DNA of 64,000 nt, taken from positions 25,174 through 89,173 of the IMG/VR virus record IMGVR_UViG_3300021400_000621; one strand, 5' to 3'. This stretch comes from a virus (lineage: Duplodnaviria > Caudoviricetes). Both the position numbers and the translations under genes were made by a program. The notes beneath the pieces were generated by a model. That model had not been told where the DNA came from and did no database searches. It worked only from the letters and a program-made list of their open reading frames with translations. Positions 1 to 64,000 of the stretch are shown here, in pieces (positions within the stretch are counted from its first letter, which is position 1; every line of letters starts with the position of its first letter).

Positions 1-405
1 ATTGCTGTTAGATTAAAAGATTTAGCAGTTGAGCATGGAATATTTATTGAAACTTCAACTCAGTTAAATATGGAATATAGAACTGCGCAGGTATATGACC
101 AGAATCTGCTTCGTGGTGCAAAGAGCATTGCAGATAAGATTGACTTGGGTGAGATTATGCTTGATGCAAGCACAGAAGATATTGAAGCGATGAAACCACT
201 TCTTAGTCAGAATGGTTTTCCAACACCAGATACAAAAATATCTGTTTATAAAAATAGAAGAGGTAGATATAAAGATGTACTTATGTGGTGTGTATCAAAT
301 AAGGCAACTTGTAAGATTACCCCAGTATTTATAACAGATTATCAATATGGATTATTAGATATTCAACCTTTGAAGATTAATATTAGAGAGGAGTCTGCGT
401 TTTGA
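1..405 (+). CDS. dnaB: Replicative DnaB-like helicase, C-terminal part (runs off window start)
   Basis: Frame is open from base 1 (IAVRLKDLAVEHGIFIETSTQLNMEY...LRGAKSIADKID), matching the DnaB-family QLN and LRGS/A..I...AD motifs; directly upstream of the primase region. Confidence 0.75.
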   Translation: MAVRLKDLAVEHGIFIETSTQLNMEYRTAQVYDQNLLRGAKSIADKIDLGEIMLDASTEDIEAMKPLLSQNGFPTPDTKISVYKNRRGRYKDVLMWCVSNKATCKITPVFITDYQYGLLDIQPLKINIREESAF

Positions 406-575
406 GTTGTGATTATTATCAAATCTATGTAGATGATGTATGTATAGCTAAATATGTAACTTTAGAGTATGCTGTAATTTTTACTAAAGCTATTTTTAAT
501 GAGTTCTATAATGAAATAGATTTAAAAGTAACAGTACAAAAAATGAATTTTAATACAGAGGCATGTAATGGCTAA
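402..575 (+). CDS. Small hypothetical protein, 57 aa (not in ORF track)
   Basis: TTG start overlapping the helicase stop, GAGGAG RBS upstream, open to TAA at 573-575 (MSCDYYQIYVDDVCIAKYVTLEYAVIF...). Confidence 0.55.
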   Translation: MSCDYYQIYVDDVCIAKYVTLEYAVIFTKAIFNEFYNEIDLKVTVQKMNFNTEACNG

Positions 576-750
576 TGAATATGTATGTAGTAAATGTAAA
601 AAGTCTGGTTCTAAAAAGAGTATTCCATACAAAATCATTTATGATACAGATGGTATGAGTGTAAAATTTGTAGGCCAGCTTTGCGAAGATTGTTATAAGA
701 AGATATTTAATCAAAATGAGCAGAAAGAAAAAACAGAAACAACCAAATAG
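568..750 (+). CDS. Small CxxC...CxxC zinc-ribbon protein
   Basis: CSKC and CEDC motifs; fills the gap in a tightly packed + operon. Confidence 0.55.
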   Translation: MANEYVCSKCKKSGSKKSIPYKIIYDTDGMSVKFVGQLCEDCYKKIFNQNEQKEKTETTK

Positions 751-934
751 ACCGAGAGCGCATGTATCAAGACAATCTGTAAGAAGAATGGAATGGTTTA
801 TAGATGACGCTCCCGTAGTAGGCAAGAAATGTAAAATTTGTGATGAAACATTTTATTATAACTTAGATACAGAAATTTTTTGTCCAACCTGTAAAAAGAC
901 ATTAAAGAAACTAATTATTCAGAACATAGAATGA
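716..934 (+). CDS. Small CxxC...CxxC zinc-ribbon protein (start uncertain, possibly ATG 788)
   Basis: CKIC and CPTC motifs; stop overlaps the primase ATG. Confidence 0.5.
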   Translation: MSRKKKQKQPNRPRAHVSRQSVRRMEWFIDDAPVVGKKCKICDETFYYNLDTEIFCPTCKKTLKKLIIQNIE

Positions 935-2013
935 AGTTTAATAAAGACGAAATCAAAAATTCATTATCAATAGAGCAAATAGAAGATATTGTGGCAGAGT
1001 TAGGCGGCGAGCCTAGATCTATGGGTTCGTTTCTGACCTGCCGCACTATTTGTCATGGTGGCGATTCTCATAAACTGTATTATTATGATAACACAAAGCT
1101 GTTTAAGTGTTTTACAGAGTGTGATGAAACTTTTGACATCTTTGAACTGATTCTCAAAATTAAAAAGCGTGAGGGTGAGAACTGGACTTTATATAATGCT
1201 ATGATTTATGTTATAAATTTCTTCTCTCTTGATTTTGAAGGAGATTTTTACAACGAGGCTCAGTCTTCACCAGATTGGCAGATTTTTAGCAAATGGGCCA
1301 AATCACAGTTTACTGATGATAAACAAAAAATCATCGACCTCAAAATTTATGATGATAAAATTTTGAATAATTTACCTCAGCCGCGGATAATGAACTGGGA
1401 GCGTGAAGGAATTACACGCGAAGTATGTCTTGCGAGAAATATCCATTATGACCCAAAGAACTATGGAATTGTTATACCTCACTATGATATAGACAATAGA
1501 CTAGTTGGAATTAGAGAACGAACTGTTGTTAAAGAAGATGAAGTATATGGTAAGTATAAACCAGCAATTTTGAATGGAAAAATGTATAATCACCCTCTCG
1601 GTTATAATTTATATAATTTAAATTATTCAAAAGAAGCAATTAGAAACATTCAAAAGGCTATTGTATTTGAAGGTGAGAAATCAAGTTTGTTATTTGCAAG
1701 TTATTTTGGGGTTAATAATGATATATCTGTTGCTTGTTGCGGCAGTAGTTTAATTTCATACCAAGTTGAATTGCTCCTTTCACTCGGTGTTCAGGAGATT
1801 ATCATAGGCTTCGATAAACAGTATAAAGAAATTGGTGATAAAGAGTGGAAAGCTTGGACTAAAAAGTTGTATAAAATCCATGATAAATATGGAAAATATG
1901 TACAAATAAGTTATTTATTCGATAAAGGTGATTTATTAGGATATAAAGATTCGCCAGTTGATAAAGGACAAGATATATTTCTGGAATTATTTAAGAATAG
2001 GATAATAATATGA
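931..2013 (+). CDS. dnaG: DNA primase (zinc-binding domain plus TOPRIM)
   Basis: N-terminal CH..C..C zinc motif (CHGGDSHKLYYY...KCFTEC); TOPRIM-like VFEGEKS and GFDK; next to the helicase. Confidence 0.85.
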   Translation: MKFNKDEIKNSLSIEQIEDIVAELGGEPRSMGSFLTCRTICHGGDSHKLYYYDNTKLFKCFTECDETFDIFELILKIKKREGENWTLYNAMIYVINFFSLDFEGDFYNEAQSSPDWQIFSKWAKSQFTDDKQKIIDLKIYDDKILNNLPQPRIMNWEREGITREVCLARNIHYDPKNYGIVIPHYDIDNRLVGIRERTVVKEDEVYGKYKPAILNGKMYNHPLGYNLYNLNYSKEAIRNIQKAIVFEGEKSSLLFASYFGVNNDISVACCGSSLISYQVELLLSLGVQEIIIGFDKQYKEIGDKEWKAWTKKLYKIHDKYGKYVQISYLFDKGDLLGYKDSPVDKGQDIFLELFKNRIII

Positions 2014-2429
2014 GAGAATTAGATAAATTAGCAAAATATTTACATGAAATAAAAATGCCTTTTATGTTTTATGAATGTAATAAAACTTTTGATGAAGAAG
2101 ATTTTATCTTTACATTAGACCGTCATCAAATTTGTGTTCCAGACCAAGATACCCCTGTTTGGGACGTAATTTGTCAATATGGTTCATATGGATATGAAGA
2201 AGGACTTCTTGAAGCATATGGTGCTATTGTTGATGAAGAAGAAGATGGTAATACTGTAGTAGGATATTTAACTGCTGAAGATGTAATTGCAAGAATGAAG
2301 AAATATCATTTAGATGATGCTCGTTCTATGATTCATAAGATGGAAGAAGAGTATCCTTCTAAAGCAACAAAAATGCTTCGAGCATACGATAAGAAATATC
2401 CTATGAATGTAGATTGCGGATGGAAGTAG
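2010..2429 (+). CDS. Hypothetical acidic protein
   Basis: 139-aa ORF with ATGA overlap with the primase stop. Confidence 0.7.
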   Translation: MRELDKLAKYLHEIKMPFMFYECNKTFDEEDFIFTLDRHQICVPDQDTPVWDVICQYGSYGYEEGLLEAYGAIVDEEEDGNTVVGYLTAEDVIARMKKYHLDDARSMIHKMEEEYPSKATKMLRAYDKKYPMNVDCGWK

Positions 2430-2436
2430 CGCCATC

Positions 2437-2465
2437 TTGACAAGCTCAAAAATTTGTGATATAAT
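2437..2465 (+). promoter_or_regulatory. Sigma70/SigA-type promoter with extended -10
   Basis: TTGACA (2437-2442), 17 bp spacer, TG-n-TATAAT (2457-2465), upstream of the RecJ-like gene. Confidence 0.85.
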
Positions 2466-2506
2466 AATATATATGCGAAATTGATAAAAGAAATAGAGGT
2501 TAGAAT

Positions 2507-4273
2507 ATGAAATATAAGCTAATAGCACCTGTGAATCCTTCATATTCTGCGATTGAACAGGTGCTAACTAATAGAGGTATTCCTCATGATATGATTCAAC
2601 ATTATTTGAATACAACAGATGAGGATATAAATTCATTTAAGAGTTTTGGAGAAGATAAATTAAAGGCTGCGGCGGCCGCGCTGATAAAATGCATTCAGCT
2701 GGACCAGAGGGCGCTTGTAATCGTAGACTGCGATTGCGATGGTTACACTTCCGCCGCAGTATTAATTAATTATCTACATGATTATTTTCCGACTTGGGTT
2801 GAAACTAAATTAGACTCAGTTATGCACGATGGAAAACAACATGGTATAAATGATCAAATGGAACTAATTGAAGAATGTGATTATCAACTTCTATTAGTAC
2901 CAGATGCAGGAAGTAATGATGTAGATGCTTGTACTGAATTAGTACAGAACAAAGGAATGGATGTTGTTATTCTAGACCACCATATTTGTGATTTTGATAA
3001 TCCTGATGCGGTAGTAATCAATAACCAACTCAGCGACTATCCAAATAAGGCACTATCTGGTGTGGGAGTAGTCTGGCAGTTTTGTCGATACCTAGATACA
3101 TTACTTGGAGGCAGCGCCGCCGCACAGTACATAGATCTAGTTGCATTAGGACTTGATGGTGATATGATGAGTATGACCTCATTAGAAACTAAACATCTAA
3201 TCCAAAAAGGTCTTGCCGCAGTAACAAATCCATTTATATATTACATGCACGAAAAAAACAAGTTCTCCTTAGGTGAAACACTCACCCCAATTGGAGTAAC
3301 TTTTTACATAGTACCTTTTGTTAATGCAATTACTCGTTCTGGTACTCTTGAGGAAAAAGAACTAGTGTTCGCTTCAATGCTAAAACATAAAGCATTTCAA
3401 GAAGTACCATCAACCAAGCGAGGTCATAGCTTTGGTGAAACTGAAAAAGTAGTAGAACAAGCAGTACGAGTAGCACATAATGTCAAAGCCAGACAAACTC
3501 GTGTACAAGACGCTGCAATGGAGTTCTTAGATAGACAAATCGAGTCTAATAACATGCTCGATCATCAAGTTTTATTGTTTCTATTAGAACCAGGTCAGGT
3601 TGATAGAAACATAGCTGGTCTTGTTGCAAACAAAATTATGGCAAAATATCAGCGTCCTACTTGTGTATTAACAAGAGTAATAGATGAAGATGGAGTTTTA
3701 TCATATCAAGGCTCAGCCAGAGGATGTGATAAAGTTGGAATTAATGAATTTAAGTCAATTTGTGAATCCACAGGCGTAACAATGTATACAGCAGGTCATG
3801 AAGGCGCATTTGGATTAGGTATTTTATCATCCAATATTGAAGCATTTTTAGCTAAAACGGACGAAATATTAAAAGATACACCTAAAGAACCTTTATATTA
3901 TGTAGACTACGTTTATAGAGAAGAAGAAGTAAATCCTCAAAACATTTTAGATATAGCTAATATGGTTATGCTTTGGGGTAAAGATATTGATGAAGCAATT
4001 GTAGCTGTTGAAGGATTGCGTATCTTTCCAGAAATGGTTACAGTTTATGCAAAAAAGAATCTAACTCTTAAAATTACCCTCCCTAATGGAGTAACTATTA
4101 TGAAATTCAATGCGACAGAAGAAGAATGTGAGTTATTCCAAGCCAAGAATACTGGTTATGTAGAGATTAATTTAGTTGGTAAGTGTAATGCCAATGAATG
4201 GATGGGTAATATTACTGCTCAAATTTTCTGTGAAGAGTATGAAGTAGTAGATAGCAATAAATACTTTTTTTAA
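2507..4273 (+). CDS. recJ: RecJ-like DHH-family ssDNA exonuclease
   Basis: DHH motifs DCDCDG, PDAG, LDHH, and DHHA1-like GSARG and GHEGAFG. Confidence 0.85.
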   Translation: MKYKLIAPVNPSYSAIEQVLTNRGIPHDMIQHYLNTTDEDINSFKSFGEDKLKAAAAALIKCIQLDQRALVIVDCDCDGYTSAAVLINYLHDYFPTWVETKLDSVMHDGKQHGINDQMELIEECDYQLLLVPDAGSNDVDACTELVQNKGMDVVILDHHICDFDNPDAVVINNQLSDYPNKALSGVGVVWQFCRYLDTLLGGSAAAQYIDLVALGLDGDMMSMTSLETKHLIQKGLAAVTNPFIYYMHEKNKFSLGETLTPIGVTFYIVPFVNAITRSGTLEEKELVFASMLKHKAFQEVPSTKRGHSFGETEKVVEQAVRVAHNVKARQTRVQDAAMEFLDRQIESNNMLDHQVLLFLLEPGQVDRNIAGLVANKIMAKYQRPTCVLTRVIDEDGVLSYQGSARGCDKVGINEFKSICESTGVTMYTAGHEGAFGLGILSSNIEAFLAKTDEILKDTPKEPLYYVDYVYREEEVNPQNILDIANMVMLWGKDIDEAIVAVEGLRIFPEMVTVYAKKNLTLKITLPNGVTIMKFNATEEECELFQAKNTGYVEINLVGKCNANEWMGNITAQIFCEEYEVVDSNKYFF

Positions 4274-4396
4274 TATATAGGCTCACACGCCGTAGCCGAG
4301 AGGAAAAATTAGGCTGAAGGCGCGCGCACGACCGAATTTCAAGAGGAAAAATAGCTCTAGGATTTTTTAAAACCGATTTTACGTATAAGGAAGAAA

Positions 4397-5581
4397 ATGA
4401 TATTAACTCAAAAGCAAGAAGAAGGATTAAGAATAGCTGTAGAACGTCACAGAGCTGGTGAAAAATATACTGTAATATCTGGCTATGCTGGATCTGGTAA
4501 GTCTACTCTGGTACGATTTATTATAGATGCACTTGATGTAGAGGAAGATAGAGTATGCTATTGTGCTTTTACTGGCAAGGCGGCGGAGGTGCTCCGGAAG
4601 AAAGGTAACAAGAACGTAAGCACCTTACACCGACTGCTTTATGAGCATATTCCTAGGCCAGCAGGCGGTTTTTTCCGCAAACCAAAACCAAGAATTGATT
4701 ATGATATAGTAGTAGTTGATGAGGTATCAATGGCGCCAAAGTCACTAATTGATTTACTCTTTTCACATAATAGACCTTATATCGTATGTCTTGGTGACCC
4801 GTTCCAGTTGCCACCAATTGATAAGGATGAGGATAATCACCTACTTGACCATCCACATGTATTCTTGGATGAAATTGTGCGGCAGGCCCAGGAATCTGAA
4901 ATTATTAGACTGACTATGCAGATTCGTAATCAAGATCCAATTGATTATATTGATGGTAATGAAGTCAAAGTAATGCCATATAGTCAGCTTAATACGGGTG
5001 TACTGCAGTGGGGTGACCAGATACTTACAGCAACTAATGCAAAACGTCATTCAATCAATAACCAAATGCGAGCATTAATGGGTAGAACTGGTGGGCCTAT
5101 TGATGGAGATAAGATTATCTGTTTGAGAAATTATTGGGAAGATTCAAGTATGAATGGTGATGCCTTAGTTAATGGCACTATAGGTATCTTATCAAACAGC
5201 TTTCAAACCTGGAGAGAATTACCAAGATTTATAAAAAGTGATATATCTCGATTTGATGTATTAGTCGGTGATTTAGTAGTACCAGATACACAAGATATAT
5301 ATCCTATGGTAGATATAGATCACCATATGATGTTAACAGGTGATAAATGTTGTGATTGGCGTTTATCATATAAATTAGGTAAATTAAAACATAAATATGG
5401 AGAAATAGTTCCAAAAGAATTTACTTATGCCTATGCTATTACTTGTCATAAGAGTCAGGGTTCAGAATGGGATAAGGTATTAGTTCTTGAAGAAAATTTC
5501 CCATTTGATAAAACAGAACACGCACGTTGGCTATACACTGCCGCAACGCGTGCTTCAGATAAATTAGTATTAGTGAGATAA
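4397..5581 (+). CDS. RecD/Dda-like SF1B helicase
   Basis: Walker A GYAGSGKS, DEVSM, GDPFQLPP, and C-terminal YAITCHKSQGSEW / LYTAATRA. Confidence 0.88.
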   Translation: MILTQKQEEGLRIAVERHRAGEKYTVISGYAGSGKSTLVRFIIDALDVEEDRVCYCAFTGKAAEVLRKKGNKNVSTLHRLLYEHIPRPAGGFFRKPKPRIDYDIVVVDEVSMAPKSLIDLLFSHNRPYIVCLGDPFQLPPIDKDEDNHLLDHPHVFLDEIVRQAQESEIIRLTMQIRNQDPIDYIDGNEVKVMPYSQLNTGVLQWGDQILTATNAKRHSINNQMRALMGRTGGPIDGDKIICLRNYWEDSSMNGDALVNGTIGILSNSFQTWRELPRFIKSDISRFDVLVGDLVVPDTQDIYPMVDIDHHMMLTGDKCCDWRLSYKLGKLKHKYGEIVPKEFTYAYAITCHKSQGSEWDKVLVLEENFPFDKTEHARWLYTAATRASDKLVLVR

Positions 5582-5593
5582 AAGGAGGTTGTT

Positions 5594-6001
5594 GTGTATA
5601 CAGTTCAATTCGGAGAATATACTCTTCCATTAGTAAGAGATTTATATAATTGGTTTGAAGATTATGTAGAAATAATGATTGACCCTGCGCAGGTTGATAT
5701 GGAAACAGTTCATCAAATCTTATCTAGTGCTAACAATTTAGCTATTATTAAAATTTTTGATGATGATAACAAATTAGTAGCTATTTCAGACCATATTTTT
5801 ACAGAGTATGATTCTATTAATCGTGTTCCAAAATATACTGTAGGTTATTATAATGAGTTTGGAGTAAGAGAAAAACAATATGTAGATGTTATTGTAGCAC
5901 ATATTAAAAAGCCAACTACAGAAACTAGTATGAGAAAAATAAAGTCTGATATGGAATATATTGCTATTATGTCTGATATTGATATGGATGAAGAAATATA
6001 A
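5594..6001 (+). CDS. Hypothetical protein with an XkdW-like C-terminus (paralogous end to 19006-19407)
   Basis: GTG start after AAGGAGG; ends ...KSDMEYIAIMSDIDMDEEI. Confidence 0.7.
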   Translation: MYTVQFGEYTLPLVRDLYNWFEDYVEIMIDPAQVDMETVHQILSSANNLAIIKIFDDDNKLVAISDHIFTEYDSINRVPKYTVGYYNEFGVREKQYVDVIVAHIKKPTTETSMRKIKSDMEYIAIMSDIDMDEEI

Positions 6002-6010
6002 GGAGTAATT

Positions 6011-6271
6011 ATGCTAATCTACACAGATGTAACTTATTCAGCAGAAGTTTATGGCACAAGAGAATATGACACAGCTGAAGTTCTAAGTACAGAAGAAGAA
6101 GATAGATTAAGAGACCTTGATGAAAAGGAAGATAAAACAACAAAAGAACTTGATGAAATGCATGAACTTATTTCAAAAGTAATAGCTAATGGTTCAATTT
6201 ATGATGAATGGGAAGATGATGTTACTTACTATGATTTAATTGCTGAAGATTTTAGAGAACTTGATCAATAA
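6011..6271 (+). CDS. Hypothetical acidic protein
   Basis: 86-aa ORF with AGGAG RBS. Confidence 0.7.
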   Translation: MLIYTDVTYSAEVYGTREYDTAEVLSTEEEDRLRDLDEKEDKTTKELDEMHELISKVIANGSIYDEWEDDVTYYDLIAEDFRELDQ

Positions 6272-6277
6272 TTAAAG

Positions 6278-6313
6278 ATGGGGGATAGAAATATCCCCCA
6301 TTTGATTTTTTTT
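6278..6313 (+). terminator. Rho-independent terminator
   Basis: Perfect 10-bp stem ATGGGGGATA/TATCCCCCAT with GAAA loop, followed by a T-rich run. Confidence 0.85.
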
Positions 6314-6330
6314 ATTTTATATGATATAAT
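6302..6330 (+). promoter_or_regulatory. SigA-type promoter for dnaE
   Basis: TTGATT, 17 bp spacer, TG-n-TATAAT; overlaps the tail of the preceding terminator. Confidence 0.7.
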
Positions 6331-6359
6331 ATAAATAAGAAAGATTATGAAAGGATAAA

Positions 6360-9300
6360 TTGTTAATGAATCGTTTTGAGTGTCATAGCCATACAGAATA
6401 CTCGAACTTAAGACTTCTGGATTGTATCAACAAGCCAAAGAATCTGGTTCAAAGGGCAATAGACATAGGGTTAAGTGGTATAGCAATTACAGACCATGAA
6501 TGTTTAAGCGCAGCAATTAAATTAAATCAGATTCAAAAAGATTGTCCAGATGGATTTAAGATAGCATTAGGAAATGAGATATACTTGGTTGATTCAAGAA
6601 TGAATGGACAGAAGTATTATCATTTCATTTTGATTGCAAAAGATAAAATAGGATTTAGGCAATTAAGAGAATTATCTTCAAGAGCATGGATGCAAAGTTA
6701 TTTTGATAGAGGACTTGAGAGAGTTCCAACTTTGAAGTCTGAAATTGAAGAAGTTATAGGGCGGCAGCCGGGTCATGTCATCGCCACAACTGCATGTATT
6801 GGCGGCGAATTATCCAGTTCAGTTTTAAGAATGGAAAAAGCAAGAACAATTGGTGACATGAATGAAGCCACGGCCGCATATAATCAGATAACTACATTTA
6901 TTGATTGGTGTAAATCAATCTTTAATGATGATTTTTATATTGAGTGTGCTCCCGCCGCAAGCAAAGACCAGATTATTGTAAATAAAAAACTTGTACAAAT
7001 AGCACAGGTTTATAATATCAAAATGGTCATTGGATGTGATGCGCATTATCTGACAAAAGCAGATAGATATGTACATAAGGCATATCTGAACTCAAAGGGC
7101 GGCGAGAGAGAAGTAGATGAATTTTATGAGTATTCATATCTACAAACAGAAGAAGAAATAAAACAGAATTTAACTCCGTCTATTGTTGAATTGTATGAAA
7201 CAATGTGTAATAATAGTATGGAGATTTATGATAAAATAGAAATATATGATTTGTCTGGAGCGCAGAAAGTTCCATCAGTTCCGATTAAAGATTATCCAAA
7301 AGTAAATAAAAAACTTGAATCTTATCCAACTCTTGAATATTTATTTAATAGTGATGATGAATATGATAGAAACTGGATAAATCAATGTTGGAATAAACTT
7401 GAAGAGAAAAATATTCTTAATGATGAATATTTAAAGGAACTTGAATATGAAGCAGATATTAAGAAAGCAGTCGGAGATAAATTAGGAACGAATGTTTTTA
7501 AATATCCGATAACTCTTCAATATTATATTGACTTAATGTGGGATAGTGGCAGCCTCATAGGGGCCGGCCGCGGTAGTTCGATGGCAGGTTTAAATCATTA
7601 TCTTTTAGGTGTAACTCAGATTGACCCAGTTAAGACAAAACTGAATTATTTCTGGCGTTATATGAATAAAGATAGAGTAGAACTTCCAGATATTGATATT
7701 GACCTTTGTCCAAGTAAGCGTCCATTGATTTTGAATAAAATCAAAAAGGAAAGAGGACAAAGATTTAATAGTAATATAGATGAATTATCAAGAAATAATC
7801 TTGGTTGTACATTAGTTGCAACTTTTGGAACTGAAACAGCAAAGTCAACAATCTTAACTGCATGTCGTGGTTATAGAAGTGAAGTATATCCAGATGGTAT
7901 TGATACAGATAATGCTCAGTATTTATCTTCTCTTGTTCCACAGGAAAGAGGAGCATTATGGTCTATAGATGAAATGGTTTATGGCAATAAAGAAAAAGGA
8001 CGTAAACCAGTTCAATTATTTAATCAAGAGTTAGAAAAGTATCCTGGATTAATTGAAATTATGTTCGGTATTCAGGGATTGATTAATAAGCGTAGTTCAC
8101 ATGCATCTGGTGTAATCTTTTTCGATGAAGATCCATATGAAGTTGGTTGCTTTATGAGAACACCAAAAGGCGAGATTATAACTCAATGGGACTTACATGA
8201 TTGTGAGTGGGCTTCAATGGTTAAGTATGATTTTCTTGTAACTGAAATTGAAGATAAACTTTGTCAGACAATTAAGTTCTTACAAGAAGATGGTCAGATT
8301 GAAAAAGATTTAACTTTAAGAGAAGTATATGATAAATATTTCCACCCAGACGTTTTACCAATAGAAGATGAAGAAACTTGGTTAAACATTCGCGGCGGCC
8401 GCGTTCTGAATTTGTTCCAGTTCGATAGTATGTCTGGTAGCCAGGGTATTAAAAAGGTTCAGCCGCAAAATATCCAAGAACTTGCAGATACAAATGGTCT
8501 GATTCGTCTTATGGCGGGTGAGGGTCAGGAACTGCCGATGGATAAATATGTAAGGTTTAAGAAGAATCTTCATTTGTGGTATGATGAAATGCGTCAGTAT
8601 GGTTTAACAAAAGAACAACAAGCTGTGTTAGAGCCATACTTTAAACCATTTTATGGAGTTCCAATTAGCCAAGAAGTTCTTATGAGAATGGTAATGGATG
8701 AAAAGACTTGTGGATTTTCATTAAAAGAAGCGAATGAACTTAGAAAAGTTCTCGCAAAGAAGCAAGTCCAAAAGATTCCAATTATGAAAGATAAGATTAT
8801 CGAAAGAGCAGAAACACCTCAGATGGGTAAATATATCTGGGAGTGTGGAGCCGGTCCGCAGATGTCTTATTCATTCTCAGTTCTTCATGCAACAGCATAT
8901 AGTTATATTGGTTATCAAACAGCTTATATTGCAACAAGATGGAATCCGATTTATTGGAATACAGCTTGTCTGGTTGTTAATTCTGGTTCTCTTGAAGAAG
9001 ATGATATTGAGTTCTTTGAGGATGAAGATGGAGATATTATTGGTTCTGGAAAGAAAGAATCAACAACTGATTATGCAAAATTAGCAACAGCGTTGGGTGA
9101 AATTATTGAACAGGGTATTAAAGTATCTTTAATAGATATTAATAAGTCTGACTATAGCTTCAAACCAGATGTTGACAATAATCAGATATTGTTTGGTATG
9201 AAGGCGTTAAGTAATGTCAATAGTTCAGCAATAGAAGAAATCAAAGCAAATAGACCTTATATAAGTATTAAGGACTTTATGAATAAATGTAACCTTAAGA

Positions 9301-10301
9301 AAACTGCGATGATTAGTTTGATTAAGGGTGGAGCGTTTGATAATCTTGAAACTGAATGGGCGGCGGCGGTGAATGTCAATCCCCGTATCCTGGTCATGTC
9401 GTATTATATATCTAAGATTAGTGAACCAAAGTCTAGATTAACATTACAGAACTTCAACGGGTTAATGGAAAGACAAGTCATTCCTGCAAGTTTAAATAAG
9501 CAGAAAGATATATTCATTTTAAACAAATGGTTAAAGAATTATAAAATGAAAGATTATTATTCTTTAGAGTTTGATAAAATGTATAGAATATATTGTCATT
9601 ATTGTGATGAAGAATTGTTAGAAGTAATAAATGGTATTCCATGTATTCAGCAGAAAGTTTGGGATAAAGTATATAAAGCAATTATGGAAGATGCGAAAGT
9701 ATGGATGAAATCGCATCAAAAAGAATTGTTAGATATGTATAACACAGAACTTTTCAAAGAGATGTGGGATAAATATGCAATTGGTAATATTTCATCTTGG
9801 GAAATGGACGCATTATGTTTTTATTATAATGACCATGAATTAAAAGATGTAGATATGGGTAAGTATGGAATTGTTGATTTTAATACTTTACCAAGAGAAC
9901 CAAGAATCGCATATAGATATAAGAGAAATGGTCAAAATTTGCCGGTGTTTGAATTAACTCGAATAGCTGGAACAGTTGTTAGTAAAAATGATATGCGTCA
10001 TACAATTTCATTATTAACAACTTCTGGTGTAGTGACAGTTAAGTTCACGAAAGACTATTATGCGCGGGCGGGCAGACAGATTTCTGAAGTCGGGTCCGAT
10101 GGGAAGAAGCATGTCCAGGAAAAAGGATGGTTTGTACGTGGTACAAAGCTGATGGTTACCGGGTTCCGCCGCGAGGATACATTCGTAGCAAAAACATATA
10201 AGAATAGTTCTGGTCATCAGTTATATAAAATAACAGATGTATATGGTAATAATCTTGAATTAATTCATACAAGATATGGAGAGGAATCAGATGACGATTG
10301 A
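6360..10301 (+). CDS. dnaE: DNA polymerase III alpha subunit (DnaE-type, PHP plus polymerase)
   Basis: PHP motifs HSHTEYS and ITDHE; GRGS and PDIDID catalytic motifs; YSFSVLHATAY. Confidence 0.93.
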   Translation: MLMNRFECHSHTEYSNLRLLDCINKPKNLVQRAIDIGLSGIAITDHECLSAAIKLNQIQKDCPDGFKIALGNEIYLVDSRMNGQKYYHFILIAKDKIGFRQLRELSSRAWMQSYFDRGLERVPTLKSEIEEVIGRQPGHVIATTACIGGELSSSVLRMEKARTIGDMNEATAAYNQITTFIDWCKSIFNDDFYIECAPAASKDQIIVNKKLVQIAQVYNIKMVIGCDAHYLTKADRYVHKAYLNSKGGEREVDEFYEYSYLQTEEEIKQNLTPSIVELYETMCNNSMEIYDKIEIYDLSGAQKVPSVPIKDYPKVNKKLESYPTLEYLFNSDDEYDRNWINQCWNKLEEKNILNDEYLKELEYEADIKKAVGDKLGTNVFKYPITLQYYIDLMWDSGSLIGAGRGSSMAGLNHYLLGVTQIDPVKTKLNYFWRYMNKDRVELPDIDIDLCPSKRPLILNKIKKERGQRFNSNIDELSRNNLGCTLVATFGTETAKSTILTACRGYRSEVYPDGIDTDNAQYLSSLVPQERGALWSIDEMVYGNKEKGRKPVQLFNQELEKYPGLIEIMFGIQGLINKRSSHASGVIFFDEDPYEVGCFMRTPKGEIITQWDLHDCEWASMVKYDFLVTEIEDKLCQTIKFLQEDGQIEKDLTLREVYDKYFHPDVLPIEDEETWLNIRGGRVLNLFQFDSMSGSQGIKKVQPQNIQELADTNGLIRLMAGEGQELPMDKYVRFKKNLHLWYDEMRQYGLTKEQQAVLEPYFKPFYGVPISQEVLMRMVMDEKTCGFSLKEANELRKVLAKKQVQKIPIMKDKIIERAETPQMGKYIWECGAGPQMSYSFSVLHATAYSYIGYQTAYIATRWNPIYWNTACLVVNSGSLEEDDIEFFEDEDGDIIGSGKKESTTDYAKLATALGEIIEQGIKVSLIDINKSDYSFKPDVDNNQILFGMKALSNVNSSAIEEIKANRPYISIKDFMNKCNLKKTAMISLIKGGAFDNLETEWAAAVNVNPRILVMSYYISKISEPKSRLTLQNFNGLMERQVIPASLNKQKDIFILNKWLKNYKMKDYYSLEFDKMYRIYCHYCDEELLEVINGIPCIQQKVWDKVYKAIMEDAKVWMKSHQKELLDMYNTELFKEMWDKYAIGNISSWEMDALCFYYNDHELKDVDMGKYGIVDFNTLPREPRIAYRYKRNGQNLPVFELTRIAGTVVSKNDMRHTISLLTTSGVVTVKFTKDYYARAGRQISEVGSDGKKHVQEKGWFVRGTKLMVTGFRREDTFVAKTYKNSSGHQLYKITDVYGNNLELIHTRYGEESDDD

Positions 10302-10518
10302 TAACACTTGGATATATTACCCTGAACAATGTGAGTATTGTAAGAATAATGATGGGTTCTGCGAGTATGCTCGTGGAACCCGCGCTGCAATACAAGCGTT
10401 GCAATGGTTAGATAGAAATATAAAAGCATATGGTTCATATCAGTTTAAATGTGATTATTTTATATTAGATATGGATAAATATAACTCAAATAGAATGGAG
10501 GTTATGTGCGGTGATTAA
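10291..10518 (+). CDS. Small Cys-rich hypothetical protein
   Basis: ATG 10291 after GAGGA; CEYC...FCEY; overlaps both neighbours. Confidence 0.6.
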   Translation: MTIDNTWIYYPEQCEYCKNNDGFCEYARGTRAAIQALQWLDRNIKAYGSYQFKCDYFILDMDKYNSNRMEVMCGD

Positions 10519-11068
10519 AATTGTTGCATTATTTGGGGCGGCGGGCTCCGGTAAGGATACTCTTCAGAATCTAGTTACAGAATGCCTTGATGTTAATCCC
10601 CTTGTCAGTACCACAACGCGGCCGCCGCGTGGGGGTGAAATTGAAGGAGATGCATATCATTTTGTAACAGAAGAGGACTTCATGAATGAACCAATGTTAG
10701 AATACACAACTTTCCGTGGATGGTATTATGGTACACCTTATTCTGCTATTGATAAGCATAAACTTAACATAGGCGTATTTAACATATCAGGCATCAAACA
10801 AATGATGCAATATAGTAAAATCATTAAAATTCTTCCAATCTATATTAAATGTGAAGATAGGGTTCGTCTTGAGCGTCAGCTTAGTAGAGAAGAATATCCA
10901 GATTGTGAAGAAATTTGTAGACGTTATCTTACAGATAAAAAGGACTTCAAAGAAGAGAATATCACCTTTGATTATCATTGGATAGATAATTCCGAAGACC
11001 TAGGTGATACACTTGAAAATCTTGTATCAACTATTGCTGAATGGGACAAAACACTTGAGGATAAATAA
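10511..11068 (+). CDS. gmk: Guanylate kinase-like protein
   Basis: P-loop GAAGSGKD, STTTRPPRGGE.EG..YHFV and YYGTP signatures. Confidence 0.85.
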   Translation: MIKIVALFGAAGSGKDTLQNLVTECLDVNPLVSTTTRPPRGGEIEGDAYHFVTEEDFMNEPMLEYTTFRGWYYGTPYSAIDKHKLNIGVFNISGIKQMMQYSKIIKILPIYIKCEDRVRLERQLSREEYPDCEEICRRYLTDKKDFKEENITFDYHWIDNSEDLGDTLENLVSTIAEWDKTLEDK

Positions 11069-11145
11069 GGTAATTTTCATATATAATAGGTCTGGCATAC
11101 TTTGCCAGACCTCCTTAAAATATTTAAATAATTAGGAGAGTATAT

Positions 11146-13392
11146 ATGTATATAGTAAAAAGAGATGGACGTAAAGTTCCTTTTAACCAAAACAAAATTA
11201 TTGATGCAATTCTCAGCGCATTTATAGAAATTGATGGCCAGGTATCAGAGTATGCCCTCATCAAAGCTGGTAATATTGCAGACTATATTCTTGAATATGC
11301 AAAGAAAGCAGACCATCTGCTTGATGTAGAAGAAGTTCAAGATATGGTAGAAACAGGACTTATGTCCACTAAAAGAAAAGATGTAGCTAAAGCATATATT
11401 AGTTACAGACAGGAAAGAACAAAAGAACGTAATAGACGTGATGAAGTACAGCAACTAGTTCGTGAGAAACTTTATGCTCTGAATGTACAGAATCAAAATG
11501 CTAATGTCGATGAGCACTCATTCGGCGGCCGCAAAGGAGAAGTAGATTCAGTAGTTATGAAAGATATTGCTTTAAGTGATTTAATTTCACCAAAAGCAGT
11601 AAAAAATCATGTTGAAAATAGAGTTTATATTCATGACCTTGATGCTTATGCAGTAGGTATGCACAACTGCTTATCTGTTCCTTTCGATAAAATTCTTGCT
11701 AATGGATTTTTTGATGGAAAACAAACAGATGTTCGTGGCGCTAATTCTGTAAATACTGCATTTCAACTTGTAGCTGTTGTATTCCAGCTTCAATCACTTC
11801 AGCAATTTGGTGGAGTATCTGCTACACACCTAGATTGGACAATGGTTCCATATGTAAGAAAGTCATTCTATAAGCATTATGCTGATGGATGTAAGTACAT
11901 AGGCAATCTTGACGAGGATAATTTAGATAAAATTATCACATATGCAAGAAATGAACAGTTAAGTATTGATGATGACTATTTCAAAGAAGATAGTAAAATT
12001 TATCAATATGCTCTTGATATGACAAAGAAGGAAGTACATCAAGCTGTTGAAGGTATGTATCATAACCTAAACACTCTTCAGAGCAGAAGTGGTAATCAGC
12101 TTCCTTTTACAAGTATTAACTATGGTACTTGTACACTTCCAGAAGGTAGAATGGTAACTGAAGCACTACTTACGGTATCTATGGAAGGTGTTGGTAAACT
12201 TGGTCTTACTCCTATTTTCCCTTGTGGTATATTCCAGTATTGGAAAGGTGTAAATGATAAACCAGGTACACCGAATTATGACCTGTTCAAGATGGCACTC
12301 AAAAGTACATCTATGAGATTATATCCAAACTATGCTAATGTAGACTGGTCAGGTAATGCTGGGTATGATCCTAAGGACCCGAAAACATACTTCTCAACAA
12401 TGGGTTGCAGAACTGCCAATGGATGGGATATTAATGGATTCGGTCAACTAAAGGATGGTAGAGGAAATATCTGTCCAGTTACTATAATCATGCCAACTAT
12501 TGCTATGGAAGCAAAAGAAGAAGCAGAAAATAGTGATGGTGTTGACATAATTGATGTATTTATGGAAAAGTTAGATAACGCAATTCATGATGCTAAAGAT
12601 ATTCTGATTGAAAGATTCGATTGGATTTGCAGTCAAGATGCGGCAAGTGCTAAATTTATGTGGATGAATGGCACTATGGAGGGATATGACCCTGAAGAAG
12701 GACCAAAGTCTGCACTTAAGCATGGTACACTTGCTCTTGGTCAATTAGGATTAGCAGAAACTCTTCAAATCCTCATAGGCTGCGACCACACAGACGAGAG
12801 AGGAATGGAACTTGCAAAGCGTATAGAACAACTGTTTAAAGACCGTTGTGCTCAGTTCAAAGAAGAGGAAAGACTTAACTTCGGTGTATATTATACTCCA
12901 GCCGAGAACCTCTGCTATACTGCGATGAAGAAGTTTAAGGCTAAGTATGGGGAGATTCCAAATGTCAGTGATAGAGAATATTTCACAAATTCGATGCATG
13001 TACCAGTCTGGAAAGAAATATCTCCATTTGACAAAATTGATATTGAATCACAGCTTACTGGTTACAGTAGTGCTGGTTGTATTACTTATGTAGAACTCGA
13101 CGGAGCAGTACAGCACAACTTAGATGCTTTAGAAACATTAGTAAATTATGCTATGGATAAGGATATTCCTTATTTTGCTATTAATATTCCAAATGACCAG
13201 TGCTTAGATTGCGGCTGGACTGGAGAAATTAATGAAACATGCCCTAAGTGCGGTGGTAATCATATTCAAAGACTGAGAAGAGTTACAGGTTATTTAACTG
13301 GTAATTATACAACTGCATTTAATCTGGGTAAACAAGCTGAAGTTAAGGATAGATATAAGCATAGCAACAGACTAGTAAATTGGAGGCATTAA
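11146..13392 (+). CDS. nrdD: Anaerobic (class III) ribonucleotide reductase with ATP cone
   Basis: N-terminal VKRDG ATP cone, MGCRT active-site finger, CxxC..CPKC zinc site, glycyl-radical loop RRVTGYL. Confidence 0.95.
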   Translation: MYIVKRDGRKVPFNQNKIIDAILSAFIEIDGQVSEYALIKAGNIADYILEYAKKADHLLDVEEVQDMVETGLMSTKRKDVAKAYISYRQERTKERNRRDEVQQLVREKLYALNVQNQNANVDEHSFGGRKGEVDSVVMKDIALSDLISPKAVKNHVENRVYIHDLDAYAVGMHNCLSVPFDKILANGFFDGKQTDVRGANSVNTAFQLVAVVFQLQSLQQFGGVSATHLDWTMVPYVRKSFYKHYADGCKYIGNLDEDNLDKIITYARNEQLSIDDDYFKEDSKIYQYALDMTKKEVHQAVEGMYHNLNTLQSRSGNQLPFTSINYGTCTLPEGRMVTEALLTVSMEGVGKLGLTPIFPCGIFQYWKGVNDKPGTPNYDLFKMALKSTSMRLYPNYANVDWSGNAGYDPKDPKTYFSTMGCRTANGWDINGFGQLKDGRGNICPVTIIMPTIAMEAKEEAENSDGVDIIDVFMEKLDNAIHDAKDILIERFDWICSQDAASAKFMWMNGTMEGYDPEEGPKSALKHGTLALGQLGLAETLQILIGCDHTDERGMELAKRIEQLFKDRCAQFKEEERLNFGVYYTPAENLCYTAMKKFKAKYGEIPNVSDREYFTNSMHVPVWKEISPFDKIDIESQLTGYSSAGCITYVELDGAVQHNLDALETLVNYAMDKDIPYFAINIPNDQCLDCGWTGEINETCPKCGGNHIQRLRRVTGYLTGNYTTAFNLGKQAEVKDRYKHSNRLVNWRH

Positions 13393-13898
13393 TGTTAATA
13401 CATATAAATGGTATTAATGGTAATGATATGGTTAATGGAGAGGGAGTTTCAGTCTCCCTCTTCATGCAAGGATGTCCCCATCATTGTCCTGGATGCTTTA
13501 ATCCAGAGTCTTGGGATTTTGATGGTGGATATACAATAGAGCAGGATGAATTGTTTAAGGATATTTTAAATAAAATGACTGCTAATGGTTTGCAGAGGAA
13601 TTTTAGTTTTCTTGGCGGCGAGCCTTTAGCGCCTCAGAACCTGGCTCTAACGCAGCATATCATTCACTATTTAAGAGATAATTTAGACTATATACCTAAA
13701 ATTTATATTTGGTCTGGTTATACTTTGCAGGAATTGATAGAGAGAAGTAAGATAGAACCAGCTATTAAAGATGTATTGATTTATACATATTGTTTAATAG
13801 ATGGCCCTTATAAATATGAAGAAAGAGATTTGACTTTAGAGTTAAGAGGAAGTGCAAATCAAAATATTATCTACCACCCTGGTGATTACATAAATTGA
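13392..13898 (+). CDS. nrdG: Anaerobic RNR activase (radical SAM)
   Basis: GCPHHCPGCFN CxxxCxxC motif, LGGEP, RGSANQ; TAATG coupling to nrdD with GGAGG RBS. Confidence 0.92.
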   Translation: MLIHINGINGNDMVNGEGVSVSLFMQGCPHHCPGCFNPESWDFDGGYTIEQDELFKDILNKMTANGLQRNFSFLGGEPLAPQNLALTQHIIHYLRDNLDYIPKIYIWSGYTLQELIERSKIEPAIKDVLIYTYCLIDGPYKYEERDLTLELRGSANQNIIYHPGDYIN

Positions 13899-13923
13899 CA
13901 AGATTGTAAAATTTTGATATAAT
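13895..13923 (+). promoter_or_regulatory. SigA-type promoter with extended -10
   Basis: TTGACA (13895-13900), 17 bp spacer, TG-n-TATAAT (13915-13923). Confidence 0.85.
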
Positions 13924-13959
13924 ATATAGAGAATAAGAGATAAAAGGAGAGGATGTAAT

Positions 13960-14334
13960 ATGGCTGAACTAACTATGGGAAATCTTCATGACATGAATAA
14001 GCAACTGAGTGAACAGATGCCAGTGAAGAGTATTCCTGAAATATTAGCTCTATATCCTAAATTAGAAAATTGGTTTGAATATAGCATAGATAGATATGCT
14101 ATGTTGCTTTGTCATGAGCAGAGAGACTTTACTATTTTTAATAAAGTATCTGATATGGCTGATATGGCAAAAGAAGCAACAAAAGCATTATTTGAATGTA
14201 TAGAGAACCGCGGCGGCCTTGTCTCAATGGATCCTGCCGACGGCGACGCATGGGAGATTTGGATTAGAGATGAAGATAATGCTGACCATTGCTATTATCT
14301 GTTTAATTATGACAATGCAGTAATAGAGGTGTAA
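13960..14334 (+). CDS. Hypothetical protein
   Basis: 124-aa ORF with AGGAGAGG RBS, downstream of the promoter. Confidence 0.75.
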   Translation: MAELTMGNLHDMNKQLSEQMPVKSIPEILALYPKLENWFEYSIDRYAMLLCHEQRDFTIFNKVSDMADMAKEATKALFECIENRGGLVSMDPADGDAWEIWIRDEDNADHCYYLFNYDNAVIEV

Positions 14335-14335
14335 G

Positions 14336-14584
14336 ATGAGAAAAAAGACCATAGAAATATTTATGAGTCCCGTCAAATTATCTTCTTCTGTTTTTATTAG
14401 AGATGAGCAAGGATTATTAACTTCTTATAAAGTTGACAATAAAAAACTTGTTGATTTTGTTATTAAACAAGAGAATGTAGAAGAAGTAACAATTAACGGA
14501 GCTAAAATATATACAAGTAAATTTAAAGACCAAATGGAAAAACATATGGATAAGAATTGTAAATTCACATTAAGGAGTAAATAA
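14336..14584 (+). CDS. Hypothetical protein
   Basis: 82-aa ORF with GAGGT RBS, tightly packed. Confidence 0.65.
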   Translation: MRKKTIEIFMSPVKLSSSVFIRDEQGLLTSYKVDNKKLVDFVIKQENVEEVTINGAKIYTSKFKDQMEKHMDKNCKFTLRSK

Positions 14585-14823
14585 TGGCACATCTAATTAA
14601 AACAACAGAAGTATATAGAGTAGAGACCGAGGACGAAGCTAAGAAATTTATTGAAGAACAGAAACAAAACGATTCCTATGAGATGATAAAATATTCTTCA
14701 GAATATAAAATCAAAAAGGCAAAAGGTGAAATAGAAGATGAATGGTTTAGAGTAACCCTTGTAAAGAATTTTGATGACGAAAAAGACCCTATAGGAAGTG
14801 TGAAGATTAGTTATGAAGATTAA
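14584..14823 (+). CDS. Hypothetical protein
   Basis: 79-aa ORF with AAGGAG RBS and TAATG coupling. Confidence 0.7.
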   Translation: MAHLIKTTEVYRVETEDEAKKFIEEQKQNDSYEMIKYSSEYKIKKAKGEIEDEWFRVTLVKNFDDEKDPIGSVKISYED

Positions 14824-15241
14824 TATTAAGAAATTAGAACCAGAAGCTATAATACCTACAAAGGGAAGTGATGCGGCAGCAGGTGTGGACCTGTATGCAC
14901 CTAGAGCTTTGGCGATTCACCCTGGATCTAATGGAATTATTAATACTGGCCTTGCTATAGAAATACCTGATGGGTACTTTGGCGCTATATTTGCAAGATC
15001 CGGTATGGCTACCCGTAAGGGACTCCGCCCGGCTAACTGTGTAGGAGTTATTGACTCTGATTATAGAGGGGAAATTATAGTGGTTTTACATAATGATACT
15101 GATATAATTAGACCTGTTCAAGAAGGTGATAGAATTGCACAACTTGTTATTTTACCTTACGAGAAAATTGAGTTTAGTGAGGTGGAAGAACTTACTGACA
15201 CAGAGCGCGCTGACGGCGGCTTCGGTAGTACTGGTAATTAG
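14813..15241 (+). CDS. dut: Trimeric dUTPase
   Basis: AGVDL, ARSG, GVIDSDYRGEI, RIAQL and C-terminal RADGGFGSTG motifs. Confidence 0.95.
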   Translation: MKINIKKLEPEAIIPTKGSDAAAGVDLYAPRALAIHPGSNGIINTGLAIEIPDGYFGAIFARSGMATRKGLRPANCVGVIDSDYRGEIIVVLHNDTDIIRPVQEGDRIAQLVILPYEKIEFSEVEELTDTERADGGFGSTGN

Positions 15242-15246
15242 AACAA

Positions 15247-15282
15247 TAAAAATGCGGAGGCATTAGCCTCCGCTTTTCTTTT
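15247..15282. terminator. Bidirectional terminator between convergent dut and recombinase
   Basis: Stem GCGGAGGC/GCCTCCGC (15254-15273) with an A-run on the left and a T-run on the right. Confidence 0.85.
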
Positions 15283-16276
15283 ATCCGAATATTCCTCGAT
15301 AACTATTTATCATAGAACTAACATCACTCTTTGCATATATTCTAGTTGTATTAATATTTTCATGCCCAAGATAATCCTGTACCTGTTCCAATGGCATGCC
15401 ATGTCTAAGTAAATATGTTGCTGTAGTATGTCTAATCAAATGAGGATATACTCTTCTACCTATGTCTGCTCTTTCACCTAACTTGCGAATTATCTTTTCA
15501 AGTGCTTCTTTTTTAATTCTATGATATGGTCGCCTATCACTAACAAACAGTGCTGGGTCATCATCCTCTCTAATAGCTAGATATTCCTGGATGGCCATCA
15601 CCGCCGCCGCATTTAACAAGACTACCCTTTCTTTATTGCCTTTTCCAGTTACCTTTAATATTCCACGATTAAAATCTATATCTTTAACATCAATATTTAC
15701 CACCTCGCTTACTCTACATCCCGTCGCAAAGAAGAACTCAAGTAATGCACGTTCCTTTGGCTTAACACATGCATACCGCAATTTTTCTAGTTCCATATCG
15801 GTCAGAGGTTCCCGCACATTTTTCTTATATTTAATTGGCTCTATAGTTGCCATAGGGTTTGATTTAATCCTGCCGCAATCCGTCATATATCTAAAGAATC
15901 CATTTAGGATTACTCTCATTGTATCTTTTCTTCTCTTGCTTATATGTCTACGGCGTTCATAATCATCTAAAAAAGTAATTACATCCCATTCCGTTACATC
16001 TGGTAGTGCTTTTGGTATAGCTAAACAAAATGCTTTAAGTGTTAATGAGTATTGCCGCAGCGTTCCTTCAGATAGTCCCTTTGCTTTCTTTCTAACTAGA
16101 TACTGTAATACTTCTGAGTAACAGTTATCTACAGTACATAGGCTAGTTTCCTGTGGAGAAAAATTAAAATTATTTATTACTTCTTCTATTGCTTTATCTA
16201 TTATAAGTAAATCTGTTGATTCAAAATTATTAGATAATGATTTGAGTATTTCATCTCTTATTTCTCTTGTAGTCAT
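15281..16276 (-). CDS. Tyrosine recombinase (XerC/D-like fold), candidate shufflon invertase
   Basis: Catalytic set R (TGCRVSE), K (GKGNKER), HxxR (HLIRH), H (LGH) and Y (TTRIY) plus an N-terminal core-binding domain; directly adjacent to the first repeat site. The invertase role is inferred from context. Confidence 0.9.
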   Translation of the reverse strand: MTTREIRDEILKSLSNNFESTDLLIIDKAIEEVINNFNFSPQETSLCTVDNCYSEVLQYLVRKKAKGLSEGTLRQYSLTLKAFCLAIPKALPDVTEWDVITFLDDYERRRHISKRRKDTMRVILNGFFRYMTDCGRIKSNPMATIEPIKYKKNVREPLTDMELEKLRYACVKPKERALLEFFFATGCRVSEVVNIDVKDIDFNRGILKVTGKGNKERVVLLNAAAVMAIQEYLAIREDDDPALFVSDRRPYHRIKKEALEKIIRKLGERADIGRRVYPHLIRHTTATYLLRHGMPLEQVQDYLGHENINTTRIYAKSDVSSMINSYRGIFG

Positions 16277-16318
16277 AATTATTCTCCTTTTGTAAAAATT
16301 TAATTTCTTAAAAAAATA

Positions 16319-16347
16319 ATTATAACATTTTATTTATAAAAATTCAA
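16319..16347 (-). promoter_or_regulatory. SigA-type promoter of the recombinase
   Basis: On -: TTGAAT, 17 bp spacer, TG-n-TATAAT, then AAAGGAG RBS before ATG 16276. Confidence 0.75.
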
Positions 16348-16364
16348 TTGTATATTAAACAATA

Positions 16365-16380
16365 GTTAAGTAAATAATAA
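16365..16380 (+). repeat. Putative recombination site A (GTTAAGTAAATAATAA)
   Basis: Exact 16-bp inverted copy at 17065-17080; heads cassette A in frame. Confidence 0.8.
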
Positions 16381-16732
16381 TTTTATAGCTAATCCTATTA
16401 CTTTTTATGGTGCAAATGGAACAACTCCTGCTATTAATGCTTGGTATTTAGGTATGATAGTTTATATCTGTGGATTTGTTGAAAATGTAAGTACTGCAGC
16501 AAGCTCTGAAAAAATTATTGCAACTGTTAATCATTATAATACCATACCACATCCTAGGACTGTTATTAGAGTTCCAGGCAGATATGGAACAGCATACTAT
16601 CCTGGAACTAATTGTTATACAGCAGTTACAAGTCGAGACGGCCGTATAGATATAGTGATGACAAGTTCAACAAGCACTTCTAATGTGCAAGTTTATTTTG
16701 GAAGTGTTGTTTATTATGGTAGCATTGCCTAA
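16373..16732 (+). other. Silent C-terminal cassette A (119 aa, NNNFIANPITF...YYGSIA)
   Basis: Open frame starts at the site core directly after an in-frame TAA and includes ORF-track 16454-16732; no start or RBS at its 5' end. Confidence 0.78.
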
Positions 16733-16742
16733 AATAATCATT

Positions 16743-17072
16743 TTAATCAAAACGTAAGACTAATGTAAGACGTATATAATTTGTACCAGTATTATTAGCA
16801 CAAATTGTATAAAAACGGTTTTGTTCCCCTGCTTGCGCATACCATAATGTCCCTCTACTACCAGCCATAGTATCATAGGTTTTTATGTCACAATATTGTA
16901 CACCTGCAGGCTCCATTGGTCCAATAGCTAAACCATAAACACCTGCATTAGAATATGTGGCATATATAGAATATATTCCTGTATAGGGCCATGTAATAGA
17001 ATATCTACTGCCCCATGAAGTGGTAGCAGTATATGAATACTGTGATGTCCATGTTGTTGTAAACTTATTATT
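16743..17072 (-). other. Silent C-terminal cassette B (109 aa, NNKFTTTWTSQYSY...LTLVLRFD), missing from ORF track
   Basis: Translated by hand: open from the site core to TAA at 16745-16743, preceded by an in-frame TAA; tail-to-tail with cassette A (10-bp gap). Confidence 0.78.
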
Positions 17073-17080
17073 TACTTAAC
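17065..17080 (-). repeat. Putative recombination site B
   Basis: TTATTATTTACTTAAC is the reverse complement of site A. Confidence 0.8.
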
Positions 17081-17172
17081 CCACTTATTTAATTAACTTG
17101 TATAATTATACATATATAGCATCTTTGTTACTGCGGCAGGACCGCCGCCAAGACTATTAACTTAAATTGTCC

Positions 17173-17201
17173 TTGACTCTTGAAAAAATTTTTGCTACAC
17201 T
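17173..17201 (+). promoter_or_regulatory. SigA-type promoter of the RuvC-like gene
   Basis: TTGACT, 17 bp spacer, TG-n-TACACT. Confidence 0.65.
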
Positions 17202-17237
17202 GTAGTTAGATAGAATAAACAAAAAGAGGTAAATAAA

Positions 17238-17753
17238 ATGACAATTATGTCTTTAGATATATCAACTACATCAACAGGTATAGCAATATTTGATAATAAT
17301 AAACTATTACTTGTAGAATGTATCGCACCGACTGGCAATGTATGGAAGCGTATTCGCAAGATAACAAATAGAATAGAAGAATTGGTGGAACAATATAAGC
17401 CGCAGGCTATTATAGCAGAAGAACCAGAACCTGCATTTGTAAAGAATAATATAGATGTATATCGCAAATTAACAATAGCACATGGTGATATAACTATCAT
17501 GTTAGATGAACATAAACTAGAAATGCAGCTGTGTACAAGTGCTCATTGGAGAAAAATGGTTGGAATTAAAACAGGTAGGGGGATAACAAGAGCTATGTTG
17601 AAACCAAAAGACATAGAAAAAGCGAAGGAATTATTCCCTAAGTTTGCGGCGGAGGTAAAACAGAATGATGACAAAGCCGATGCTATTTTAATTGGATATG
17701 CTTATTATCTTGAGCATGCAAAGAAAGAAGAATTAGAGTATAACTGGGAGTGA
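17238..17753 (+). CDS. RuvC-like Holliday junction resolvase (RNase H fold)
   Basis: IMSLDISTTSTGIA first strand with catalytic D, IIAEEP, and C-terminal DDKADAILIG. Confidence 0.8.
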   Translation: MTIMSLDISTTSTGIAIFDNNKLLLVECIAPTGNVWKRIRKITNRIEELVEQYKPQAIIAEEPEPAFVKNNIDVYRKLTIAHGDITIMLDEHKLEMQLCTSAHWRKMVGIKTGRGITRAMLKPKDIEKAKELFPKFAAEVKQNDDKADAILIGYAYYLEHAKKEELEYNWE

Positions 17754-17821
17754 CCTCCGGTAGGAAACACGCGCGGGCGTAGGTGAATGACATCTTGTAA
17801 TATCTAGAATAAGAAGTATGG

Positions 17822-17848
17822 AAGACACGCCGCCGCGTGTCTTATTTT
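17822..17848 (+). terminator. Hairpin terminator after the RuvC-like gene
   Basis: 9-bp stem AAGACACGC/GCGTGTCTT with CGCC loop, followed by ATTTT. Confidence 0.6.
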
Positions 17849-17867
17849 AGTGAATTAAATGAACTTC

Positions 17868-17883
17868 GTTAGGTAAATAATAA
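17868..17883 (+). repeat. Putative recombination site C (GTTAGGTAAATAATAA)
   Basis: One mismatch to site A; heads cassette C in frame. Confidence 0.78.
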
Positions 17884-18391
17884 TTCACAGACAATGAAAG
17901 AAAAATTATTTCTAGATGATTTTGCGTATTTTTCTTTAAACAACGGAGTTACAATGCATCCAGCAGAAGGTGCAACAATTAGTAATAGTTCTAGCAATCC
18001 TGGAGGCATAACATATACTAGCTCTTATGAAAATAATTTTATACATATTTATAACACAGGTGGAATACGTAATATGACTTCAAAAAATTTAGTGTTATTA
18101 GTGGCAATGCATATTAGCTATATAAACTCAAGTTCTGCGGGAGATTATAGTATTGGAACATGGATTAAAAGACACACAGCAAGTGAAAGTACTTATCAAA
18201 ATTATAAATATTTAGGTTTTACTTCCTCTAATACAGGCGTATATTGTATTGTTGCTGATACTGTCTATGTATCTATACCACCAGGAGGATATATAGCTAT
18301 ATTAGTTTATAATCAAACAAGTGGTAAAACTATAAAAACAGCTTCAAGTGGATGGGTAGATTTTATACCTGTATCTATGTATAATGAATAA
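17876..18391 (+). other. Silent C-terminal cassette C (171 aa, NNNSQTMKEKLF...VSMYNE)
   Basis: Frame opens at the core right after an in-frame TAG and is continuous with ORF-track 17894-18391. Confidence 0.75.
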
Positions 18392-18394
18392 AAT

Positions 18395-18712
18395 TTAAAG
18401 AGCACTAGAAATAGTACCTAATATATATCCGGCATTAACAGTTACAGCAATTTTTGCAGTTAAAGATTGACTAGAATTACGTATAGATATAGCAACTCCT
18501 TCTGAAGTAAAATTAGTACGATAAACATAGCACCAACTACAATACTGACCTTGATTGCTAGCATTATTAATATCCCAATACCAAAGCATTCTACTATAGC
18601 TAGGATTGAGTGGTACAGGTACAGTATATATACCGATACCATTTGGAGCCAATGTTTGATTATCAAATAAGTAGGCATGGAATCTTATTAATTCTGGCGT
18701 AAAATTATTATT
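18395..18712 (-). other. Silent C-terminal cassette D (105 aa, NNNFTPELIRFHAY...GTISSAL)
   Basis: Frame runs from the core at 18714-18705 into ORF-track 18395-18652; tail-to-tail with cassette C (3-bp gap). Confidence 0.75.
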
Positions 18713-18740
18713 TACTTTCCTATCATTTACTTAACTATTG
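18705..18740 (-). repeat. Putative recombination site D (tandem: perfect core plus degenerate copy 15 bp upstream)
   Basis: On -: CAATAGTTAAGTAAATGATAGGAAAGTAAATAATAA; the first 16 nt are identical to 16360-16375. Confidence 0.72.
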
Positions 18741-18841
18741 ATTTTCGTAAAAGATTTTTACAACCATTCGAGGCGAAGCCAAAAAAACGGGTGTTAAGCA
18801 TTTTTAGCTTAACACCCGTTAATCTATCAATTATAAAATTA

Positions 18842-18991
18842 CTATGCTTCGTAAGGCTTTCCTGTAATTTCTGTAAACTCTGCTTCAGTAATTCCGAGAT
18901 GTTTACCAACAACGGCTCTTACTCTCTCAATACTCCAGAGTCCTTTATCATAGAAACCTTTAATCTTTTCAAAATTTTTGCTATGATTCAT
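18842..18991 (-). CDS. XkdX-family small tail-associated protein, 49 aa (not in ORF track)
   Basis: AAGGAGG RBS; MNHSKNFEKIKGFYDKGLWSIERVRAVVGKHLGITEAEFTEITGKPYEA matches the XkdX pattern (KIK.FYD.GLW...IT..E..EITG..Y). Confidence 0.85.
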   Translation of the reverse strand: MNHSKNFEKIKGFYDKGLWSIERVRAVVGKHLGITEAEFTEITGKPYEA

Positions 18992-19005
18992 AACATTCCT
19001 CCTTG

Positions 19006-19407
19006 TTACAGTTCAATATCAGACATAATAGCAATGTACTCAATATCAGATGTGTTCTTTGCTGTCTGTTCTGCAAGACCTGGTTTAGCAAGTTCTACAA
19101 GAACAACATCACATTTGCTTTCTGTTGATTCGCCTGTCTCTTCATCTACGCTTGTATCATATACATAGTCAAAGATTTTTTCAAGCTTTGCAACTACGCT
19201 ATATCCAGTTACAATACGTAGAGTTTCTGTTTCAGTTTCATTTTTAATCTCAATACGAGCGATATTTGCGGCGTCACTAACAACGTCCTCAATCTCGCCC
19301 AGTTGGATTCCGTCAGCTTTGATCAGAGCGCGGAATACATCACTGTGAACGCTGAATCCACTTGGAACAACGTCATATTTAAAGTTTCCGAAAACAATTT
19401 TATTCAT
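19006..19407 (-). CDS. XkdW-like protein preceding XkdX (possible fibre assembly factor)
   Basis: AAGGAGA RBS; C-terminal SDIEYIAIMSDIEL motif typical of genes immediately upstream of XkdX. Confidence 0.65.
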   Translation of the reverse strand: MNKIVFGNFKYDVVPSGFSVHSDVFRALIKADGIQLGEIEDVVSDAANIARIEIKNETETETLRIVTGYSVVAKLEKIFDYVYDTSVDEETGESTESKCDVVLVELAKPGLAEQTAKNTSDIEYIAIMSDIEL

Positions 19408-19529
19408 ATTAAATCTCTCCTTTGCGGCGGCCTAGGTGACCACCATCTTTGTATATCTAGATAAAGCGGGATGTTTTTAACGACCTCCCGCAATTACAAA
19501 CTTTTTATATATAAGTTTAAAAACGTATC

Positions 19530-19554
19530 TATCTATTATTCCACTAAATAATAA
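19530..19554 (+). repeat. Putative recombination site E (TATCTATTATTCCACTAAATAATAA)
   Basis: 21 of 25 nt identical to site F; core at 19545-19554; inverted relative to the core inside gene 19955-20782. Confidence 0.78.
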
Positions 19555-19942
19555 GACTCTCGACTACAATCATATTCCTTATGAATCCTTGGTATGGGGA
19601 AGTAGTTATTACTATACTGTGGGAAGTGCTTCAGTAAAGCAGGTTTACAATTTATTTTTAATTAATTTTATATTAACTATATCCCGTGAAATAGTAGATT
19701 TTTCTACCGTACAATTACTTAGATTACCAACACACAGATTAAGTGGACCACAATTTTCTACTGTAATGGCTTATAGTAGTAGCAGTGGAACTGCTCCTAG
19801 TGTTTATCCATATGGTGGATCTGAACTGGCAGCAGGAGGCAGGACTTATTTAGCTCAATCTATAATGTATCATGTATATTCTGGATATAAACTTGGAATG
19901 ATGTGTATTATAGTTGGAGAGCCTGGATACGGATGGGATTAA
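19547..19942 (+). other. Silent C-terminal cassette E (131 aa, NNKTLDYNHIPY...GYGWD)
   Basis: Core is in frame with ORF-track 19589-19942; tail-to-tail with the C-terminus of fibre gene 1 (12-bp gap). Confidence 0.78.
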
Positions 19943-19954
19943 TTAATTTTATAT

Positions 19955-20782
19955 CTAGTCTTCAATCTGTTTATATAGAAATCTAACAGTAACTTTTTCT
20001 GTTCTTAGTGCAGAAGAATACATTCTGATTGCGATTCCTCCACCTGCAATGTAATCACTATAATCCATAAACCAATTATTATATCTTGGATTAGATGATG
20101 TAACTGATACCATAAGCGGTGTGATACCACCACTTACACCTAACTGACTTGGAGTTACAATTACCACTCTTACTGTATTTGCTTGAAGTGTATAATTTTC
20201 TGTAAACATCGCTAGTCTTACAGTATTAATAGAAAAGTTATTATTTAATGTACTTAATTGCTGAGCGATAGTACTTGTCGCGTCCGGTAGATCCGAAGCA
20301 CTAGCATAACCGACTACATTAGCAAAATAATCATTCAAAGCAGATTGGGAATATGTCTTATAGTCACTAGGACTTGCAACATCCTCAACACTAGATAAAA
20401 ATACGTCTTTAAACTTGTTGTCTACTCTTTTTCTAAACCTATTGAATTTTGTCCACATACTAGATGTAACTTCTGTTGCATTAGTAACACGGACACTGGT
20501 GTCTAATAGTTCAGTTGATGTTTCACTACTAGACGAATCAAAATTCTGTATACCACTTGAAACTGTGGTGTTACCAATGTTACCACCTGATGCAGTAACC
20601 TTGGTGTTGATCTGACTCTGTATTGGTGCGGCGGCGCTTGGTATATCGCCGAGCACAGTCTGGAGATCTTTAGTACTAGAGTCAGACATTTCTACATCTA
20701 CATTTGAAGCATCAGCACCAATGGGTGTTTCTGTACCCCATATGCCGTCCTCAAACTGAGATACTGATTTAATTTTTGACAT
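19955..20782 (-). CDS. Tail-fibre/receptor-binding-like protein 1 (constant about 179 aa plus exchangeable 96-aa C-terminus)
   Basis: AAAGGAGA RBS; N-terminus aligns with 21296-22288 up to QLSTLNNN, then diverges; located in the distal tail region. Confidence 0.78.
   Translation of the reverse strand: MSKIKSVSQFEDGIWGTETPIGADASNVDVEMSDSSTKDLQTVLGDIPSAAAPIQSQINTKVTASGGNIGNTTVSSGIQNFDSSSSETSTELLDTSVRVTNATEVTSSMWTKFNRFRKRVDNKFKDVFLSSVEDVASPSDYKTYSQSALNDYFANVVGYASASDLPDATSTIAQQLSTLNNNFSINTVRLAMFTENYTLQANTVRVVIVTPSQLGVSGGITPLMVSVTSSNPRYNNWFMDYSDYIAGGGIAIRMYSSALRTEKVTVRFLYKQIED
20238..20260 (-). repeat. Putative recombination site G1 inside fibre gene 1 (CAATTAAGTACATTAAATAATAA)
   Basis: 23-nt exact match to 21756-21778; encodes QLSTLNNN. 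Confidence 0.8.
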
Positions 20783-20883
20783 AATTTAATCTCTCCTTTT
20801 GTCTCGCGGCGGTCCCGCCGCAGGATATGTAAGCGGTGCCCGGTGAAAGACACCGCGGAATTGGTTTCATTAAAATTGGGTTT

Positions 20884-20908
20884 CATCTGTTATTTTACTA
20901 AATAATAA
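20884..20908 (+). repeat. Putative recombination site F (CATCTGTTATTTTACTAAATAATAA)
   Basis: Near copy of site E; core at 20899-20908; inverted relative to G2. Confidence 0.78.
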
Positions 20909-21299
20909 AACTTCTAATGCTACAACCTCTAAAGCAGGATTAATGTCTGCTGCTGATAAAACTAAACTTAATGTAGTAAATTCTGATTATAAAACTGCTT
21001 ATAAAGAAGTATACATTGCAGCTAATAATTCTGGAAATTTAGCACAATTATCATTAACAGCTGGCATATGGCTAATAATAGGATTTGTAGATTTTAATGC
21101 TACTGTAAATCAATATAATGTATCCATAACTGGACCTAATAATTTTTTACATACTGTTAGAGCTTGGGGAGCGAATGGAGGCGGAACTAATAATGTAATA
21201 GTACATAGAGTGACAGCAGGAACCTTTACATTAGTTTGTTGGACACCAACTGCTGCAACTGCCAGAGGTACTATGTATGCTATTAAATTAGCTAGCTAA
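20901..21299 (+). other. Silent C-terminal cassette F (132 aa, NNKTSNATTSKAGLMSAADKTKLN...)
   Basis: Core is in frame with ORF-track 20943-21299; in-frame stop at 20871 upstream; contains the phage tail-fibre repeat AT...GLMS..DK.KL; overlaps the fibre gene 2 stop by 4 bp. Confidence 0.82.
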
Positions 21300-22288
21300 T
21301 TATATATATAAAAACCACTTGCTTTTAACCATCCCCAATAATCACTGGCACTTGTAGTTTTGCCACTTTTAGTGACAAAAAATACTCTACTAGCTCCAGA
21401 GGTATTTGTTAGTCTAAATTGTGGACTTGTAGTAGAATAAACATCTTCTATAATTCCTCTACCGGAATCATGATAAGCAGTCCCCAAACTAGTAGTAGTT
21501 ACTAACATTGTACATTCTCCTATAGTAATACCTCCAGTTGCAATAGAAGAATATGATGGTTGAGGGTTAGGCATTGTGCAATTAGCATATTCTCCAGCTT
21601 CTGAAACATGTGCTTTAATAGTTATGCTCCATAATATTAATTTTGCTGCCGGAAACCAAATATAATTACCATAACGATAGTCATAACTTGCTGACATTGA
21701 ACGATTTTTTGTCCCGGCCATTAAAACAGGAACATATGTACTATTAATCGGTATATTATTATTTAATGTACTTAATTGGTCTGCTACTGAACCAACAGTA
21801 GCTACGTCCGCATCTGTTTTATATCCAATTACATCAGCAAAATAACTATTCAATGCTGCTTGAGAGTACGTTTTAGTATCACTTGGCTCAAGCACATCCT
21901 CAACAGAACTAATTAAAAAGTTACTAAATTTATTTGAAACCCTTTTTCTAAACATATTAAATTTTGACCACATAGTAGTCTGACTTTCACCTGCCGCAAC
22001 TACTACGTCTGTGCCGTCAATATCCTCTGATGTGTCTGTCTCTGAAGCAGGATCAAGGACACTGACCACAGTATCTTTTATATCTCCACCGCTGGCATTT
22101 ACTTTACCAGTCAGTTGTGTTTTCATACTAGGATCGGAAACTGAAACATTACCAAGTACTGATTGTAAATCTTTAGTAGAAGTAGAATCACTTAAAGCTA
22201 CATCTACATTACTTGCATCAGCACCAATAGGAGTTCCATTTGCCCAGCTTCCGTTATTATATTCATAAACTTCTTTAATTTTTGGCAT
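21296..22288 (-). CDS. Tail-fibre/receptor-binding-like protein 2 (constant about 175 aa plus exchangeable 155-aa C-terminus)
   Basis: GAGGAGG RBS; paralog of 19955-20782 (TPIGADASNVDV, MW.KFN.FRKRV.NKF, KTYSQ.ALN.YFA). Confidence 0.78.
   Translation of the reverse strand: MPKIKEVYEYNNGSWANGTPIGADASNVDVALSDSTSTKDLQSVLGNVSVSDPSMKTQLTGKVNASGGDIKDTVVSVLDPASETDTSEDIDGTDVVVAAGESQTTMWSKFNMFRKRVSNKFSNFLISSVEDVLEPSDTKTYSQAALNSYFADVIGYKTDADVATVGSVADQLSTLNNNIPINSTYVPVLMAGTKNRSMSASYDYRYGNYIWFPAAKLILWSITIKAHVSEAGEYANCTMPNPQPSYSSIATGGITIGECTMLVTTTSLGTAYHDSGRGIIEDVYSTTSPQFRLTNTSGASRVFFVTKSGKTTSASDYWGWLKASGFYIYN
21756..21778 (-). repeat. Putative recombination site G2 inside fibre gene 2
   Basis: Identical 23-mer to G1; core at 21756-21765. 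Confidence 0.8.
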
Positions 22289-22300
22289 TTAATGGCCTCC

Positions 22301-23554
22301 TCATCTTAATTCTAAGTAACCGTTTTCACCTGCATGGGCTTTAGCACCAGTCACATCAGTTGCATCATAATTAGGTAATAATTCATCATCAGTAAATACA
22401 TCAGTAGCAGTACTAATCTTACTAACGTCCCAAAGACTTGAAATATAAATATGCTCTAAACTAGAACAACCACTAAATAAATCATTAGCACTAACTGAAG
22501 TTGCATCAAATTTAAATTCCCAACTACGTAAATCTAACGATACCAGACTAGTACAATCAGCAAACATACCTTCAACAGTGGTAGCTGCAATAGGCATTAT
22601 TGTAGCTAAACTTAATGCGGTAAGTGCATTACAACCACTAAACATTTGATACATATCTGCAACTCTGCTTGTATTAAAACTTGTTAAATCAAAAGAAGTA
22701 CAAGCACGGCAAGTATAAAACATTCGTCTCATTGTAGTTACTTTAGATGTATCAAAACTGGTTAAACTCAGTGATGTTAAACTAGTACATAAGTTAAACA
22801 TTAATGCCATTGATGTAGCATTACTAGTAATAAAATTACCTAATGTTAATGTAGCTAAATCATAACATTCACTAAACATACCTGCAAATGTAATTACATT
22901 ACTTGTATCAAACATAGATACATCAAGAGAGGCTAAAGTCATACAAGAATCAAACATATATGACATATTTGTTACTGCGGCGGTGTTGAAATTTGTTAAC
23001 ACACAATTATATAGTGCAGTACATCCACTAAACATATATGACATATCAGTTACTGCGGCGGTATTATGAGCCGTCATGATAACTGAACCCAGTGCTGCAC
23101 AACCTTTAAACATATGTGCAAAACTAGTACATTTTGATGTATCTAATCTATCTAAATTATTAATGGCAGTCAGATTCTCACATCCATCAAACCAATATGC
23201 TGTAGATACTGGTTGAATCTCACCCATAAAGTTTACAGTTGTAATATTGGCAACACGACTAGTCCATGGGATGTCCGTAGATGCGGCCGCCGCAATACTT
23301 TCAACTCCTTTATAATAAGTCTTCGAACCAACGACTTGACCATTATTATATTTATTCTTTTCTAATCTAATAAAATTTAAACTTGTATCTGAAGTATCAT
23401 AATAAGCATATGCTTCAGTATCTACATATGCATCATCACTTATCTTAAAACAAGTAGTACCATCTGATTTGGTAGTATAATCATTCAAAGAACCTTTATA
23501 ATAGTGTCTATTTAAAAGTTCATTTACTTTTGCAATATCTGAACTTATACTCAT
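22301..23554 (-). CDS. BspA-like / DUF285 leucine-rich-repeat protein
   Basis: About 8-9 tandem 26-aa repeats such as AAVTNMSYMFDSCMTLASLDVSMFDT. Confidence 0.85.
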   Translation of the reverse strand: MSISSDIAKVNELLNRHYYKGSLNDYTTKSDGTTCFKISDDAYVDTEAYAYYDTSDTSLNFIRLEKNKYNNGQVVGSKTYYKGVESIAAAASTDIPWTSRVANITTVNFMGEIQPVSTAYWFDGCENLTAINNLDRLDTSKCTSFAHMFKGCAALGSVIMTAHNTAAVTDMSYMFSGCTALYNCVLTNFNTAAVTNMSYMFDSCMTLASLDVSMFDTSNVITFAGMFSECYDLATLTLGNFITSNATSMALMFNLCTSLTSLSLTSFDTSKVTTMRRMFYTCRACTSFDLTSFNTSRVADMYQMFSGCNALTALSLATIMPIAATTVEGMFADCTSLVSLDLRSWEFKFDATSVSANDLFSGCSSLEHIYISSLWDVSKISTATDVFTDDELLPNYDATDVTGAKAHAGENGYLELR

Positions 23555-23567
23555 AAAGGCCTCCTTT

Positions 23568-23756
23568 CTAATCTGCTACTACAAACCAAAGAGCACCTTC
23601 TCCCGATACTACCGTAGTATCAGGACTACGTGTATCGCCTGCCTCTGCGGCCGCAATAACTAAATTTCTTTTATCTAAATAATCTATATTAGCTTCAAGG
23701 CTATGAATGTTAGATAACTCATTCTTAACCCAAACAGCTTCAGGCCATGCACTCAT
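23568..23756 (-). CDS. Small hypothetical tail-region protein
   Basis: 62 aa, coupled to the upstream gene (ATGA overlap) with GGAGG RBS. Confidence 0.65.
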   Translation of the reverse strand: MSAWPEAVWVKNELSNIHSLEANIDYLDKRNLVIAAAEAGDTRSPDTTVVSGEGALWFVVAD

Positions 23757-24130
23757 GCTATTACCTCCCTAATAATTGTTCCTGTACTTTGATCTATTGT
23801 TGTTGTCTTAGTCTTCAAAGTAGTCTGAGAACTAGTTGTTCCATAAGACAGCACCGCAGTAATAGTAGTCAGCGTATCACTAGTCTCGGTAATAGTTGTA
23901 ACCATCTTATAGAAGTTTCCACTAGGAGCTGCGTTAGCATCATAATGTTCAGTAATAACAATACTCGCGCCACTGTCATCAATACTTACATAGTGAGGAG
24001 TACCAATTTTTACTTCATATTCGAGATTGAGTCCACTAGCCATATCTACAAGCTGTCCATCTGTACCAAAAGGCATAAATGCACTATAAGATGAACCTTG
24101 TTTTTCATGTAGACCTTTTATTCTATCCAT
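23753..24130 (-). CDS. Hypothetical tail-region protein
   Basis: 125 aa, AAGGAG RBS, Thr-rich. Confidence 0.7.
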   Translation of the reverse strand: MDRIKGLHEKQGSSYSAFMPFGTDGQLVDMASGLNLEYEVKIGTPHYVSIDDSGASIVITEHYDANAAPSGNFYKMVTTITETSDTLTTITAVLSYGTTSSQTTLKTKTTTIDQSTGTIIREVIA

Positions 24131-24151
24131 AATGACTCCTTTTAATCTCCA

Positions 24152-24511
24152 TTAATTTACTTCTGTATAAATTGTATAATCAATTAAAACACTTGGCGGC
24201 GCGCCATCAGGAAACTCTATACTAGTTAAATTCACGCAATCATCTGATTCGTACATATTAGTTACGCCAAACCAAATCGTTTTATTCTCTGTATCCCCAT
24301 TAATCACCATTCTAAAACGATGATTTAATGTAGGATTACTACCTTGCGTCCAAGTTTCAAATATCATATCATCTTTCTCTGCTACGACTACTCCAAACTT
24401 AACAACCACAGAGCTGCCGCCGCTTGGAATAATAGATGCAATGGCATTTTCACCTGGACTAAAAGGACCAGTTATCTGGCCAAAAATTCCACTTGATACA
24501 TATTCTGCCAT
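24152..24511 (-). CDS. Hypothetical tail-region protein
   Basis: 119 aa, AAAGGA RBS. Confidence 0.7.
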   Translation of the reverse strand: MAEYVSSGIFGQITGPFSPGENAIASIIPSGGSSVVVKFGVVVAEKDDMIFETWTQGSNPTLNHRFRMVINGDTENKTIWFGVTNMYESDDCVNLTSIEFPDGAPPSVLIDYTIYTEVN

Positions 24512-24538
24512 AATAAAATCCTTTCTAGAATAGAAGAA

Positions 24539-24566
24539 AAAACGCTATAAAAAATTATAGCGTTTT
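24539..24566 (-). terminator. Hairpin terminator after 24591-27170
   Basis: 12-bp stem AAAACGCTATAA/TTATAGCGTTTT with AAAA loop. Confidence 0.65.
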
Positions 24567-24590
24567 GACCATTCTTCTATTATCTATAAA

Positions 24591-27170
24591 CTAAAGTGCA
24601 TCTTCCGCAACAGGAATATTAACTATTTTAAACCAAAAACCTTTGTTTTGTAAGTTCGCAGCTTTATTTGTATCTACTGGTGTGCCATTCGCATTAGCAT
24701 AATCTTTAATTACAGCTTGTGAAGGGTCAATTCCGGAAGTTTCAAATGAACTGATAGCATACCAGTTATTTTGTGCTACACTTGCCGCAGGTGAAGTAAT
24801 ATTACCTTGACTATCAAATACAAAGTGAGCATTAACATTATTATAATCATAACCATAGATAGTTAATGTTGTACTTGTACTTATATCACCGACAGAAGTA
24901 ACCCAACCTAAAGCATGCGTTTCTGTTGGATTAACCGTACCATCTGCGTTATAACCAAAACCATAAGGTTTTTGTGCTTTTAATATTGCTTCAGTAGTAA
25001 AGTTACCAAACAGGTGATTAGATGTAAAGATACTACCCATTGTAGTCCATTTAAACTGACCACCAGTAGTTCTTGAAGTACCTGTATCATCCTGCTCATA
25101 GGTCCAGTATACACCATCTTTAATTCTTAATTCTTCAAGAGTAGGCTCAAGTAACTGATAATTACCAGTTGTTAATCCTTGTCTATATACTGGGTCACTA
25201 TATAAAATTACTAATGTATCACCTACATTTCTAATGGCTACGATACTATTAACAGGTGTTTCACTTATCTGAATATCTGTTGAACTCTCACCATCTGGAA
25301 TAACATCATATTTATTATACCAATAACTTACTTCGTCAAGTTTATTTTCATTGCTTATATAAGTATCAACAACATTAGCAACTTGAAGAGGTAATGTTTT
25401 AGTATCTCTAACACCAGCAATTTCTGTTTCAGTATTATATTGTAATACAAAGTGTTGGTCGCTATTAAAGTAAACATCCTCAACTACTTGTAATCTACCA
25501 ACTGTTTGTCTTGGCAAATCAGATGTTCCAGAAGTATAATAAGCATATACGTTACCGTCACTTTCTAACCTAATATGTGAAACAGTAGGAATAGCAATAG
25601 ACTCAGTAACATTAGCACTTGTTTCTGGATGCTCTGGATCAACAAGAGTGTAATAAGTAACAACTAAATAACTGCGTTCTGCTTGATCTATAACAGAAAT
25701 ATCTGGAGTAATTTGCTTAACTACTTTCAAGCGGCCAAGCGAAATGTAATCCCCCACAGTTCCAGTTTCTTTATTATTCTGGTCACTGCTATAATCTCTT
25801 AACCTGTAACGCAGTTCAAAATCATTTGTTACATCACAATTCTCAAAATCAATACCATGTATTCCTCTTGGAATAAACATTTGATAATCTTTATAGAAAG
25901 GATGACCTTGAGAATCTGCATATTCACGCATTATATTGGTGTAGTTATATCCACCCTCACCATCTGATTTAGCTGCCCAAATTTCAGTCTTAACAAAACC
26001 AGGGTCATCTATATAAGTAACAGGATATACTGTATTATCAATTATCTTTCTTGTTTCATCCCAAAGATAATAGTCATCACCAACTTTATAATAAGCCTTT
26101 GGATTAGCTGGCTTAGTGCTAGGAAGAGTAGCAACTTCAATTACATCTGGTCCATAGGCTGACACTGATTCGACAGTATAGTTAAATACTGTATAAGGAA
26201 AATCAAATCCTATCTTTACTCCAACAATATTGCCTTGAGCATCACGAAGATTACAATAGCCATACTGAACGTCATCATAGTAACCTTCATCTTCTACATA
26301 ACCAGCTTGTCTTGAAGCACGTAACTCACCTTTTGAAGCATCTACATTGTCACCATGAACATATTCATCTATGAAGCTAGTCCAATCAATTAATTCAACC
26401 TCAGGTGAATCTCCTTCAGGACCAACTATTTGCCCTACGTAAACAGCACCGCCGCCAGGGTTCAGAACAAACTCGCCCCATACTTTTGCAAATATAGTTA
26501 AAGGCGCATCATCTTTGTCTTTTAAAGCAGTTATTGCGGCGTTGGTATCTCCCGTGTTATCAACCAGAACATAACTGTAGTGTGTATACTTAGGTACATA
26601 TCCAGTCCATGATAAAGCACTACCGCCGCTTTCACCCGGATCAGTATCAGTATACTTTACACCAGCTTCACCATAGAGAGTAACTATCTCTCTATCATCT
26701 TCTCTTTTTAAATCTTTGAATCTAACATCTGCTGCTAAAACACCATCAACATTACTAATTTTATATTCATAGTGTTTATATTTCGGCACTTGAGCTGTTA
26801 CGCGGTAACTACCTGTAGTAGGTGCATCATAATCTTCATATACAATATCTAGTGCCGCCGCAATCAGTGTTACACTTTCTGTATCATTTTCAGTAATAGT
26901 ATTATTATCATTAACATAATAGCCTTCAATTGGCTGTCTGTTAAAAGGTTCATTATAATTTAAACCTCTTCTGAATATAATACCATTCTCTCTATTGTAC
27001 TTTTCATTTTTATTAACAAGTGTATCTATAATGACATACTCATTATAATTAGCATCCACATAAGACCCGCCTTTTTGGAAGAGGTCAACCATGTCTTTAA
27101 TGCTATCATAGTGAGCCACTAGGTCATAAGTACGTCCTTGTTTTCCACCATAGAAGCTATACATACTCAT
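24591..27170 (-). CDS. Large hypothetical tail/baseplate-region protein
   Basis: 859-aa ORF in the distal tail gene block; no family recognised. Confidence 0.7.
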   Translation of the reverse strand: MSMYSFYGGKQGRTYDLVAHYDSIKDMVDLFQKGGSYVDANYNEYVIIDTLVNKNEKYNRENGIIFRRGLNYNEPFNRQPIEGYYVNDNNTITENDTESVTLIAAALDIVYEDYDAPTTGSYRVTAQVPKYKHYEYKISNVDGVLAADVRFKDLKREDDREIVTLYGEAGVKYTDTDPGESGGSALSWTGYVPKYTHYSYVLVDNTGDTNAAITALKDKDDAPLTIFAKVWGEFVLNPGGGAVYVGQIVGPEGDSPEVELIDWTSFIDEYVHGDNVDASKGELRASRQAGYVEDEGYYDDVQYGYCNLRDAQGNIVGVKIGFDFPYTVFNYTVESVSAYGPDVIEVATLPSTKPANPKAYYKVGDDYYLWDETRKIIDNTVYPVTYIDDPGFVKTEIWAAKSDGEGGYNYTNIMREYADSQGHPFYKDYQMFIPRGIHGIDFENCDVTNDFELRYRLRDYSSDQNNKETGTVGDYISLGRLKVVKQITPDISVIDQAERSYLVVTYYTLVDPEHPETSANVTESIAIPTVSHIRLESDGNVYAYYTSGTSDLPRQTVGRLQVVEDVYFNSDQHFVLQYNTETEIAGVRDTKTLPLQVANVVDTYISNENKLDEVSYWYNKYDVIPDGESSTDIQISETPVNSIVAIRNVGDTLVILYSDPVYRQGLTTGNYQLLEPTLEELRIKDGVYWTYEQDDTGTSRTTGGQFKWTTMGSIFTSNHLFGNFTTEAILKAQKPYGFGYNADGTVNPTETHALGWVTSVGDISTSTTLTIYGYDYNNVNAHFVFDSQGNITSPAASVAQNNWYAISSFETSGIDPSQAVIKDYANANGTPVDTNKAANLQNKGFWFKIVNIPVAEDAL

Positions 27171-27188
27171 TATCTAATCTTAACCTCC

Positions 27189-27965
27189 TTAAACCGTATA
27201 AGCGTAATCTAAAATGAAATCTTGTATCTTAGTAGTATCATCTCCATTAGGAGCCATTACACCAACAAAACTAATTTGAGTTCCATTATTGATTTCATAT
27301 ACTCCACTACGACCCAATCTGATTGGTTCTCTATTAACACAGAATAATGCTCCTGGTCTAGATTGTATTCCAATTTTATCTACTGCCGCAACACCAACAT
27401 CTAAAATTGAATTAACAACACATACATCACCATTATCATCAAAATCTAATGTATTATCTGTCGCACCTGGACCATTATATACAAAAGGATTTCTAGCCTG
27501 CACAATATAGTCATAACCAATTCTTCCTAATTTGAAGCATAAATAGTTATAATCTTCATTTGGAGTAAATACTATAGTAAACTCTTTAGTTCTATTATTT
27601 ACTCCTTCTTGATAAGGGCCTAGATTTAATGATTTCTCGATAGTCTGAGTTTTTTCACCGGTATGGCTAGCTTCTCTAGCAGTTCCTCTTTCCTTATACA
27701 AAACAAGAGAAAAATCAAAATTACTAATTTCACCACCATAAGCTGGCTGTAAATTAGAATCTTGTCTAGTCGCAGAGAATCTTAAATAATAAGTAGTTTT
27801 TGCTTTGAACTGCGCTGGATTCGCGGCCGTGCCTAAGTGCAGCGCATAGTCTTCAAAAACTTGACCATTATCATACCAACTAATATAAACTGAAGAACTA
27901 TACTTAGATAGCGGAGAAAGATATGTTCCACTTGCATTTTTTCTTATTTGTCCAATTTGTAACAT
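27189..27965 (-). CDS. Hypothetical tail-region protein
   Basis: 258 aa with AGGAGATAAAAGG upstream. Confidence 0.7.
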   Translation of the reverse strand: MLQIGQIRKNASGTYLSPLSKYSSSVYISWYDNGQVFEDYALHLGTAANPAQFKAKTTYYLRFSATRQDSNLQPAYGGEISNFDFSLVLYKERGTAREASHTGEKTQTIEKSLNLGPYQEGVNNRTKEFTIVFTPNEDYNYLCFKLGRIGYDYIVQARNPFVYNGPGATDNTLDFDDNGDVCVVNSILDVGVAAVDKIGIQSRPGALFCVNREPIRLGRSGVYEINNGTQISFVGVMAPNGDDTTKIQDFILDYAYTV

Positions 27966-27977
27966 CCTTTTATCTCC

Positions 27978-30161
27978 TTAAATTTTTTGTAATGCTTTAC
28001 TTGCGGTTATACTCATCATAGAGTTCACATCCAAAGGAATAGAAATAGTTTGAATCATATAATCGCCATATATACCAGAAGCGGGGTCATTAACAGTAAT
28101 TCTTGTATTAGGCTCTAAATAATAAATAGGTAAAGCACTAATAGTAATACTATTATTCATATTAGTATATTGATATAGCATTTCACATACTCTTTGATAA
28201 GCTGAGTTCTGCCAGCCGCCCATAATCATCAAATCATAAATAGTTGGTGTTACTTGCGCCCAGGCTTGTCCCATTGAGTCACATTCTTCTCTTAATCTTT
28301 TCTGTTGTTCAGAATCTAATTCATTATCAATAAATACTATATCTGGAACTTCTTGTTCAAATACACAATTAATCCCATCCTCTGAAACAGCAATACTGCG
28401 TCTTCCAATATTCTGTACATTATACTTTCCAACTTCTGCATCACTGTCTATTATATCTAAATAAAAATCAATAGAACTAGGGTCTTCCGCAATAGCAGAA
28501 ACAAATTGTTGATTTTCCAAATCATAAATCTTAGGTAATTCTTCAATTAACTCAGTATAATAATAAGGAAAATCTGTTCCTGTTTGCCAAGCCTCTAATC
28601 CTTGATAATACAACTCTTCACGCCAATCTCTTGAATAAATAGTCTGTCCTACATCAACAGTAGTAGGAACATACTCACCAGAAGTATTATCCCAAGCATA
28701 ATATTGATTGTTATTTATATCATAATAAAATCTATCATCATGTCCTTCGCGTGGGAAACTCATAGCATTATCGAATACCATTACATAACTTCTTGCTCTA
28801 ACCACACCAAATTCATCAGTATATAAACTAATGCCTTTGTGTTCACCATAAACATAATCTGGATTTTCATCTGTTCCTATGTTTAATGTTTTTTGTGGTT
28901 TTTTATCAATAGCTAAATGGTATCTAATAGGAATCTGATTACCTAATGTATCAGTTCTCACTCCCCATACTACATAATCATTTTTAATATTACTATATAA
29001 AGGCGCATTACTAAAGCTATTAACTAACTTTGTTCCTTCAAAAGTATAAACAGACATACCACCCGAAAGGTCAATTGTATAATCTTGAATTGCATCTGCT
29101 TCTAATGTTTCTGCGGGAGTCTTACCGCCGTGATTAGCTTCATAAGATTGATATGAAGTGTAAGTTGTATTTAAATAATTCTTAATTTCTTGGAATCTAA
29201 ATCTACCATATACATCATAAAAGTATTCATAGTTACCTAATAACTGTACAATCTGATCTAGCACTCCAGTAACAGTTTGTCCAACATCACCAATCAACTC
29301 ACCTGGGTAAGTAAAATCAGTTAAGAAGAAACCTACATCTTGACCTGCTTCATAAGGTGTAATTGCGGCGGCGTCACCCCCGGCCGCATCTAACGCATCC
29401 GCATAGTCGATATAGTAACTGTGTGTAGTTTCTCCAGTGTCACTAGATAGCTTCACATAATATAATGGAGTATCTCCGCTCCATTGAACAACCTGTTTAA
29501 TTCTTTCATCAACATCAGAAATAATAATATTAGCCATAGCTTCTTCACCCCAGTGATTAACTACTTCCATAATAATTTGCTTAATCGTTGGGTTGTCTAT
29601 ATAATAAGTCCCATCTTCACCTTCTTGGTCTCTAGTATGGAACTCGACGGCGGAAGGAATTACTCCTCCCGCGTCGCCATTTAATAAACACATTTTATCT
29701 TTTAAAGTTAAACTAATATTAACTCCTGTTGTTGAGTGAGTAATGTTAGGGTCAAATATAACAAAGATTCCCATTGGAAACCAAATTATATTACCATACT
29801 CTTTTTTATAATCAATGGTATAATGAAATGTCTGGTCTTTTAAACCATGAATAGCATCATAAGTATAATTAGGAACAGTATTCTTTATACCAATTTCTAA
29901 TTTAATTTTTCTATTAATTGACAATAAATCATCAATTTCTGTTAAGTCATTTACTAATTCTTCAGCAAAGACTGTCAAATTTGCGGTTCTTCTTAAACTT
30001 GAATTGCCATCAAGATTCAAAGTACCGCTAATTACTTTTCCTTGTATCTCTTGAACTGGGTCTTCTTTCCAAGATAAAACAGTTATTCTCACAAACTGCT
30101 CTTTGACTCTTAAATTATCAAGCTGATTCAGAAAAAGTTTATCTTGTAAGAACTCATACAT
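27978..30161 (-). CDS. Putative baseplate-hub-like tail protein (start moved to ATG 30161)
   Basis: AAAGGA RBS before MYEFLQDK; long ORF in the tail block. Function is inferred from position only. Confidence 0.6.
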   Translation of the reverse strand: MYEFLQDKLFLNQLDNLRVKEQFVRITVLSWKEDPVQEIQGKVISGTLNLDGNSSLRRTANLTVFAEELVNDLTEIDDLLSINRKIKLEIGIKNTVPNYTYDAIHGLKDQTFHYTIDYKKEYGNIIWFPMGIFVIFDPNITHSTTGVNISLTLKDKMCLLNGDAGGVIPSAVEFHTRDQEGEDGTYYIDNPTIKQIIMEVVNHWGEEAMANIIISDVDERIKQVVQWSGDTPLYYVKLSSDTGETTHSYYIDYADALDAAGGDAAAITPYEAGQDVGFFLTDFTYPGELIGDVGQTVTGVLDQIVQLLGNYEYFYDVYGRFRFQEIKNYLNTTYTSYQSYEANHGGKTPAETLEADAIQDYTIDLSGGMSVYTFEGTKLVNSFSNAPLYSNIKNDYVVWGVRTDTLGNQIPIRYHLAIDKKPQKTLNIGTDENPDYVYGEHKGISLYTDEFGVVRARSYVMVFDNAMSFPREGHDDRFYYDINNNQYYAWDNTSGEYVPTTVDVGQTIYSRDWREELYYQGLEAWQTGTDFPYYYTELIEELPKIYDLENQQFVSAIAEDPSSIDFYLDIIDSDAEVGKYNVQNIGRRSIAVSEDGINCVFEQEVPDIVFIDNELDSEQQKRLREECDSMGQAWAQVTPTIYDLMIMGGWQNSAYQRVCEMLYQYTNMNNSITISALPIYYLEPNTRITVNDPASGIYGDYMIQTISIPLDVNSMMSITASKALQKI

Positions 30162-30163
30162 TT

Positions 30164-33016
30164 TTAATAAATTCCTTTCACAGCTTGTAAGAAGTAAAAT
30201 ATCATAGCATCTACAGGACAACTAATATCAAATAAAGTATTTACACCTTCAACTTGAATAATATCAACTGGATACCATTTACCATTATAATACATTTTTG
30301 CACCATCTGCAGAAGTATAATAGTCGTATTGGCGCGGAACCTCAGGCGCTGCTGCACCTTTATTGTGACTTAAATTCCATTCTTCCAAAGTAGGATTACT
30401 AGCTTGATTTAAAGCCTCTGGAACACTTCTTGTATTATACTTATTAATTAAATATCTAGCATCTACTCTTGTACCTGCAACATACATTTCTTCAATTGTA
30501 TATTCTTCAGAACCTGGATCTAATAACAATCTACCTGTTTCACCTATAATGAATGTAGTTAAATTAGTTCCACTTTCACTAGAATCTACTCCAGAGCTTC
30601 TTGCCTTTAAAATAGTTCCCGGTTCAGCCTCTACATCTAGATTAATAACTGTAATAATCTGAGTATAATAAGTATCATTACTAGTACCACTAGCTTCTTC
30701 ATCATAATAATCTACATAATATTTATACCATAATGTTTTAACAACATCTTCAGTAGGTTCAAATGTATTTATATATTGACCATTAATTTTAGTATAAATT
30801 TTCTTATAAGCAGTATGCGTACTATCTTTTTGAGAAGAAGTGGTAATTACCATATCAATTGCCATTTCTGTATCTGCTAATGGAATAATAGGAGTGTTCT
30901 CAGTTAAGAAAACTCCATCACCCTTTAACTCATAAATATTATTAGGAGGTTCTATAATAATATTAGCCGTGCCAATTTTAAATCCCCATCCTAATACAAT
31001 ATCATCTATATCATCTTCAGTAGTGATTTGTTCTCTTGAATTTTCATCATCAATATCATCTACTGTTGTCATTGTTCTACTATGAATTAAATATGGGTCA
31101 GATTCCATTTCTAATCTTAAATAATTTAATGTATATCCAACTACTTTATTTTCATCAATAATCTTATTAAAGTTATAAGCATCTTTAATGAAATTATTAA
31201 TATCTGTATTAGCTGGATATGTTGTAGGTTCACCACCTAATCTTGCAATCCGAGGGTCTGCTTCAAGAGTAATATTAGGATTGTAAGTTCCTACGGTAAT
31301 AAGACCATATTTATTTAAATTTGGAATAGTAGGTTCATCTACTTCAACAAGAGTGGCAGAAAAGTCATAAATTAATCTTCCTAATTCTTGTTTCGGTGTT
31401 AAAGTAACATTCATTACTTTAACAAGAATATTGCCTTCTTGTAATGATTTAAATAATTTAACTTTACCATTATATAAAAATTCTTCTACAGCTTTTCTAA
31501 ACTCACGTTCATAGGTATAATCATAGTCATTAACAAATACTTCTATTTGGTCACGAATTGTTTGATACCTATCTTGATTGTGGTCATATAAATCTGTATC
31601 AGAAATAAATAATCTAGCATTTGCATCCATATATGCAGTAATTAGTCCAGTACACTGTAATTCTCTATAATACATATTTCCATTTCGTCTAACAAAAGGA
31701 AATTGAGAACCAATTGTATCTGTTTTAGATTCTGCTATAGTGCGTACAAAATTAGATATTTTAAAATCATAGCGTAATTTTAATTGTTTAGCATTTGATA
31801 GAGACTCGCTTGCTTCTACCAAAAACGCATCTTCAAACTCTCCCATAACCGCAGGAGTAGTAATAATTAATCCTCTACGGCCATAGGCATCTTTAGTCTG
31901 GATACCATATTGATACCAAACACCTGATTCAATAGTAAAATCACAATAAGTCCAATCTATAGCTTGTAATTTAATAGTTTCATGTGCTATATCTTCCCAT
32001 ACTGTAAAATTACTTCTAGAAGAAGATCTACGAAGAACTAGATTACCAGTAAATGTATTTTCTAATCCTTTGATTTTAATTTCGGCATAACCTTCTTCTT
32101 CTATTACTTCTGCTTCTATTGTCGCGGCAAGTCTATCATCACTATTAATAGTTACATTAAATGGAACAATTTTTGTTTCTTGATAATTATTCTTTGTAAG
32201 TATTGAAATAGCAAGATTATAATTATTTTCATTACTCATCTGATATGGAAGAATAACTTCAAATTGTATTGAACCATTATCTTCAAGAATAACATTATTA
32301 TAGCTATCAAATGTAGTCCATTCAGAATCAGATAAAACTTGCGATTGGTCTGCATTTAATAGTTGTACTCGCCATTGAGAAAGTGTTTCTTCTTTAGACC
32401 CTGGCGTATATGAAATAATAAAATCAGAATCTACTGAAGCTACAATTAATTCAACTTCCTCATCATCAAAAGCAGATGAAGTATTTTCCAATCCAACCAC
32501 ATAAAATTCTGGTCTTAATACTCCCCTAATGCAACAAACAGTTGACCACTCTGAAAAGTAATTTAAATGACTAGAAAAATATGATAATTTTTGTGGATTT
32601 GTAACTGTATCTGTACTTAATCTAATTTGTACTTTATATGTAACATCTGGAATAAATCCAGGCTTTGATTGAGTCGTTGCTTTTTCTAAATCAGAATCAC
32701 TTAACTCAATATAAAATCTTGCGGCAGTAGCTGCTATAACTGGATCTTCTTCAGGTGTTACTGAATTTACTGCACATATTTTGATTTGAGCAGGATATTT
32801 TTCAGTACTTAAAGCATTTGCATTGTTCTGTTGATAACGAACTGTTACATGTGCTGTATTAAAGTCTGACCTTCTGTTATATGACGAGAGAGCAAAATAT
32901 ACTCTTACAGTATTATCAGAAGATTGCCCAGTTACTGCACTAGTTCCCTGCTCATCCACCGCAAAAGCTGGCATAGAGTAAGCCACAATAGGTGGATATA
33001 AATTAGAACTCGCCAT
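30164..33016 (-). CDS. Large tail-region structural protein
   Basis: 950 aa, AAGGAGG RBS. Confidence 0.65.
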   Translation of the reverse strand: MASSNLYPPIVAYSMPAFAVDEQGTSAVTGQSSDNTVRVYFALSSYNRRSDFNTAHVTVRYQQNNANALSTEKYPAQIKICAVNSVTPEEDPVIAATAARFYIELSDSDLEKATTQSKPGFIPDVTYKVQIRLSTDTVTNPQKLSYFSSHLNYFSEWSTVCCIRGVLRPEFYVVGLENTSSAFDDEEVELIVASVDSDFIISYTPGSKEETLSQWRVQLLNADQSQVLSDSEWTTFDSYNNVILEDNGSIQFEVILPYQMSNENNYNLAISILTKNNYQETKIVPFNVTINSDDRLAATIEAEVIEEEGYAEIKIKGLENTFTGNLVLRRSSSRSNFTVWEDIAHETIKLQAIDWTYCDFTIESGVWYQYGIQTKDAYGRRGLIITTPAVMGEFEDAFLVEASESLSNAKQLKLRYDFKISNFVRTIAESKTDTIGSQFPFVRRNGNMYYRELQCTGLITAYMDANARLFISDTDLYDHNQDRYQTIRDQIEVFVNDYDYTYEREFRKAVEEFLYNGKVKLFKSLQEGNILVKVMNVTLTPKQELGRLIYDFSATLVEVDEPTIPNLNKYGLITVGTYNPNITLEADPRIARLGGEPTTYPANTDINNFIKDAYNFNKIIDENKVVGYTLNYLRLEMESDPYLIHSRTMTTVDDIDDENSREQITTEDDIDDIVLGWGFKIGTANIIIEPPNNIYELKGDGVFLTENTPIIPLADTEMAIDMVITTSSQKDSTHTAYKKIYTKINGQYINTFEPTEDVVKTLWYKYYVDYYDEEASGTSNDTYYTQIITVINLDVEAEPGTILKARSSGVDSSESGTNLTTFIIGETGRLLLDPGSEEYTIEEMYVAGTRVDARYLINKYNTRSVPEALNQASNPTLEEWNLSHNKGAAAPEVPRQYDYYTSADGAKMYYNGKWYPVDIIQVEGVNTLFDISCPVDAMIFYFLQAVKGIY

Positions 33017-33040
33017 ACTTTGCTTCCTCCTTGTATCACT

Positions 33041-33107
33041 GCGGCGGCCCAGTTAAAAACATCTTTTTAATCTAGATATTACTGGATGTTTTTAACGGGA
33101 CCGCCGC
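33041..33107. repeat. 67-bp GC-capped inverted-repeat element
   Basis: GCGGCGGCCCAGTTAAAAACATC ... GATGTTTTTAACGGGACCGCCGC forms a near-perfect 23-bp stem around a TCTAGA-containing loop. Confidence 0.8.
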
Positions 33108-33113
33108 GTTTTA

Positions 33114-33596
33114 TTATTTATCTTTTCTAATTATTCGATCTTCATACTTTCTAGGCAATGCCCGTAAAGCCTTCATTAACTCACCAACGAATGTATTTCC
33201 CCTATAAGCCACATAATGAGCATATCGCTTTTCAAGACAATCCATACTATAGTCATCAATCCAACCTACTTGTTCAACAAAGTAGTGATATTCTCTAGTA
33301 ATAAATGCTTTTATATCGTCTTTATCGGATTCAGTAAGTGTATCCACTTGAGAACTTAGTTTAACTAAAGATACTTTAATACCACTTATATCTTCAGCTA
33401 TTGAATTAACGCTGTCTTTTAATTCTTGTATATCACTAAGTTCCTTTTCTTTATCCTGGCGTTTTTTATACGCTTCATTAGCGAATGATTGCATCCATGT
33501 TTTATAGTCCATAACTGCTTTAAAAGCAAGGAATATCATAATAATACATAGGATTATAGTCATTGGGGAAAATGTTGTTAATAATTGTGTCAACAT
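33114..33596 (-). CDS. Membrane-anchored coiled-coil protein of a common Firmicute phage family
   Basis: N-terminal hydrophobic helix, coiled coil, C-terminal ...LEKRYAHY...GN motif. Confidence 0.65.
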   Translation of the reverse strand: MLTQLLTTFSPMTIILCIIMIFLAFKAVMDYKTWMQSFANEAYKKRQDKEKELSDIQELKDSVNSIAEDISGIKVSLVKLSSQVDTLTESDKDDIKAFITREYHYFVEQVGWIDDYSMDCLEKRYAHYVAYRGNTFVGELMKALRALPRKYEDRIIRKDK

Positions 33597-33698
33597 TTAC
33601 CGAACCCCTCTTTCGTATTCAGAATTATCATTATCATTTATATTTAAAAAGTGAGCGGGTAAATGAATATATTTTGCCCAAAAAGAAAAAGGAGGATT

Positions 33699-33935
33699 TT
33701 ACTCCTCCTCTTGTGTTTTTTCTTCTGTTGTTTCTTCTGCACTTAAACCCTGCTCCAATTTTTGCTGTAATTCTAATTGTATTGAAGCTTGATAGGCCGC
33801 ATCTACTTCACTCATTATATCTTTTAACATAAAATATACTATGCCGACAGGTAATTCAGCCTCGGTAATAGTATTTAAAATGTTTTGATATGTACTATTA
33901 ATTTTTAAATTTATATTCATATAAGCCTCTTTCAA
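33699..33935 (-). CDS. Small hypothetical protein
   Basis: 78 aa between long tail genes; GGAGGA/TCCTCC hairpin with U-run at its end. Confidence 0.65.
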   Translation of the reverse strand: MKEAYMNINLKINSTYQNILNTITEAELPVGIVYFMLKDIMSEVDAAYQASIQLELQQKLEQGLSAEETTEEKTQEEE

Positions 33936-33938
33936 TGA

Positions 33939-36900
33939 TTACCAATGTCCAGTCTGACACAATACATTATTAGTACGGAATTTTGTACTTGTTATAGGAT
34001 AGAAATCTTTAGTATATAAACGCACATGAGTAACATACTTAATTGTATGTGAATTACCATCATGATCCTTCCAAGTCTCTGTGCTTGTATCATAATCAAC
34101 GTCATAAGCATAAGACTCTTTACCATGTGACATAGAAATTTGAGCTTCTGATACATTCCTCCAATCTCCATTAGAATTACCAGAAGCTAAATATCCTGCT
34201 CCATGTCTACTTCCAGCTCCAGATGTTAATTTACCACTACTAGAACCAGTATGCGATCCATGACTAGTACCACCAGATGTTAAATATCCATCACCAAATT
34301 TAATTTGACCGTTACCACTTGCACTTAAAGTAAAATTACCATGTGATAAAGAATTACTTCCAATTTTCCATCCACCAATTGTACCGCCACCTGTTGCATT
34401 TAAAGTATTGACTGTAATAGTACCAGTAATAGTTGCTCCTGACGCAGAAACTTGACCTCTGTTATTAACAGTAAAAGCACCACCAGTACCACCTACTCTA
34501 TTTCCTATCGAAATAATAGTTTTATCTTGAGCAGCTGTATTTCCATTAGTAATAACTACATCTGAGAAAGTTGCTACACCATTATTAGCAATGCTCCAAT
34601 GTGGTCCAGATAAACTACCATTGCTATTTAAAGTAATAGTATTACCACCACTAGTTGCAGTTAATGATGTTGGATTAATTTTCCAACCTCCAATATTTCC
34701 TCCTGTAGTTGCAGTTAAATAAGTAGCTGTAATATTTCCTGTGATATTAGCATTGGTAGCAGTTAAATTACCATCTTTATCCACCTTAAATCTACCAGAA
34801 GTAAAACTGATACCTGGATTAGAACCTAAAGTGATAGTCATACCAGAACCTTGAATAGAACCAGTTCCATTTGCTTCAATTTTAACCTGATTAACACCTG
34901 CTTTACCAAAAGTGGCATTACCTGTATTTGCATCTAAAAATATAGTTCTTTGTCCAGATTTATAACCAAATAATCCAGTATTTTGACTACCGCCTTCCAT
35001 AGAAGTACCGGTAACAATACCAGTAAAACTACCATCACTTTCTTTCTTACCGGCGCCCATCTGAGGGGCAAGTACATAGTTAGTACCATTAGAATTTAAC
35101 TTTAATGATACACCATCCCAACCATTCATTGCAGCAAGGCCATATCTATTTAAATAAAATTCAATAGGTATAACAGCAACAGGCGTGCCATCAACAGAAC
35201 AAGTAATATAATTATTAACATTTGTTCCAATATAATAGCTTGGAGGTTCAATAATAATATTATTATATCCAGATAGTGTACTAATTGCTTCTGCTTTTGG
35301 TTCTCTGGTGTCTATATCAATAGCATCAGTATAAATACGGCCACCCCAAGTATTCATCCATGTAATTGTACTTGGATCAACTTCATCACCATTAACTTTT
35401 GTTAAAACAAATGGTTTCTGAGTAAAAGCACTTCTTGTACCATCTGATTCATAATTACAACTTCTATATCCACCATTTATATTATACTGTAAATTTTGTA
35501 ATAAGTCAAGTGGATAAATTGCATAAAATGGTTGGCTTGAAATACTTGTATCATTTACAGTTACTTTTAATGTATGGTTTTGAGTAACAGGTCTATTAAC
35601 AGTAAAACTAATAGTATCAGTTGTATTGTTAACTGTCATATACTGACTGATATTTCTACCATCTAATTCAGTAGACCAAGTTAAATGACTATCATTCGGT
35701 TGATATTCTTTTAATGGATTTACTCCACCATCCCAAATCTGAACTTTAAATGGCATATTATCTGTTTTTTCATAAGTGCCATTTGCAGTTAATCCATACA
35801 AACCATTAGGGTGTCCAATTACTATTTTACTATATGTACTAGACTTAGGTGTAATACGTGTAGTATATTTAGTACCATTAGTACCTAACTCACCTTCTTT
35901 AGTAAAAGTAAAGTTAGTAGTTGCTATTAAGTGTTGACCTTGATAATCAACTTCAAGAATTATATTATTATTTGTTTTTTCTATATCGTATGTATTTTGT
36001 ATGTTATAAGAAAGCTGTGCTTGATCTACAACTGCCCATCTTTCAACAAATGAACCATCGGAAGGACTTTCCAAAGAATCTCTTACAAAAGTATAAATCG
36101 GAGTAATTTGTTCATCTGTAGTTATAGTCGCTGGCAGCAGCATAGAATCAAACCCCTCTGTTTGAGTATTTGGATTCTCTTCACTATTACTAGGCCAAAT
36201 CCATTTAATCTCTGCTTTACGAGTCTTTTCTTGTCCCTCGCCAAGATTAACTAATTGACCTTTATCATTGTATATATCAAAAGATAAAGCTAAAGTAGAT
36301 AAGTCAATTCTATCTAATTCATCAACAGAAGGAGAAGCAGGACTTACTCCATCTGCATTATATTTAAATACTTGTGTTCCATTATTCAGAACTAATCTAA
36401 ATTGTCCTGATGGCTCACCATTATTTAATGTTACTGCGGCAGTACCTACCAGATTATCATCCTGGTCATACACCGAGCATGAATAAGTAACAAAATAATG
36501 AGCCTCACTAATATTTATGTCTTTTCTAAATCTTGTGGTATCTTCTGGTTGATATAGCTCTTCAGAGCCTCCATCAATAGCTCTAGTCCAATGGTATGAA
36601 TAACTATCTAATTCTTCTTGGGTTGCTCCATTAATGCGACAAGTTAAATCTGTTTTACCTTCATTAAAAGTAAAATCATTACCCATTGAAGAATAAATCC
36701 ATACATTGTTAACATCTTCTTTAGTTAGATTTAAAACAGATGTAATTACAGATAATGCAGTTGTTTCATTATCTTGTTTAAATAATGCAACACATTTGTA
36801 AAAGTTCTCATAGGCTGGGCAGTCACTAGCATTGATTGTCTTAATATAAGTATCTGCGGCAAAGCCAATCCCATTAGTTCCTGCTCCGGTAACTGGGTTA

Positions 36901-38123
36901 TTGAGACACCTCCAACCAACGCCGCCATATTGTTGATAATAAGGACTTTTACTATCAACTCTTGCATCTTTTGCAAACCAATAAAAACTTACTTTCTGTT
37001 CACCATAATTAACCTTTTTTCCTTTAACTCTTAAATCAGCATAAAGTTGTAAAGATTCTGGTTTAACTAATCCACCATTAGTATAGAAGAATCCACCTAA
37101 TGGAGTTGTTATTCTTAAAGCTAATCCTTGTAATTCTTCTTCGCTAAGAGCATCAAGAAATTCGCATCTAATATTGGATATAATAATATCGGTAATGTTT
37201 GCATAGTATAATTCTCCAGAACTATTTTTTCTATATTGATACCACTCTTTTGTTATCTTATCATAAATACATTCATTGACATTAAAGGAAATGATGTTGC
37301 CTTCATCATCTTCAAAATGTTCATCTATATAATTATACTGTGAGTTACCTGTTTTTTGATTAGGGAAATCTTCACAGAATACACTCACACTATCTATACT
37401 CGCTAAATGTTCAGAATCTATATCAAAAATAGCATATTGGTCACTTCCTGCTACATAATTATAGGGTTGACCAGTCATTCTATCTATATTTAAAGTATAT
37501 TCTCTAAATACATAGGCTCCTGCGGCTGCAGCATCTTCATTGGACTTATAACTAGGATCATAGTATCTTGCAACTACTTTCACGCCATAGTTACCGCCAC
37601 CTATTTTCTGAGCTGAATCTAAACTAGTTTTTAATGTAGCACCAACTAATAAATATTCAGTATCTTCTTTATAAGTCGTAATTGCTAAGTCATCAACAGC
37701 AACAATACCTTCAGCTAAGAGGTCTCTTTGATTTGTTGCAGCGTTATTAGATTTGTAACTCGCAAAACCGATAGAATTACTTTGTGTTAATACATTGGTA
37801 CCAACCAAAGACATTCTATCTTCTGGATTTAATACTGTCTGTGTAGAACTAGCATTTTTAGTTACCGGACCTAGAATATAAGGATCTTTTTCAAAATCGC
37901 TTGAAGGAATAACTACATATACTTTAGTATTCTTCGCATAACCTTTTAAATTTAAATCATACGCATAAAATGTACTATTTTGATATTTTACTTTATATTT
38001 GCCAATAGATTCATCAACTTTGTCAACAATAGTCGCTCTAACTGTTTTGTCAAATTTGACAGAGGATACTTTGTCCGCAGCTAAAATATCTATACTGTCT
38101 AATAAATCTTTAGCTATACTCAT
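33939..38123 (-). CDS. Long minor tail / tail-tip protein
   Basis: 1394 aa directly downstream of the tape measure; Gly-rich C-terminus with repeated GG.IGGW.I...SL motifs. Confidence 0.7.
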   Translation of the reverse strand: MSIAKDLLDSIDILAADKVSSVKFDKTVRATIVDKVDESIGKYKVKYQNSTFYAYDLNLKGYAKNTKVYVVIPSSDFEKDPYILGPVTKNASSTQTVLNPEDRMSLVGTNVLTQSNSIGFASYKSNNAATNQRDLLAEGIVAVDDLAITTYKEDTEYLLVGATLKTSLDSAQKIGGGNYGVKVVARYYDPSYKSNEDAAAAGAYVFREYTLNIDRMTGQPYNYVAGSDQYAIFDIDSEHLASIDSVSVFCEDFPNQKTGNSQYNYIDEHFEDDEGNIISFNVNECIYDKITKEWYQYRKNSSGELYYANITDIIISNIRCEFLDALSEEELQGLALRITTPLGGFFYTNGGLVKPESLQLYADLRVKGKKVNYGEQKVSFYWFAKDARVDSKSPYYQQYGGVGWRCLNNPVTGAGTNGIGFAADTYIKTINASDCPAYENFYKCVALFKQDNETTALSVITSVLNLTKEDVNNVWIYSSMGNDFTFNEGKTDLTCRINGATQEELDSYSYHWTRAIDGGSEELYQPEDTTRFRKDINISEAHYFVTYSCSVYDQDDNLVGTAAVTLNNGEPSGQFRLVLNNGTQVFKYNADGVSPASPSVDELDRIDLSTLALSFDIYNDKGQLVNLGEGQEKTRKAEIKWIWPSNSEENPNTQTEGFDSMLLPATITTDEQITPIYTFVRDSLESPSDGSFVERWAVVDQAQLSYNIQNTYDIEKTNNNIILEVDYQGQHLIATTNFTFTKEGELGTNGTKYTTRITPKSSTYSKIVIGHPNGLYGLTANGTYEKTDNMPFKVQIWDGGVNPLKEYQPNDSHLTWSTELDGRNISQYMTVNNTTDTISFTVNRPVTQNHTLKVTVNDTSISSQPFYAIYPLDLLQNLQYNINGGYRSCNYESDGTRSAFTQKPFVLTKVNGDEVDPSTITWMNTWGGRIYTDAIDIDTREPKAEAISTLSGYNNIIIEPPSYYIGTNVNNYITCSVDGTPVAVIPIEFYLNRYGLAAMNGWDGVSLKLNSNGTNYVLAPQMGAGKKESDGSFTGIVTGTSMEGGSQNTGLFGYKSGQRTIFLDANTGNATFGKAGVNQVKIEANGTGSIQGSGMTITLGSNPGISFTSGRFKVDKDGNLTATNANITGNITATYLTATTGGNIGGWKINPTSLTATSGGNTITLNSNGSLSGPHWSIANNGVATFSDVVITNGNTAAQDKTIISIGNRVGGTGGAFTVNNRGQVSASGATITGTITVNTLNATGGGTIGGWKIGSNSLSHGNFTLSASGNGQIKFGDGYLTSGGTSHGSHTGSSSGKLTSGAGSRHGAGYLASGNSNGDWRNVSEAQISMSHGKESYAYDVDYDTSTETWKDHDGNSHTIKYVTHVRLYTKDFYPITSTKFRTNNVLCQTGHW

Positions 38124-38219
38124 CCTTGTATCTCCTTTCGCGGCGGGGTCGCCGCAATCTTCTTTTATCTAGGTACGACGGAGCCCGGAGGCCCCGCCGC
38201 ATTTTCCTTTATATATAAA

Positions 38220-41200
38220 CTAGTAAGTTCTGCGATTACCACTCGCCCTTTGACTTGCTAGGTTAACTAATTCATTAAATGCTTGTTTAATTTCTCTTGC
38301 AGATTCAACCGCTGGGAAATCAGCATTAATAATAATCTGTTGTTCATTAGTAGTGCTATTATCTGCATTCGCAACTGAATTAAACAATCCGCCAATGGCA
38401 CCACCAACTTGTGACATAGCCGCCGCCTTGAAGTCAGCAACTTTATCCATAACTTGGCTAGCTATCTGTGCTGCCGCAAGCATATTAGGAGCATCTGTTG
38501 AAGTTAGAACATATTCATTCGGATGAACTACAGCCAGTTCAGCACCGCCGCCAGTCCAGCCGCCCTCATCATAAGAACTTAATTGTCTTAGTACCTGACT
38601 AATTGAATCTACATTCTCATCAATACTTCTAATATCTTCTCCACCAACTCCATATCTTGCTACACCAGTTGTACCATTTTGATAATATGCATTACCAAGT
38701 AATGTATTGGCAGTAGAATTAATTTGCGCTTCACTTAAAGCCTTATATTGTTCAACCACTTTAGCAATCGCATCAGCAAATTCTTGTACTTTATTGATAA
38801 CATCACCATAGGATGTAATCAGTTTATCATTATCAAGTAATAAATCTTCAGTAGCTTTAATAGTACCTTCCATATTAGTAGTTAAATCATCAAAGTGTTG
38901 TCCAGTTTCATTCTGTACATCCTCTAAATTCTTAACATACTCTTGTTGATTATCACTCGCATCTGACATAAACTGTGCTAACATATCTCTAATGCGTTCG
39001 CCCAAATTATTACCTAAATCAGCTACCGCCGCAGGTAATAAATTAGTTACATCATTAAATGTATCTTTTACATCCTCGGCAACACCATCGAATGAGCTTG
39101 TATAAATTTCAGTAATAAATCCATCAATTAAATCTACATATTCTCCACCTGGTTTAAACATTTGTTCAAAAACTTTATAAGTATCTGAATCCATACCAAG
39201 TGCAGCCATAAATTCATCGCCCATTTGACCGAATAATTCAGTAGCTTCAACTCCAGTAGCTTGAGATAATTTTCTCATCATCTCTGCATAGTCATTGGCA
39301 GTTTTAGTAGTTTTCTTAATATACCTCTCTTGTAATAATGCCATTTGGTCATTCCACTCTTCAGTATTAAAGCCATACTTTTCAGAAATTTCAGCAGCTT
39401 CTTCTGCAAAACTATCCATTTGGTCATACATTCTATCTACGGTATCTTTAAAGTCTTCTTTAACAAGCAGTCTTAAATCCTCTATTGCATCTCTTAACTC
39501 TTGTTGCTTTTGTGCAACATCATTAGTATCTGCAACATACTGATACCTGTAGTTACCTTGACTATCTCTACGGAGCCTCATTTTAGTCTTATTATTCTGT
39601 GCATCTTCTAATGCTTGACGCTTCAGAATAATATCTAATTCTTTTTCAGCTATATCTAAGTCTATTTGTCTTAATTCAGTTTGACTTTCAAGATTCTTAG
39701 TAGTAGCATCTAACCACTTATTTAATTCTTTTTGATGTTTTAAATTAGCATTACCAATAGCTTCTTGTGTCTTTTGAATCAGATTATAAGTACCATTAGC
39801 TCTAGATAATGAATCTAAATATCTTTCATCATCATCTAAGAAATCTTCCCAAAGTGTTTGGCGTTTATTCCAATCACCACCTGCGAAGGTATCTTTAAGT
39901 TGTTTAGCTAATTGATTAAAAATGGCTTCATATCTATTATAGAAATAATCAGCAGCATCTTTAATACTGCTATTTAAATCTTTAACAGCATCTTCCCAAT
40001 TTTTGCGGTATTCTTTCCAAGCATCACTACCCTCTGCAACAGAGTTCATTTGTTGGAACCAGAAATCTCTTTCCTTGGCAAGAAGTTGAATATTTCTTAT
40101 ACTATTATCAGCTTGCTGTTGATATAAATTAGCCATTTGACCATAGGCCTCATCGCCATGAAGCATTTCAAGCATATCAAGATTGTGCTCAATCAAATCA
40201 TTAATTTGTTCATATTCATCTTTTTGTTCATCAAAAGCATCTTGAGCATCATCTATAGCATCCATCCAATTATCATGAATATCTTCTTGAATATCTGCTA
40301 TATCCTCACCGCGTTTCATAAGTTCTTCAGTATATTTCTGCAAGTCTTCCATTGCAGATTTCATATCATCATGGTAAGGTGAAGCATTATAATTACCTCT
40401 ATTCATTTGTGCTATTGCATTTTGAATATCCTTAACATGTTGAACTAATTCTTGGGTATCTTTTAGAGTATCTTGCCCTATACTTAAACCATAAGAACTT
40501 AAATTAATATAATCATCTTCTTTGATTTGATCAAGTACATCACGTCTAAATTCTTTTAAGTCTTTTTCAAAATCAGCCGTGTCTAAATGCAAATCAATAG
40601 TATAATTGAAACGCTTAATATTGTTCTCAATCATATCATTTAATGCATCTTGGTCATCTTGAAGCTGCTTATTATAGATGTCTAAATCTTTTTCATAGGC
40701 ATCTATAGCCTTCATCATAGCCTCATAATCTTCAGTTGCTTTTTGATATTTAGCATTATTATCTTCACTCGGCTTCTTCTGTGCTTTATTATATAAATTT
40801 TCAACCTGTTTTTGATATTTAGCTAAAACATCAAAATAATTAGAAATATCTCCATCACTATTAAAACCAAAACCATAATTACGAGATAATTCTTGCTGTT
40901 GACGTTTAACTTCAGCAGTAGCAATATCAGCTTTTTGCTTGATTAACTTACGTTGTTTTTCTAATTGTTGATTCTGTTTAACAAGATTATCAAGATATTG
41001 TTTACCAGTTAATTTCTTTTCTTCTTTTTGAAGTTTCTTTAAATTATTTTCAACAATGCCTAATTGACGATTGACATCATGGTAAGGGTCTTTTTTAATT
41101 TCTTTTTTCTTCGCTGGTTGAACTTTTTTGCCTTTTCCGCCGCCCTTTTTACCTTTACCACCTTTACCTCCGCCGCCGCCGGATTTTTTACCTCCGCCAC

Positions 41201-44200
41201 CGCCGTTTTTCATCTTAAATCCACCACCAGAAGATTTTCTGGCTGATTTAACTCTTAAAGCAGTAACAGTATCTTGACCAGTTGCACTAGCTTCATCTGG
41301 TTCACCGTGGTAAGAAATTGTTGGAACTGCAACAGAAGTTGTATTAACAGTACCATCTGCAGCAATTTGAGGTACATCAACACTTGCAGAATTTATTTCT
41401 GGAACAGCACTAATAAATGCTTGTCTTTGTTCTTTCGGTACTTGACGCTCTTCTACTTCAGCATCTACACCCATGCTCGCCAATAAATCAGTTGCTTGTT
41501 GTGCAGTCATATCGGCAGAATTAATCAGCTCATTCATAGCCTGAATAGCTTGACTATCATCTACATAGGCACCTACTTCAATATCATCAATACCATTTTG
41601 AATTTGTGAATCTAATTCTGCAAATTTTGCTTGAAAATTAGTATCGTCTAATCCTACTTGAGCTAAAATATCTTGTGTCGCAGCCTCTCTTAAGGCATTA
41701 TAAGCCTCTTCGCTACCATTAGCAGCTTCTCGCATTAAATCAAGATTTTCAGCATCAGTAACAAAATCATCAGAAAGTGAATCATATGGTAAATCAAGCA
41801 TATCACTCATAGAATCTTTAATTTCATCTATGACTTCTGCTTGATCAATCATATCACCATTGTTTAATACATCTATCCAATCATCATAGTTTTCAGCAAT
41901 TTCTTCAACTGCATCCTTATAACGAAGAAGTGATTCTGCAACATCATCATAGGCAGCATCATCAGTAGCATCAGATAAACCTTCTATATTATCTGCGGCT
42001 TCTCGCAAATGGTCACTTAAAGATTCAAGTTCGCCTATATCAACTTCATCATCACGATGAGTCATATTAGCTAATTCTTCTTTAAGCTCTGCGGCGCGCT
42101 CTTTTGTAGTTTCTAATTCTGCTTGTAATTCTGGGTATTGATCTATATATTCTTTAACAGCATCTGTAAGGTTCTGTATATCTGTCTCTGACATAGAACC
42201 TTCACTAATCTTATTTTGCCATTCACCTAATTGTTCAGCGTCTTCATATCCTGCGGCTGCGAGATAATCTAATTGAGATTGTTGCCCACTGTCACCCTCC
42301 TGTTTAGACGTAAGCTGAGTTTCAGTCATACGAGTAGCATTAGCTAAACCCTCAATTTTTTCTTGTAAAGCATCGGCTTCTTTAACAAAAGGTTGAGCAG
42401 AGATACGTTCCATTGCATTTTTGAACTCATCGGCACTCATCTTTAGTTTATAAGTACCATCTGGCATTTTAGCAAAGAACTCATCCATATTATAGCCAGC
42501 TGTAGTTAATGCTGCATCAATGGCTGCTATATTATCATCTCCACTAAGTACTTTATCTTCTCCAATACTATCAACTGCAGATTTAGTTTTCGCATAAGCT
42601 TCTTCATCTGCTTGAGGAGTTTCACCGCTAAATTTATCTATTAGAGCTTGACCATATCTCTCAAACTCTGACATAGATTCTTCTGCTTTTTTACCTGCCG
42701 CTTCACCCGCATTAATTATATCATTTTCTTGCTTAGCTAATTCTTGAGTTTTCCTATACCCAGAAATACGTTCTTGAAGATCTTCTCTGGAAAGATTTTT
42801 TAATTCTTCTTCTTCGATAGTAATGCCTGTTAATTCTGAATATGTATCTGCTAATGCTTCTTTAGTAGCACGCATATCTTCTTCGGTAAGCATACTACCC
42901 ATTTCATTATAACGACGATTATATTCTTCATTAATAGCATCTTTATAATCACTATTTTGATAGCGACTATTATCACCTAATTCACTACTAGCTCGATTAC
43001 TTTCTAATGCTTCAATACCTTGAGCAGTAGTGTTTAATTCTAATAAACCAGAAGTATTTTCTAATAATGCATCTGCTTGACGCTCACTAATTCCTTCTAA
43101 TCCAGGAACTTGATTAAGAAGTTCTTTAAATACTGCTGCACTATCGGCATTGCTATCCATAATAGCGCCCATATTTTGAGCAAATACTTGAGCAGCATCA
43201 TAGATTTGGTTTGAAGTCATACCTGCGCCAGTATCACGACCTAATTGTTCTGCATCAACCAATGCTTGCTGCTTAGTTGCATTTGCTTGTGCTGAAATTG
43301 CCGTATTTTGTGCAGCTTGAACTTTATTTAATTGATCATTAAGAACTTGATCAATACCTTTTTGATCAATTTCTAAAATACCATTTTTATTATTTAAAAA
43401 TTCAGCTAATTCTGGATATTTATCTACTAAAGCAAGAACCTGTTCATTTAATTCTAAAACAGCTTCTTTCCATTCTTGTGTGCCTTCTTTTAATCCATCA
43501 AGTGTAGTACGAGCATCTTTTAAACTATCAAGAGAATTTTGTAATTCTACATATTCATCTGCCAATTCAGACGCCGTTTCTTTAGCATCATGTGCCGCTT
43601 GTGTTGCTGCTTTAGCGCGATCTTCTTGCGCACTAAATGCTTTAACTAATAAATATATTCCAGCACCAGCTGCAGCTACCGCCGCGACAATAGCCCAGAT
43701 TGGAATTAAAAGACCCGCCGTTGCAGCCGTCGCAGTTCCTGCAGCTACAGCTTCAGCCTCTTCAGCTGCAGCTAAAGCTGTAGTAGCTCCTGTCTCAACT
43801 GTTTTAGCTCCTATAGCAACAGTTCTTGTTGCAACTTCTTTTACTTTAATACCAACGTTTACTAAAACAGCTTTACTATTTGCAAGAAGACCTGCTGTTT
43901 CAGCGTTCTCTAAAGTACTTAAAGTAGCCATTGCGCCACTTAAAGTTTTATATTGACTAATTAGCATTGGAATTGCAAAACCTAAAGACATTATCACTTG
44001 TGATAATTTATCCATAGCACTCGCATTTTCATCAGTTAAAGTTCTAAATAATGATGAAAAAGTTCCCCATGCAGTTGTAAGTATCCCAATACTACTTGTC
44101 CAAGCATCTGTACGAGCCTTGGCTTGAGCAATAGTTGCTGCATAATCAGTTTGTCTATCAAAACTGTCTTGACGTTGACCTTGTTCAGTTCGTCTTTCTT

Positions 44201-46310
44201 GCGCAATAGCAGCTTGTTTATCTGCTTCAGCGGCAGCTTGCATTCTAGCTGTAGATTCAGCATAAACCTCATCAACAATTTGTTGTTGAATTTCTAAAGC
44301 CTCTTGTTCATACTCAGCAATTTGTTGCTCGCTTAAATTTTCTTGTTCTGCCATTGACAAATGCTGTTGTATAGTTTGTAATCTACTATTAGAATATTCA
44401 GCAACTTCAATTTGCGCTTGTAATTCTTCCTGTAAAGCATCTACATATGTTTTTTCTCCAGAAATAAATTCTTGCGATATATTAGCTTTAGCTAATTGTT
44501 GTTGCATAGATGCTTCTGCAATGGTAGCTTCTTTTTCTAAAGCGCCAATATATGCCTGTTCTTCAATTAACTGTTTTTGCTGTTCAGCCGTTAATCCTCT
44601 ACGAACTTCTAATAATTTTTCAGCATTTTGTTGATTAACAGTGGCTTCTGCAAAAGCTCCCTGTTGTTGTGGAGTTGCAGTAGACATATTTAAATTACCT
44701 AGATCAGTTTTTATTTGGTTTACTTTTGCTGCCCAGTTATCTAAATTTTGTTGAGCAATTTGAGAATTAACTTGAAATTGTCCAATTGCTTGTCCAATTT
44801 GATCTCTAAATACAAAAGCAACAATAGAACCAAAAGCAGTAACAGATTTAATTCCGCCACCAAAACCTTCGAGGAAATTATCTAAAACTTGTACAAGATT
44901 TCTAATAGTATCAATACCAGCATTAATTTCATTACTATCAATTAATGTAGTATATAAATCTTGATAAGTTGATTTTAATTCGTTTAAATGTGCTTGTGTA
45001 GATTCTAAATATCTATTATTCTTTTCATCTAATGCACCTTGAGCATTTAATGAAACATTTAACATATCAGAATACTGTGTCCAGTTATCAAATAACGCAA
45101 CTAGATTATTCATCTGACGTTGGCCTGCCATGGTTTGCGCTAAGTAGATTTGTTGTTCTCTACCCATTGTTCCCCATTTTTCACCAATCTCTTCCATAAC
45201 TTCGCCAGTATCTCTTAAATGTCCCGTAGCATCAAGTACATTTATTCCCAAACTGGCCATTTTGCCAGTATAATTACCGAGAGATATTTCAGCTTCATCA
45301 GAACCTGTTTTAATATCATTAATACGAGCATAAATAGTCTTTAATGCATTACCAACTGTTTCTGGCGCTTGTCTAGTTGTTGCAATAATCGTTGATATTT
45401 GAGCAGTAAGTTGGTCCATATCAACACCCATATTGTTAGCAACAGATGCGACCTTAGACATAGCTGTAGCTAATTCTGCTAAATTTGATGCAGAACTATC
45501 TGCTACTGCCGCGAGTTTATCAACATAATCAGTTTCAGTACCAATTTGTGCTTGGAAACCATTCCATACCGCGGTTAAGTTTTCAGCTACTTCAGATGCT
45601 CTTGCTCCAGTTACATTAGCTGCTTTAATAGTAGCTTCTGTTCTATTCGCAACAGCTTCATCACCTAAACCCTGTTGATAATATGCAAGAGCTGCTTTAG
45701 TATAATCTAAAGTATTAGCTCCCATATTTTTTGCGGCGGCATTAGCTTGCTCAGCAAATCTAGACATTTGATCTGCCGAATCACCAGTAACAATTCTAAT
45801 ATCCGTTAATGAAGTATCTAATTGTTTTGCATAATTATAAGCATCACGAATTGCACCTGTCATAGTATTTAAAACACTAGATGCAACACCCCATTTAACA
45901 GTATTAGTCATAGTAGTTGCCATATCATTTAACAACTTATTTTGTTCTTTTAATTGAACATTTGTGTTTAAAATAGAAGTTGCTAATTTACTATAAGCAG
46001 CTACACCGGCATTACCTTGTCCAATTAAGCTAGCTCTTACTTGTTCACTGGTAATACCCGCTTGTTTTAATCCTTCATTGAACTTAGTAATATTTAAAGT
46101 ACCTAAATCTTTATTAAAACTAGATTCTAAAATTGATGATAGCTGTCTAGCCATAGTACCGGCTTCTTCCAACTCTTTTGTTAACTTACCACCAGCTTTG
46201 GCATTATTCATAGTGGTAGTTATTTGAGTCAATTGTTTTTGAAGGTCTCTCAAATTATTGCTATTAATTTGAAAGCCAACTTCAAAATTAATTTTGTTTT
46301 GACCAGCCAT
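38220..46310 (-). CDS. Tail tape measure protein
   Basis: 2696 aa, Ala/Gln/Glu helical composition, TP901-like core (LDTSLTDIRIVTG...), Gly/Lys linker, C-terminal YDEGG...VHPNEYVL motif. Confidence 0.9.
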   Translation of the reverse strand: MAGQNKINFEVGFQINSNNLRDLQKQLTQITTTMNNAKAGGKLTKELEEAGTMARQLSSILESSFNKDLGTLNITKFNEGLKQAGITSEQVRASLIGQGNAGVAAYSKLATSILNTNVQLKEQNKLLNDMATTMTNTVKWGVASSVLNTMTGAIRDAYNYAKQLDTSLTDIRIVTGDSADQMSRFAEQANAAAKNMGANTLDYTKAALAYYQQGLGDEAVANRTEATIKAANVTGARASEVAENLTAVWNGFQAQIGTETDYVDKLAAVADSSASNLAELATAMSKVASVANNMGVDMDQLTAQISTIIATTRQAPETVGNALKTIYARINDIKTGSDEAEISLGNYTGKMASLGINVLDATGHLRDTGEVMEEIGEKWGTMGREQQIYLAQTMAGQRQMNNLVALFDNWTQYSDMLNVSLNAQGALDEKNNRYLESTQAHLNELKSTYQDLYTTLIDSNEINAGIDTIRNLVQVLDNFLEGFGGGIKSVTAFGSIVAFVFRDQIGQAIGQFQVNSQIAQQNLDNWAAKVNQIKTDLGNLNMSTATPQQQGAFAEATVNQQNAEKLLEVRRGLTAEQQKQLIEEQAYIGALEKEATIAEASMQQQLAKANISQEFISGEKTYVDALQEELQAQIEVAEYSNSRLQTIQQHLSMAEQENLSEQQIAEYEQEALEIQQQIVDEVYAESTARMQAAAEADKQAAIAQERRTEQGQRQDSFDRQTDYAATIAQAKARTDAWTSSIGILTTAWGTFSSLFRTLTDENASAMDKLSQVIMSLGFAIPMLISQYKTLSGAMATLSTLENAETAGLLANSKAVLVNVGIKVKEVATRTVAIGAKTVETGATTALAAAEEAEAVAAGTATAATAGLLIPIWAIVAAVAAAGAGIYLLVKAFSAQEDRAKAATQAAHDAKETASELADEYVELQNSLDSLKDARTTLDGLKEGTQEWKEAVLELNEQVLALVDKYPELAEFLNNKNGILEIDQKGIDQVLNDQLNKVQAAQNTAISAQANATKQQALVDAEQLGRDTGAGMTSNQIYDAAQVFAQNMGAIMDSNADSAAVFKELLNQVPGLEGISERQADALLENTSGLLELNTTAQGIEALESNRASSELGDNSRYQNSDYKDAINEEYNRRYNEMGSMLTEEDMRATKEALADTYSELTGITIEEEELKNLSREDLQERISGYRKTQELAKQENDIINAGEAAGKKAEESMSEFERYGQALIDKFSGETPQADEEAYAKTKSAVDSIGEDKVLSGDDNIAAIDAALTTAGYNMDEFFAKMPDGTYKLKMSADEFKNAMERISAQPFVKEADALQEKIEGLANATRMTETQLTSKQEGDSGQQSQLDYLAAAGYEDAEQLGEWQNKISEGSMSETDIQNLTDAVKEYIDQYPELQAELETTKERAAELKEELANMTHRDDEVDIGELESLSDHLREAADNIEGLSDATDDAAYDDVAESLLRYKDAVEEIAENYDDWIDVLNNGDMIDQAEVIDEIKDSMSDMLDLPYDSLSDDFVTDAENLDLMREAANGSEEAYNALREAATQDILAQVGLDDTNFQAKFAELDSQIQNGIDDIEVGAYVDDSQAIQAMNELINSADMTAQQATDLLASMGVDAEVEERQVPKEQRQAFISAVPEINSASVDVPQIAADGTVNTTSVAVPTISYHGEPDEASATGQDTVTALRVKSARKSSGGGFKMKNGGGGGKKSGGGGGKGGKGKKGGGKGKKVQPAKKKEIKKDPYHDVNRQLGIVENNLKKLQKEEKKLTGKQYLDNLVKQNQQLEKQRKLIKQKADIATAEVKRQQQELSRNYGFGFNSDGDISNYFDVLAKYQKQVENLYNKAQKKPSEDNNAKYQKATEDYEAMMKAIDAYEKDLDIYNKQLQDDQDALNDMIENNIKRFNYTIDLHLDTADFEKDLKEFRRDVLDQIKEDDYINLSSYGLSIGQDTLKDTQELVQHVKDIQNAIAQMNRGNYNASPYHDDMKSAMEDLQKYTEELMKRGEDIADIQEDIHDNWMDAIDDAQDAFDEQKDEYEQINDLIEHNLDMLEMLHGDEAYGQMANLYQQQADNSIRNIQLLAKERDFWFQQMNSVAEGSDAWKEYRKNWEDAVKDLNSSIKDAADYFYNRYEAIFNQLAKQLKDTFAGGDWNKRQTLWEDFLDDDERYLDSLSRANGTYNLIQKTQEAIGNANLKHQKELNKWLDATTKNLESQTELRQIDLDIAEKELDIILKRQALEDAQNNKTKMRLRRDSQGNYRYQYVADTNDVAQKQQELRDAIEDLRLLVKEDFKDTVDRMYDQMDSFAEEAAEISEKYGFNTEEWNDQMALLQERYIKKTTKTANDYAEMMRKLSQATGVEATELFGQMGDEFMAALGMDSDTYKVFEQMFKPGGEYVDLIDGFITEIYTSSFDGVAEDVKDTFNDVTNLLPAAVADLGNNLGERIRDMLAQFMSDASDNQQEYVKNLEDVQNETGQHFDDLTTNMEGTIKATEDLLLDNDKLITSYGDVINKVQEFADAIAKVVEQYKALSEAQINSTANTLLGNAYYQNGTTGVARYGVGGEDIRSIDENVDSISQVLRQLSSYDEGGWTGGGAELAVVHPNEYVLTSTDAPNMLAAAQIASQVMDKVADFKAAAMSQVGGAIGGLFNSVANADNSTTNEQQIIINADFPAVESAREIKQAFNELVNLASQRASGNRRTY

Positions 46311-46434
46311 CGTTTCCTCCTTTTAATCTCTTATATAAATTATTTATGTTTTTTTCACATAAATAAAAAATTGTCTTTACTATCAAAACATGATAATAAA
46401 GACAATTCAATTAACTTAATCTGGCCTTATTAAA

Positions 46435-46971
46435 TTACTTAATATCTCTTCCGCCATTAGCCGCACGTGCAAAATCCACTACATTTTGATATTGCTCTGG
46501 ATTAAAATTATCTACTATTTGAGCGGCGGCCTCTGCATTCGCAGGAAGGTCTCCAATAATAGACTGAAGTACTGCGGCCGCAGTCTGTTTATATTTAAGT
46601 CTATCTTCCCTAATTCTTTCCATATAGTCAAGAAGCATATGATATTCAGATTCTTCCATATTAGCAATTACTTTTGGAATTAATCCATTACATTGCATCA
46701 AATCATATAATTTAGCTAAATCTTCTTTTTGTTTATCTGTAAAACTAATATTAGTATAAAGAAATACTATATATAGATTAAAATACATATCAAGAAGTGC
46801 TTCATTATAAATTCCATCTTCTTCAGACCTTTGAAGAGCGATCTGAACTAAATCAATTTTGTCTTCAATAGGAAGATATTTCTTTACTTCAATTTTATGG
46901 TCATTAAATTCAAACTCATTTACCTCTTTATCAAGAGCGAGTTTAAGACTAGCAAATGTTGTTTTCGCCAT
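46435..46971 (-). CDS. Hypothetical protein, possible tail assembly chaperone (start moved to ATG 46971)
   Basis: AAAGGAG RBS before MAKTTF; sits just upstream of the tape measure. Confidence 0.65.
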   Translation of the reverse strand: MAKTTFASLKLALDKEVNEFEFNDHKIEVKKYLPIEDKIDLVQIALQRSEEDGIYNEALLDMYFNLYIVFLYTNISFTDKQKEDLAKLYDLMQCNGLIPKVIANMEESEYHMLLDYMERIREDRLKYKQTAAAVLQSIIGDLPANAEAAAQIVDNFNPEQYQNVVDFARAANGGRDIK

Positions 46972-47032
46972 ATCTAATTCTCCTTTTATCTCATATATAT
47001 AAAGTGCTACATAATTTTTCAATTATGTCAAG

Positions 47033-48076
47033 TTATCCAACTTTAATAGTAAGTTTAAATTTAGCAGCTATTGCTTGTGCAATTTTATCTATTTCTTCTG
47101 TAGCACCTTCTTTTGATAGCTCTGCAATTTGTCTAGCAATCTTACTCATCTGCACTAATTTTGGTAAAGCCTGTCTAAATTGTTCTGTCGTTAAAGCAGG
47201 AATTTTAGTGATATTAATAGCTAAACGTACATACTGACCAAAACGAGCCGTAGAAAAGCTACCTGTTTTTACCGCGAATTGTATATTTCCATCTTCTTGC
47301 CAAACTATATCACCTTTAACCACAGCGGGAATAGAATCAAATTCAATATGATTCCAATATAAAGCCTTTAAACTTCGATACCATGCTTGTGAAGTCGCAC
47401 CGGCATTAGTAACCGCACCATCTTCATTGATAACAGCGCCAACATATCCTTCTGCGATAGGTCCCATATTAGTAAAACGTACTGTATATTGTCTAGCTCT
47501 TTTATGATTTTCATTTAATTCATGCCAATAAAAACGCCTATCATTATCAGGATTATTAATCATACCTAAAATCGTAGTATATACATCTTTACGTTGAGCA
47601 ATAGAATTTTGAACCCTTTGTAATAAATCTTGTTCCAAATCTTGCGTTTCCATTACATTTCCGGCACTGATATTACCACGTCCATAGGCTTTAGTAGCTG
47701 TTTGATATAATTGTCCAATATGTGCTTCATCTAAAAAACTCATATTACCATCAGTCATTACATAGGTCAAATAGATAGTTCTACCTAAAAAAGAATTTAC
47801 TCGCTCTTCAAATTGATGTTGCAATAAAACAGCTTGAGCTGAAAAATTATCAACTGTTCGCATAGCATAATAAATAGCTTGTAATTCTGAAGATATAGTT
47901 CTTTGAGATTTTACCATCCTAGCAAGTTCTCCAATTTGATGAACTCTTTCTAAAAAAGCATTCGCAGTTAATTGTAAAGCTTGCCAATCTCCTTGTTCTA
48001 CTTCTGGTAAAGCCTGACTAGTTATGTCTAAAAGTCCTTCTTGAATAATTTGTTCATTCGTCGCCATAGGCTTCAC
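47033..48076 (-). CDS. Hypothetical protein
   Basis: 347-aa ORF with GAGGTG RBS; no family recognised. Confidence 0.7.
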   Translation of the reverse strand: MKPMATNEQIIQEGLLDITSQALPEVEQGDWQALQLTANAFLERVHQIGELARMVKSQRTISSELQAIYYAMRTVDNFSAQAVLLQHQFEERVNSFLGRTIYLTYVMTDGNMSFLDEAHIGQLYQTATKAYGRGNISAGNVMETQDLEQDLLQRVQNSIAQRKDVYTTILGMINNPDNDRRFYWHELNENHKRARQYTVRFTNMGPIAEGYVGAVINEDGAVTNAGATSQAWYRSLKALYWNHIEFDSIPAVVKGDIVWQEDGNIQFAVKTGSFSTARFGQYVRLAINITKIPALTTEQFRQALPKLVQMSKIARQIAELSKEGATEEIDKIAQAIAAKFKLTIKVG

Positions 48077-48106
48077 TCACCTCATTTCTGCGGCGGTCCT
48101 GCCGCA

Positions 48107-48141
48107 ATAAAAAAAATGGGGAGGGTCTAAAACCCTCCCCA
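48107..48141 (-). terminator. Rho-independent terminator after the major tail/Ig unit
   Basis: 10-bp stem TGGGGAGGGT/ACCCTCCCCA with a U8 tail on the - strand. Confidence 0.85.
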
Positions 48142-48153
48142 CTAACCTCAGTT

Positions 48154-48441
48154 TTATATATCGATCTGTACATCAACAGGAATTTGTGCGCTTTTATCCC
48201 CAGCCGAAACCGTGATAATGGTAGACCCATGAGCCATACCAGTAATTAATCCAGTAGAGTCTACTGAAGCAATACTTGGATCGGCAGAACTAAAGGTCAC
48301 TACTGCATCTGCGGGATCAACAGTTACAGAGATCCGCTGAGTTCCTCTAACAGCCATTCTCCTAATCTCGGTAGGAGCTACTACGAGGCTTTTAACGGAT
48401 TGTTCATCATCACCACTTGGTGGTTCCGGTGGAACTATTCC
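48154..48441 (-). CDS. Big_2 Ig-like domain, probably translated as a -1 frameshift extension of the major tail protein
   Basis: The -1 frame is open from the GAGGGGGAATAG run (GIVPPEPPSGDDEQSVKSLVVAPTEIRRMAVRGTQRISVTVDPADA...VDSTGLITG); matches the Big_2 pattern. Confidence 0.75.
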   Translation of the reverse strand, partial: GIVPPEPPSGDDEQSVKSLVVAPTEIRRMAVRGTQRISVTVDPADAVVTFSSADPSIASVDSTGLITGMAHGSTIITVSAGDKSAQIPVDVQIDI

Positions 48442-49391
48442 CCCTCGTTTGCGTCAGTGCTATCCTGTGCCATAGGCTCAGTATGTTCCTTAGCAGCTGT
48501 ATGTGGCATTACGATGTGGTCATCTGTACCACCACTAGCACTGTTGTCAATGTCAGCAGCAATTTGCAGTACACAAAGAACTTGCTTTGTCTTATCGAAA
48601 TATGTGTAACCTGGGAATGCGTCCATTGTGAAATCAAATGTTGAAGGGTCTCCAGTACCAGCCATTGTGATAGTGAAGTTACTCTGGATCTTAACATTAG
48701 GGAATGTTAAGTTAGCAGGCAGGTCTTTACCAGTAGCCTGTTCTCTGAACAGAGTATCAGCCTCAACATAGTATGAACCACCGAATGTACCAGCTGTAAT
48801 GTCTGCTTCCCAAACGCTTGTTCCTGGGAGATCAACATAGTAGTCAATCATAGCATTAACATTCTTTGCAGTAGCAATAGTAATTTTCTTACCAGTATTA
48901 TCAACAGTTGCGCCTGTAAGAATTTCACCTGTAAGAGAACCATCATCCTCAGTCTTCATAACATAAAGTGGAGCATCATCAGCGCAAATTTTTGCACTTG
49001 CACCAAACTGAGCAACGGCATCAGTCATGTCAAATACACCATTGGCGTCAGAAGAAGCCATGCTTGTCATGTGGAAATGAACATTAGGTTCGTTTTCAGA
49101 AAGACCTTCTTTAAAAAGGCCAGCACCAGAAAGGATAGAGAATCCAATAGGTGAAAGCAGAGCGTCTGTTACTGTAAATGTAAGAGTCTTGTCGCCTTCC
49201 CAAGCGATAAGTCTAGAGTTACCTCTTCCGCCTTGAGCATAAGTAGTTGTAGCTGCCTGCTCAAGAGTAGAAGTAGTTGCTGTATCAATATAAAGCACTG
49301 GTTGTCCAACTTGGAATGTTGCTGTACCAATCTTTGTTGCCTGTTTTGCACGGAAAACAATATTAGCACATTCACGAATACCAAACTTCAT
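48435..49391 (-). CDS. Major tail (tube) protein
   Basis: 318 aa, AAGGAGG RBS, beta-rich siphovirus tube-like sequence upstream of the chaperone and tape measure genes. Confidence 0.75.
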   Translation of the reverse strand: MKFGIRECANIVFRAKQATKIGTATFQVGQPVLYIDTATTSTLEQAATTTYAQGGRGNSRLIAWEGDKTLTFTVTDALLSPIGFSILSGAGLFKEGLSENEPNVHFHMTSMASSDANGVFDMTDAVAQFGASAKICADDAPLYVMKTEDDGSLTGEILTGATVDNTGKKITIATAKNVNAMIDYYVDLPGTSVWEADITAGTFGGSYYVEADTLFREQATGKDLPANLTFPNVKIQSNFTITMAGTGDPSTFDFTMDAFPGYTYFDKTKQVLCVLQIAADIDNSASGGTDDHIVMPHTAAKEHTEPMAQDSTDANEGE

Positions 49392-49424
49392 AAATGCATT
49401 TCCTCCTTAAATTATATCTCCTGA

Positions 49425-50186
49425 TTAGTTAGATGAATATAAATTCTTCATCCAATCTTCAGGCTGTTGTAAATCTTGTGCCCCAGCCAATCTGAAACTC
49501 AAATTCTGGTCGAATTGTTGCTTTAAGCTGAAGCGGTTAAATTCATCAAATAATTGAAAGACAGTGTAATTCTTAAATAAATTCATGTCTTTTTGTTCCC
49601 CTACTGCTAATATTGAAATATATCTTGACAAAATTGATTCACTTTGTCCTTCAGAGTTTTGACTTTTTATTTCTTTTACTTTTTGGCGGCCGCGCTTAAT
49701 TTTATCCACAATTGCTTTTGCGGCGGGGTTAGCAGGATTATATTCTCGCTCTCCCTCTGCTTCGCCACCTAGAGAATACATTTTTGCAACAATTTCTCTA
49801 AACTCATCAAAGTTCTCTTGATTTATAATATGATTTACACCATCTATTACTATGGCTATCATATTTGGCATTAATAGCACCTTTCCTTCTGGAAACATAA
49901 GTGTTAATACCATTTCAATATTTACTCGTTGTAATTGAGATGCAGGGTCCTTACGATTATGTAATAAAGACATTAATAATGTAAAATCATCCAATTGCTC
50001 TATTTGTTTAGCTGCCCCTTCGTCTAATGTTAATTTATCTTTACTAAAATTTAAAAAATTAGCACCATTTAAAAAAGCATCTTCTCCAATATAAGCAATT
50101 TCTTGTATTGTTGGTTGATGGATTGTTATTTCAGCTGGAGCAAATGGTATATCATTACCCGTTATAAGTAACAATTCATCTACCAT
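49425..50186 (-). CDS. Hypothetical tail morphogenesis protein
   Basis: 253 aa between the neck genes and the major tail gene. Confidence 0.65.
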   Translation of the reverse strand: MVDELLLITGNDIPFAPAEITIHQPTIQEIAYIGEDAFLNGANFLNFSKDKLTLDEGAAKQIEQLDDFTLLMSLLHNRKDPASQLQRVNIEMVLTLMFPEGKVLLMPNMIAIVIDGVNHIINQENFDEFREIVAKMYSLGGEAEGEREYNPANPAAKAIVDKIKRGRQKVKEIKSQNSEGQSESILSRYISILAVGEQKDMNLFKNYTVFQLFDEFNRFSLKQQFDQNLSFRLAGAQDLQQPEDWMKNLYSSN

Positions 50187-50824
50187 TATGAGATAGCCAC
50201 CTCTCCTATTTGTTCTGTATCTTCAGTAAAGTGTTCTGCTCTATATGATAAAGTATACATTGATATATCTTCATTTAAAACCGCTAAATTACAACCCAAA
50301 AATTTATAGGCACCATAACCAGACATTTTAATATTATTACCAGTGCTTCTAACAGTTAATTTATTTTTGTTGGTTAAAGAATTAAGAATACCATCTATAT
50401 ACCCTACAATAGCTAAAGGACGAACTTTATAGTCATCTAAACACCATTCGTCCATATAACAAATAATATCAAAATTAACTGTACAATCTCTAAATTCTGG
50501 ATTACTTCTATTTGGTGAAAAATTATCAAAAGTAATAAGAATAAAAGAACGAATATCTTCAAATTCTGTTCTTGCAATTTTTGGATTTAATCTAATATAT
50601 CCCTCTTCAATTAAAGTTCCAAGAGACTTAGAATCAATTAACTTTTGATAATCAGTATTTTCAGTATCTAAACAATCTGGTTTATTAACGACTAAAAGTC
50701 TTTTTAAAATGTCACTATATGGTTTAGAATCAACAAACAATGTTTTAATTATTGTTTCTGTATCTTTATCACAAGAGAGAAAAGAACTATAAATAGGTTG
50801 TGTCTTAACTAAATCTTTTCTCAT
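50186..50824 (-). CDS. Putative tail terminator/completion protein
   Basis: 212 aa; function inferred from position only. Confidence 0.5.
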   Translation of the reverse strand: MRKDLVKTQPIYSSFLSCDKDTETIIKTLFVDSKPYSDILKRLLVVNKPDCLDTENTDYQKLIDSKSLGTLIEEGYIRLNPKIARTEFEDIRSFILITFDNFSPNRSNPEFRDCTVNFDIICYMDEWCLDDYKVRPLAIVGYIDGILNSLTNKNKLTVRSTGNNIKMSGYGAYKFLGCNLAVLNEDISMYTLSYRAEHFTEDTEQIGEVAIS

Positions 50825-50842
50825 AATTTAACTCCTTGTATC

Positions 50843-52138
50843 TCATAGTGATTTAATAGTAATATATTTTTTCAAATCACCATATTTTATATCAAACCCT
50901 TTTCTATATGCTTTTGTAGTTAACACTACAATATTTAAATCATTATTATCATCAATAGAATAAGAAATGATATTATTATCAGCAATATTAACCTCCCACT
51001 CTGCAGCGGCAGCACCCTTGGCGCTGAACTTTACCTCATCATAAGGAGCTAATACATCTGGGCCAGTTATTTCACTGTCAGTGGACTGGTCCGCCGCATT
51101 CATCTCTCTTATTTGTTGGTCAGTACTTGTATAAGTTTCCTTAAGTGCAACTCTTATAATACCAGAATCTGGATTACTTGCACTGCTACTATAATTATCA
51201 TTATAGGCTTGTACTTCCCAACTTTTTCCATTAATAATAACTCTATCAAACCGCTTAAAATAAGCTAATGTATCCGCATCTTTTGTGATGTAAAGTTTCT
51301 TAGTATAGTTCATATCATTCCAAACTACACCTTTCTTTACATTCCACATCAAAGTTTCTTCATTAGGACCAGTCATCCAACCTCTATAGGTCTTCTCTGA
51401 CTCAGTTCCATCATCATTAATTACTATGATAGTAATTTCTTCATCAGCTTTTCTAATTTCCCCTCTAAAATAAGCGGTTTCTTCTGAATACTGCATATAA
51501 ACAATCCAATATGTATCTGGAACCCACTCTTCTTTATTACCATGAATCCATTTAAATACAGTTCCATTGTGAAAATTAGTTTCAACCCAATCATCATTAT
51601 CTTGAACTGGATCTATTGATACAGTATTCTCTATAAAAGGAATGGAAATTATCTTATCTTCATAATCAACTTTTAATTTGTCATGATTAATTAAACATCT
51701 AAAATAATCTCCTTCTTTATCAGAAATTATATTATTTAATGCCGCAATATATTCAGCACTGGTTCTTCCAAATTCTGCACTTGCCGCAGCCAACTCTCCA
51801 TATTGACTTTCTAAAGCATCTAAAGTAGCAAGTTGATTTTCTGTCAATTCAATTTGATCTTGGATACTAGTAATAATAGCCACAATAGCTTTTATTAAAG
51901 CATCATCACTCGCATTATAAGGCTGACATATTGCCGCTTGATAAGAATAATAAAGAGCTTTCCTTAAACCTCTTAACTTATCCTCTCTCATACGAGTCCA
52001 TTGGTCATGAACTCTTGTTACTTTTTTATATTTCCCTTTGCCAGATACTTCTGTGCCAGATTCATCGACCCTTTTTACCTCGCCATAATATCCAACTCTA
52101 TTTCGCATATTATTAATACTATCCAACATTTCGATCAA
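50843..52138 (-). CDS. Putative head-closure/neck protein
   Basis: 431 aa; function inferred from position only. Confidence 0.5.
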   Translation of the reverse strand: MIEMLDSINNMRNRVGYYGEVKRVDESGTEVSGKGKYKKVTRVHDQWTRMREDKLRGLRKALYYSYQAAICQPYNASDDALIKAIVAIITSIQDQIELTENQLATLDALESQYGELAAASAEFGRTSAEYIAALNNIISDKEGDYFRCLINHDKLKVDYEDKIISIPFIENTVSIDPVQDNDDWVETNFHNGTVFKWIHGNKEEWVPDTYWIVYMQYSEETAYFRGEIRKADEEITIIVINDDGTESEKTYRGWMTGPNEETLMWNVKKGVVWNDMNYTKKLYITKDADTLAYFKRFDRVIINGKSWEVQAYNDNYSSSASNPDSGIIRVALKETYTSTDQQIREMNAADQSTDSEITGPDVLAPYDEVKFSAKGAAAAEWEVNIADNNIISYSIDDNNDLNIVVLTTKAYRKGFDIKYGDLKKYITIKSL

Positions 52139-52436
52139 TAGTATTGAGTAAACTTAAACATTCAAAAATCGTACATCTATAACGTTCAAAATCATCTTGT
52201 TCAGTTAACTCAAATAATCCTTCCATTTTACATAATAAGGAAAAGAGGGTTCTATGTTGGCCGATAAGTAACCTATCCATTCCTTTAAGTTCCTCAAGAA
52301 GAGTGTCCAATGGTTTTTCCCAATTGGACCCCTCTTCTCTCATAGGTAATAGTTTATATACTTGATTAATAATACGTTTTAAGTTATCATGAACAGCGAC
52401 TTCTTCAATTTCAATGCCATTTTTTAATATTACCAT
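52119..52436 (-). CDS. Hypothetical neck-region protein
   Basis: 105 aa, overlaps both neighbours. Confidence 0.6.
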   Translation of the reverse strand: MVILKNGIEIEEVAVHDNLKRIINQVYKLLPMREEGSNWEKPLDTLLEELKGMDRLLIGQHRTLFSLLCKMEGLFELTEQDDFERYRCTIFECLSLLNTIDRNVG

Positions 52437-53056
52437 TCTTCATCCTCCTCATCAGTAGGATACCAAATGATACCATCGGCAATCCATTCATCATCATCGC
52501 CCTCTTCATTAACTGGCCAACCATCGCCAATTGTCCATCTTCTATCTTCTGGTTCCATAATCTTAGACATAGTAGAATGAAATATTCCGTGTCTATCTCT
52601 AACTCTACGTTTATAAAGTCTTTGTAAATGAAACCCCTCTCTTTCATAATCTTTCTTAAGCATTAACAGCTTTTGCATATGATTTGCTTGAGAGGTAAAT
52701 TTAAAATCAGCACCACTATACTTCATGCGAGTATTTTCAACAGAAGCAAGTTGTTGACCAAGCCATTCAACTACCATATATGTAGCAAGAATATTAATTT
52801 CTTCTGGAATTAATCTCCCCTTAAAAGCACCTTCCATATAAGTATTACCTTCTGCATCAGTTTCCTCATGATGGTTTAACTTATATACAAGCGGCGTTCT
52901 AGGAAATTCAAACTTATGAACTGCGGTAAGAAGCAGCTCCCTAGCCATTGCCGCAGTTTCTTCCTCGGTTAATTCCATATACATATCATCAGTAATTTTA
53001 GCATAAAAACTATCATATATCTTTGAGAAGGATGTATACTTTACTTTTTCACTCAT
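52430..53056 (-). CDS. Putative head-tail adaptor
   Basis: 208 aa, helical, second gene after the capsid; function inferred from position. Confidence 0.5.
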   Translation of the reverse strand: MSEKVKYTSFSKIYDSFYAKITDDMYMELTEEETAAMARELLLTAVHKFEFPRTPLVYKLNHHEETDAEGNTYMEGAFKGRLIPEEINILATYMVVEWLGQQLASVENTRMKYSGADFKFTSQANHMQKLLMLKKDYEREGFHLQRLYKRRVRDRHGIFHSTMSKIMEPEDRRWTIGDGWPVNEEGDDDEWIADGIIWYPTDEEDEEW

Positions 53057-53077
53057 ATTATCCTTCCTTTCGTATAG

Positions 53078-53653
53078 TTATTTATCCTCTATAACTTTAA
53101 CAACCCTACGAGTAGGAGCCTTTTCTTCTTTCTTTTCTTCCATCTTTGGAACTGCTGCTCTTCTCTTGCCATTTTCATGTTCTTTATTAGAACCTTCATT
53201 AGCATTTCTTTCCATTTCAACAGCAAAATCTACATCAAATCCAAGTTTATCTCTAATAACTTCTCTCTTCTGAACATCATTAAGCGGAAGTTCTACAGCT
53301 AAATCTTTAATCATGTCAAGTACACCAGCAGGCGCAAAATCAAGACAGTCTAAAAATTCATCTAAGGTACCATACTGAAGAAGATACTTTACGTTCTTCT
53401 CGCCATAATAATACTCAGGTTCTACTTCACCGAGAAGCTCTTCTACTGCGGCCGCATCATCAAGAACTAAACAATTCTGTAACATATACATACCGCCAGG
53501 AATCCAGGACAGCTTCTGTAGTTCCTCGAAAGTTAGGTCCTTAGTCTCGCCAGGCTGAAATTGTCTATTTAAATTTCCTAAATCTGGAATGATATAGCCT
53601 ACACTACCTTTATCCCTATTCGTAACCTTGATAATCTTATCCTTATCTACCAT
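53078..53653 (-). CDS. Hypothetical protein downstream of the capsid
   Basis: 191 aa, AAGGAG RBS. Confidence 0.7.
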   Translation of the reverse strand: MVDKDKIIKVTNRDKGSVGYIIPDLGNLNRQFQPGETKDLTFEELQKLSWIPGGMYMLQNCLVLDDAAAVEELLGEVEPEYYYGEKNVKYLLQYGTLDEFLDCLDFAPAGVLDMIKDLAVELPLNDVQKREVIRDKLGFDVDFAVEMERNANEGSNKEHENGKRRAAVPKMEEKKEEKAPTRRVVKVIEDK

Positions 53654-53686
53654 TATCGTATAACTCCTTTTATCTCCTTAATATAC

Positions 53687-53717
53687 AAAGAAAAGGGGAA
53701 GATTAAAAACCTTCCCC
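53687..53717 (-). terminator. Terminator after the major capsid gene
   Basis: Stem GGGGAAG/CTTCCCC with a U-rich tail on -. Confidence 0.75.
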
Positions 53718-53742
53718 GTATATATTGTATTTATTCAATCAA

Positions 53743-54783
53743 CTAATTAGTGATTTTAAGACTACTGTTAGTGTATACACAGATACCAGGGTTAACCAGA
53801 AGAACACCAACACCGAACTTACGGTAAGTCTGGATCTCTCTTGACCAATCCTCTTGGCTCTCAACTTCACGTACAGCAGTTTCGCCCTCAAACGCAACCT
53901 TGACTGGCTTATCGCTACCAGTTGGGATAATGTAAGCCTTAGAAGGATCCATTACCTTAACTGCGTTATCAATGTCTGTGAATGACTGAGGCAGGATAAT
54001 AACATTATGTCCCTTATAAGTAGCATAATATCCAACATCCCAACGCTCTTGCTTCATTTCATTAGAAGCCCATCTGTCATCTGGAATCATTGTTGCAGCG
54101 AACTCAAATGTGCAGTAAATAGTAGACTTACCATAAACATCAGCTGTCTGGATCAGTCTATCCATCTGAGCTTCTACGAAACCAGTTTGGCTAGTCTTGT
54201 TCTTAGCAGTTACCTTAGCAACAGCAGCATCAAGACCCTTAGCGATTTCTCTGTAAACAGCTTCGTCCATACCCTCAAGAATGAGGTCATAAACATCACT
54301 CATTTGGATTCTGCCATCAAGGAACTCTTCGAATCCAATCTGAGCAGCTCCGCCCCAAGCGCTTGTAGGAATTTCATAAGTATCTCCATCAAGCTTGAAG
54401 ACTTCATATCTACCAGCAAGACCAACTCTTGTTACGAAGTTGTTCTTAGCTCTAATTCTGGATTTAGCACTGATTCTTGTTGAGAATACAGGCTTATCTC
54501 CCTGTGCATATGTCTTAACTTCTGCGAACTGTCCGTAGTTCTGCATAACTCTTGCAGGAAGAATTTCATCAACACCAACCTCGATAAGTTCGAAGATGAG
54601 GTCTCTATTTCTTCTATACTCACGGAAATTAGAAGCAAGTTCATTCATTTCTTTTCTAAATGTCTCATTTAAAGCCTCGAATGTAAGATTCTTTCCTTCA
54701 TAAGAGAAGTTAGCAGAAGGATTTAAAGAGGCTTTTGCAGTAGCCTTAGCTAATGCGATTAAATTTGTTCTATCTAAAGCCAT
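53743..54783 (-). CDS. Major capsid protein
   Basis: 346 aa, high-expression codon usage, follows the protease/scaffold and decoration genes, followed by a terminator. Confidence 0.8.
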   Translation of the reverse strand: MALDRTNLIALAKATAKASLNPSANFSYEGKNLTFEALNETFRKEMNELASNFREYRRNRDLIFELIEVGVDEILPARVMQNYGQFAEVKTYAQGDKPVFSTRISAKSRIRAKNNFVTRVGLAGRYEVFKLDGDTYEIPTSAWGGAAQIGFEEFLDGRIQMSDVYDLILEGMDEAVYREIAKGLDAAVAKVTAKNKTSQTGFVEAQMDRLIQTADVYGKSTIYCTFEFAATMIPDDRWASNEMKQERWDVGYYATYKGHNVIILPQSFTDIDNAVKVMDPSKAYIIPTGSDKPVKVAFEGETAVREVESQEDWSREIQTYRKFGVGVLLVNPGICVYTNSSLKITN

Positions 54784-54799
54784 TAATCTCTCTCCTTTC

Positions 54800-55351
54800 T
54801 TACTTTACTCTCTGAATCTTAACACCTGGCTGTCCATCAGGCATTGTGTACTCTTTAACAACCTGGAAGCAAGGAACAGATGCGTTAGCAAGACTTGCAG
54901 CTTTCTTAAGGTATCCTGTAGTAGCATCTACTTCAAGGTAATCCTTAACGCTTAATGTAAGTCCAGCAACCTCTGCGCTATCACTTGTGTTTGCTCCAAA
55001 TGTATTTGTTGTATAAATATCTCCAATATTTGTTTTGAAAAGTCTTGGATAAATAAAACCATCTGAGAAGTCAGTAGCTTTTAAAACAAAGTCCCTATGC
55101 ATTTGCTTACGAGGATCGTAAAGCTTTTCTTCACAATAAACAAGGCACCATTCGCCATCGCCTGTTAATCCTGCAAATCCATCAGCATAGTTATATTTTA
55201 AAAACTGGCCCTGCTCGAGTTGAGCAATAGCAACCAGTTTACCATCACTTACAGATGCTGCAGGAAGCTGTGCATAAATCTGGCCTGTCTTTTGAGCAGA
55301 AAGATGGTTAGGCTCTACTTGTCCAAAACCGATTCTCTTAATTTGTGCCAT
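54800..55351 (-). CDS. Putative head decoration/cement protein
   Basis: About 183 aa between scaffold and capsid; AGGAGG RBS before ATG 55351. Confidence 0.6.
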   Translation of the reverse strand: MAQIKRIGFGQVEPNHLSAQKTGQIYAQLPAASVSDGKLVAIAQLEQGQFLKYNYADGFAGLTGDGEWCLVYCEEKLYDPRKQMHRDFVLKATDFSDGFIYPRLFKTNIGDIYTTNTFGANTSDSAEVAGLTLSVKDYLEVDATTGYLKKAASLANASVPCFQVVKEYTMPDGQPGVKIQRVK

Positions 55352-55369
55352 ATTAGACAACCCTCCTAA

Positions 55370-56803
55370 TTAATTTCTATTCTGAACTTCTTCAACTGAT
55401 TTTATCCAATCTGGAGTTGAATCGTTCATATCTAAACTAAAAGTAGTAACAGTTTTCTCTGTCATATCTTTATCATTTTTTGATGTATTATCTAAATCAA
55501 AATTGACCTTTTTTCTATAACAAATTACTGCTAATTTTGCTTCAATATCTTCAAGAGAATAATTTCTCTTATTCTCCATTACGTCTTTCTTATCTTCATC
55601 AGAAAGCATAGAGAACTGAGCAATTAAAGCATCCTTTTCTTTATCTTCTACATCATTTTTGAAAGCAACGAGTTCATTGTAAGATTCTTGAAGTGCAGTA
55701 TACTTAGCTTCAAGTGCTTCATATTCTGCATCAGTATGAAGTGCGCTACTCTTTGTAGGAATAGGATCTGATTCTGGATTAGCATCTTCTTCCTCTTCCT
55801 CTTCTTCTCTTTCTGGAGCGCCGCCAACTTCATTACCAAGTTTAGTACGCTCTGTATGAGATTCAGCAGAATCATCTTCTACTTTTACTTCAAATTTCTT
55901 CTTATCTTCGTCATCTTCCTCTTCTTCATCATTTGCATCTTCTTTAGATTCTTCTTGAGCGTCTTCTTGCTCCTCTTCTTCTTTTTTAACAAATTCTGAA
56001 GAGCTTGATGTATCTTCTGCTTCTTCTTGAGTTTCTGTAAATTCAGTTTGAACGATTTCGTCCTCTGTCTTTACTTCATCTACAATGATATTAGCATTGT
56101 CCACTGTATGCTCTCCTTTCAATGCAAATTCTAAATCCTTCATCATACTATATAAAGTACGATTGAAGTTTTCATCAAGAGTGAATTTAGGTGCTGTAAC
56201 TGCGGCGCCTTCGAAACAAGGCTCAACATCTTCACCTAAAATACAAAGCTTTGACACTACTGCGTCAGTAATAATAAAGAACTCTGCACCAGTTGCTGAG
56301 TTCACACTCCAATGACCATCAAGATGCTCATCGTCTAGTTCCATAGATTGTGGGCGGCCGCCGTTCTCTAAAGCTGATTTAGCTTCTGGGAATTGCTCTG
56401 TCCACAGGTAACCAGTTGTCATAAGATATTCTCTCTCAACAGCATTACCAAAATCATCAAAGTCATTAAACTTTTGGAACCAAACTTCTGCATCTGGTGA
56501 AACAAAACCATAAGGCTTTGTTAAACAATTAAAATGAATACCATCTGCATCAAGAATTAATTGGTCACCATGGTCTCTGAAGTCCTGCTTATCATCACTA
56601 TAATAACCAACGATAGGAGCGCCGCGTAATGTCTTAGCCATTTCTGTAGCTACATCCTTATTGATATAACTACCATTACGATTTTCACCTATGTAAAATA
56701 CCTTAATTTCACATTTTGACATTAACGGATTAATATCAAGAGGTTGAAGATTAATGAATTGTGGTGATTCAATCGTCGCTATAGATTTATGTGGTAAACT
56801 CAT
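55370..56803 (-). CDS. Prohead protease/scaffold fusion
   Basis: Globular N-terminal half (QSMEL, LCILGEDVEPCFEGA) plus a very acidic coiled-coil C-terminal half; between portal and capsid. Confidence 0.72.
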   Translation of the reverse strand: MSLPHKSIATIESPQFINLQPLDINPLMSKCEIKVFYIGENRNGSYINKDVATEMAKTLRGAPIVGYYSDDKQDFRDHGDQLILDADGIHFNCLTKPYGFVSPDAEVWFQKFNDFDDFGNAVEREYLMTTGYLWTEQFPEAKSALENGGRPQSMELDDEHLDGHWSVNSATGAEFFIITDAVVSKLCILGEDVEPCFEGAAVTAPKFTLDENFNRTLYSMMKDLEFALKGEHTVDNANIIVDEVKTEDEIVQTEFTETQEEAEDTSSSSEFVKKEEEEQEDAQEESKEDANDEEEEDDEDKKKFEVKVEDDSAESHTERTKLGNEVGGAPEREEEEEEEDANPESDPIPTKSSALHTDAEYEALEAKYTALQESYNELVAFKNDVEDKEKDALIAQFSMLSDEDKKDVMENKRNYSLEDIEAKLAVICYRKKVNFDLDNTSKNDKDMTEKTVTTFSLDMNDSTPDWIKSVEEVQNRN

Positions 56804-56817
56804 TTTCTATCTCCCTC

Positions 56818-58491
56818 TTACATAGACTCTCTATTAGCTAATGTTTTATCCGATTTTTCGTTATCTGGTTTCTCTGGGCGGCCAGCCTCAGAGTCACTTG
56901 AACTAGAACTTGAGGATCCGTTAGACGAGCCCGCGCCATTCTTGTTTCCGTTTCTCTGTGCCAGTGCTTCAGCGTTCATAGTATTTGATGTAAGTGGAGG
57001 AACAAATACGCTGACCAGATCCAGAACATCGTTCTCGAAGTAAGCAGTAGCTAAAATAGAACTTTGAGATTGGCCTAACGCAATCTGAGGTAACATCTTT
57101 GAGTAACCCATCTGTGCTTGCTCTTTATATAATTTAGCCATCTCTTTGTAATTATAAATCGTAGTGGTTAACACTTGCGCTTTATAATAACACTTTCTAT
57201 CATTCTTATTATAAGGCTCTAATAATAAGTTTAAGAACCCTTCAAACTGTTGAATTAAATTATAAAGCGATGCTTCATCATTAAGAATAGAATTATTTAA
57301 AGCAGTATTACTATTGCTATTAAACTGCATCTGAGATACACCAGCTTCATTATAAACCGCTCTTTCTACTCTTGTTAAATCATCAGTCTGAGTAGTATTA
57401 CTTTTGTCTGACATATCAGCCACATCTACATCAGCAAATGTAGTTAATACATCAATACCTATTGCACGACTCAACATTCTTACTGCATTATTATGAAGTG
57501 CTTGTGCTTCATCAACATCAAACACTAAATCGCCATTTTTATCTATAGGCATCTTCTGAATAATAATCTTCAGTAATTTTTGAGCCATTCTTCTTTGGTC
57601 AAGATCCTTTGCTTCATCTAAATCAATAATAGCAGGTATAACTGAAATAAATGGAGGAAAATCCTCACCATTAAGATTAAACTTTATAACACTTTTAATA
57701 TCTAATAGATACCAACCAGATGAATCACCTGGATCAAGCTTTAAAGTACCATCTTTATACGCCTTATATCCTTTTTTAAATTCAGCAGGGAATAAATTTA
57801 ATACTTTTGCCCTCTGCTCACTATTAGAATACATATCGTCAAAGAAAGCCATATTAAATTCTACTGCGGGTCTACCGTTTACACTATATCTAGACCTACA
57901 ATAAGCTGGTGGCAGCTCTTGAACAGACATTTTATTACCATTAGGAATTAAATATCCATAATAGCAACCAAATCTAATAACTTTTAAAGCAACATCACCA
58001 AAAAATTTCTTTACTTCAAATTCATCAAGATATTTCAATGCTTTAAAAAAGTTTGTAAGTATTTTATTTCTATTATTATTACTTAAACTAACATCTGCAT
58101 CTGCCGCAACACCCAAACCGCCATTAATATAAGGTGTTACCACCCAGTCATATCTATATAAATATGCCATATATCTACATAATCTATTATAAATACCACT
58201 TGTTCTATAATAGAAATTAGAAATCTCTCTTAATTTTGGTAAGTCTTGGTTTGCAATAGCCTTTAATATATAACTTTTGGTTCCGAATTGCTTATTTGCT
58301 TTCTTAAAGCTACCTAAATCATTAATAGTAGCATCTTGAAGTATTTGCGCACCAACTCGAATTTTAGAAAAAGCATGATTTCCTACTAAAGTAGGTGATA
58401 CATCTTCGGTGTTATCACCAACAGCCAAAGGAATATTAAATCCTTTGTTCCTAATTTCTTCAATTCTGTTTATCAAAATAACACCTCTCAC
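56818..58491 (-). CDS. Portal protein (start possibly TTG 58476)
   Basis: About 555 aa, helical, with a low-complexity Ser-rich tail; lies upstream of the protease. Confidence 0.72.
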   Translation of the reverse strand: MRGVILINRIEEIRNKGFNIPLAVGDNTEDVSPTLVGNHAFSKIRVGAQILQDATINDLGSFKKANKQFGTKSYILKAIANQDLPKLREISNFYYRTSGIYNRLCRYMAYLYRYDWVVTPYINGGLGVAADADVSLSNNNRNKILTNFFKALKYLDEFEVKKFFGDVALKVIRFGCYYGYLIPNGNKMSVQELPPAYCRSRYSVNGRPAVEFNMAFFDDMYSNSEQRAKVLNLFPAEFKKGYKAYKDGTLKLDPGDSSGWYLLDIKSVIKFNLNGEDFPPFISVIPAIIDLDEAKDLDQRRMAQKLLKIIIQKMPIDKNGDLVFDVDEAQALHNNAVRMLSRAIGIDVLTTFADVDVADMSDKSNTTQTDDLTRVERAVYNEAGVSQMQFNSNSNTALNNSILNDEASLYNLIQQFEGFLNLLLEPYNKNDRKCYYKAQVLTTTIYNYKEMAKLYKEQAQMGYSKMLPQIALGQSQSSILATAYFENDVLDLVSVFVPPLTSNTMNAEALAQRNGNKNGAGSSNGSSSSSSSDSEAGRPEKPDNEKSDKTLANRESM

Positions 58492-58534
58492 TTTTTAACT
58501 TTATTGTATCAAAATTTTTTAGTTTTGTCCAATT

Positions 58535-58891
58535 TTAATAACCAGCTAAACTAAAAATATAATCATAGTTTATTCGATGCTCATCAGTATATGGGATAGC
58601 AATCAGTTTAATGCCATGCTCTTCGCAATAAATGCGCTTCCGCATGTCATTAAACTGTTGCTTACGTAATCCTTCATATCCACCAAACTTACTTTTAGCT
58701 TGGTAATGTTGTATTCCTTGATATTCAATCAAGAAATCTATATCTCCGTTGTCATCGAATACACAAAAGTCAAATCTAAGAGGTCTCCCAGAAGAAGAAA
58801 CTAAATCTGGAAAAGAATATTCCTCAACGAAATCTACTCCCGCCGCCCTAAGAATATCCTCTATTTTAATTTCTCCTCTACTTGCTCTCAT
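58535..58891 (-). CDS. PD-(D/E)xK / DUF559-like endonuclease
   Basis: GEIKI..IL, LRFDFCV, LIEYQGIQHY, ND..K..YC motifs. Confidence 0.72.
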   Translation of the reverse strand: MRASRGEIKIEDILRAAGVDFVEEYSFPDLVSSSGRPLRFDFCVFDDNGDIDFLIEYQGIQHYQAKSKFGGYEGLRKQQFNDMRKRIYCEEHGIKLIAIPYTDEHRINYDYIFSLAGY

Positions 58892-58961
58892 TTTATCTCC
58901 TTCTTTTGTGTTTGCTATTGTATTTTTAAAATCAAGTTAATTTAATTTTTGAAAAATGTCC

Positions 58962-61109
58962 TTACTTTTTCACTATAGCTGCGGCCGCAAGCGTTCTAGG
59001 ACCAACCCAGCCATCGCCTTGACCTTTACCAATTTCTGCTTCTTGGAATTGTTTAGTATATTTTAATGTACCATCTCCATAAATTCCATCAACAGTAACA
59101 ACTGTCTTGCCAAAATACCAATTCAGATATTTTTGCCATAATTCAACTCTGCTGCCAACCTCACCATAATACATAGTAATAGTAGCATTAACTGAAGAAT
59201 TATATCTATGTACTCTTGGGAATCCTTTGTATCTAGCATCAGTTAAGGTAGTAACTCTAATAGAATTATTCCATTTTGTAGAATTTCTCTTATTGTCGTC
59301 ACCGCTACCAGCTTCGGCAATTTTTCCATCACCAATATATAAAGCTACATGGGTATCTTTACAAAGCACATCGCCAGGCTTTAAACTTGATTTAGCAGGA
59401 TGACCAAGATTGGTAAATAAACTAGATTTAGCATATCCACTGTTCTTGCCGAAATCCCAAGAACCAGTGTTTCTACATAAACTAAGTGCCTTAGGTACAC
59501 ATCCACCATGTGCCCAAGCCGCACCTACAAATGGATTACAGCAATATGTAAACTTAGGGTCTAACATATTACGTTTTTGTTTACCATTTGTTCCGCAGAA
59601 ATAACATCCATTATGGTGAGCATTAGCACCCTTTGCTTTATTAGTATATCCATAATGGAATCTATTATCTCCTGCAATCCATTTTGCCCATTTAATTGTA
59701 TCTGCAATAACTTGAGCATTAGATTTCCTTACTGTTGTAGTAGGTAAAATTCCTGAATAAGTCTTCTTGACGGAGGCTTTCTTCTCCAGTAATTCATTGA
59801 CCTTCTTCTGTACTGCATCATAATTATATCCAGCGGCAATAAGTTTCTTTTTACGTGCGTCTCCGCTACCCCATTTGCCATCAATAACCTCCTGTGCAAT
59901 TACATCAACAGATTTCTTTTTAGGAGCTAATAATTCATTAACTTTCTTTTGAACTTCATCATAATTATAACCGGCTGCAATTAATTTCTTCTTTCTTGCA
60001 TCGCCGCTTCCCCACTTACCATCTATAACTTCTTGAGCAATAACGTCTATAGACTTCTTACCTGGATTTAACAGTTCATTAACTCTCTTTTGAACTGCAT
60101 CATAATCATAACCAGCTGCTTGCAGATTCTTCTTTCTAGTATCGCCAGAACCCCATTTACCTGCAATTACTTCTTTAGCAATCTCATCAATGGTTTTCTT
60201 CTTTACAGCTCCACATACAACTTCAATAATATGATGTGAATCAATTTTGCTAATAATATAAGAAGTTGTAGCACCAACTACCTTACCATCTACTTTAATG
60301 CTCTGTACACCCATGCCAGCATTTGGCTTGATAGTAATAGTTACATTTTGTCCCGCCATATAACGGTCACTATAAGTAATTGTACCATTACTGCAAGAAG
60401 TAAGAACAATAAATGTATTAACACTAAACACACCATAAACTTTTCTGTTAGACATGTGTGATGATTTTACATTAAGTGCAGCTCTATTAGAACCAGGCTT
60501 ATTATTATCATAGATTCCTGCAGCATGACCTGCGTGATTAAATAATAAATTACCTTTATTATCTTTGTAAGCATAGGAAGCAGTATGTCCCATGAAGCCA
60601 ATAATATCGCCTTCTTTAATCTTTCCCTCTTTAACCAGCTGTGCAGTAGTTTTTTCAGGATATTTAATACTACTCCAATATTTTCCATTAATACTATTCA
60701 TAGCTTTAACAGAATTGTTATAAAAACTATTTTGAATAGCCTTACTATCATCATTACTACCAGTTGAAGTAATAATTTTATATCCCTCTTTAATTAAACC
60801 ACAACGCATAGCAACAGTATTTGGAAAAGTAATACAAGTTCCCCAATCTTTAGAACTTGCAATTGTTTTTTTCCATCTGCTCCAGTTATATTTAGCATTA
60901 TAAGACCAATTATATTGAGCTTTACATGCATCAAACCAAGGCTTCATAGCTTCTTTACGGGATTTCATATGTACAGATACTTCATTAATTCTTTTTTGAA
61001 TTATATCATAATTATATCCCGCAGCTTGGAGTTTCTTTTTCCGTTCATCACCGGAACCCCATTTTCCATCAAATATTTCTAATACAATTTGATCAGTTGT
61101 TTTAGCCAT
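58962..61109 (-). CDS. Modular cell-wall hydrolase with four CW_7 repeats, NlpC/P60-like domains and a C-terminal PG-binding domain
   Basis: IAKEVIAGKWGSG..RKK.L.AAGY.Y..VQK.VNELL repeats; PGDVLCKDTHVALYIGDG; DGIYGDGT...FQ. Start moved to ATG 61109 (AAAGGAG RBS). Confidence 0.8.
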   Translation of the reverse strand: MAKTTDQIVLEIFDGKWGSGDERKKKLQAAGYNYDIIQKRINEVSVHMKSRKEAMKPWFDACKAQYNWSYNAKYNWSRWKKTIASSKDWGTCITFPNTVAMRCGLIKEGYKIITSTGSNDDSKAIQNSFYNNSVKAMNSINGKYWSSIKYPEKTTAQLVKEGKIKEGDIIGFMGHTASYAYKDNKGNLLFNHAGHAAGIYDNNKPGSNRAALNVKSSHMSNRKVYGVFSVNTFIVLTSCSNGTITYSDRYMAGQNVTITIKPNAGMGVQSIKVDGKVVGATTSYIISKIDSHHIIEVVCGAVKKKTIDEIAKEVIAGKWGSGDTRKKNLQAAGYDYDAVQKRVNELLNPGKKSIDVIAQEVIDGKWGSGDARKKKLIAAGYNYDEVQKKVNELLAPKKKSVDVIAQEVIDGKWGSGDARKKKLIAAGYNYDAVQKKVNELLEKKASVKKTYSGILPTTTVRKSNAQVIADTIKWAKWIAGDNRFHYGYTNKAKGANAHHNGCYFCGTNGKQKRNMLDPKFTYCCNPFVGAAWAHGGCVPKALSLCRNTGSWDFGKNSGYAKSSLFTNLGHPAKSSLKPGDVLCKDTHVALYIGDGKIAEAGSGDDNKRNSTKWNNSIRVTTLTDARYKGFPRVHRYNSSVNATITMYYGEVGSRVELWQKYLNWYFGKTVVTVDGIYGDGTLKYTKQFQEAEIGKGQGDGWVGPRTLAAAAIVKK
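59780..60200 (-). repeat. Three tandem 141-bp (47-aa) CW_7 repeats
   Basis: Repeats visible at both DNA and protein level; a fourth copy lies at the N-terminus (about 60970-61095). Confidence 0.85.
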
Positions 61110-61123
61110 ATTTTTCTCTCCTT

Positions 61124-62686
61124 TTATTTCTGATCCCAATAGGCAACATAGCATTTATTCATATCTACTCTACCTTTAATTCCTTTTACAGAACCGCTAG
61201 AACTATATTGCCACATTCCAAACCAGTTAGGATGTTTATGTGTAATTTTTGAATTATATTGTGCAATCCAAAGTGGATAACTTGTATAATTCGCAGTTTT
61301 AATATAATTATTAAACCAATTTAAATTAGCATAAATTCCAGGTTTGCCGCCAAGAGCCTTCATTTTATTAATAAAGGCAAATGCAGATTGATTTGCATAA
61401 CTACTTAATGAACTAGCTTCTAAATCAATATATAATGGCATGTCTGGATTATATTGCTTACAAGCATTATAAAGTCTTTCAGCTTCTTTTTCTGCGGCCG
61501 CCTTAGTTTTAGCTCTGCTAAAGATATAGGCACCAACATGAAGCCCTTGTGCTTTTGCAGCTTTCATGTTTTTATCAAACTTGCTATCAAGAGTACTACC
61601 ATCTGCATATCTAATAATAGCACCATCTACTCCGTCAGCTTTTACTTTTGCCCAATCAATATCTCCTTGCCACACAGAAACATCAATAACTTTATATACA
61701 GATTTTATTGGAGTTGCGGCAGGAGTGCTTAGCGTCTTACTAGCACTAGAACTACTAGAGCTATTTGTAGCTGGTTTTAAGTCGCCATTAAGCCATTTTT
61801 GTACAGCTTTTGAAGTATTTGGTCCCCAGTATCCATCTGGATTACTTAAACCAAGATATTTCTGAAATGCTTTGATTGTATTTGGACCAAGTTCACCGTC
61901 TGGATCACTTAACTTCAGCATTTTTTGTAATGCTCTAATACAATTACTACCGCCGCTACCATAGGAGATACCACTACTGAATCCGCTATGATACTTCTTT
62001 AAAGATTTACTTTGTCCACTAATTTTTCCATCCTGTGTTGTTCCCATCTTCTTCTGTAAAGCCTTGATGGAAGCTGGACCAAATTTACCATCAACAGCTA
62101 ACTTACCTGGGGTTGGAGTTGGATCAACAGAAGGAACTGGCGCATCACCGCCGCCAATACTTCCTGCTGGTGGATCAGCAGTCCAAATCTGCGGAATTAA
62201 TCCCGCCATAGTCGTTTCATAGCAGTACCAACCATCATGATGTCTGCCGCCTGAATCTTTGCAATAAAAATAGTGTTTTCCATTCTGAACCTTGTAATCA
62301 ACAAAAGCTACATAATGTCCACCTGTTGTCCAAGTAACACCGCCTCTGCTGCCGCCTCTGAATAGAATAACACCAAATTTATATTTTCTATCTTTTAATG
62401 TCTCCCAAACACTTTTCATATTTGGATGATTAATAACACTAAAACCATAATGTTGAAGTGTTTTTGTAATTCCTGCCCAAAGAGTTCCTTGATTCTTAAT
62501 TGCAAATCCTTGATTTACCATATAAGGTCTTAAATCTTTAGGAGTCCAATTTTTATATTTATCTAATTCTATTATTACATGCAGACAAGCACAACAACCG
62601 CATCCACATCCACCAAATGTAGAACCTTTTGGATAAGGTAAACTTGCCCATCTAGAATCAGCCTGTCTATAAATATTTTTATTCAT
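61124..62686 (-). CDS. Modular endolysin: C39-like peptidase, PG-binding repeats, GH25 muramidase
   Basis: N-terminal GCG..A and GGHYVA; central DGKFGP.SIKALQ / DG.LGPNTIKAFQ; C-terminal IDVSVWQGDIDW and WQYSSSG...VDMN. Confidence 0.85.
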   Translation of the reverse strand: MNKNIYRQADSRWASLPYPKGSTFGGCGCGCCACLHVIIELDKYKNWTPKDLRPYMVNQGFAIKNQGTLWAGITKTLQHYGFSVINHPNMKSVWETLKDRKYKFGVILFRGGSRGGVTWTTGGHYVAFVDYKVQNGKHYFYCKDSGGRHHDGWYCYETTMAGLIPQIWTADPPAGSIGGGDAPVPSVDPTPTPGKLAVDGKFGPASIKALQKKMGTTQDGKISGQSKSLKKYHSGFSSGISYGSGGSNCIRALQKMLKLSDPDGELGPNTIKAFQKYLGLSNPDGYWGPNTSKAVQKWLNGDLKPATNSSSSSSASKTLSTPAATPIKSVYKVIDVSVWQGDIDWAKVKADGVDGAIIRYADGSTLDSKFDKNMKAAKAQGLHVGAYIFSRAKTKAAAEKEAERLYNACKQYNPDMPLYIDLEASSLSSYANQSAFAFINKMKALGGKPGIYANLNWFNNYIKTANYTSYPLWIAQYNSKITHKHPNWFGMWQYSSSGSVKGIKGRVDMNKCYVAYWDQK

Positions 62687-62978
62687 CTAATACCTCCACT
62701 TCTTCAATTATTTCATCACTAAGTGGTGCAGTATAGAATCTCTCGCCAATATAATCATCTTTCAGTTCTTCTTTGATTTGACGAGTTACACCTGTTCCAT
62801 GACAGCTAGCTTCAGTAAAGTCTTCATTATAGTAATATCCTACTGCTGCAGCAAGCACTAGGAAGATATAAATAACTATTTTTGCTGAAAATACTGTCAG
62901 AATATCGAACAGCGCAAATCCAGTCAGAACAAGAGCAAGAATTAGAGCAATCCCTCTAATACGAGTACCTCTATTCAT
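62679..62978 (-). CDS. Holin (SPP1/phiLC3-like)
   Basis: 99 aa with two hydrophobic helices; GTRIR.IALILAL and YYYNEDFT.A motifs; directly upstream of the lysins. Confidence 0.75.
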   Translation of the reverse strand: MNRGTRIRGIALILALVLTGFALFDILTVFSAKIVIYIFLVLAAAVGYYYNEDFTEASCHGTGVTRQIKEELKDDYIGERFYTAPLSDEIIEEVEVLDE

Positions 62979-63040
62979 TTAAACCTCCTAACTAAAATGC
63001 GGCCGGTGCTTGGGTTCCGCGCCCGAGCTGCCGCCGCAAT

Positions 63041-64000
63041 CTATGAGAAGAATAAGAAATCATTAATATTTCTCTTTTTCCGTTTTCTCATTCTCTCTTC
63101 TTCTTTTTTTATGTAATACATTCCATATACAAAAGCTGAGAATCTATCCTTCTTTATACTTCTGCTGGACTGTTTTAGAATAATATTAACTCCTTGATTT
63201 TCTTCAACTAAATTTAACATCTGTGCTTTGAGAGCTGTGGTAAGAACGAATGGCATCAACCTTTCATTTCTCTGTTCGGAAGTCATATTTTGACCAAGTT
63301 TAGTAGACATCAGTTTAGTTTTAGCTGTTGCTTCATCTATTAAAAACTGCACCCTGCCGCTGCTCATTTGTGTCTGAGTATAGCTATAGGCCTCAGTATT
63401 AATAGGAGCATTAGCTTTAATTAGATACATAGCATCTTTTTCTACATCAGGTGCTTTATTTACATCCTTATATTGATTTATAATATCCTCAAAAGTGCCA
63501 CCTTCTACTCCAAATGGAGGAAGAATATCACCATTATCCGGATCAACCTGTGCTTTTGTCATAAAATCAATAAGTCCAACACCTAAACCATTAGCATCTA
63601 TTGCCATAGTTCTTGCTTTGTATCTATAATACAACTTCTTTAAATTAATAGCTTGTTTTTCAAAATCTTCAGCTTCATAACTGAACATATTAACCAAACT
63701 CTTAATTGCAGAACCTTTAGGTTGTGGTGTAACCTTAAAAATACAAGCCTCAGTTGTACATCCTATTCTACCAACATCCACTCCGATAACATAGAAAGCA
63801 GTTTTACTACTTCTATTGCTATATTCATCTTCTGGTTGATTTAATACTCTATATTTATCAAATTTCTCCGCAGAATAGAAAGCATTTTCTGCATCTCCAC
63901 TCCAAATACTTCTATACTCACGGTCAAAAGATTCATCATTGAATGTACCTTGCATACGTAATTGGTCAACGAAGTCTTCGTTGAGTAGTCCTTCGCAAAC
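63041..64000 (-). CDS. Terminase large subunit, C-terminal nuclease domain (runs off window end)
   Basis: Frame open to base 64000; FDREY..IW, IGVDVGR, IDANGLG and KKDRFSA RNase H-fold motifs. Confidence 0.85.
   Translation of the reverse strand, partial: VCEGLLNEDFVDQLRMQGTFNDESFDREYRSIWSGDAENAFYSAEKFDKYRVLNQPEDEYSNRSSKTAFYVIGVDVGRIGCTTEACIFKVTPQPKGSAIKSLVNMFSYEAEDFEKQAINLKKLYYRYKARTMAIDANGLGVGLIDFMTKAQVDPDNGDILPPFGVEGGTFEDIINQYKDVNKAPDVEKDAMYLIKANAPINTEAYSYTQTQMSSGRVQFLIDEATAKTKLMSTKLGQNMTSEQRNERLMPFVLTTALKAQMLNLVEENQGVNIILKQSSRSIKKDRFSAFVYGMYYIKKEEERMRKRKKRNINDFLFFS

Follow-up and report, generated by a model that had tools for sequence, protein, structure and literature searches.

A predicted tyrosine-recombinase shufflon serving two tail-fibre genes of an AT-rich phage

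Phage-encoded tyrosine-recombinase shufflons which act on tail fibres or receptor-binding proteins have already been described. In the Rin shufflon of Bifidobacterium breve and B. longum prophages, the array is bordered by the gene for an XerD-like tyrosine recombinase that lacks an arm-binding domain (Mavrich et al. 2018, PMC6109161), and a constant part, Rc, is joined to start-less Rv cassettes, each of which resides behind an asymmetric 11-bp rix repeat, to which the inversions map (PMC6109161). The array is compact, comprises one acceptor and five cassettes and is found in temperate actinobacterial prophages, and its inversions were seen in induced virions (PMC6109161). Similarly, BV01-like phages of Phocaeicola vulgatus harbor a recombinase-flanked multi-cassette shufflon that overlaps a tail-fibre gene at its distal end (PMC13596623). 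There, a directional 10-bp motif is used, configurations differ between samples, and activity was shown by read counts (PMC13596623); three cassettes in 1.7 kb serve one fibre gene of a temperate phage with a Bacteroidota host (PMC13596623).

The locus described here is located in a stretch of 64,000 nucleotides (the window) of a metagenome-derived virus contig. A sequence-only reading had proposed that a tyrosine recombinase shuffles C-terminal tips between two tail-fibre genes of this phage. All structural elements of this interpretation were supported by our analysis, and among related assemblies the junctions fall inside the core. As far as can be judged from sequence, it is thus very probable that the locus represents a tyrosine-recombinase shufflon which loads alternative tips onto two fibre genes.

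Organization of the locus

The record from which the window is taken comprises 89 kb, is ~68% complete and carries replication genes. The phage, with an AT-rich genome of ~130 kb and found in gut-type metagenomes, apparently belongs to a virulent-type lineage, and no integrase other than the recombinase of the locus was found in the 89-kb record. The fibre genes come after the tape-measure and tail genes, and the locus is located at the end of the tail module. Its features are as follows.

15281–16276, minus strand: Xer-like tyrosine recombinase, 331 aa, presumed shufflon invertase (Pfam PF00589, NCBIfam and PDB matches)
16371–16380, plus strand: site 1 core, exact TAAATAATAA, heading cassette A
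16370–16732, plus strand: silent cassette A, 120 aa including VNNN, without start codon or SD, TAA just upstream
16743–17075, minus strand: silent cassette B, 110 aa, core site 2 at 17065–17074, tail-to-tail with A
17238–17753, plus strand: RuvC-like Holliday-junction resolvase (PHROG 159 at 2e-19, Pfam RuvC at 4e-5)
17873–18391, plus strand: silent cassette C, 172 aa, core site 3 at 17874–17883 (from ORF and core)
18395–18715, minus strand: silent cassette D, 106 aa, core site 4 at 18705–18714 (from ORF and core)
18842–19407, minus strand: passenger unit of a 133-aa gene (19006–19407) and a 49-aa XkdX-like gene (18842–18991) (PHROG 12931)
19544–19942, plus strand: silent cassette E, 132 aa, core site 5 at 19545–19554, flip partner of acceptor 1
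19955–20782, minus strand: acceptor fibre gene 1, 275 aa, with its own SD (from ORF, paralog alignment and homologues); constant part from 20782 down to 20248, core site 6 at 20238–20247, loaded cassette G at 19955–20237
20898–21299, plus strand: silent cassette F, 133 aa, core site 7 at 20899–20908, flip partner of acceptor 2
21296–22288, minus strand: acceptor fibre gene 2, 330 aa (from ORF, paralog alignment and homologues); constant part from 22288 down to 21766, core site 8 at 21756–21765, loaded cassette H at 21296–21755

The claim of eight alternating cores in 5.4 kb, all in one frame, was borne out by exact search and frame reading: the 10-bp core TAAATAATAA occurs at 16371+, 17065-, 17874+, 18705-, 19545+, 20238-, 20899+ and 21756-, in strict +/- alternation from 16371 to 21765 (5.4 kb), and all eight copies share the frame xTA-AAT-AAT-AAN, encoding (L/V)NN(N/K), and are followed by an open frame of 97–172 aa. 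The window as a whole contains 13 copies, where 2.1 are expected from sequence shuffles (largest shuffle, 6). The other five either meet a stop within a few codons or reside in unrelated frames, and resemble chance occurrences in AT-rich DNA. Beyond the 10 bp, conservation is weak; the left flank reads AGTACAT at both acceptor sites (6 and 8), TT(C/T)(C/T)AC at sites 5 and 7, and (G)TTA(A/G)G or GGAAAG at sites 1–4; 16 bp upstream of site 4, an A-type site persists as a degenerate relic. The six start-less frames headed by cores were confirmed and have no ribosome-binding sites. ORF coordinates likewise gave the four tail-to-tail pairs of 704, 841, 703 and 867 bp with stop-to-stop gaps of 10, 3, 12 and -4 bp, and the recombinase, placed about 90 bp from the first site by the earlier reading, starts 94 bp from site 1.

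The remaining two cores, 20238- and 21756-, reside inside full genes, just where the paralogs had been said to cease aligning: the two acceptors are 49% identical in an alignment that ends exactly at QLSTLNNN. Each consists of a constant N-terminal part of ~178–183 aa, the LNN(N/K) encoded by the core and a C-terminal tip of 94–153 aa. Among 103 homologues, more than 20 have N-termini 95–100% identical to that of acceptor 2 followed by unrelated C-termini, and in these near-identical proteins the switch occurs exactly at LNN(N/K); the junction motif is at the same place in all 66 homologues that carry it. Cassettes of relatives match Gp10_C (3e-22, from the junction on) and the tail-fibre Gp53-like_C domain. 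Structure prediction suggested acceptor 2 to form a homotrimer (score of 0.80 against 0.00 for the best control, runs agreeing in >=85% of contacts, pLDDT >=77), by a rough mark, given three copies and a custom alignment, which 20 of 30 proteins solved as same-chain pairs and one of 23 solved as single chains attained.

The recombinase matches PF00589 at 1e-40, together with SAM-like N-domains (core-binding), scores 229 bits against the XerA-type NCBIfam model (cut-off 220) and far below the cut-offs of the XerC and XerD models, and matches XerA, XerC-like and XerD structures in the PDB at 1e-23 to 7e-31. All six catalytic residues (R188, K215, H279, R282, H305 and Y314) are present, while a lambda-type arm-binding domain is absent from the 331 residues. 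The XerA-type score shows a likeness in fold and family but not Xer function, the context being a phage tail module rather than a dif site. The protein is the only PF00589 match in the 89-kb record; we infer that it catalyses the switching, with the timing and frequency of its action likewise presumptive. A serine-invertase fibre switch of the Gin/Cin/Min type was also considered and rejected, as PF00239 (serine recombinase) has no match in the 89-kb record, ~68% complete.

Rearrangements among related genomes

The evidence for switching is comparative and stems from related genomes that are not proven to be clonal. A comparison of related contigs for different segment orders, as had been suggested, revealed pairs that have moved or flipped and cassettes swapped between silent sites and both acceptors. 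Clustering of the 115 cassette instances at 70% identity yielded 73 clusters, of which 11 occur on both acceptors and five are both silent and expressed; the LIIDTGKTG cassette, for instance, is silent in L012 but belongs to fibre 1 in L018 and to fibre 2 in L062. Between L064 and L012, whose flanks are 99.7% identical, the recombinase-proximal pair of L012 is found inverted behind fibre 2 in L064, its cassette DNA being 98.2% identical, and both new junctions consist of one site's left flank, the core and the other site's right flank. Judged from the assemblies, two inversions would produce just this arrangement, and the reciprocal junctions fall within the 10-bp core. The contig of L064 ends 8 bp past an acceptor core, which, like the duplication in L014, may hint indirectly at several isomers in one population. 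L014 is 99.94–99.98% identical to the window and has two copies of a 1354-bp unit that extends between sites 7 and 5, including a hybrid site with the site-7 flank and cassette E, which suggests a recent event; the duplicate may, however, reflect the way in which the assembler traversed a mixed population and not a real molecule.

With regard to the cassettes of the window, H is joined to the acceptor-1 N-terminus in P0001/L011, F is silent behind acceptor 1 in L011, and C forms the C-terminus of full fibres in the distant relatives P0082 and P0081. The sole relative of A is a 91-aa fragment of the silent type, with no fused relative found, and none of A, B, D, E and G was found joined to a different position in the other genomes examined. 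The RuvC-like gene is flanked by two sites of opposite orientation, and in L012, L018 and L063 it runs in the reverse direction compared to the window. The unit of the 133-aa and XkdX-like genes comes after the fibre genes in every relative, and PF09693 is recorded for the XkdX-like counterpart in L014 and others. L018 and L063 have no recombinase and only the two acceptor-linked pairs, whereas genomes with the recombinase have 6–10 cassettes. As inverted core pairs are retained in both, those sites persist without this enzyme and may be frozen or served by another one.

In other phages, recombinases 52–60% identical to that of the window are encoded at the end of tail or receptor-binding-protein modules. 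One of them, 60% identical, is encoded in L067 ~100 bp from four copies, in alternating orientation, of a different core, TACAAATTT, the first of which follows ...QINTLN in a fibre-like gene. The recurrence of this family, with different cores, at tail modules of other Bacillota-type phages suggests that tip shuffling by tyrosine recombinases is a common phage strategy that is under-annotated.

Proposed mechanism and alternative explanations

Most probably, the two paralogous late genes yield trimeric fibres with a constant N-terminal anchor and shaft, the LNN(N/K) junction and a C-terminal tip, and six further tips are stored as start-less frames in the four tail-to-tail pairs, behind the same core and in the same frame. 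The Xer-like recombinase would act on any two oppositely oriented cores, so that the intervening DNA flips and one of the two constant parts receives a different in-frame tip. By nested inversions, cassette pairs would change position, and the RuvC-like gene, the 133-aa/XkdX-like unit and the upstream region of fibre 1 together with its N-terminal part would flip as well; each of these genes has its own ribosome-binding site. The resulting phage population would carry different pairs of receptor-binding tips, likely as a hedge against variation of the host surface, and the tips presumably set the host range.

Pairs have moved between unrelated flanks with both reciprocal junctions within 10 bp of identity. 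RecA-type exchange needs longer identity, and such junctions are typical of conservative site-specific recombination, which argues against a frozen or relic array. Such an array would be a mosaic hot spot in which swaps over evolutionary time result from homologous or microhomology recombination at conserved borders; the recombinase would serve another purpose, such as lysogeny or dimer resolution, and programmed inversion would be absent from the life of the phage. This explanation would account for the cassette pairs held by relatives without the recombinase and for the generic Xer-type score of the enzyme, and most replacement of pairs between strains has conserved flanks, where homologous recombination would also stop at the core. 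However, the silent cassettes are all open and in frame, without starts or SDs, implying continued selection for use, extra silent pairs are confined to recombinase-bearing genomes, and the 60%-identical recombinase of L067 accompanies an analogous array with a different core. We therefore regard a frozen array as unlikely. It is highly improbable that the six start-less frames are ordinary small or fibre-accessory genes and the decamer a shared coding motif or regulatory element. An internal ATG or TTG is present in each cassette, and gene callers give ORFs of 85–165 aa, but an SD-like motif is absent from six of the seven possible internal starts and present in all eight real genes checked. 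In addition, an in-frame TAA stands immediately 5' of the core codon at sites 1–3, that is, in three of the six silent cassettes, and five codons upstream in a fourth (site 4), and the same cassettes occur in other genomes as in-frame C-termini of full-length fibres, joined exactly at the decamer. That repeats in a metagenomic contig were misassembled is less probable still: the record is metagenome-derived and the duplicated unit of L014 may be an assembler path, but the same architecture, with conserved site positions, is found in independent assemblies (ENA, Logan and JGI; several samples), and assemblers use k-mers far longer than a 10-bp repeat, so that reads must span any junction.

Tentatively, the shufflon might also be more than an intragenomic switch and act as a platform for cassette exchange between co-infecting phages, although this is rather doubtful. 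A pair bracketed by two inverted cores has the geometry of recombinase-mediated cassette exchange, by which whole pairs could be swapped between genomes. Such exchange would explain that the tip sets of genomes 96–99% identical hardly overlap (the 115 instances form 73 clusters) and that their borders coincide with the cores. If so, the two acceptors would equip each virion with a combination of tips taken from the pool of the whole population, comparable to the sharing of cassettes by integrons.

The main obstacle to the prediction and use of phages is host recognition. Two fibres re-tipped from one shared store would provide up to 8 x 7 ordered pairs per genome, provided that all arrangements are accessible. 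In annotation, start-less cassettes are routinely mistaken for small hypothetical genes, and in assembly such loci break contigs or give duplicated paths.

Comparison with known systems

As in Mu Gin, P1 Cin and p15B Min (see PMC6109161), the C-terminal part of a fibre would be swapped while the constant N-terminus is located outside the invertible DNA; p15B Min also has several crossover sites and many isomers. In contrast to these serine recombinases with enhancer and Fis, the locus has a tyrosine recombinase and two acceptors, and no PF00239 protein is present in the 89-kb record. The R64 shufflon (Rci, pilV; see PMC9881135) similarly combines a tyrosine recombinase with many short asymmetric sites with partly conserved arms and tail-to-tail C-terminal cassettes for a constant N-terminus, and only inversions are productive there. 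It differs in residing on a conjugative plasmid, in acting on a pilus adhesin with one acceptor and in its longer sfx sites; the recombinase of the window scores as Xer type.

The array shares with BV01-like phages the multi-cassette, recombinase-flanked arrangement at the distal end of a fibre and a 10-bp motif, but has two fibre genes and eight tips, and its switching is deduced from genome comparison. The likeness to Rin is one of architecture: both have a phage-encoded Xer-like recombinase without an arm-binding domain next to the array (94 bp away here), a short asymmetric repeat heading each cassette in alternating orientation and a single frame, a constant N-terminal fibre part with start-less alternative C-termini, and rearrangement junctions in the repeats, here seen between closely related genomes only. 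Unlike Rin, two paralogous acceptors share one pool, the pairs extend over 5.4 kb with flippable passengers in between, the core differs and is 10 bp long, and the genome is AT-rich, of ~130 kb and equipped with replication genes. The sequence-only reading had named the two acceptors, the interleaved passengers and the very short core as unusual; the former two hold, the passengers being flippable, whereas the core is matched by the 11 bp of Rin (PMC6109161) and the 10-bp motif of BV01-like phages (PMC13596623). What is new in this locus is the presence of two acceptors on one pool, the flippable passenger genes and a very large pool of cassettes across strains.

The core repeat, its cassettes and the passenger units

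Against an expectation of 2.1 and a maximum of 6 in dinucleotide-preserving shuffles, the window contains 13 copies of the decamer TAAATAATAA. Eight of these copies, sites 1 to 8, lie within 16371-21765 in strictly alternating +/- orientation. Each of the eight shares the codon phase xTA-AAT-AAT-AAN and leads into an open frame of 97-172 codons (cassettes A to H); the five further exact cores are located elsewhere in the window. Two of the cores reside inside full genes on the minus strand, those of fibre 1 (275 aa, ending in cassette G) and fibre 2 (330 aa, ending in cassette H), which share 49% identity as far as the motif QLSTLNNN and no relatedness beyond it. The remaining six head frames without a usable start. 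An in-frame TAA is found immediately 5' of the core codon in cassettes A, B and C and five codons upstream in cassette D, and a Shine-Dalgarno motif is absent at 6 of 7 possible internal cassette starts while being present at all 8 real genes checked. The sequence-only reading had described the locus as a shufflon with eight same-frame alternating cores, two paralogs that cease to align at QLSTLNNN and six start-less frames, and all of this was recovered here, as were its pair lengths, its stop-to-stop gaps and the distance to the recombinase gene, which is 94 bp.

The arms around the core, compared at 44 unique sites, show weak preferences on the left (T at -9, A at -7, G/T at -6, T at -5, A at -2) and, at +12 and +15, a bias towards C/T; the weak arm preferences do not define a site, since the left flanks are position-specific and recur across strains. 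In relatives, a large conserved gene for a tail protein contains an exact in-frame core (INNN...) followed by 246 further codons (L011:986, L012:3572; both related contigs), and the counterpart of this core in the window, at about 28710-28719 (minus) in a 747-aa tail gene, is the one-mismatch core TAAATAACAA. As no variation was seen at this position, the tail-gene core is probably a chance copy; it would pose a hazard if the 10-bp core by itself sufficed for recombination. A degenerate A-type site, CAATAGTTAAGTAAATGATA, is located at 18721-18743, 16 bp upstream of the site-4 core. Together with the site-1 region it forms an inverted repeat (46 nt, 80%), and it is probably the relic of an older junction.

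Conspicuous in the AT-rich DNA of the window are G+C-rich hairpin-type elements with GCGGCGG... stems, located near fibre gene 1, the RuvC passenger gene (17238..17753, plus strand) and the passenger unit of the 133-aa gene and the 49-aa XkdX-like gene (18842..19407, minus strand):

17131-17148 and 20806-20823: 18-nt inverted pair, whose members precede RuvC by about 90 nt and fibre gene 1 by 24 nt
17771-17820 and 19424-19473: 50-nt direct repeat, one copy immediately downstream of RuvC, the other immediately upstream of the 133-aa gene

A separate copy of such an element seems to belong to every flippable passenger unit, which would suit expression in either orientation.

Rearranged arrays and exchange of fibre tips

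The sequence-only reading had proposed a comparison of related contigs, and the order of segments indeed differs between them, with junctions at the cores. The contigs L064 and L012 are 99.7% identical in their flanks. The cassette pair that adjoins the recombinase gene in L012 (17227-18125) is found in L064 in the opposite orientation, immediately after the fibre-2 core. At one L064 junction, the core links the acceptor-2 flank to a cassette from a silent site; at the other, the exact reciprocal of the first, it links a site-7-type flank to the partner cassette. Judged by its junctions, the arrangement matches exactly the outcome of two putative inversions. The first would have taken place between the fibre-2 core and the recombinase-proximal core, and the second would have turned back the whole stretch between both cassette pairs.

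A second case is provided by L014, an ENA scaffold with 99.94-99.98% identity to the window. Here, the 1354-bp unit from site 7 to site 5 (window 19545-20908), comprising the constant part of fibre 1 and cassettes G and E, is present in two tandem copies (L014:9875-12592), which are joined by a hybrid site composed of the site-7 left flank and cassette E. The duplication may be real and have arisen by recombination between directly repeated cores, or may reflect the path of the assembler through a mixed population; either reading implies that molecules had recombined at a core in a lineage nearly identical to the window. In addition, the RuvC segment is located between oppositely oriented sites, and its orientation in the window, L011, L014 and L015 is opposite to that in L012, L018 and L063.

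Exchange of tips is similarly indicated at the protein level. Among 103 homologues retrieved with fibre 2, more than 20 match exactly the first 54% of the query at 95-100% identity in their N-terminal part and then continue into unrelated C-termini. The junction motif Q-[LI]-[ST]-T-[LI]-[NT]-N is found in 66 of the 103, at the end of the constant part. The homologue P0001 combines the fibre-1 N-terminus with cassette H (94% identity), which in the window resides on fibre 2. A census of every frame behind a core in the fetched contigs, clustered at 70% identity, yielded 73 clusters from 115 instances; 11 of the 73 were found on both acceptors, and 5 occurred both silent and expressed as C-termini. 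L018 carries one cassette family on fibre 1 and L062 carries it on fibre 2, and in L012 it is silent at a GTTAAG-type site. Without exception, the left flank is fixed to the position and the right flank moves with the cassette. Five of the window's own cassettes were found at no other position in other genomes. For cassette A, a word-indexed search revealed no fused full-length relative, and an exhaustive search identified a 91-aa silent-type fragment as its sole relative. As far as can be read from these sequences, the two paralogous acceptor genes demonstrably draw on one common cassette pool.

The recombinase and the fibre proteins

The array in the window and an analogous one in L067, a 133-kb phage contig from a bioreactor metagenome, are each associated with a tyrosine recombinase:

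15281-16276: tyrosine recombinase, 331 aa, composed of a SAM-like core-binding and a catalytic domain
L067:6459-9951: four-site analogous shufflon with TACAAATTT as its core and a recombinase sharing 60% identity with the enzyme of the window

The best matches of the 331-aa protein are XerA, XerC and XerD, and the residues R188, K215, H279, R282, H305 and Y314 are present. It is the single match to PF00589 in the 89-kb record, in which no serine recombinase was found. The family comprises 1867 proteins at E below 1e-30. Three relatives of 52-60% identity each close a tail or receptor-binding-protein module, and no convincing shufflon-like repeats were identified in two IMG/VR contigs with relatives of 30-33% identity (L009, L010). 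In L067, about 100 bp from the recombinase gene, the four alternating copies of the different core TACAAATTT flank two ORF pairs arranged tail to tail, the first copy following ...QINTLN within a fibre-like gene. The phage is syntenic, with dUTPase and NrdD downstream of the array. Recombinase and core appear to have changed jointly between L067 and the lineage of the window.

Genomes with the recombinase harbor 6-10 cassettes, with additional pairs around RuvC and adjoining the recombinase. In L018 and L063 the recombinase is absent, and the only cassette pairs are the two linked to the acceptors. At the corresponding positions of these 132-kb and 100-kb contigs (L018:16133-17106, L063:16288-17261), the recombinase gene and the neighbouring silent pairs are missing and RuvC directly adjoins dUTPase; both contigs retain one flip partner per fibre gene, plus short relic cassettes.

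Neither fibre gene matched Pfam or PHROG, and Pfam gave nothing significant for the window's eight cassettes. In cassettes of close relatives, matches were obtained to the C-terminal domain of T4 Gp10 (3e-22, from the junction residue on) and to a tail-fibre Gp53-like C-terminal domain. The AlphaFold2 monomer of fibre 2 was unusable (mean pLDDT 45), and the ESM Atlas neighbours of the constant part, BppU and tail-fibre clusters at TM 0.35 or less, are leads only. A three-copy model of fibre 2 scored 0.80 (best control 0.00), with pLDDT of at least 77, contact agreement between runs of at least 85% and contacts along the entire constant part. Of 30 proteins solved as one-chain pairs, 20 attained the mark applied, as did 1 of 23 solved as single chains; these counts are only a rough guide here because three copies and a custom alignment were used. 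The prediction fits an intertwined trimer but does not prove it.

Genome context and relation to known systems

The window corresponds to the rightmost 64 kb of an 89-kb IMG/VR record (34% G+C, estimated completeness 68%); full-length relatives are about 132 kb. The late module on the minus strand encodes a 2696-aa tape-measure protein, several large tail proteins and a DUF285 leucine-rich-repeat protein, followed by the two fibre genes, the 133-aa gene and the 49-aa XkdX-like gene; DNA polymerase, NrdD/NrdG and dUTPase are encoded upstream on the plus strand. NrdD (11146-13392) and dUTPase are intact in the window. In relatives, NrdD is split by genes for homing endonucleases of the HNH (L018:18527-20741) or GIY-YIG type (L063:18682-20837), and in L015 (18103-19430) a DUF2726 gene adjoins a shortened dUTPase gene.

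The protein at 53743-54783 is taken to be the probable major capsid protein; its PHROG family carries no functional assignment. It shares 50% identity with its counterpart in the human-gut phage phAss-1 and 37% with proteins of Enterococcus phages of 140 kb. phAss-1 was reported to read TAG as glutamine (PMC10607447), in a paper that mentions neither a recombinase nor a shufflon. The relative studied here does not seem to be recoded in this region, since the window genes examined are open under the standard code. Searches of IMG/VR, excluding the window's own record, gave no match with the fibre protein or the 20-mer of acceptor flank plus core, and nothing in a phage GenBank collection matched the locus or fibre at the DNA or protein level. 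A metagenome scan with the 20-mer returned 39 loci, one of them the L018 contig; the other 38 were dismissed, as they look like chance AT-rich matches.

The locus belongs to an already known kind, as comparable systems have been described. Rin of Bifidobacterium prophages is a phage-encoded tyrosine-recombinase shufflon acting on receptor-binding proteins, with an XerD-like enzyme and 11-bp rix sites (PMC6109161). The system of a BV01-like Phocaeicola phage comprises a 10-bp motif and three cassettes, with evidence of activity at the read level (PMC13596623), and programmed inversions targeting phage tail genes are a recognised class in genome-wide surveys (PMC9881135). Whereas Rin serves a single acceptor, two paralogous acceptor genes demonstrably share one cassette pool in the present system. 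Further variant features are the scattering of cassette pairs among passenger units able to flip themselves, a genome of about 130 kb with its own replication genes, and a very large cassette pool across strains.
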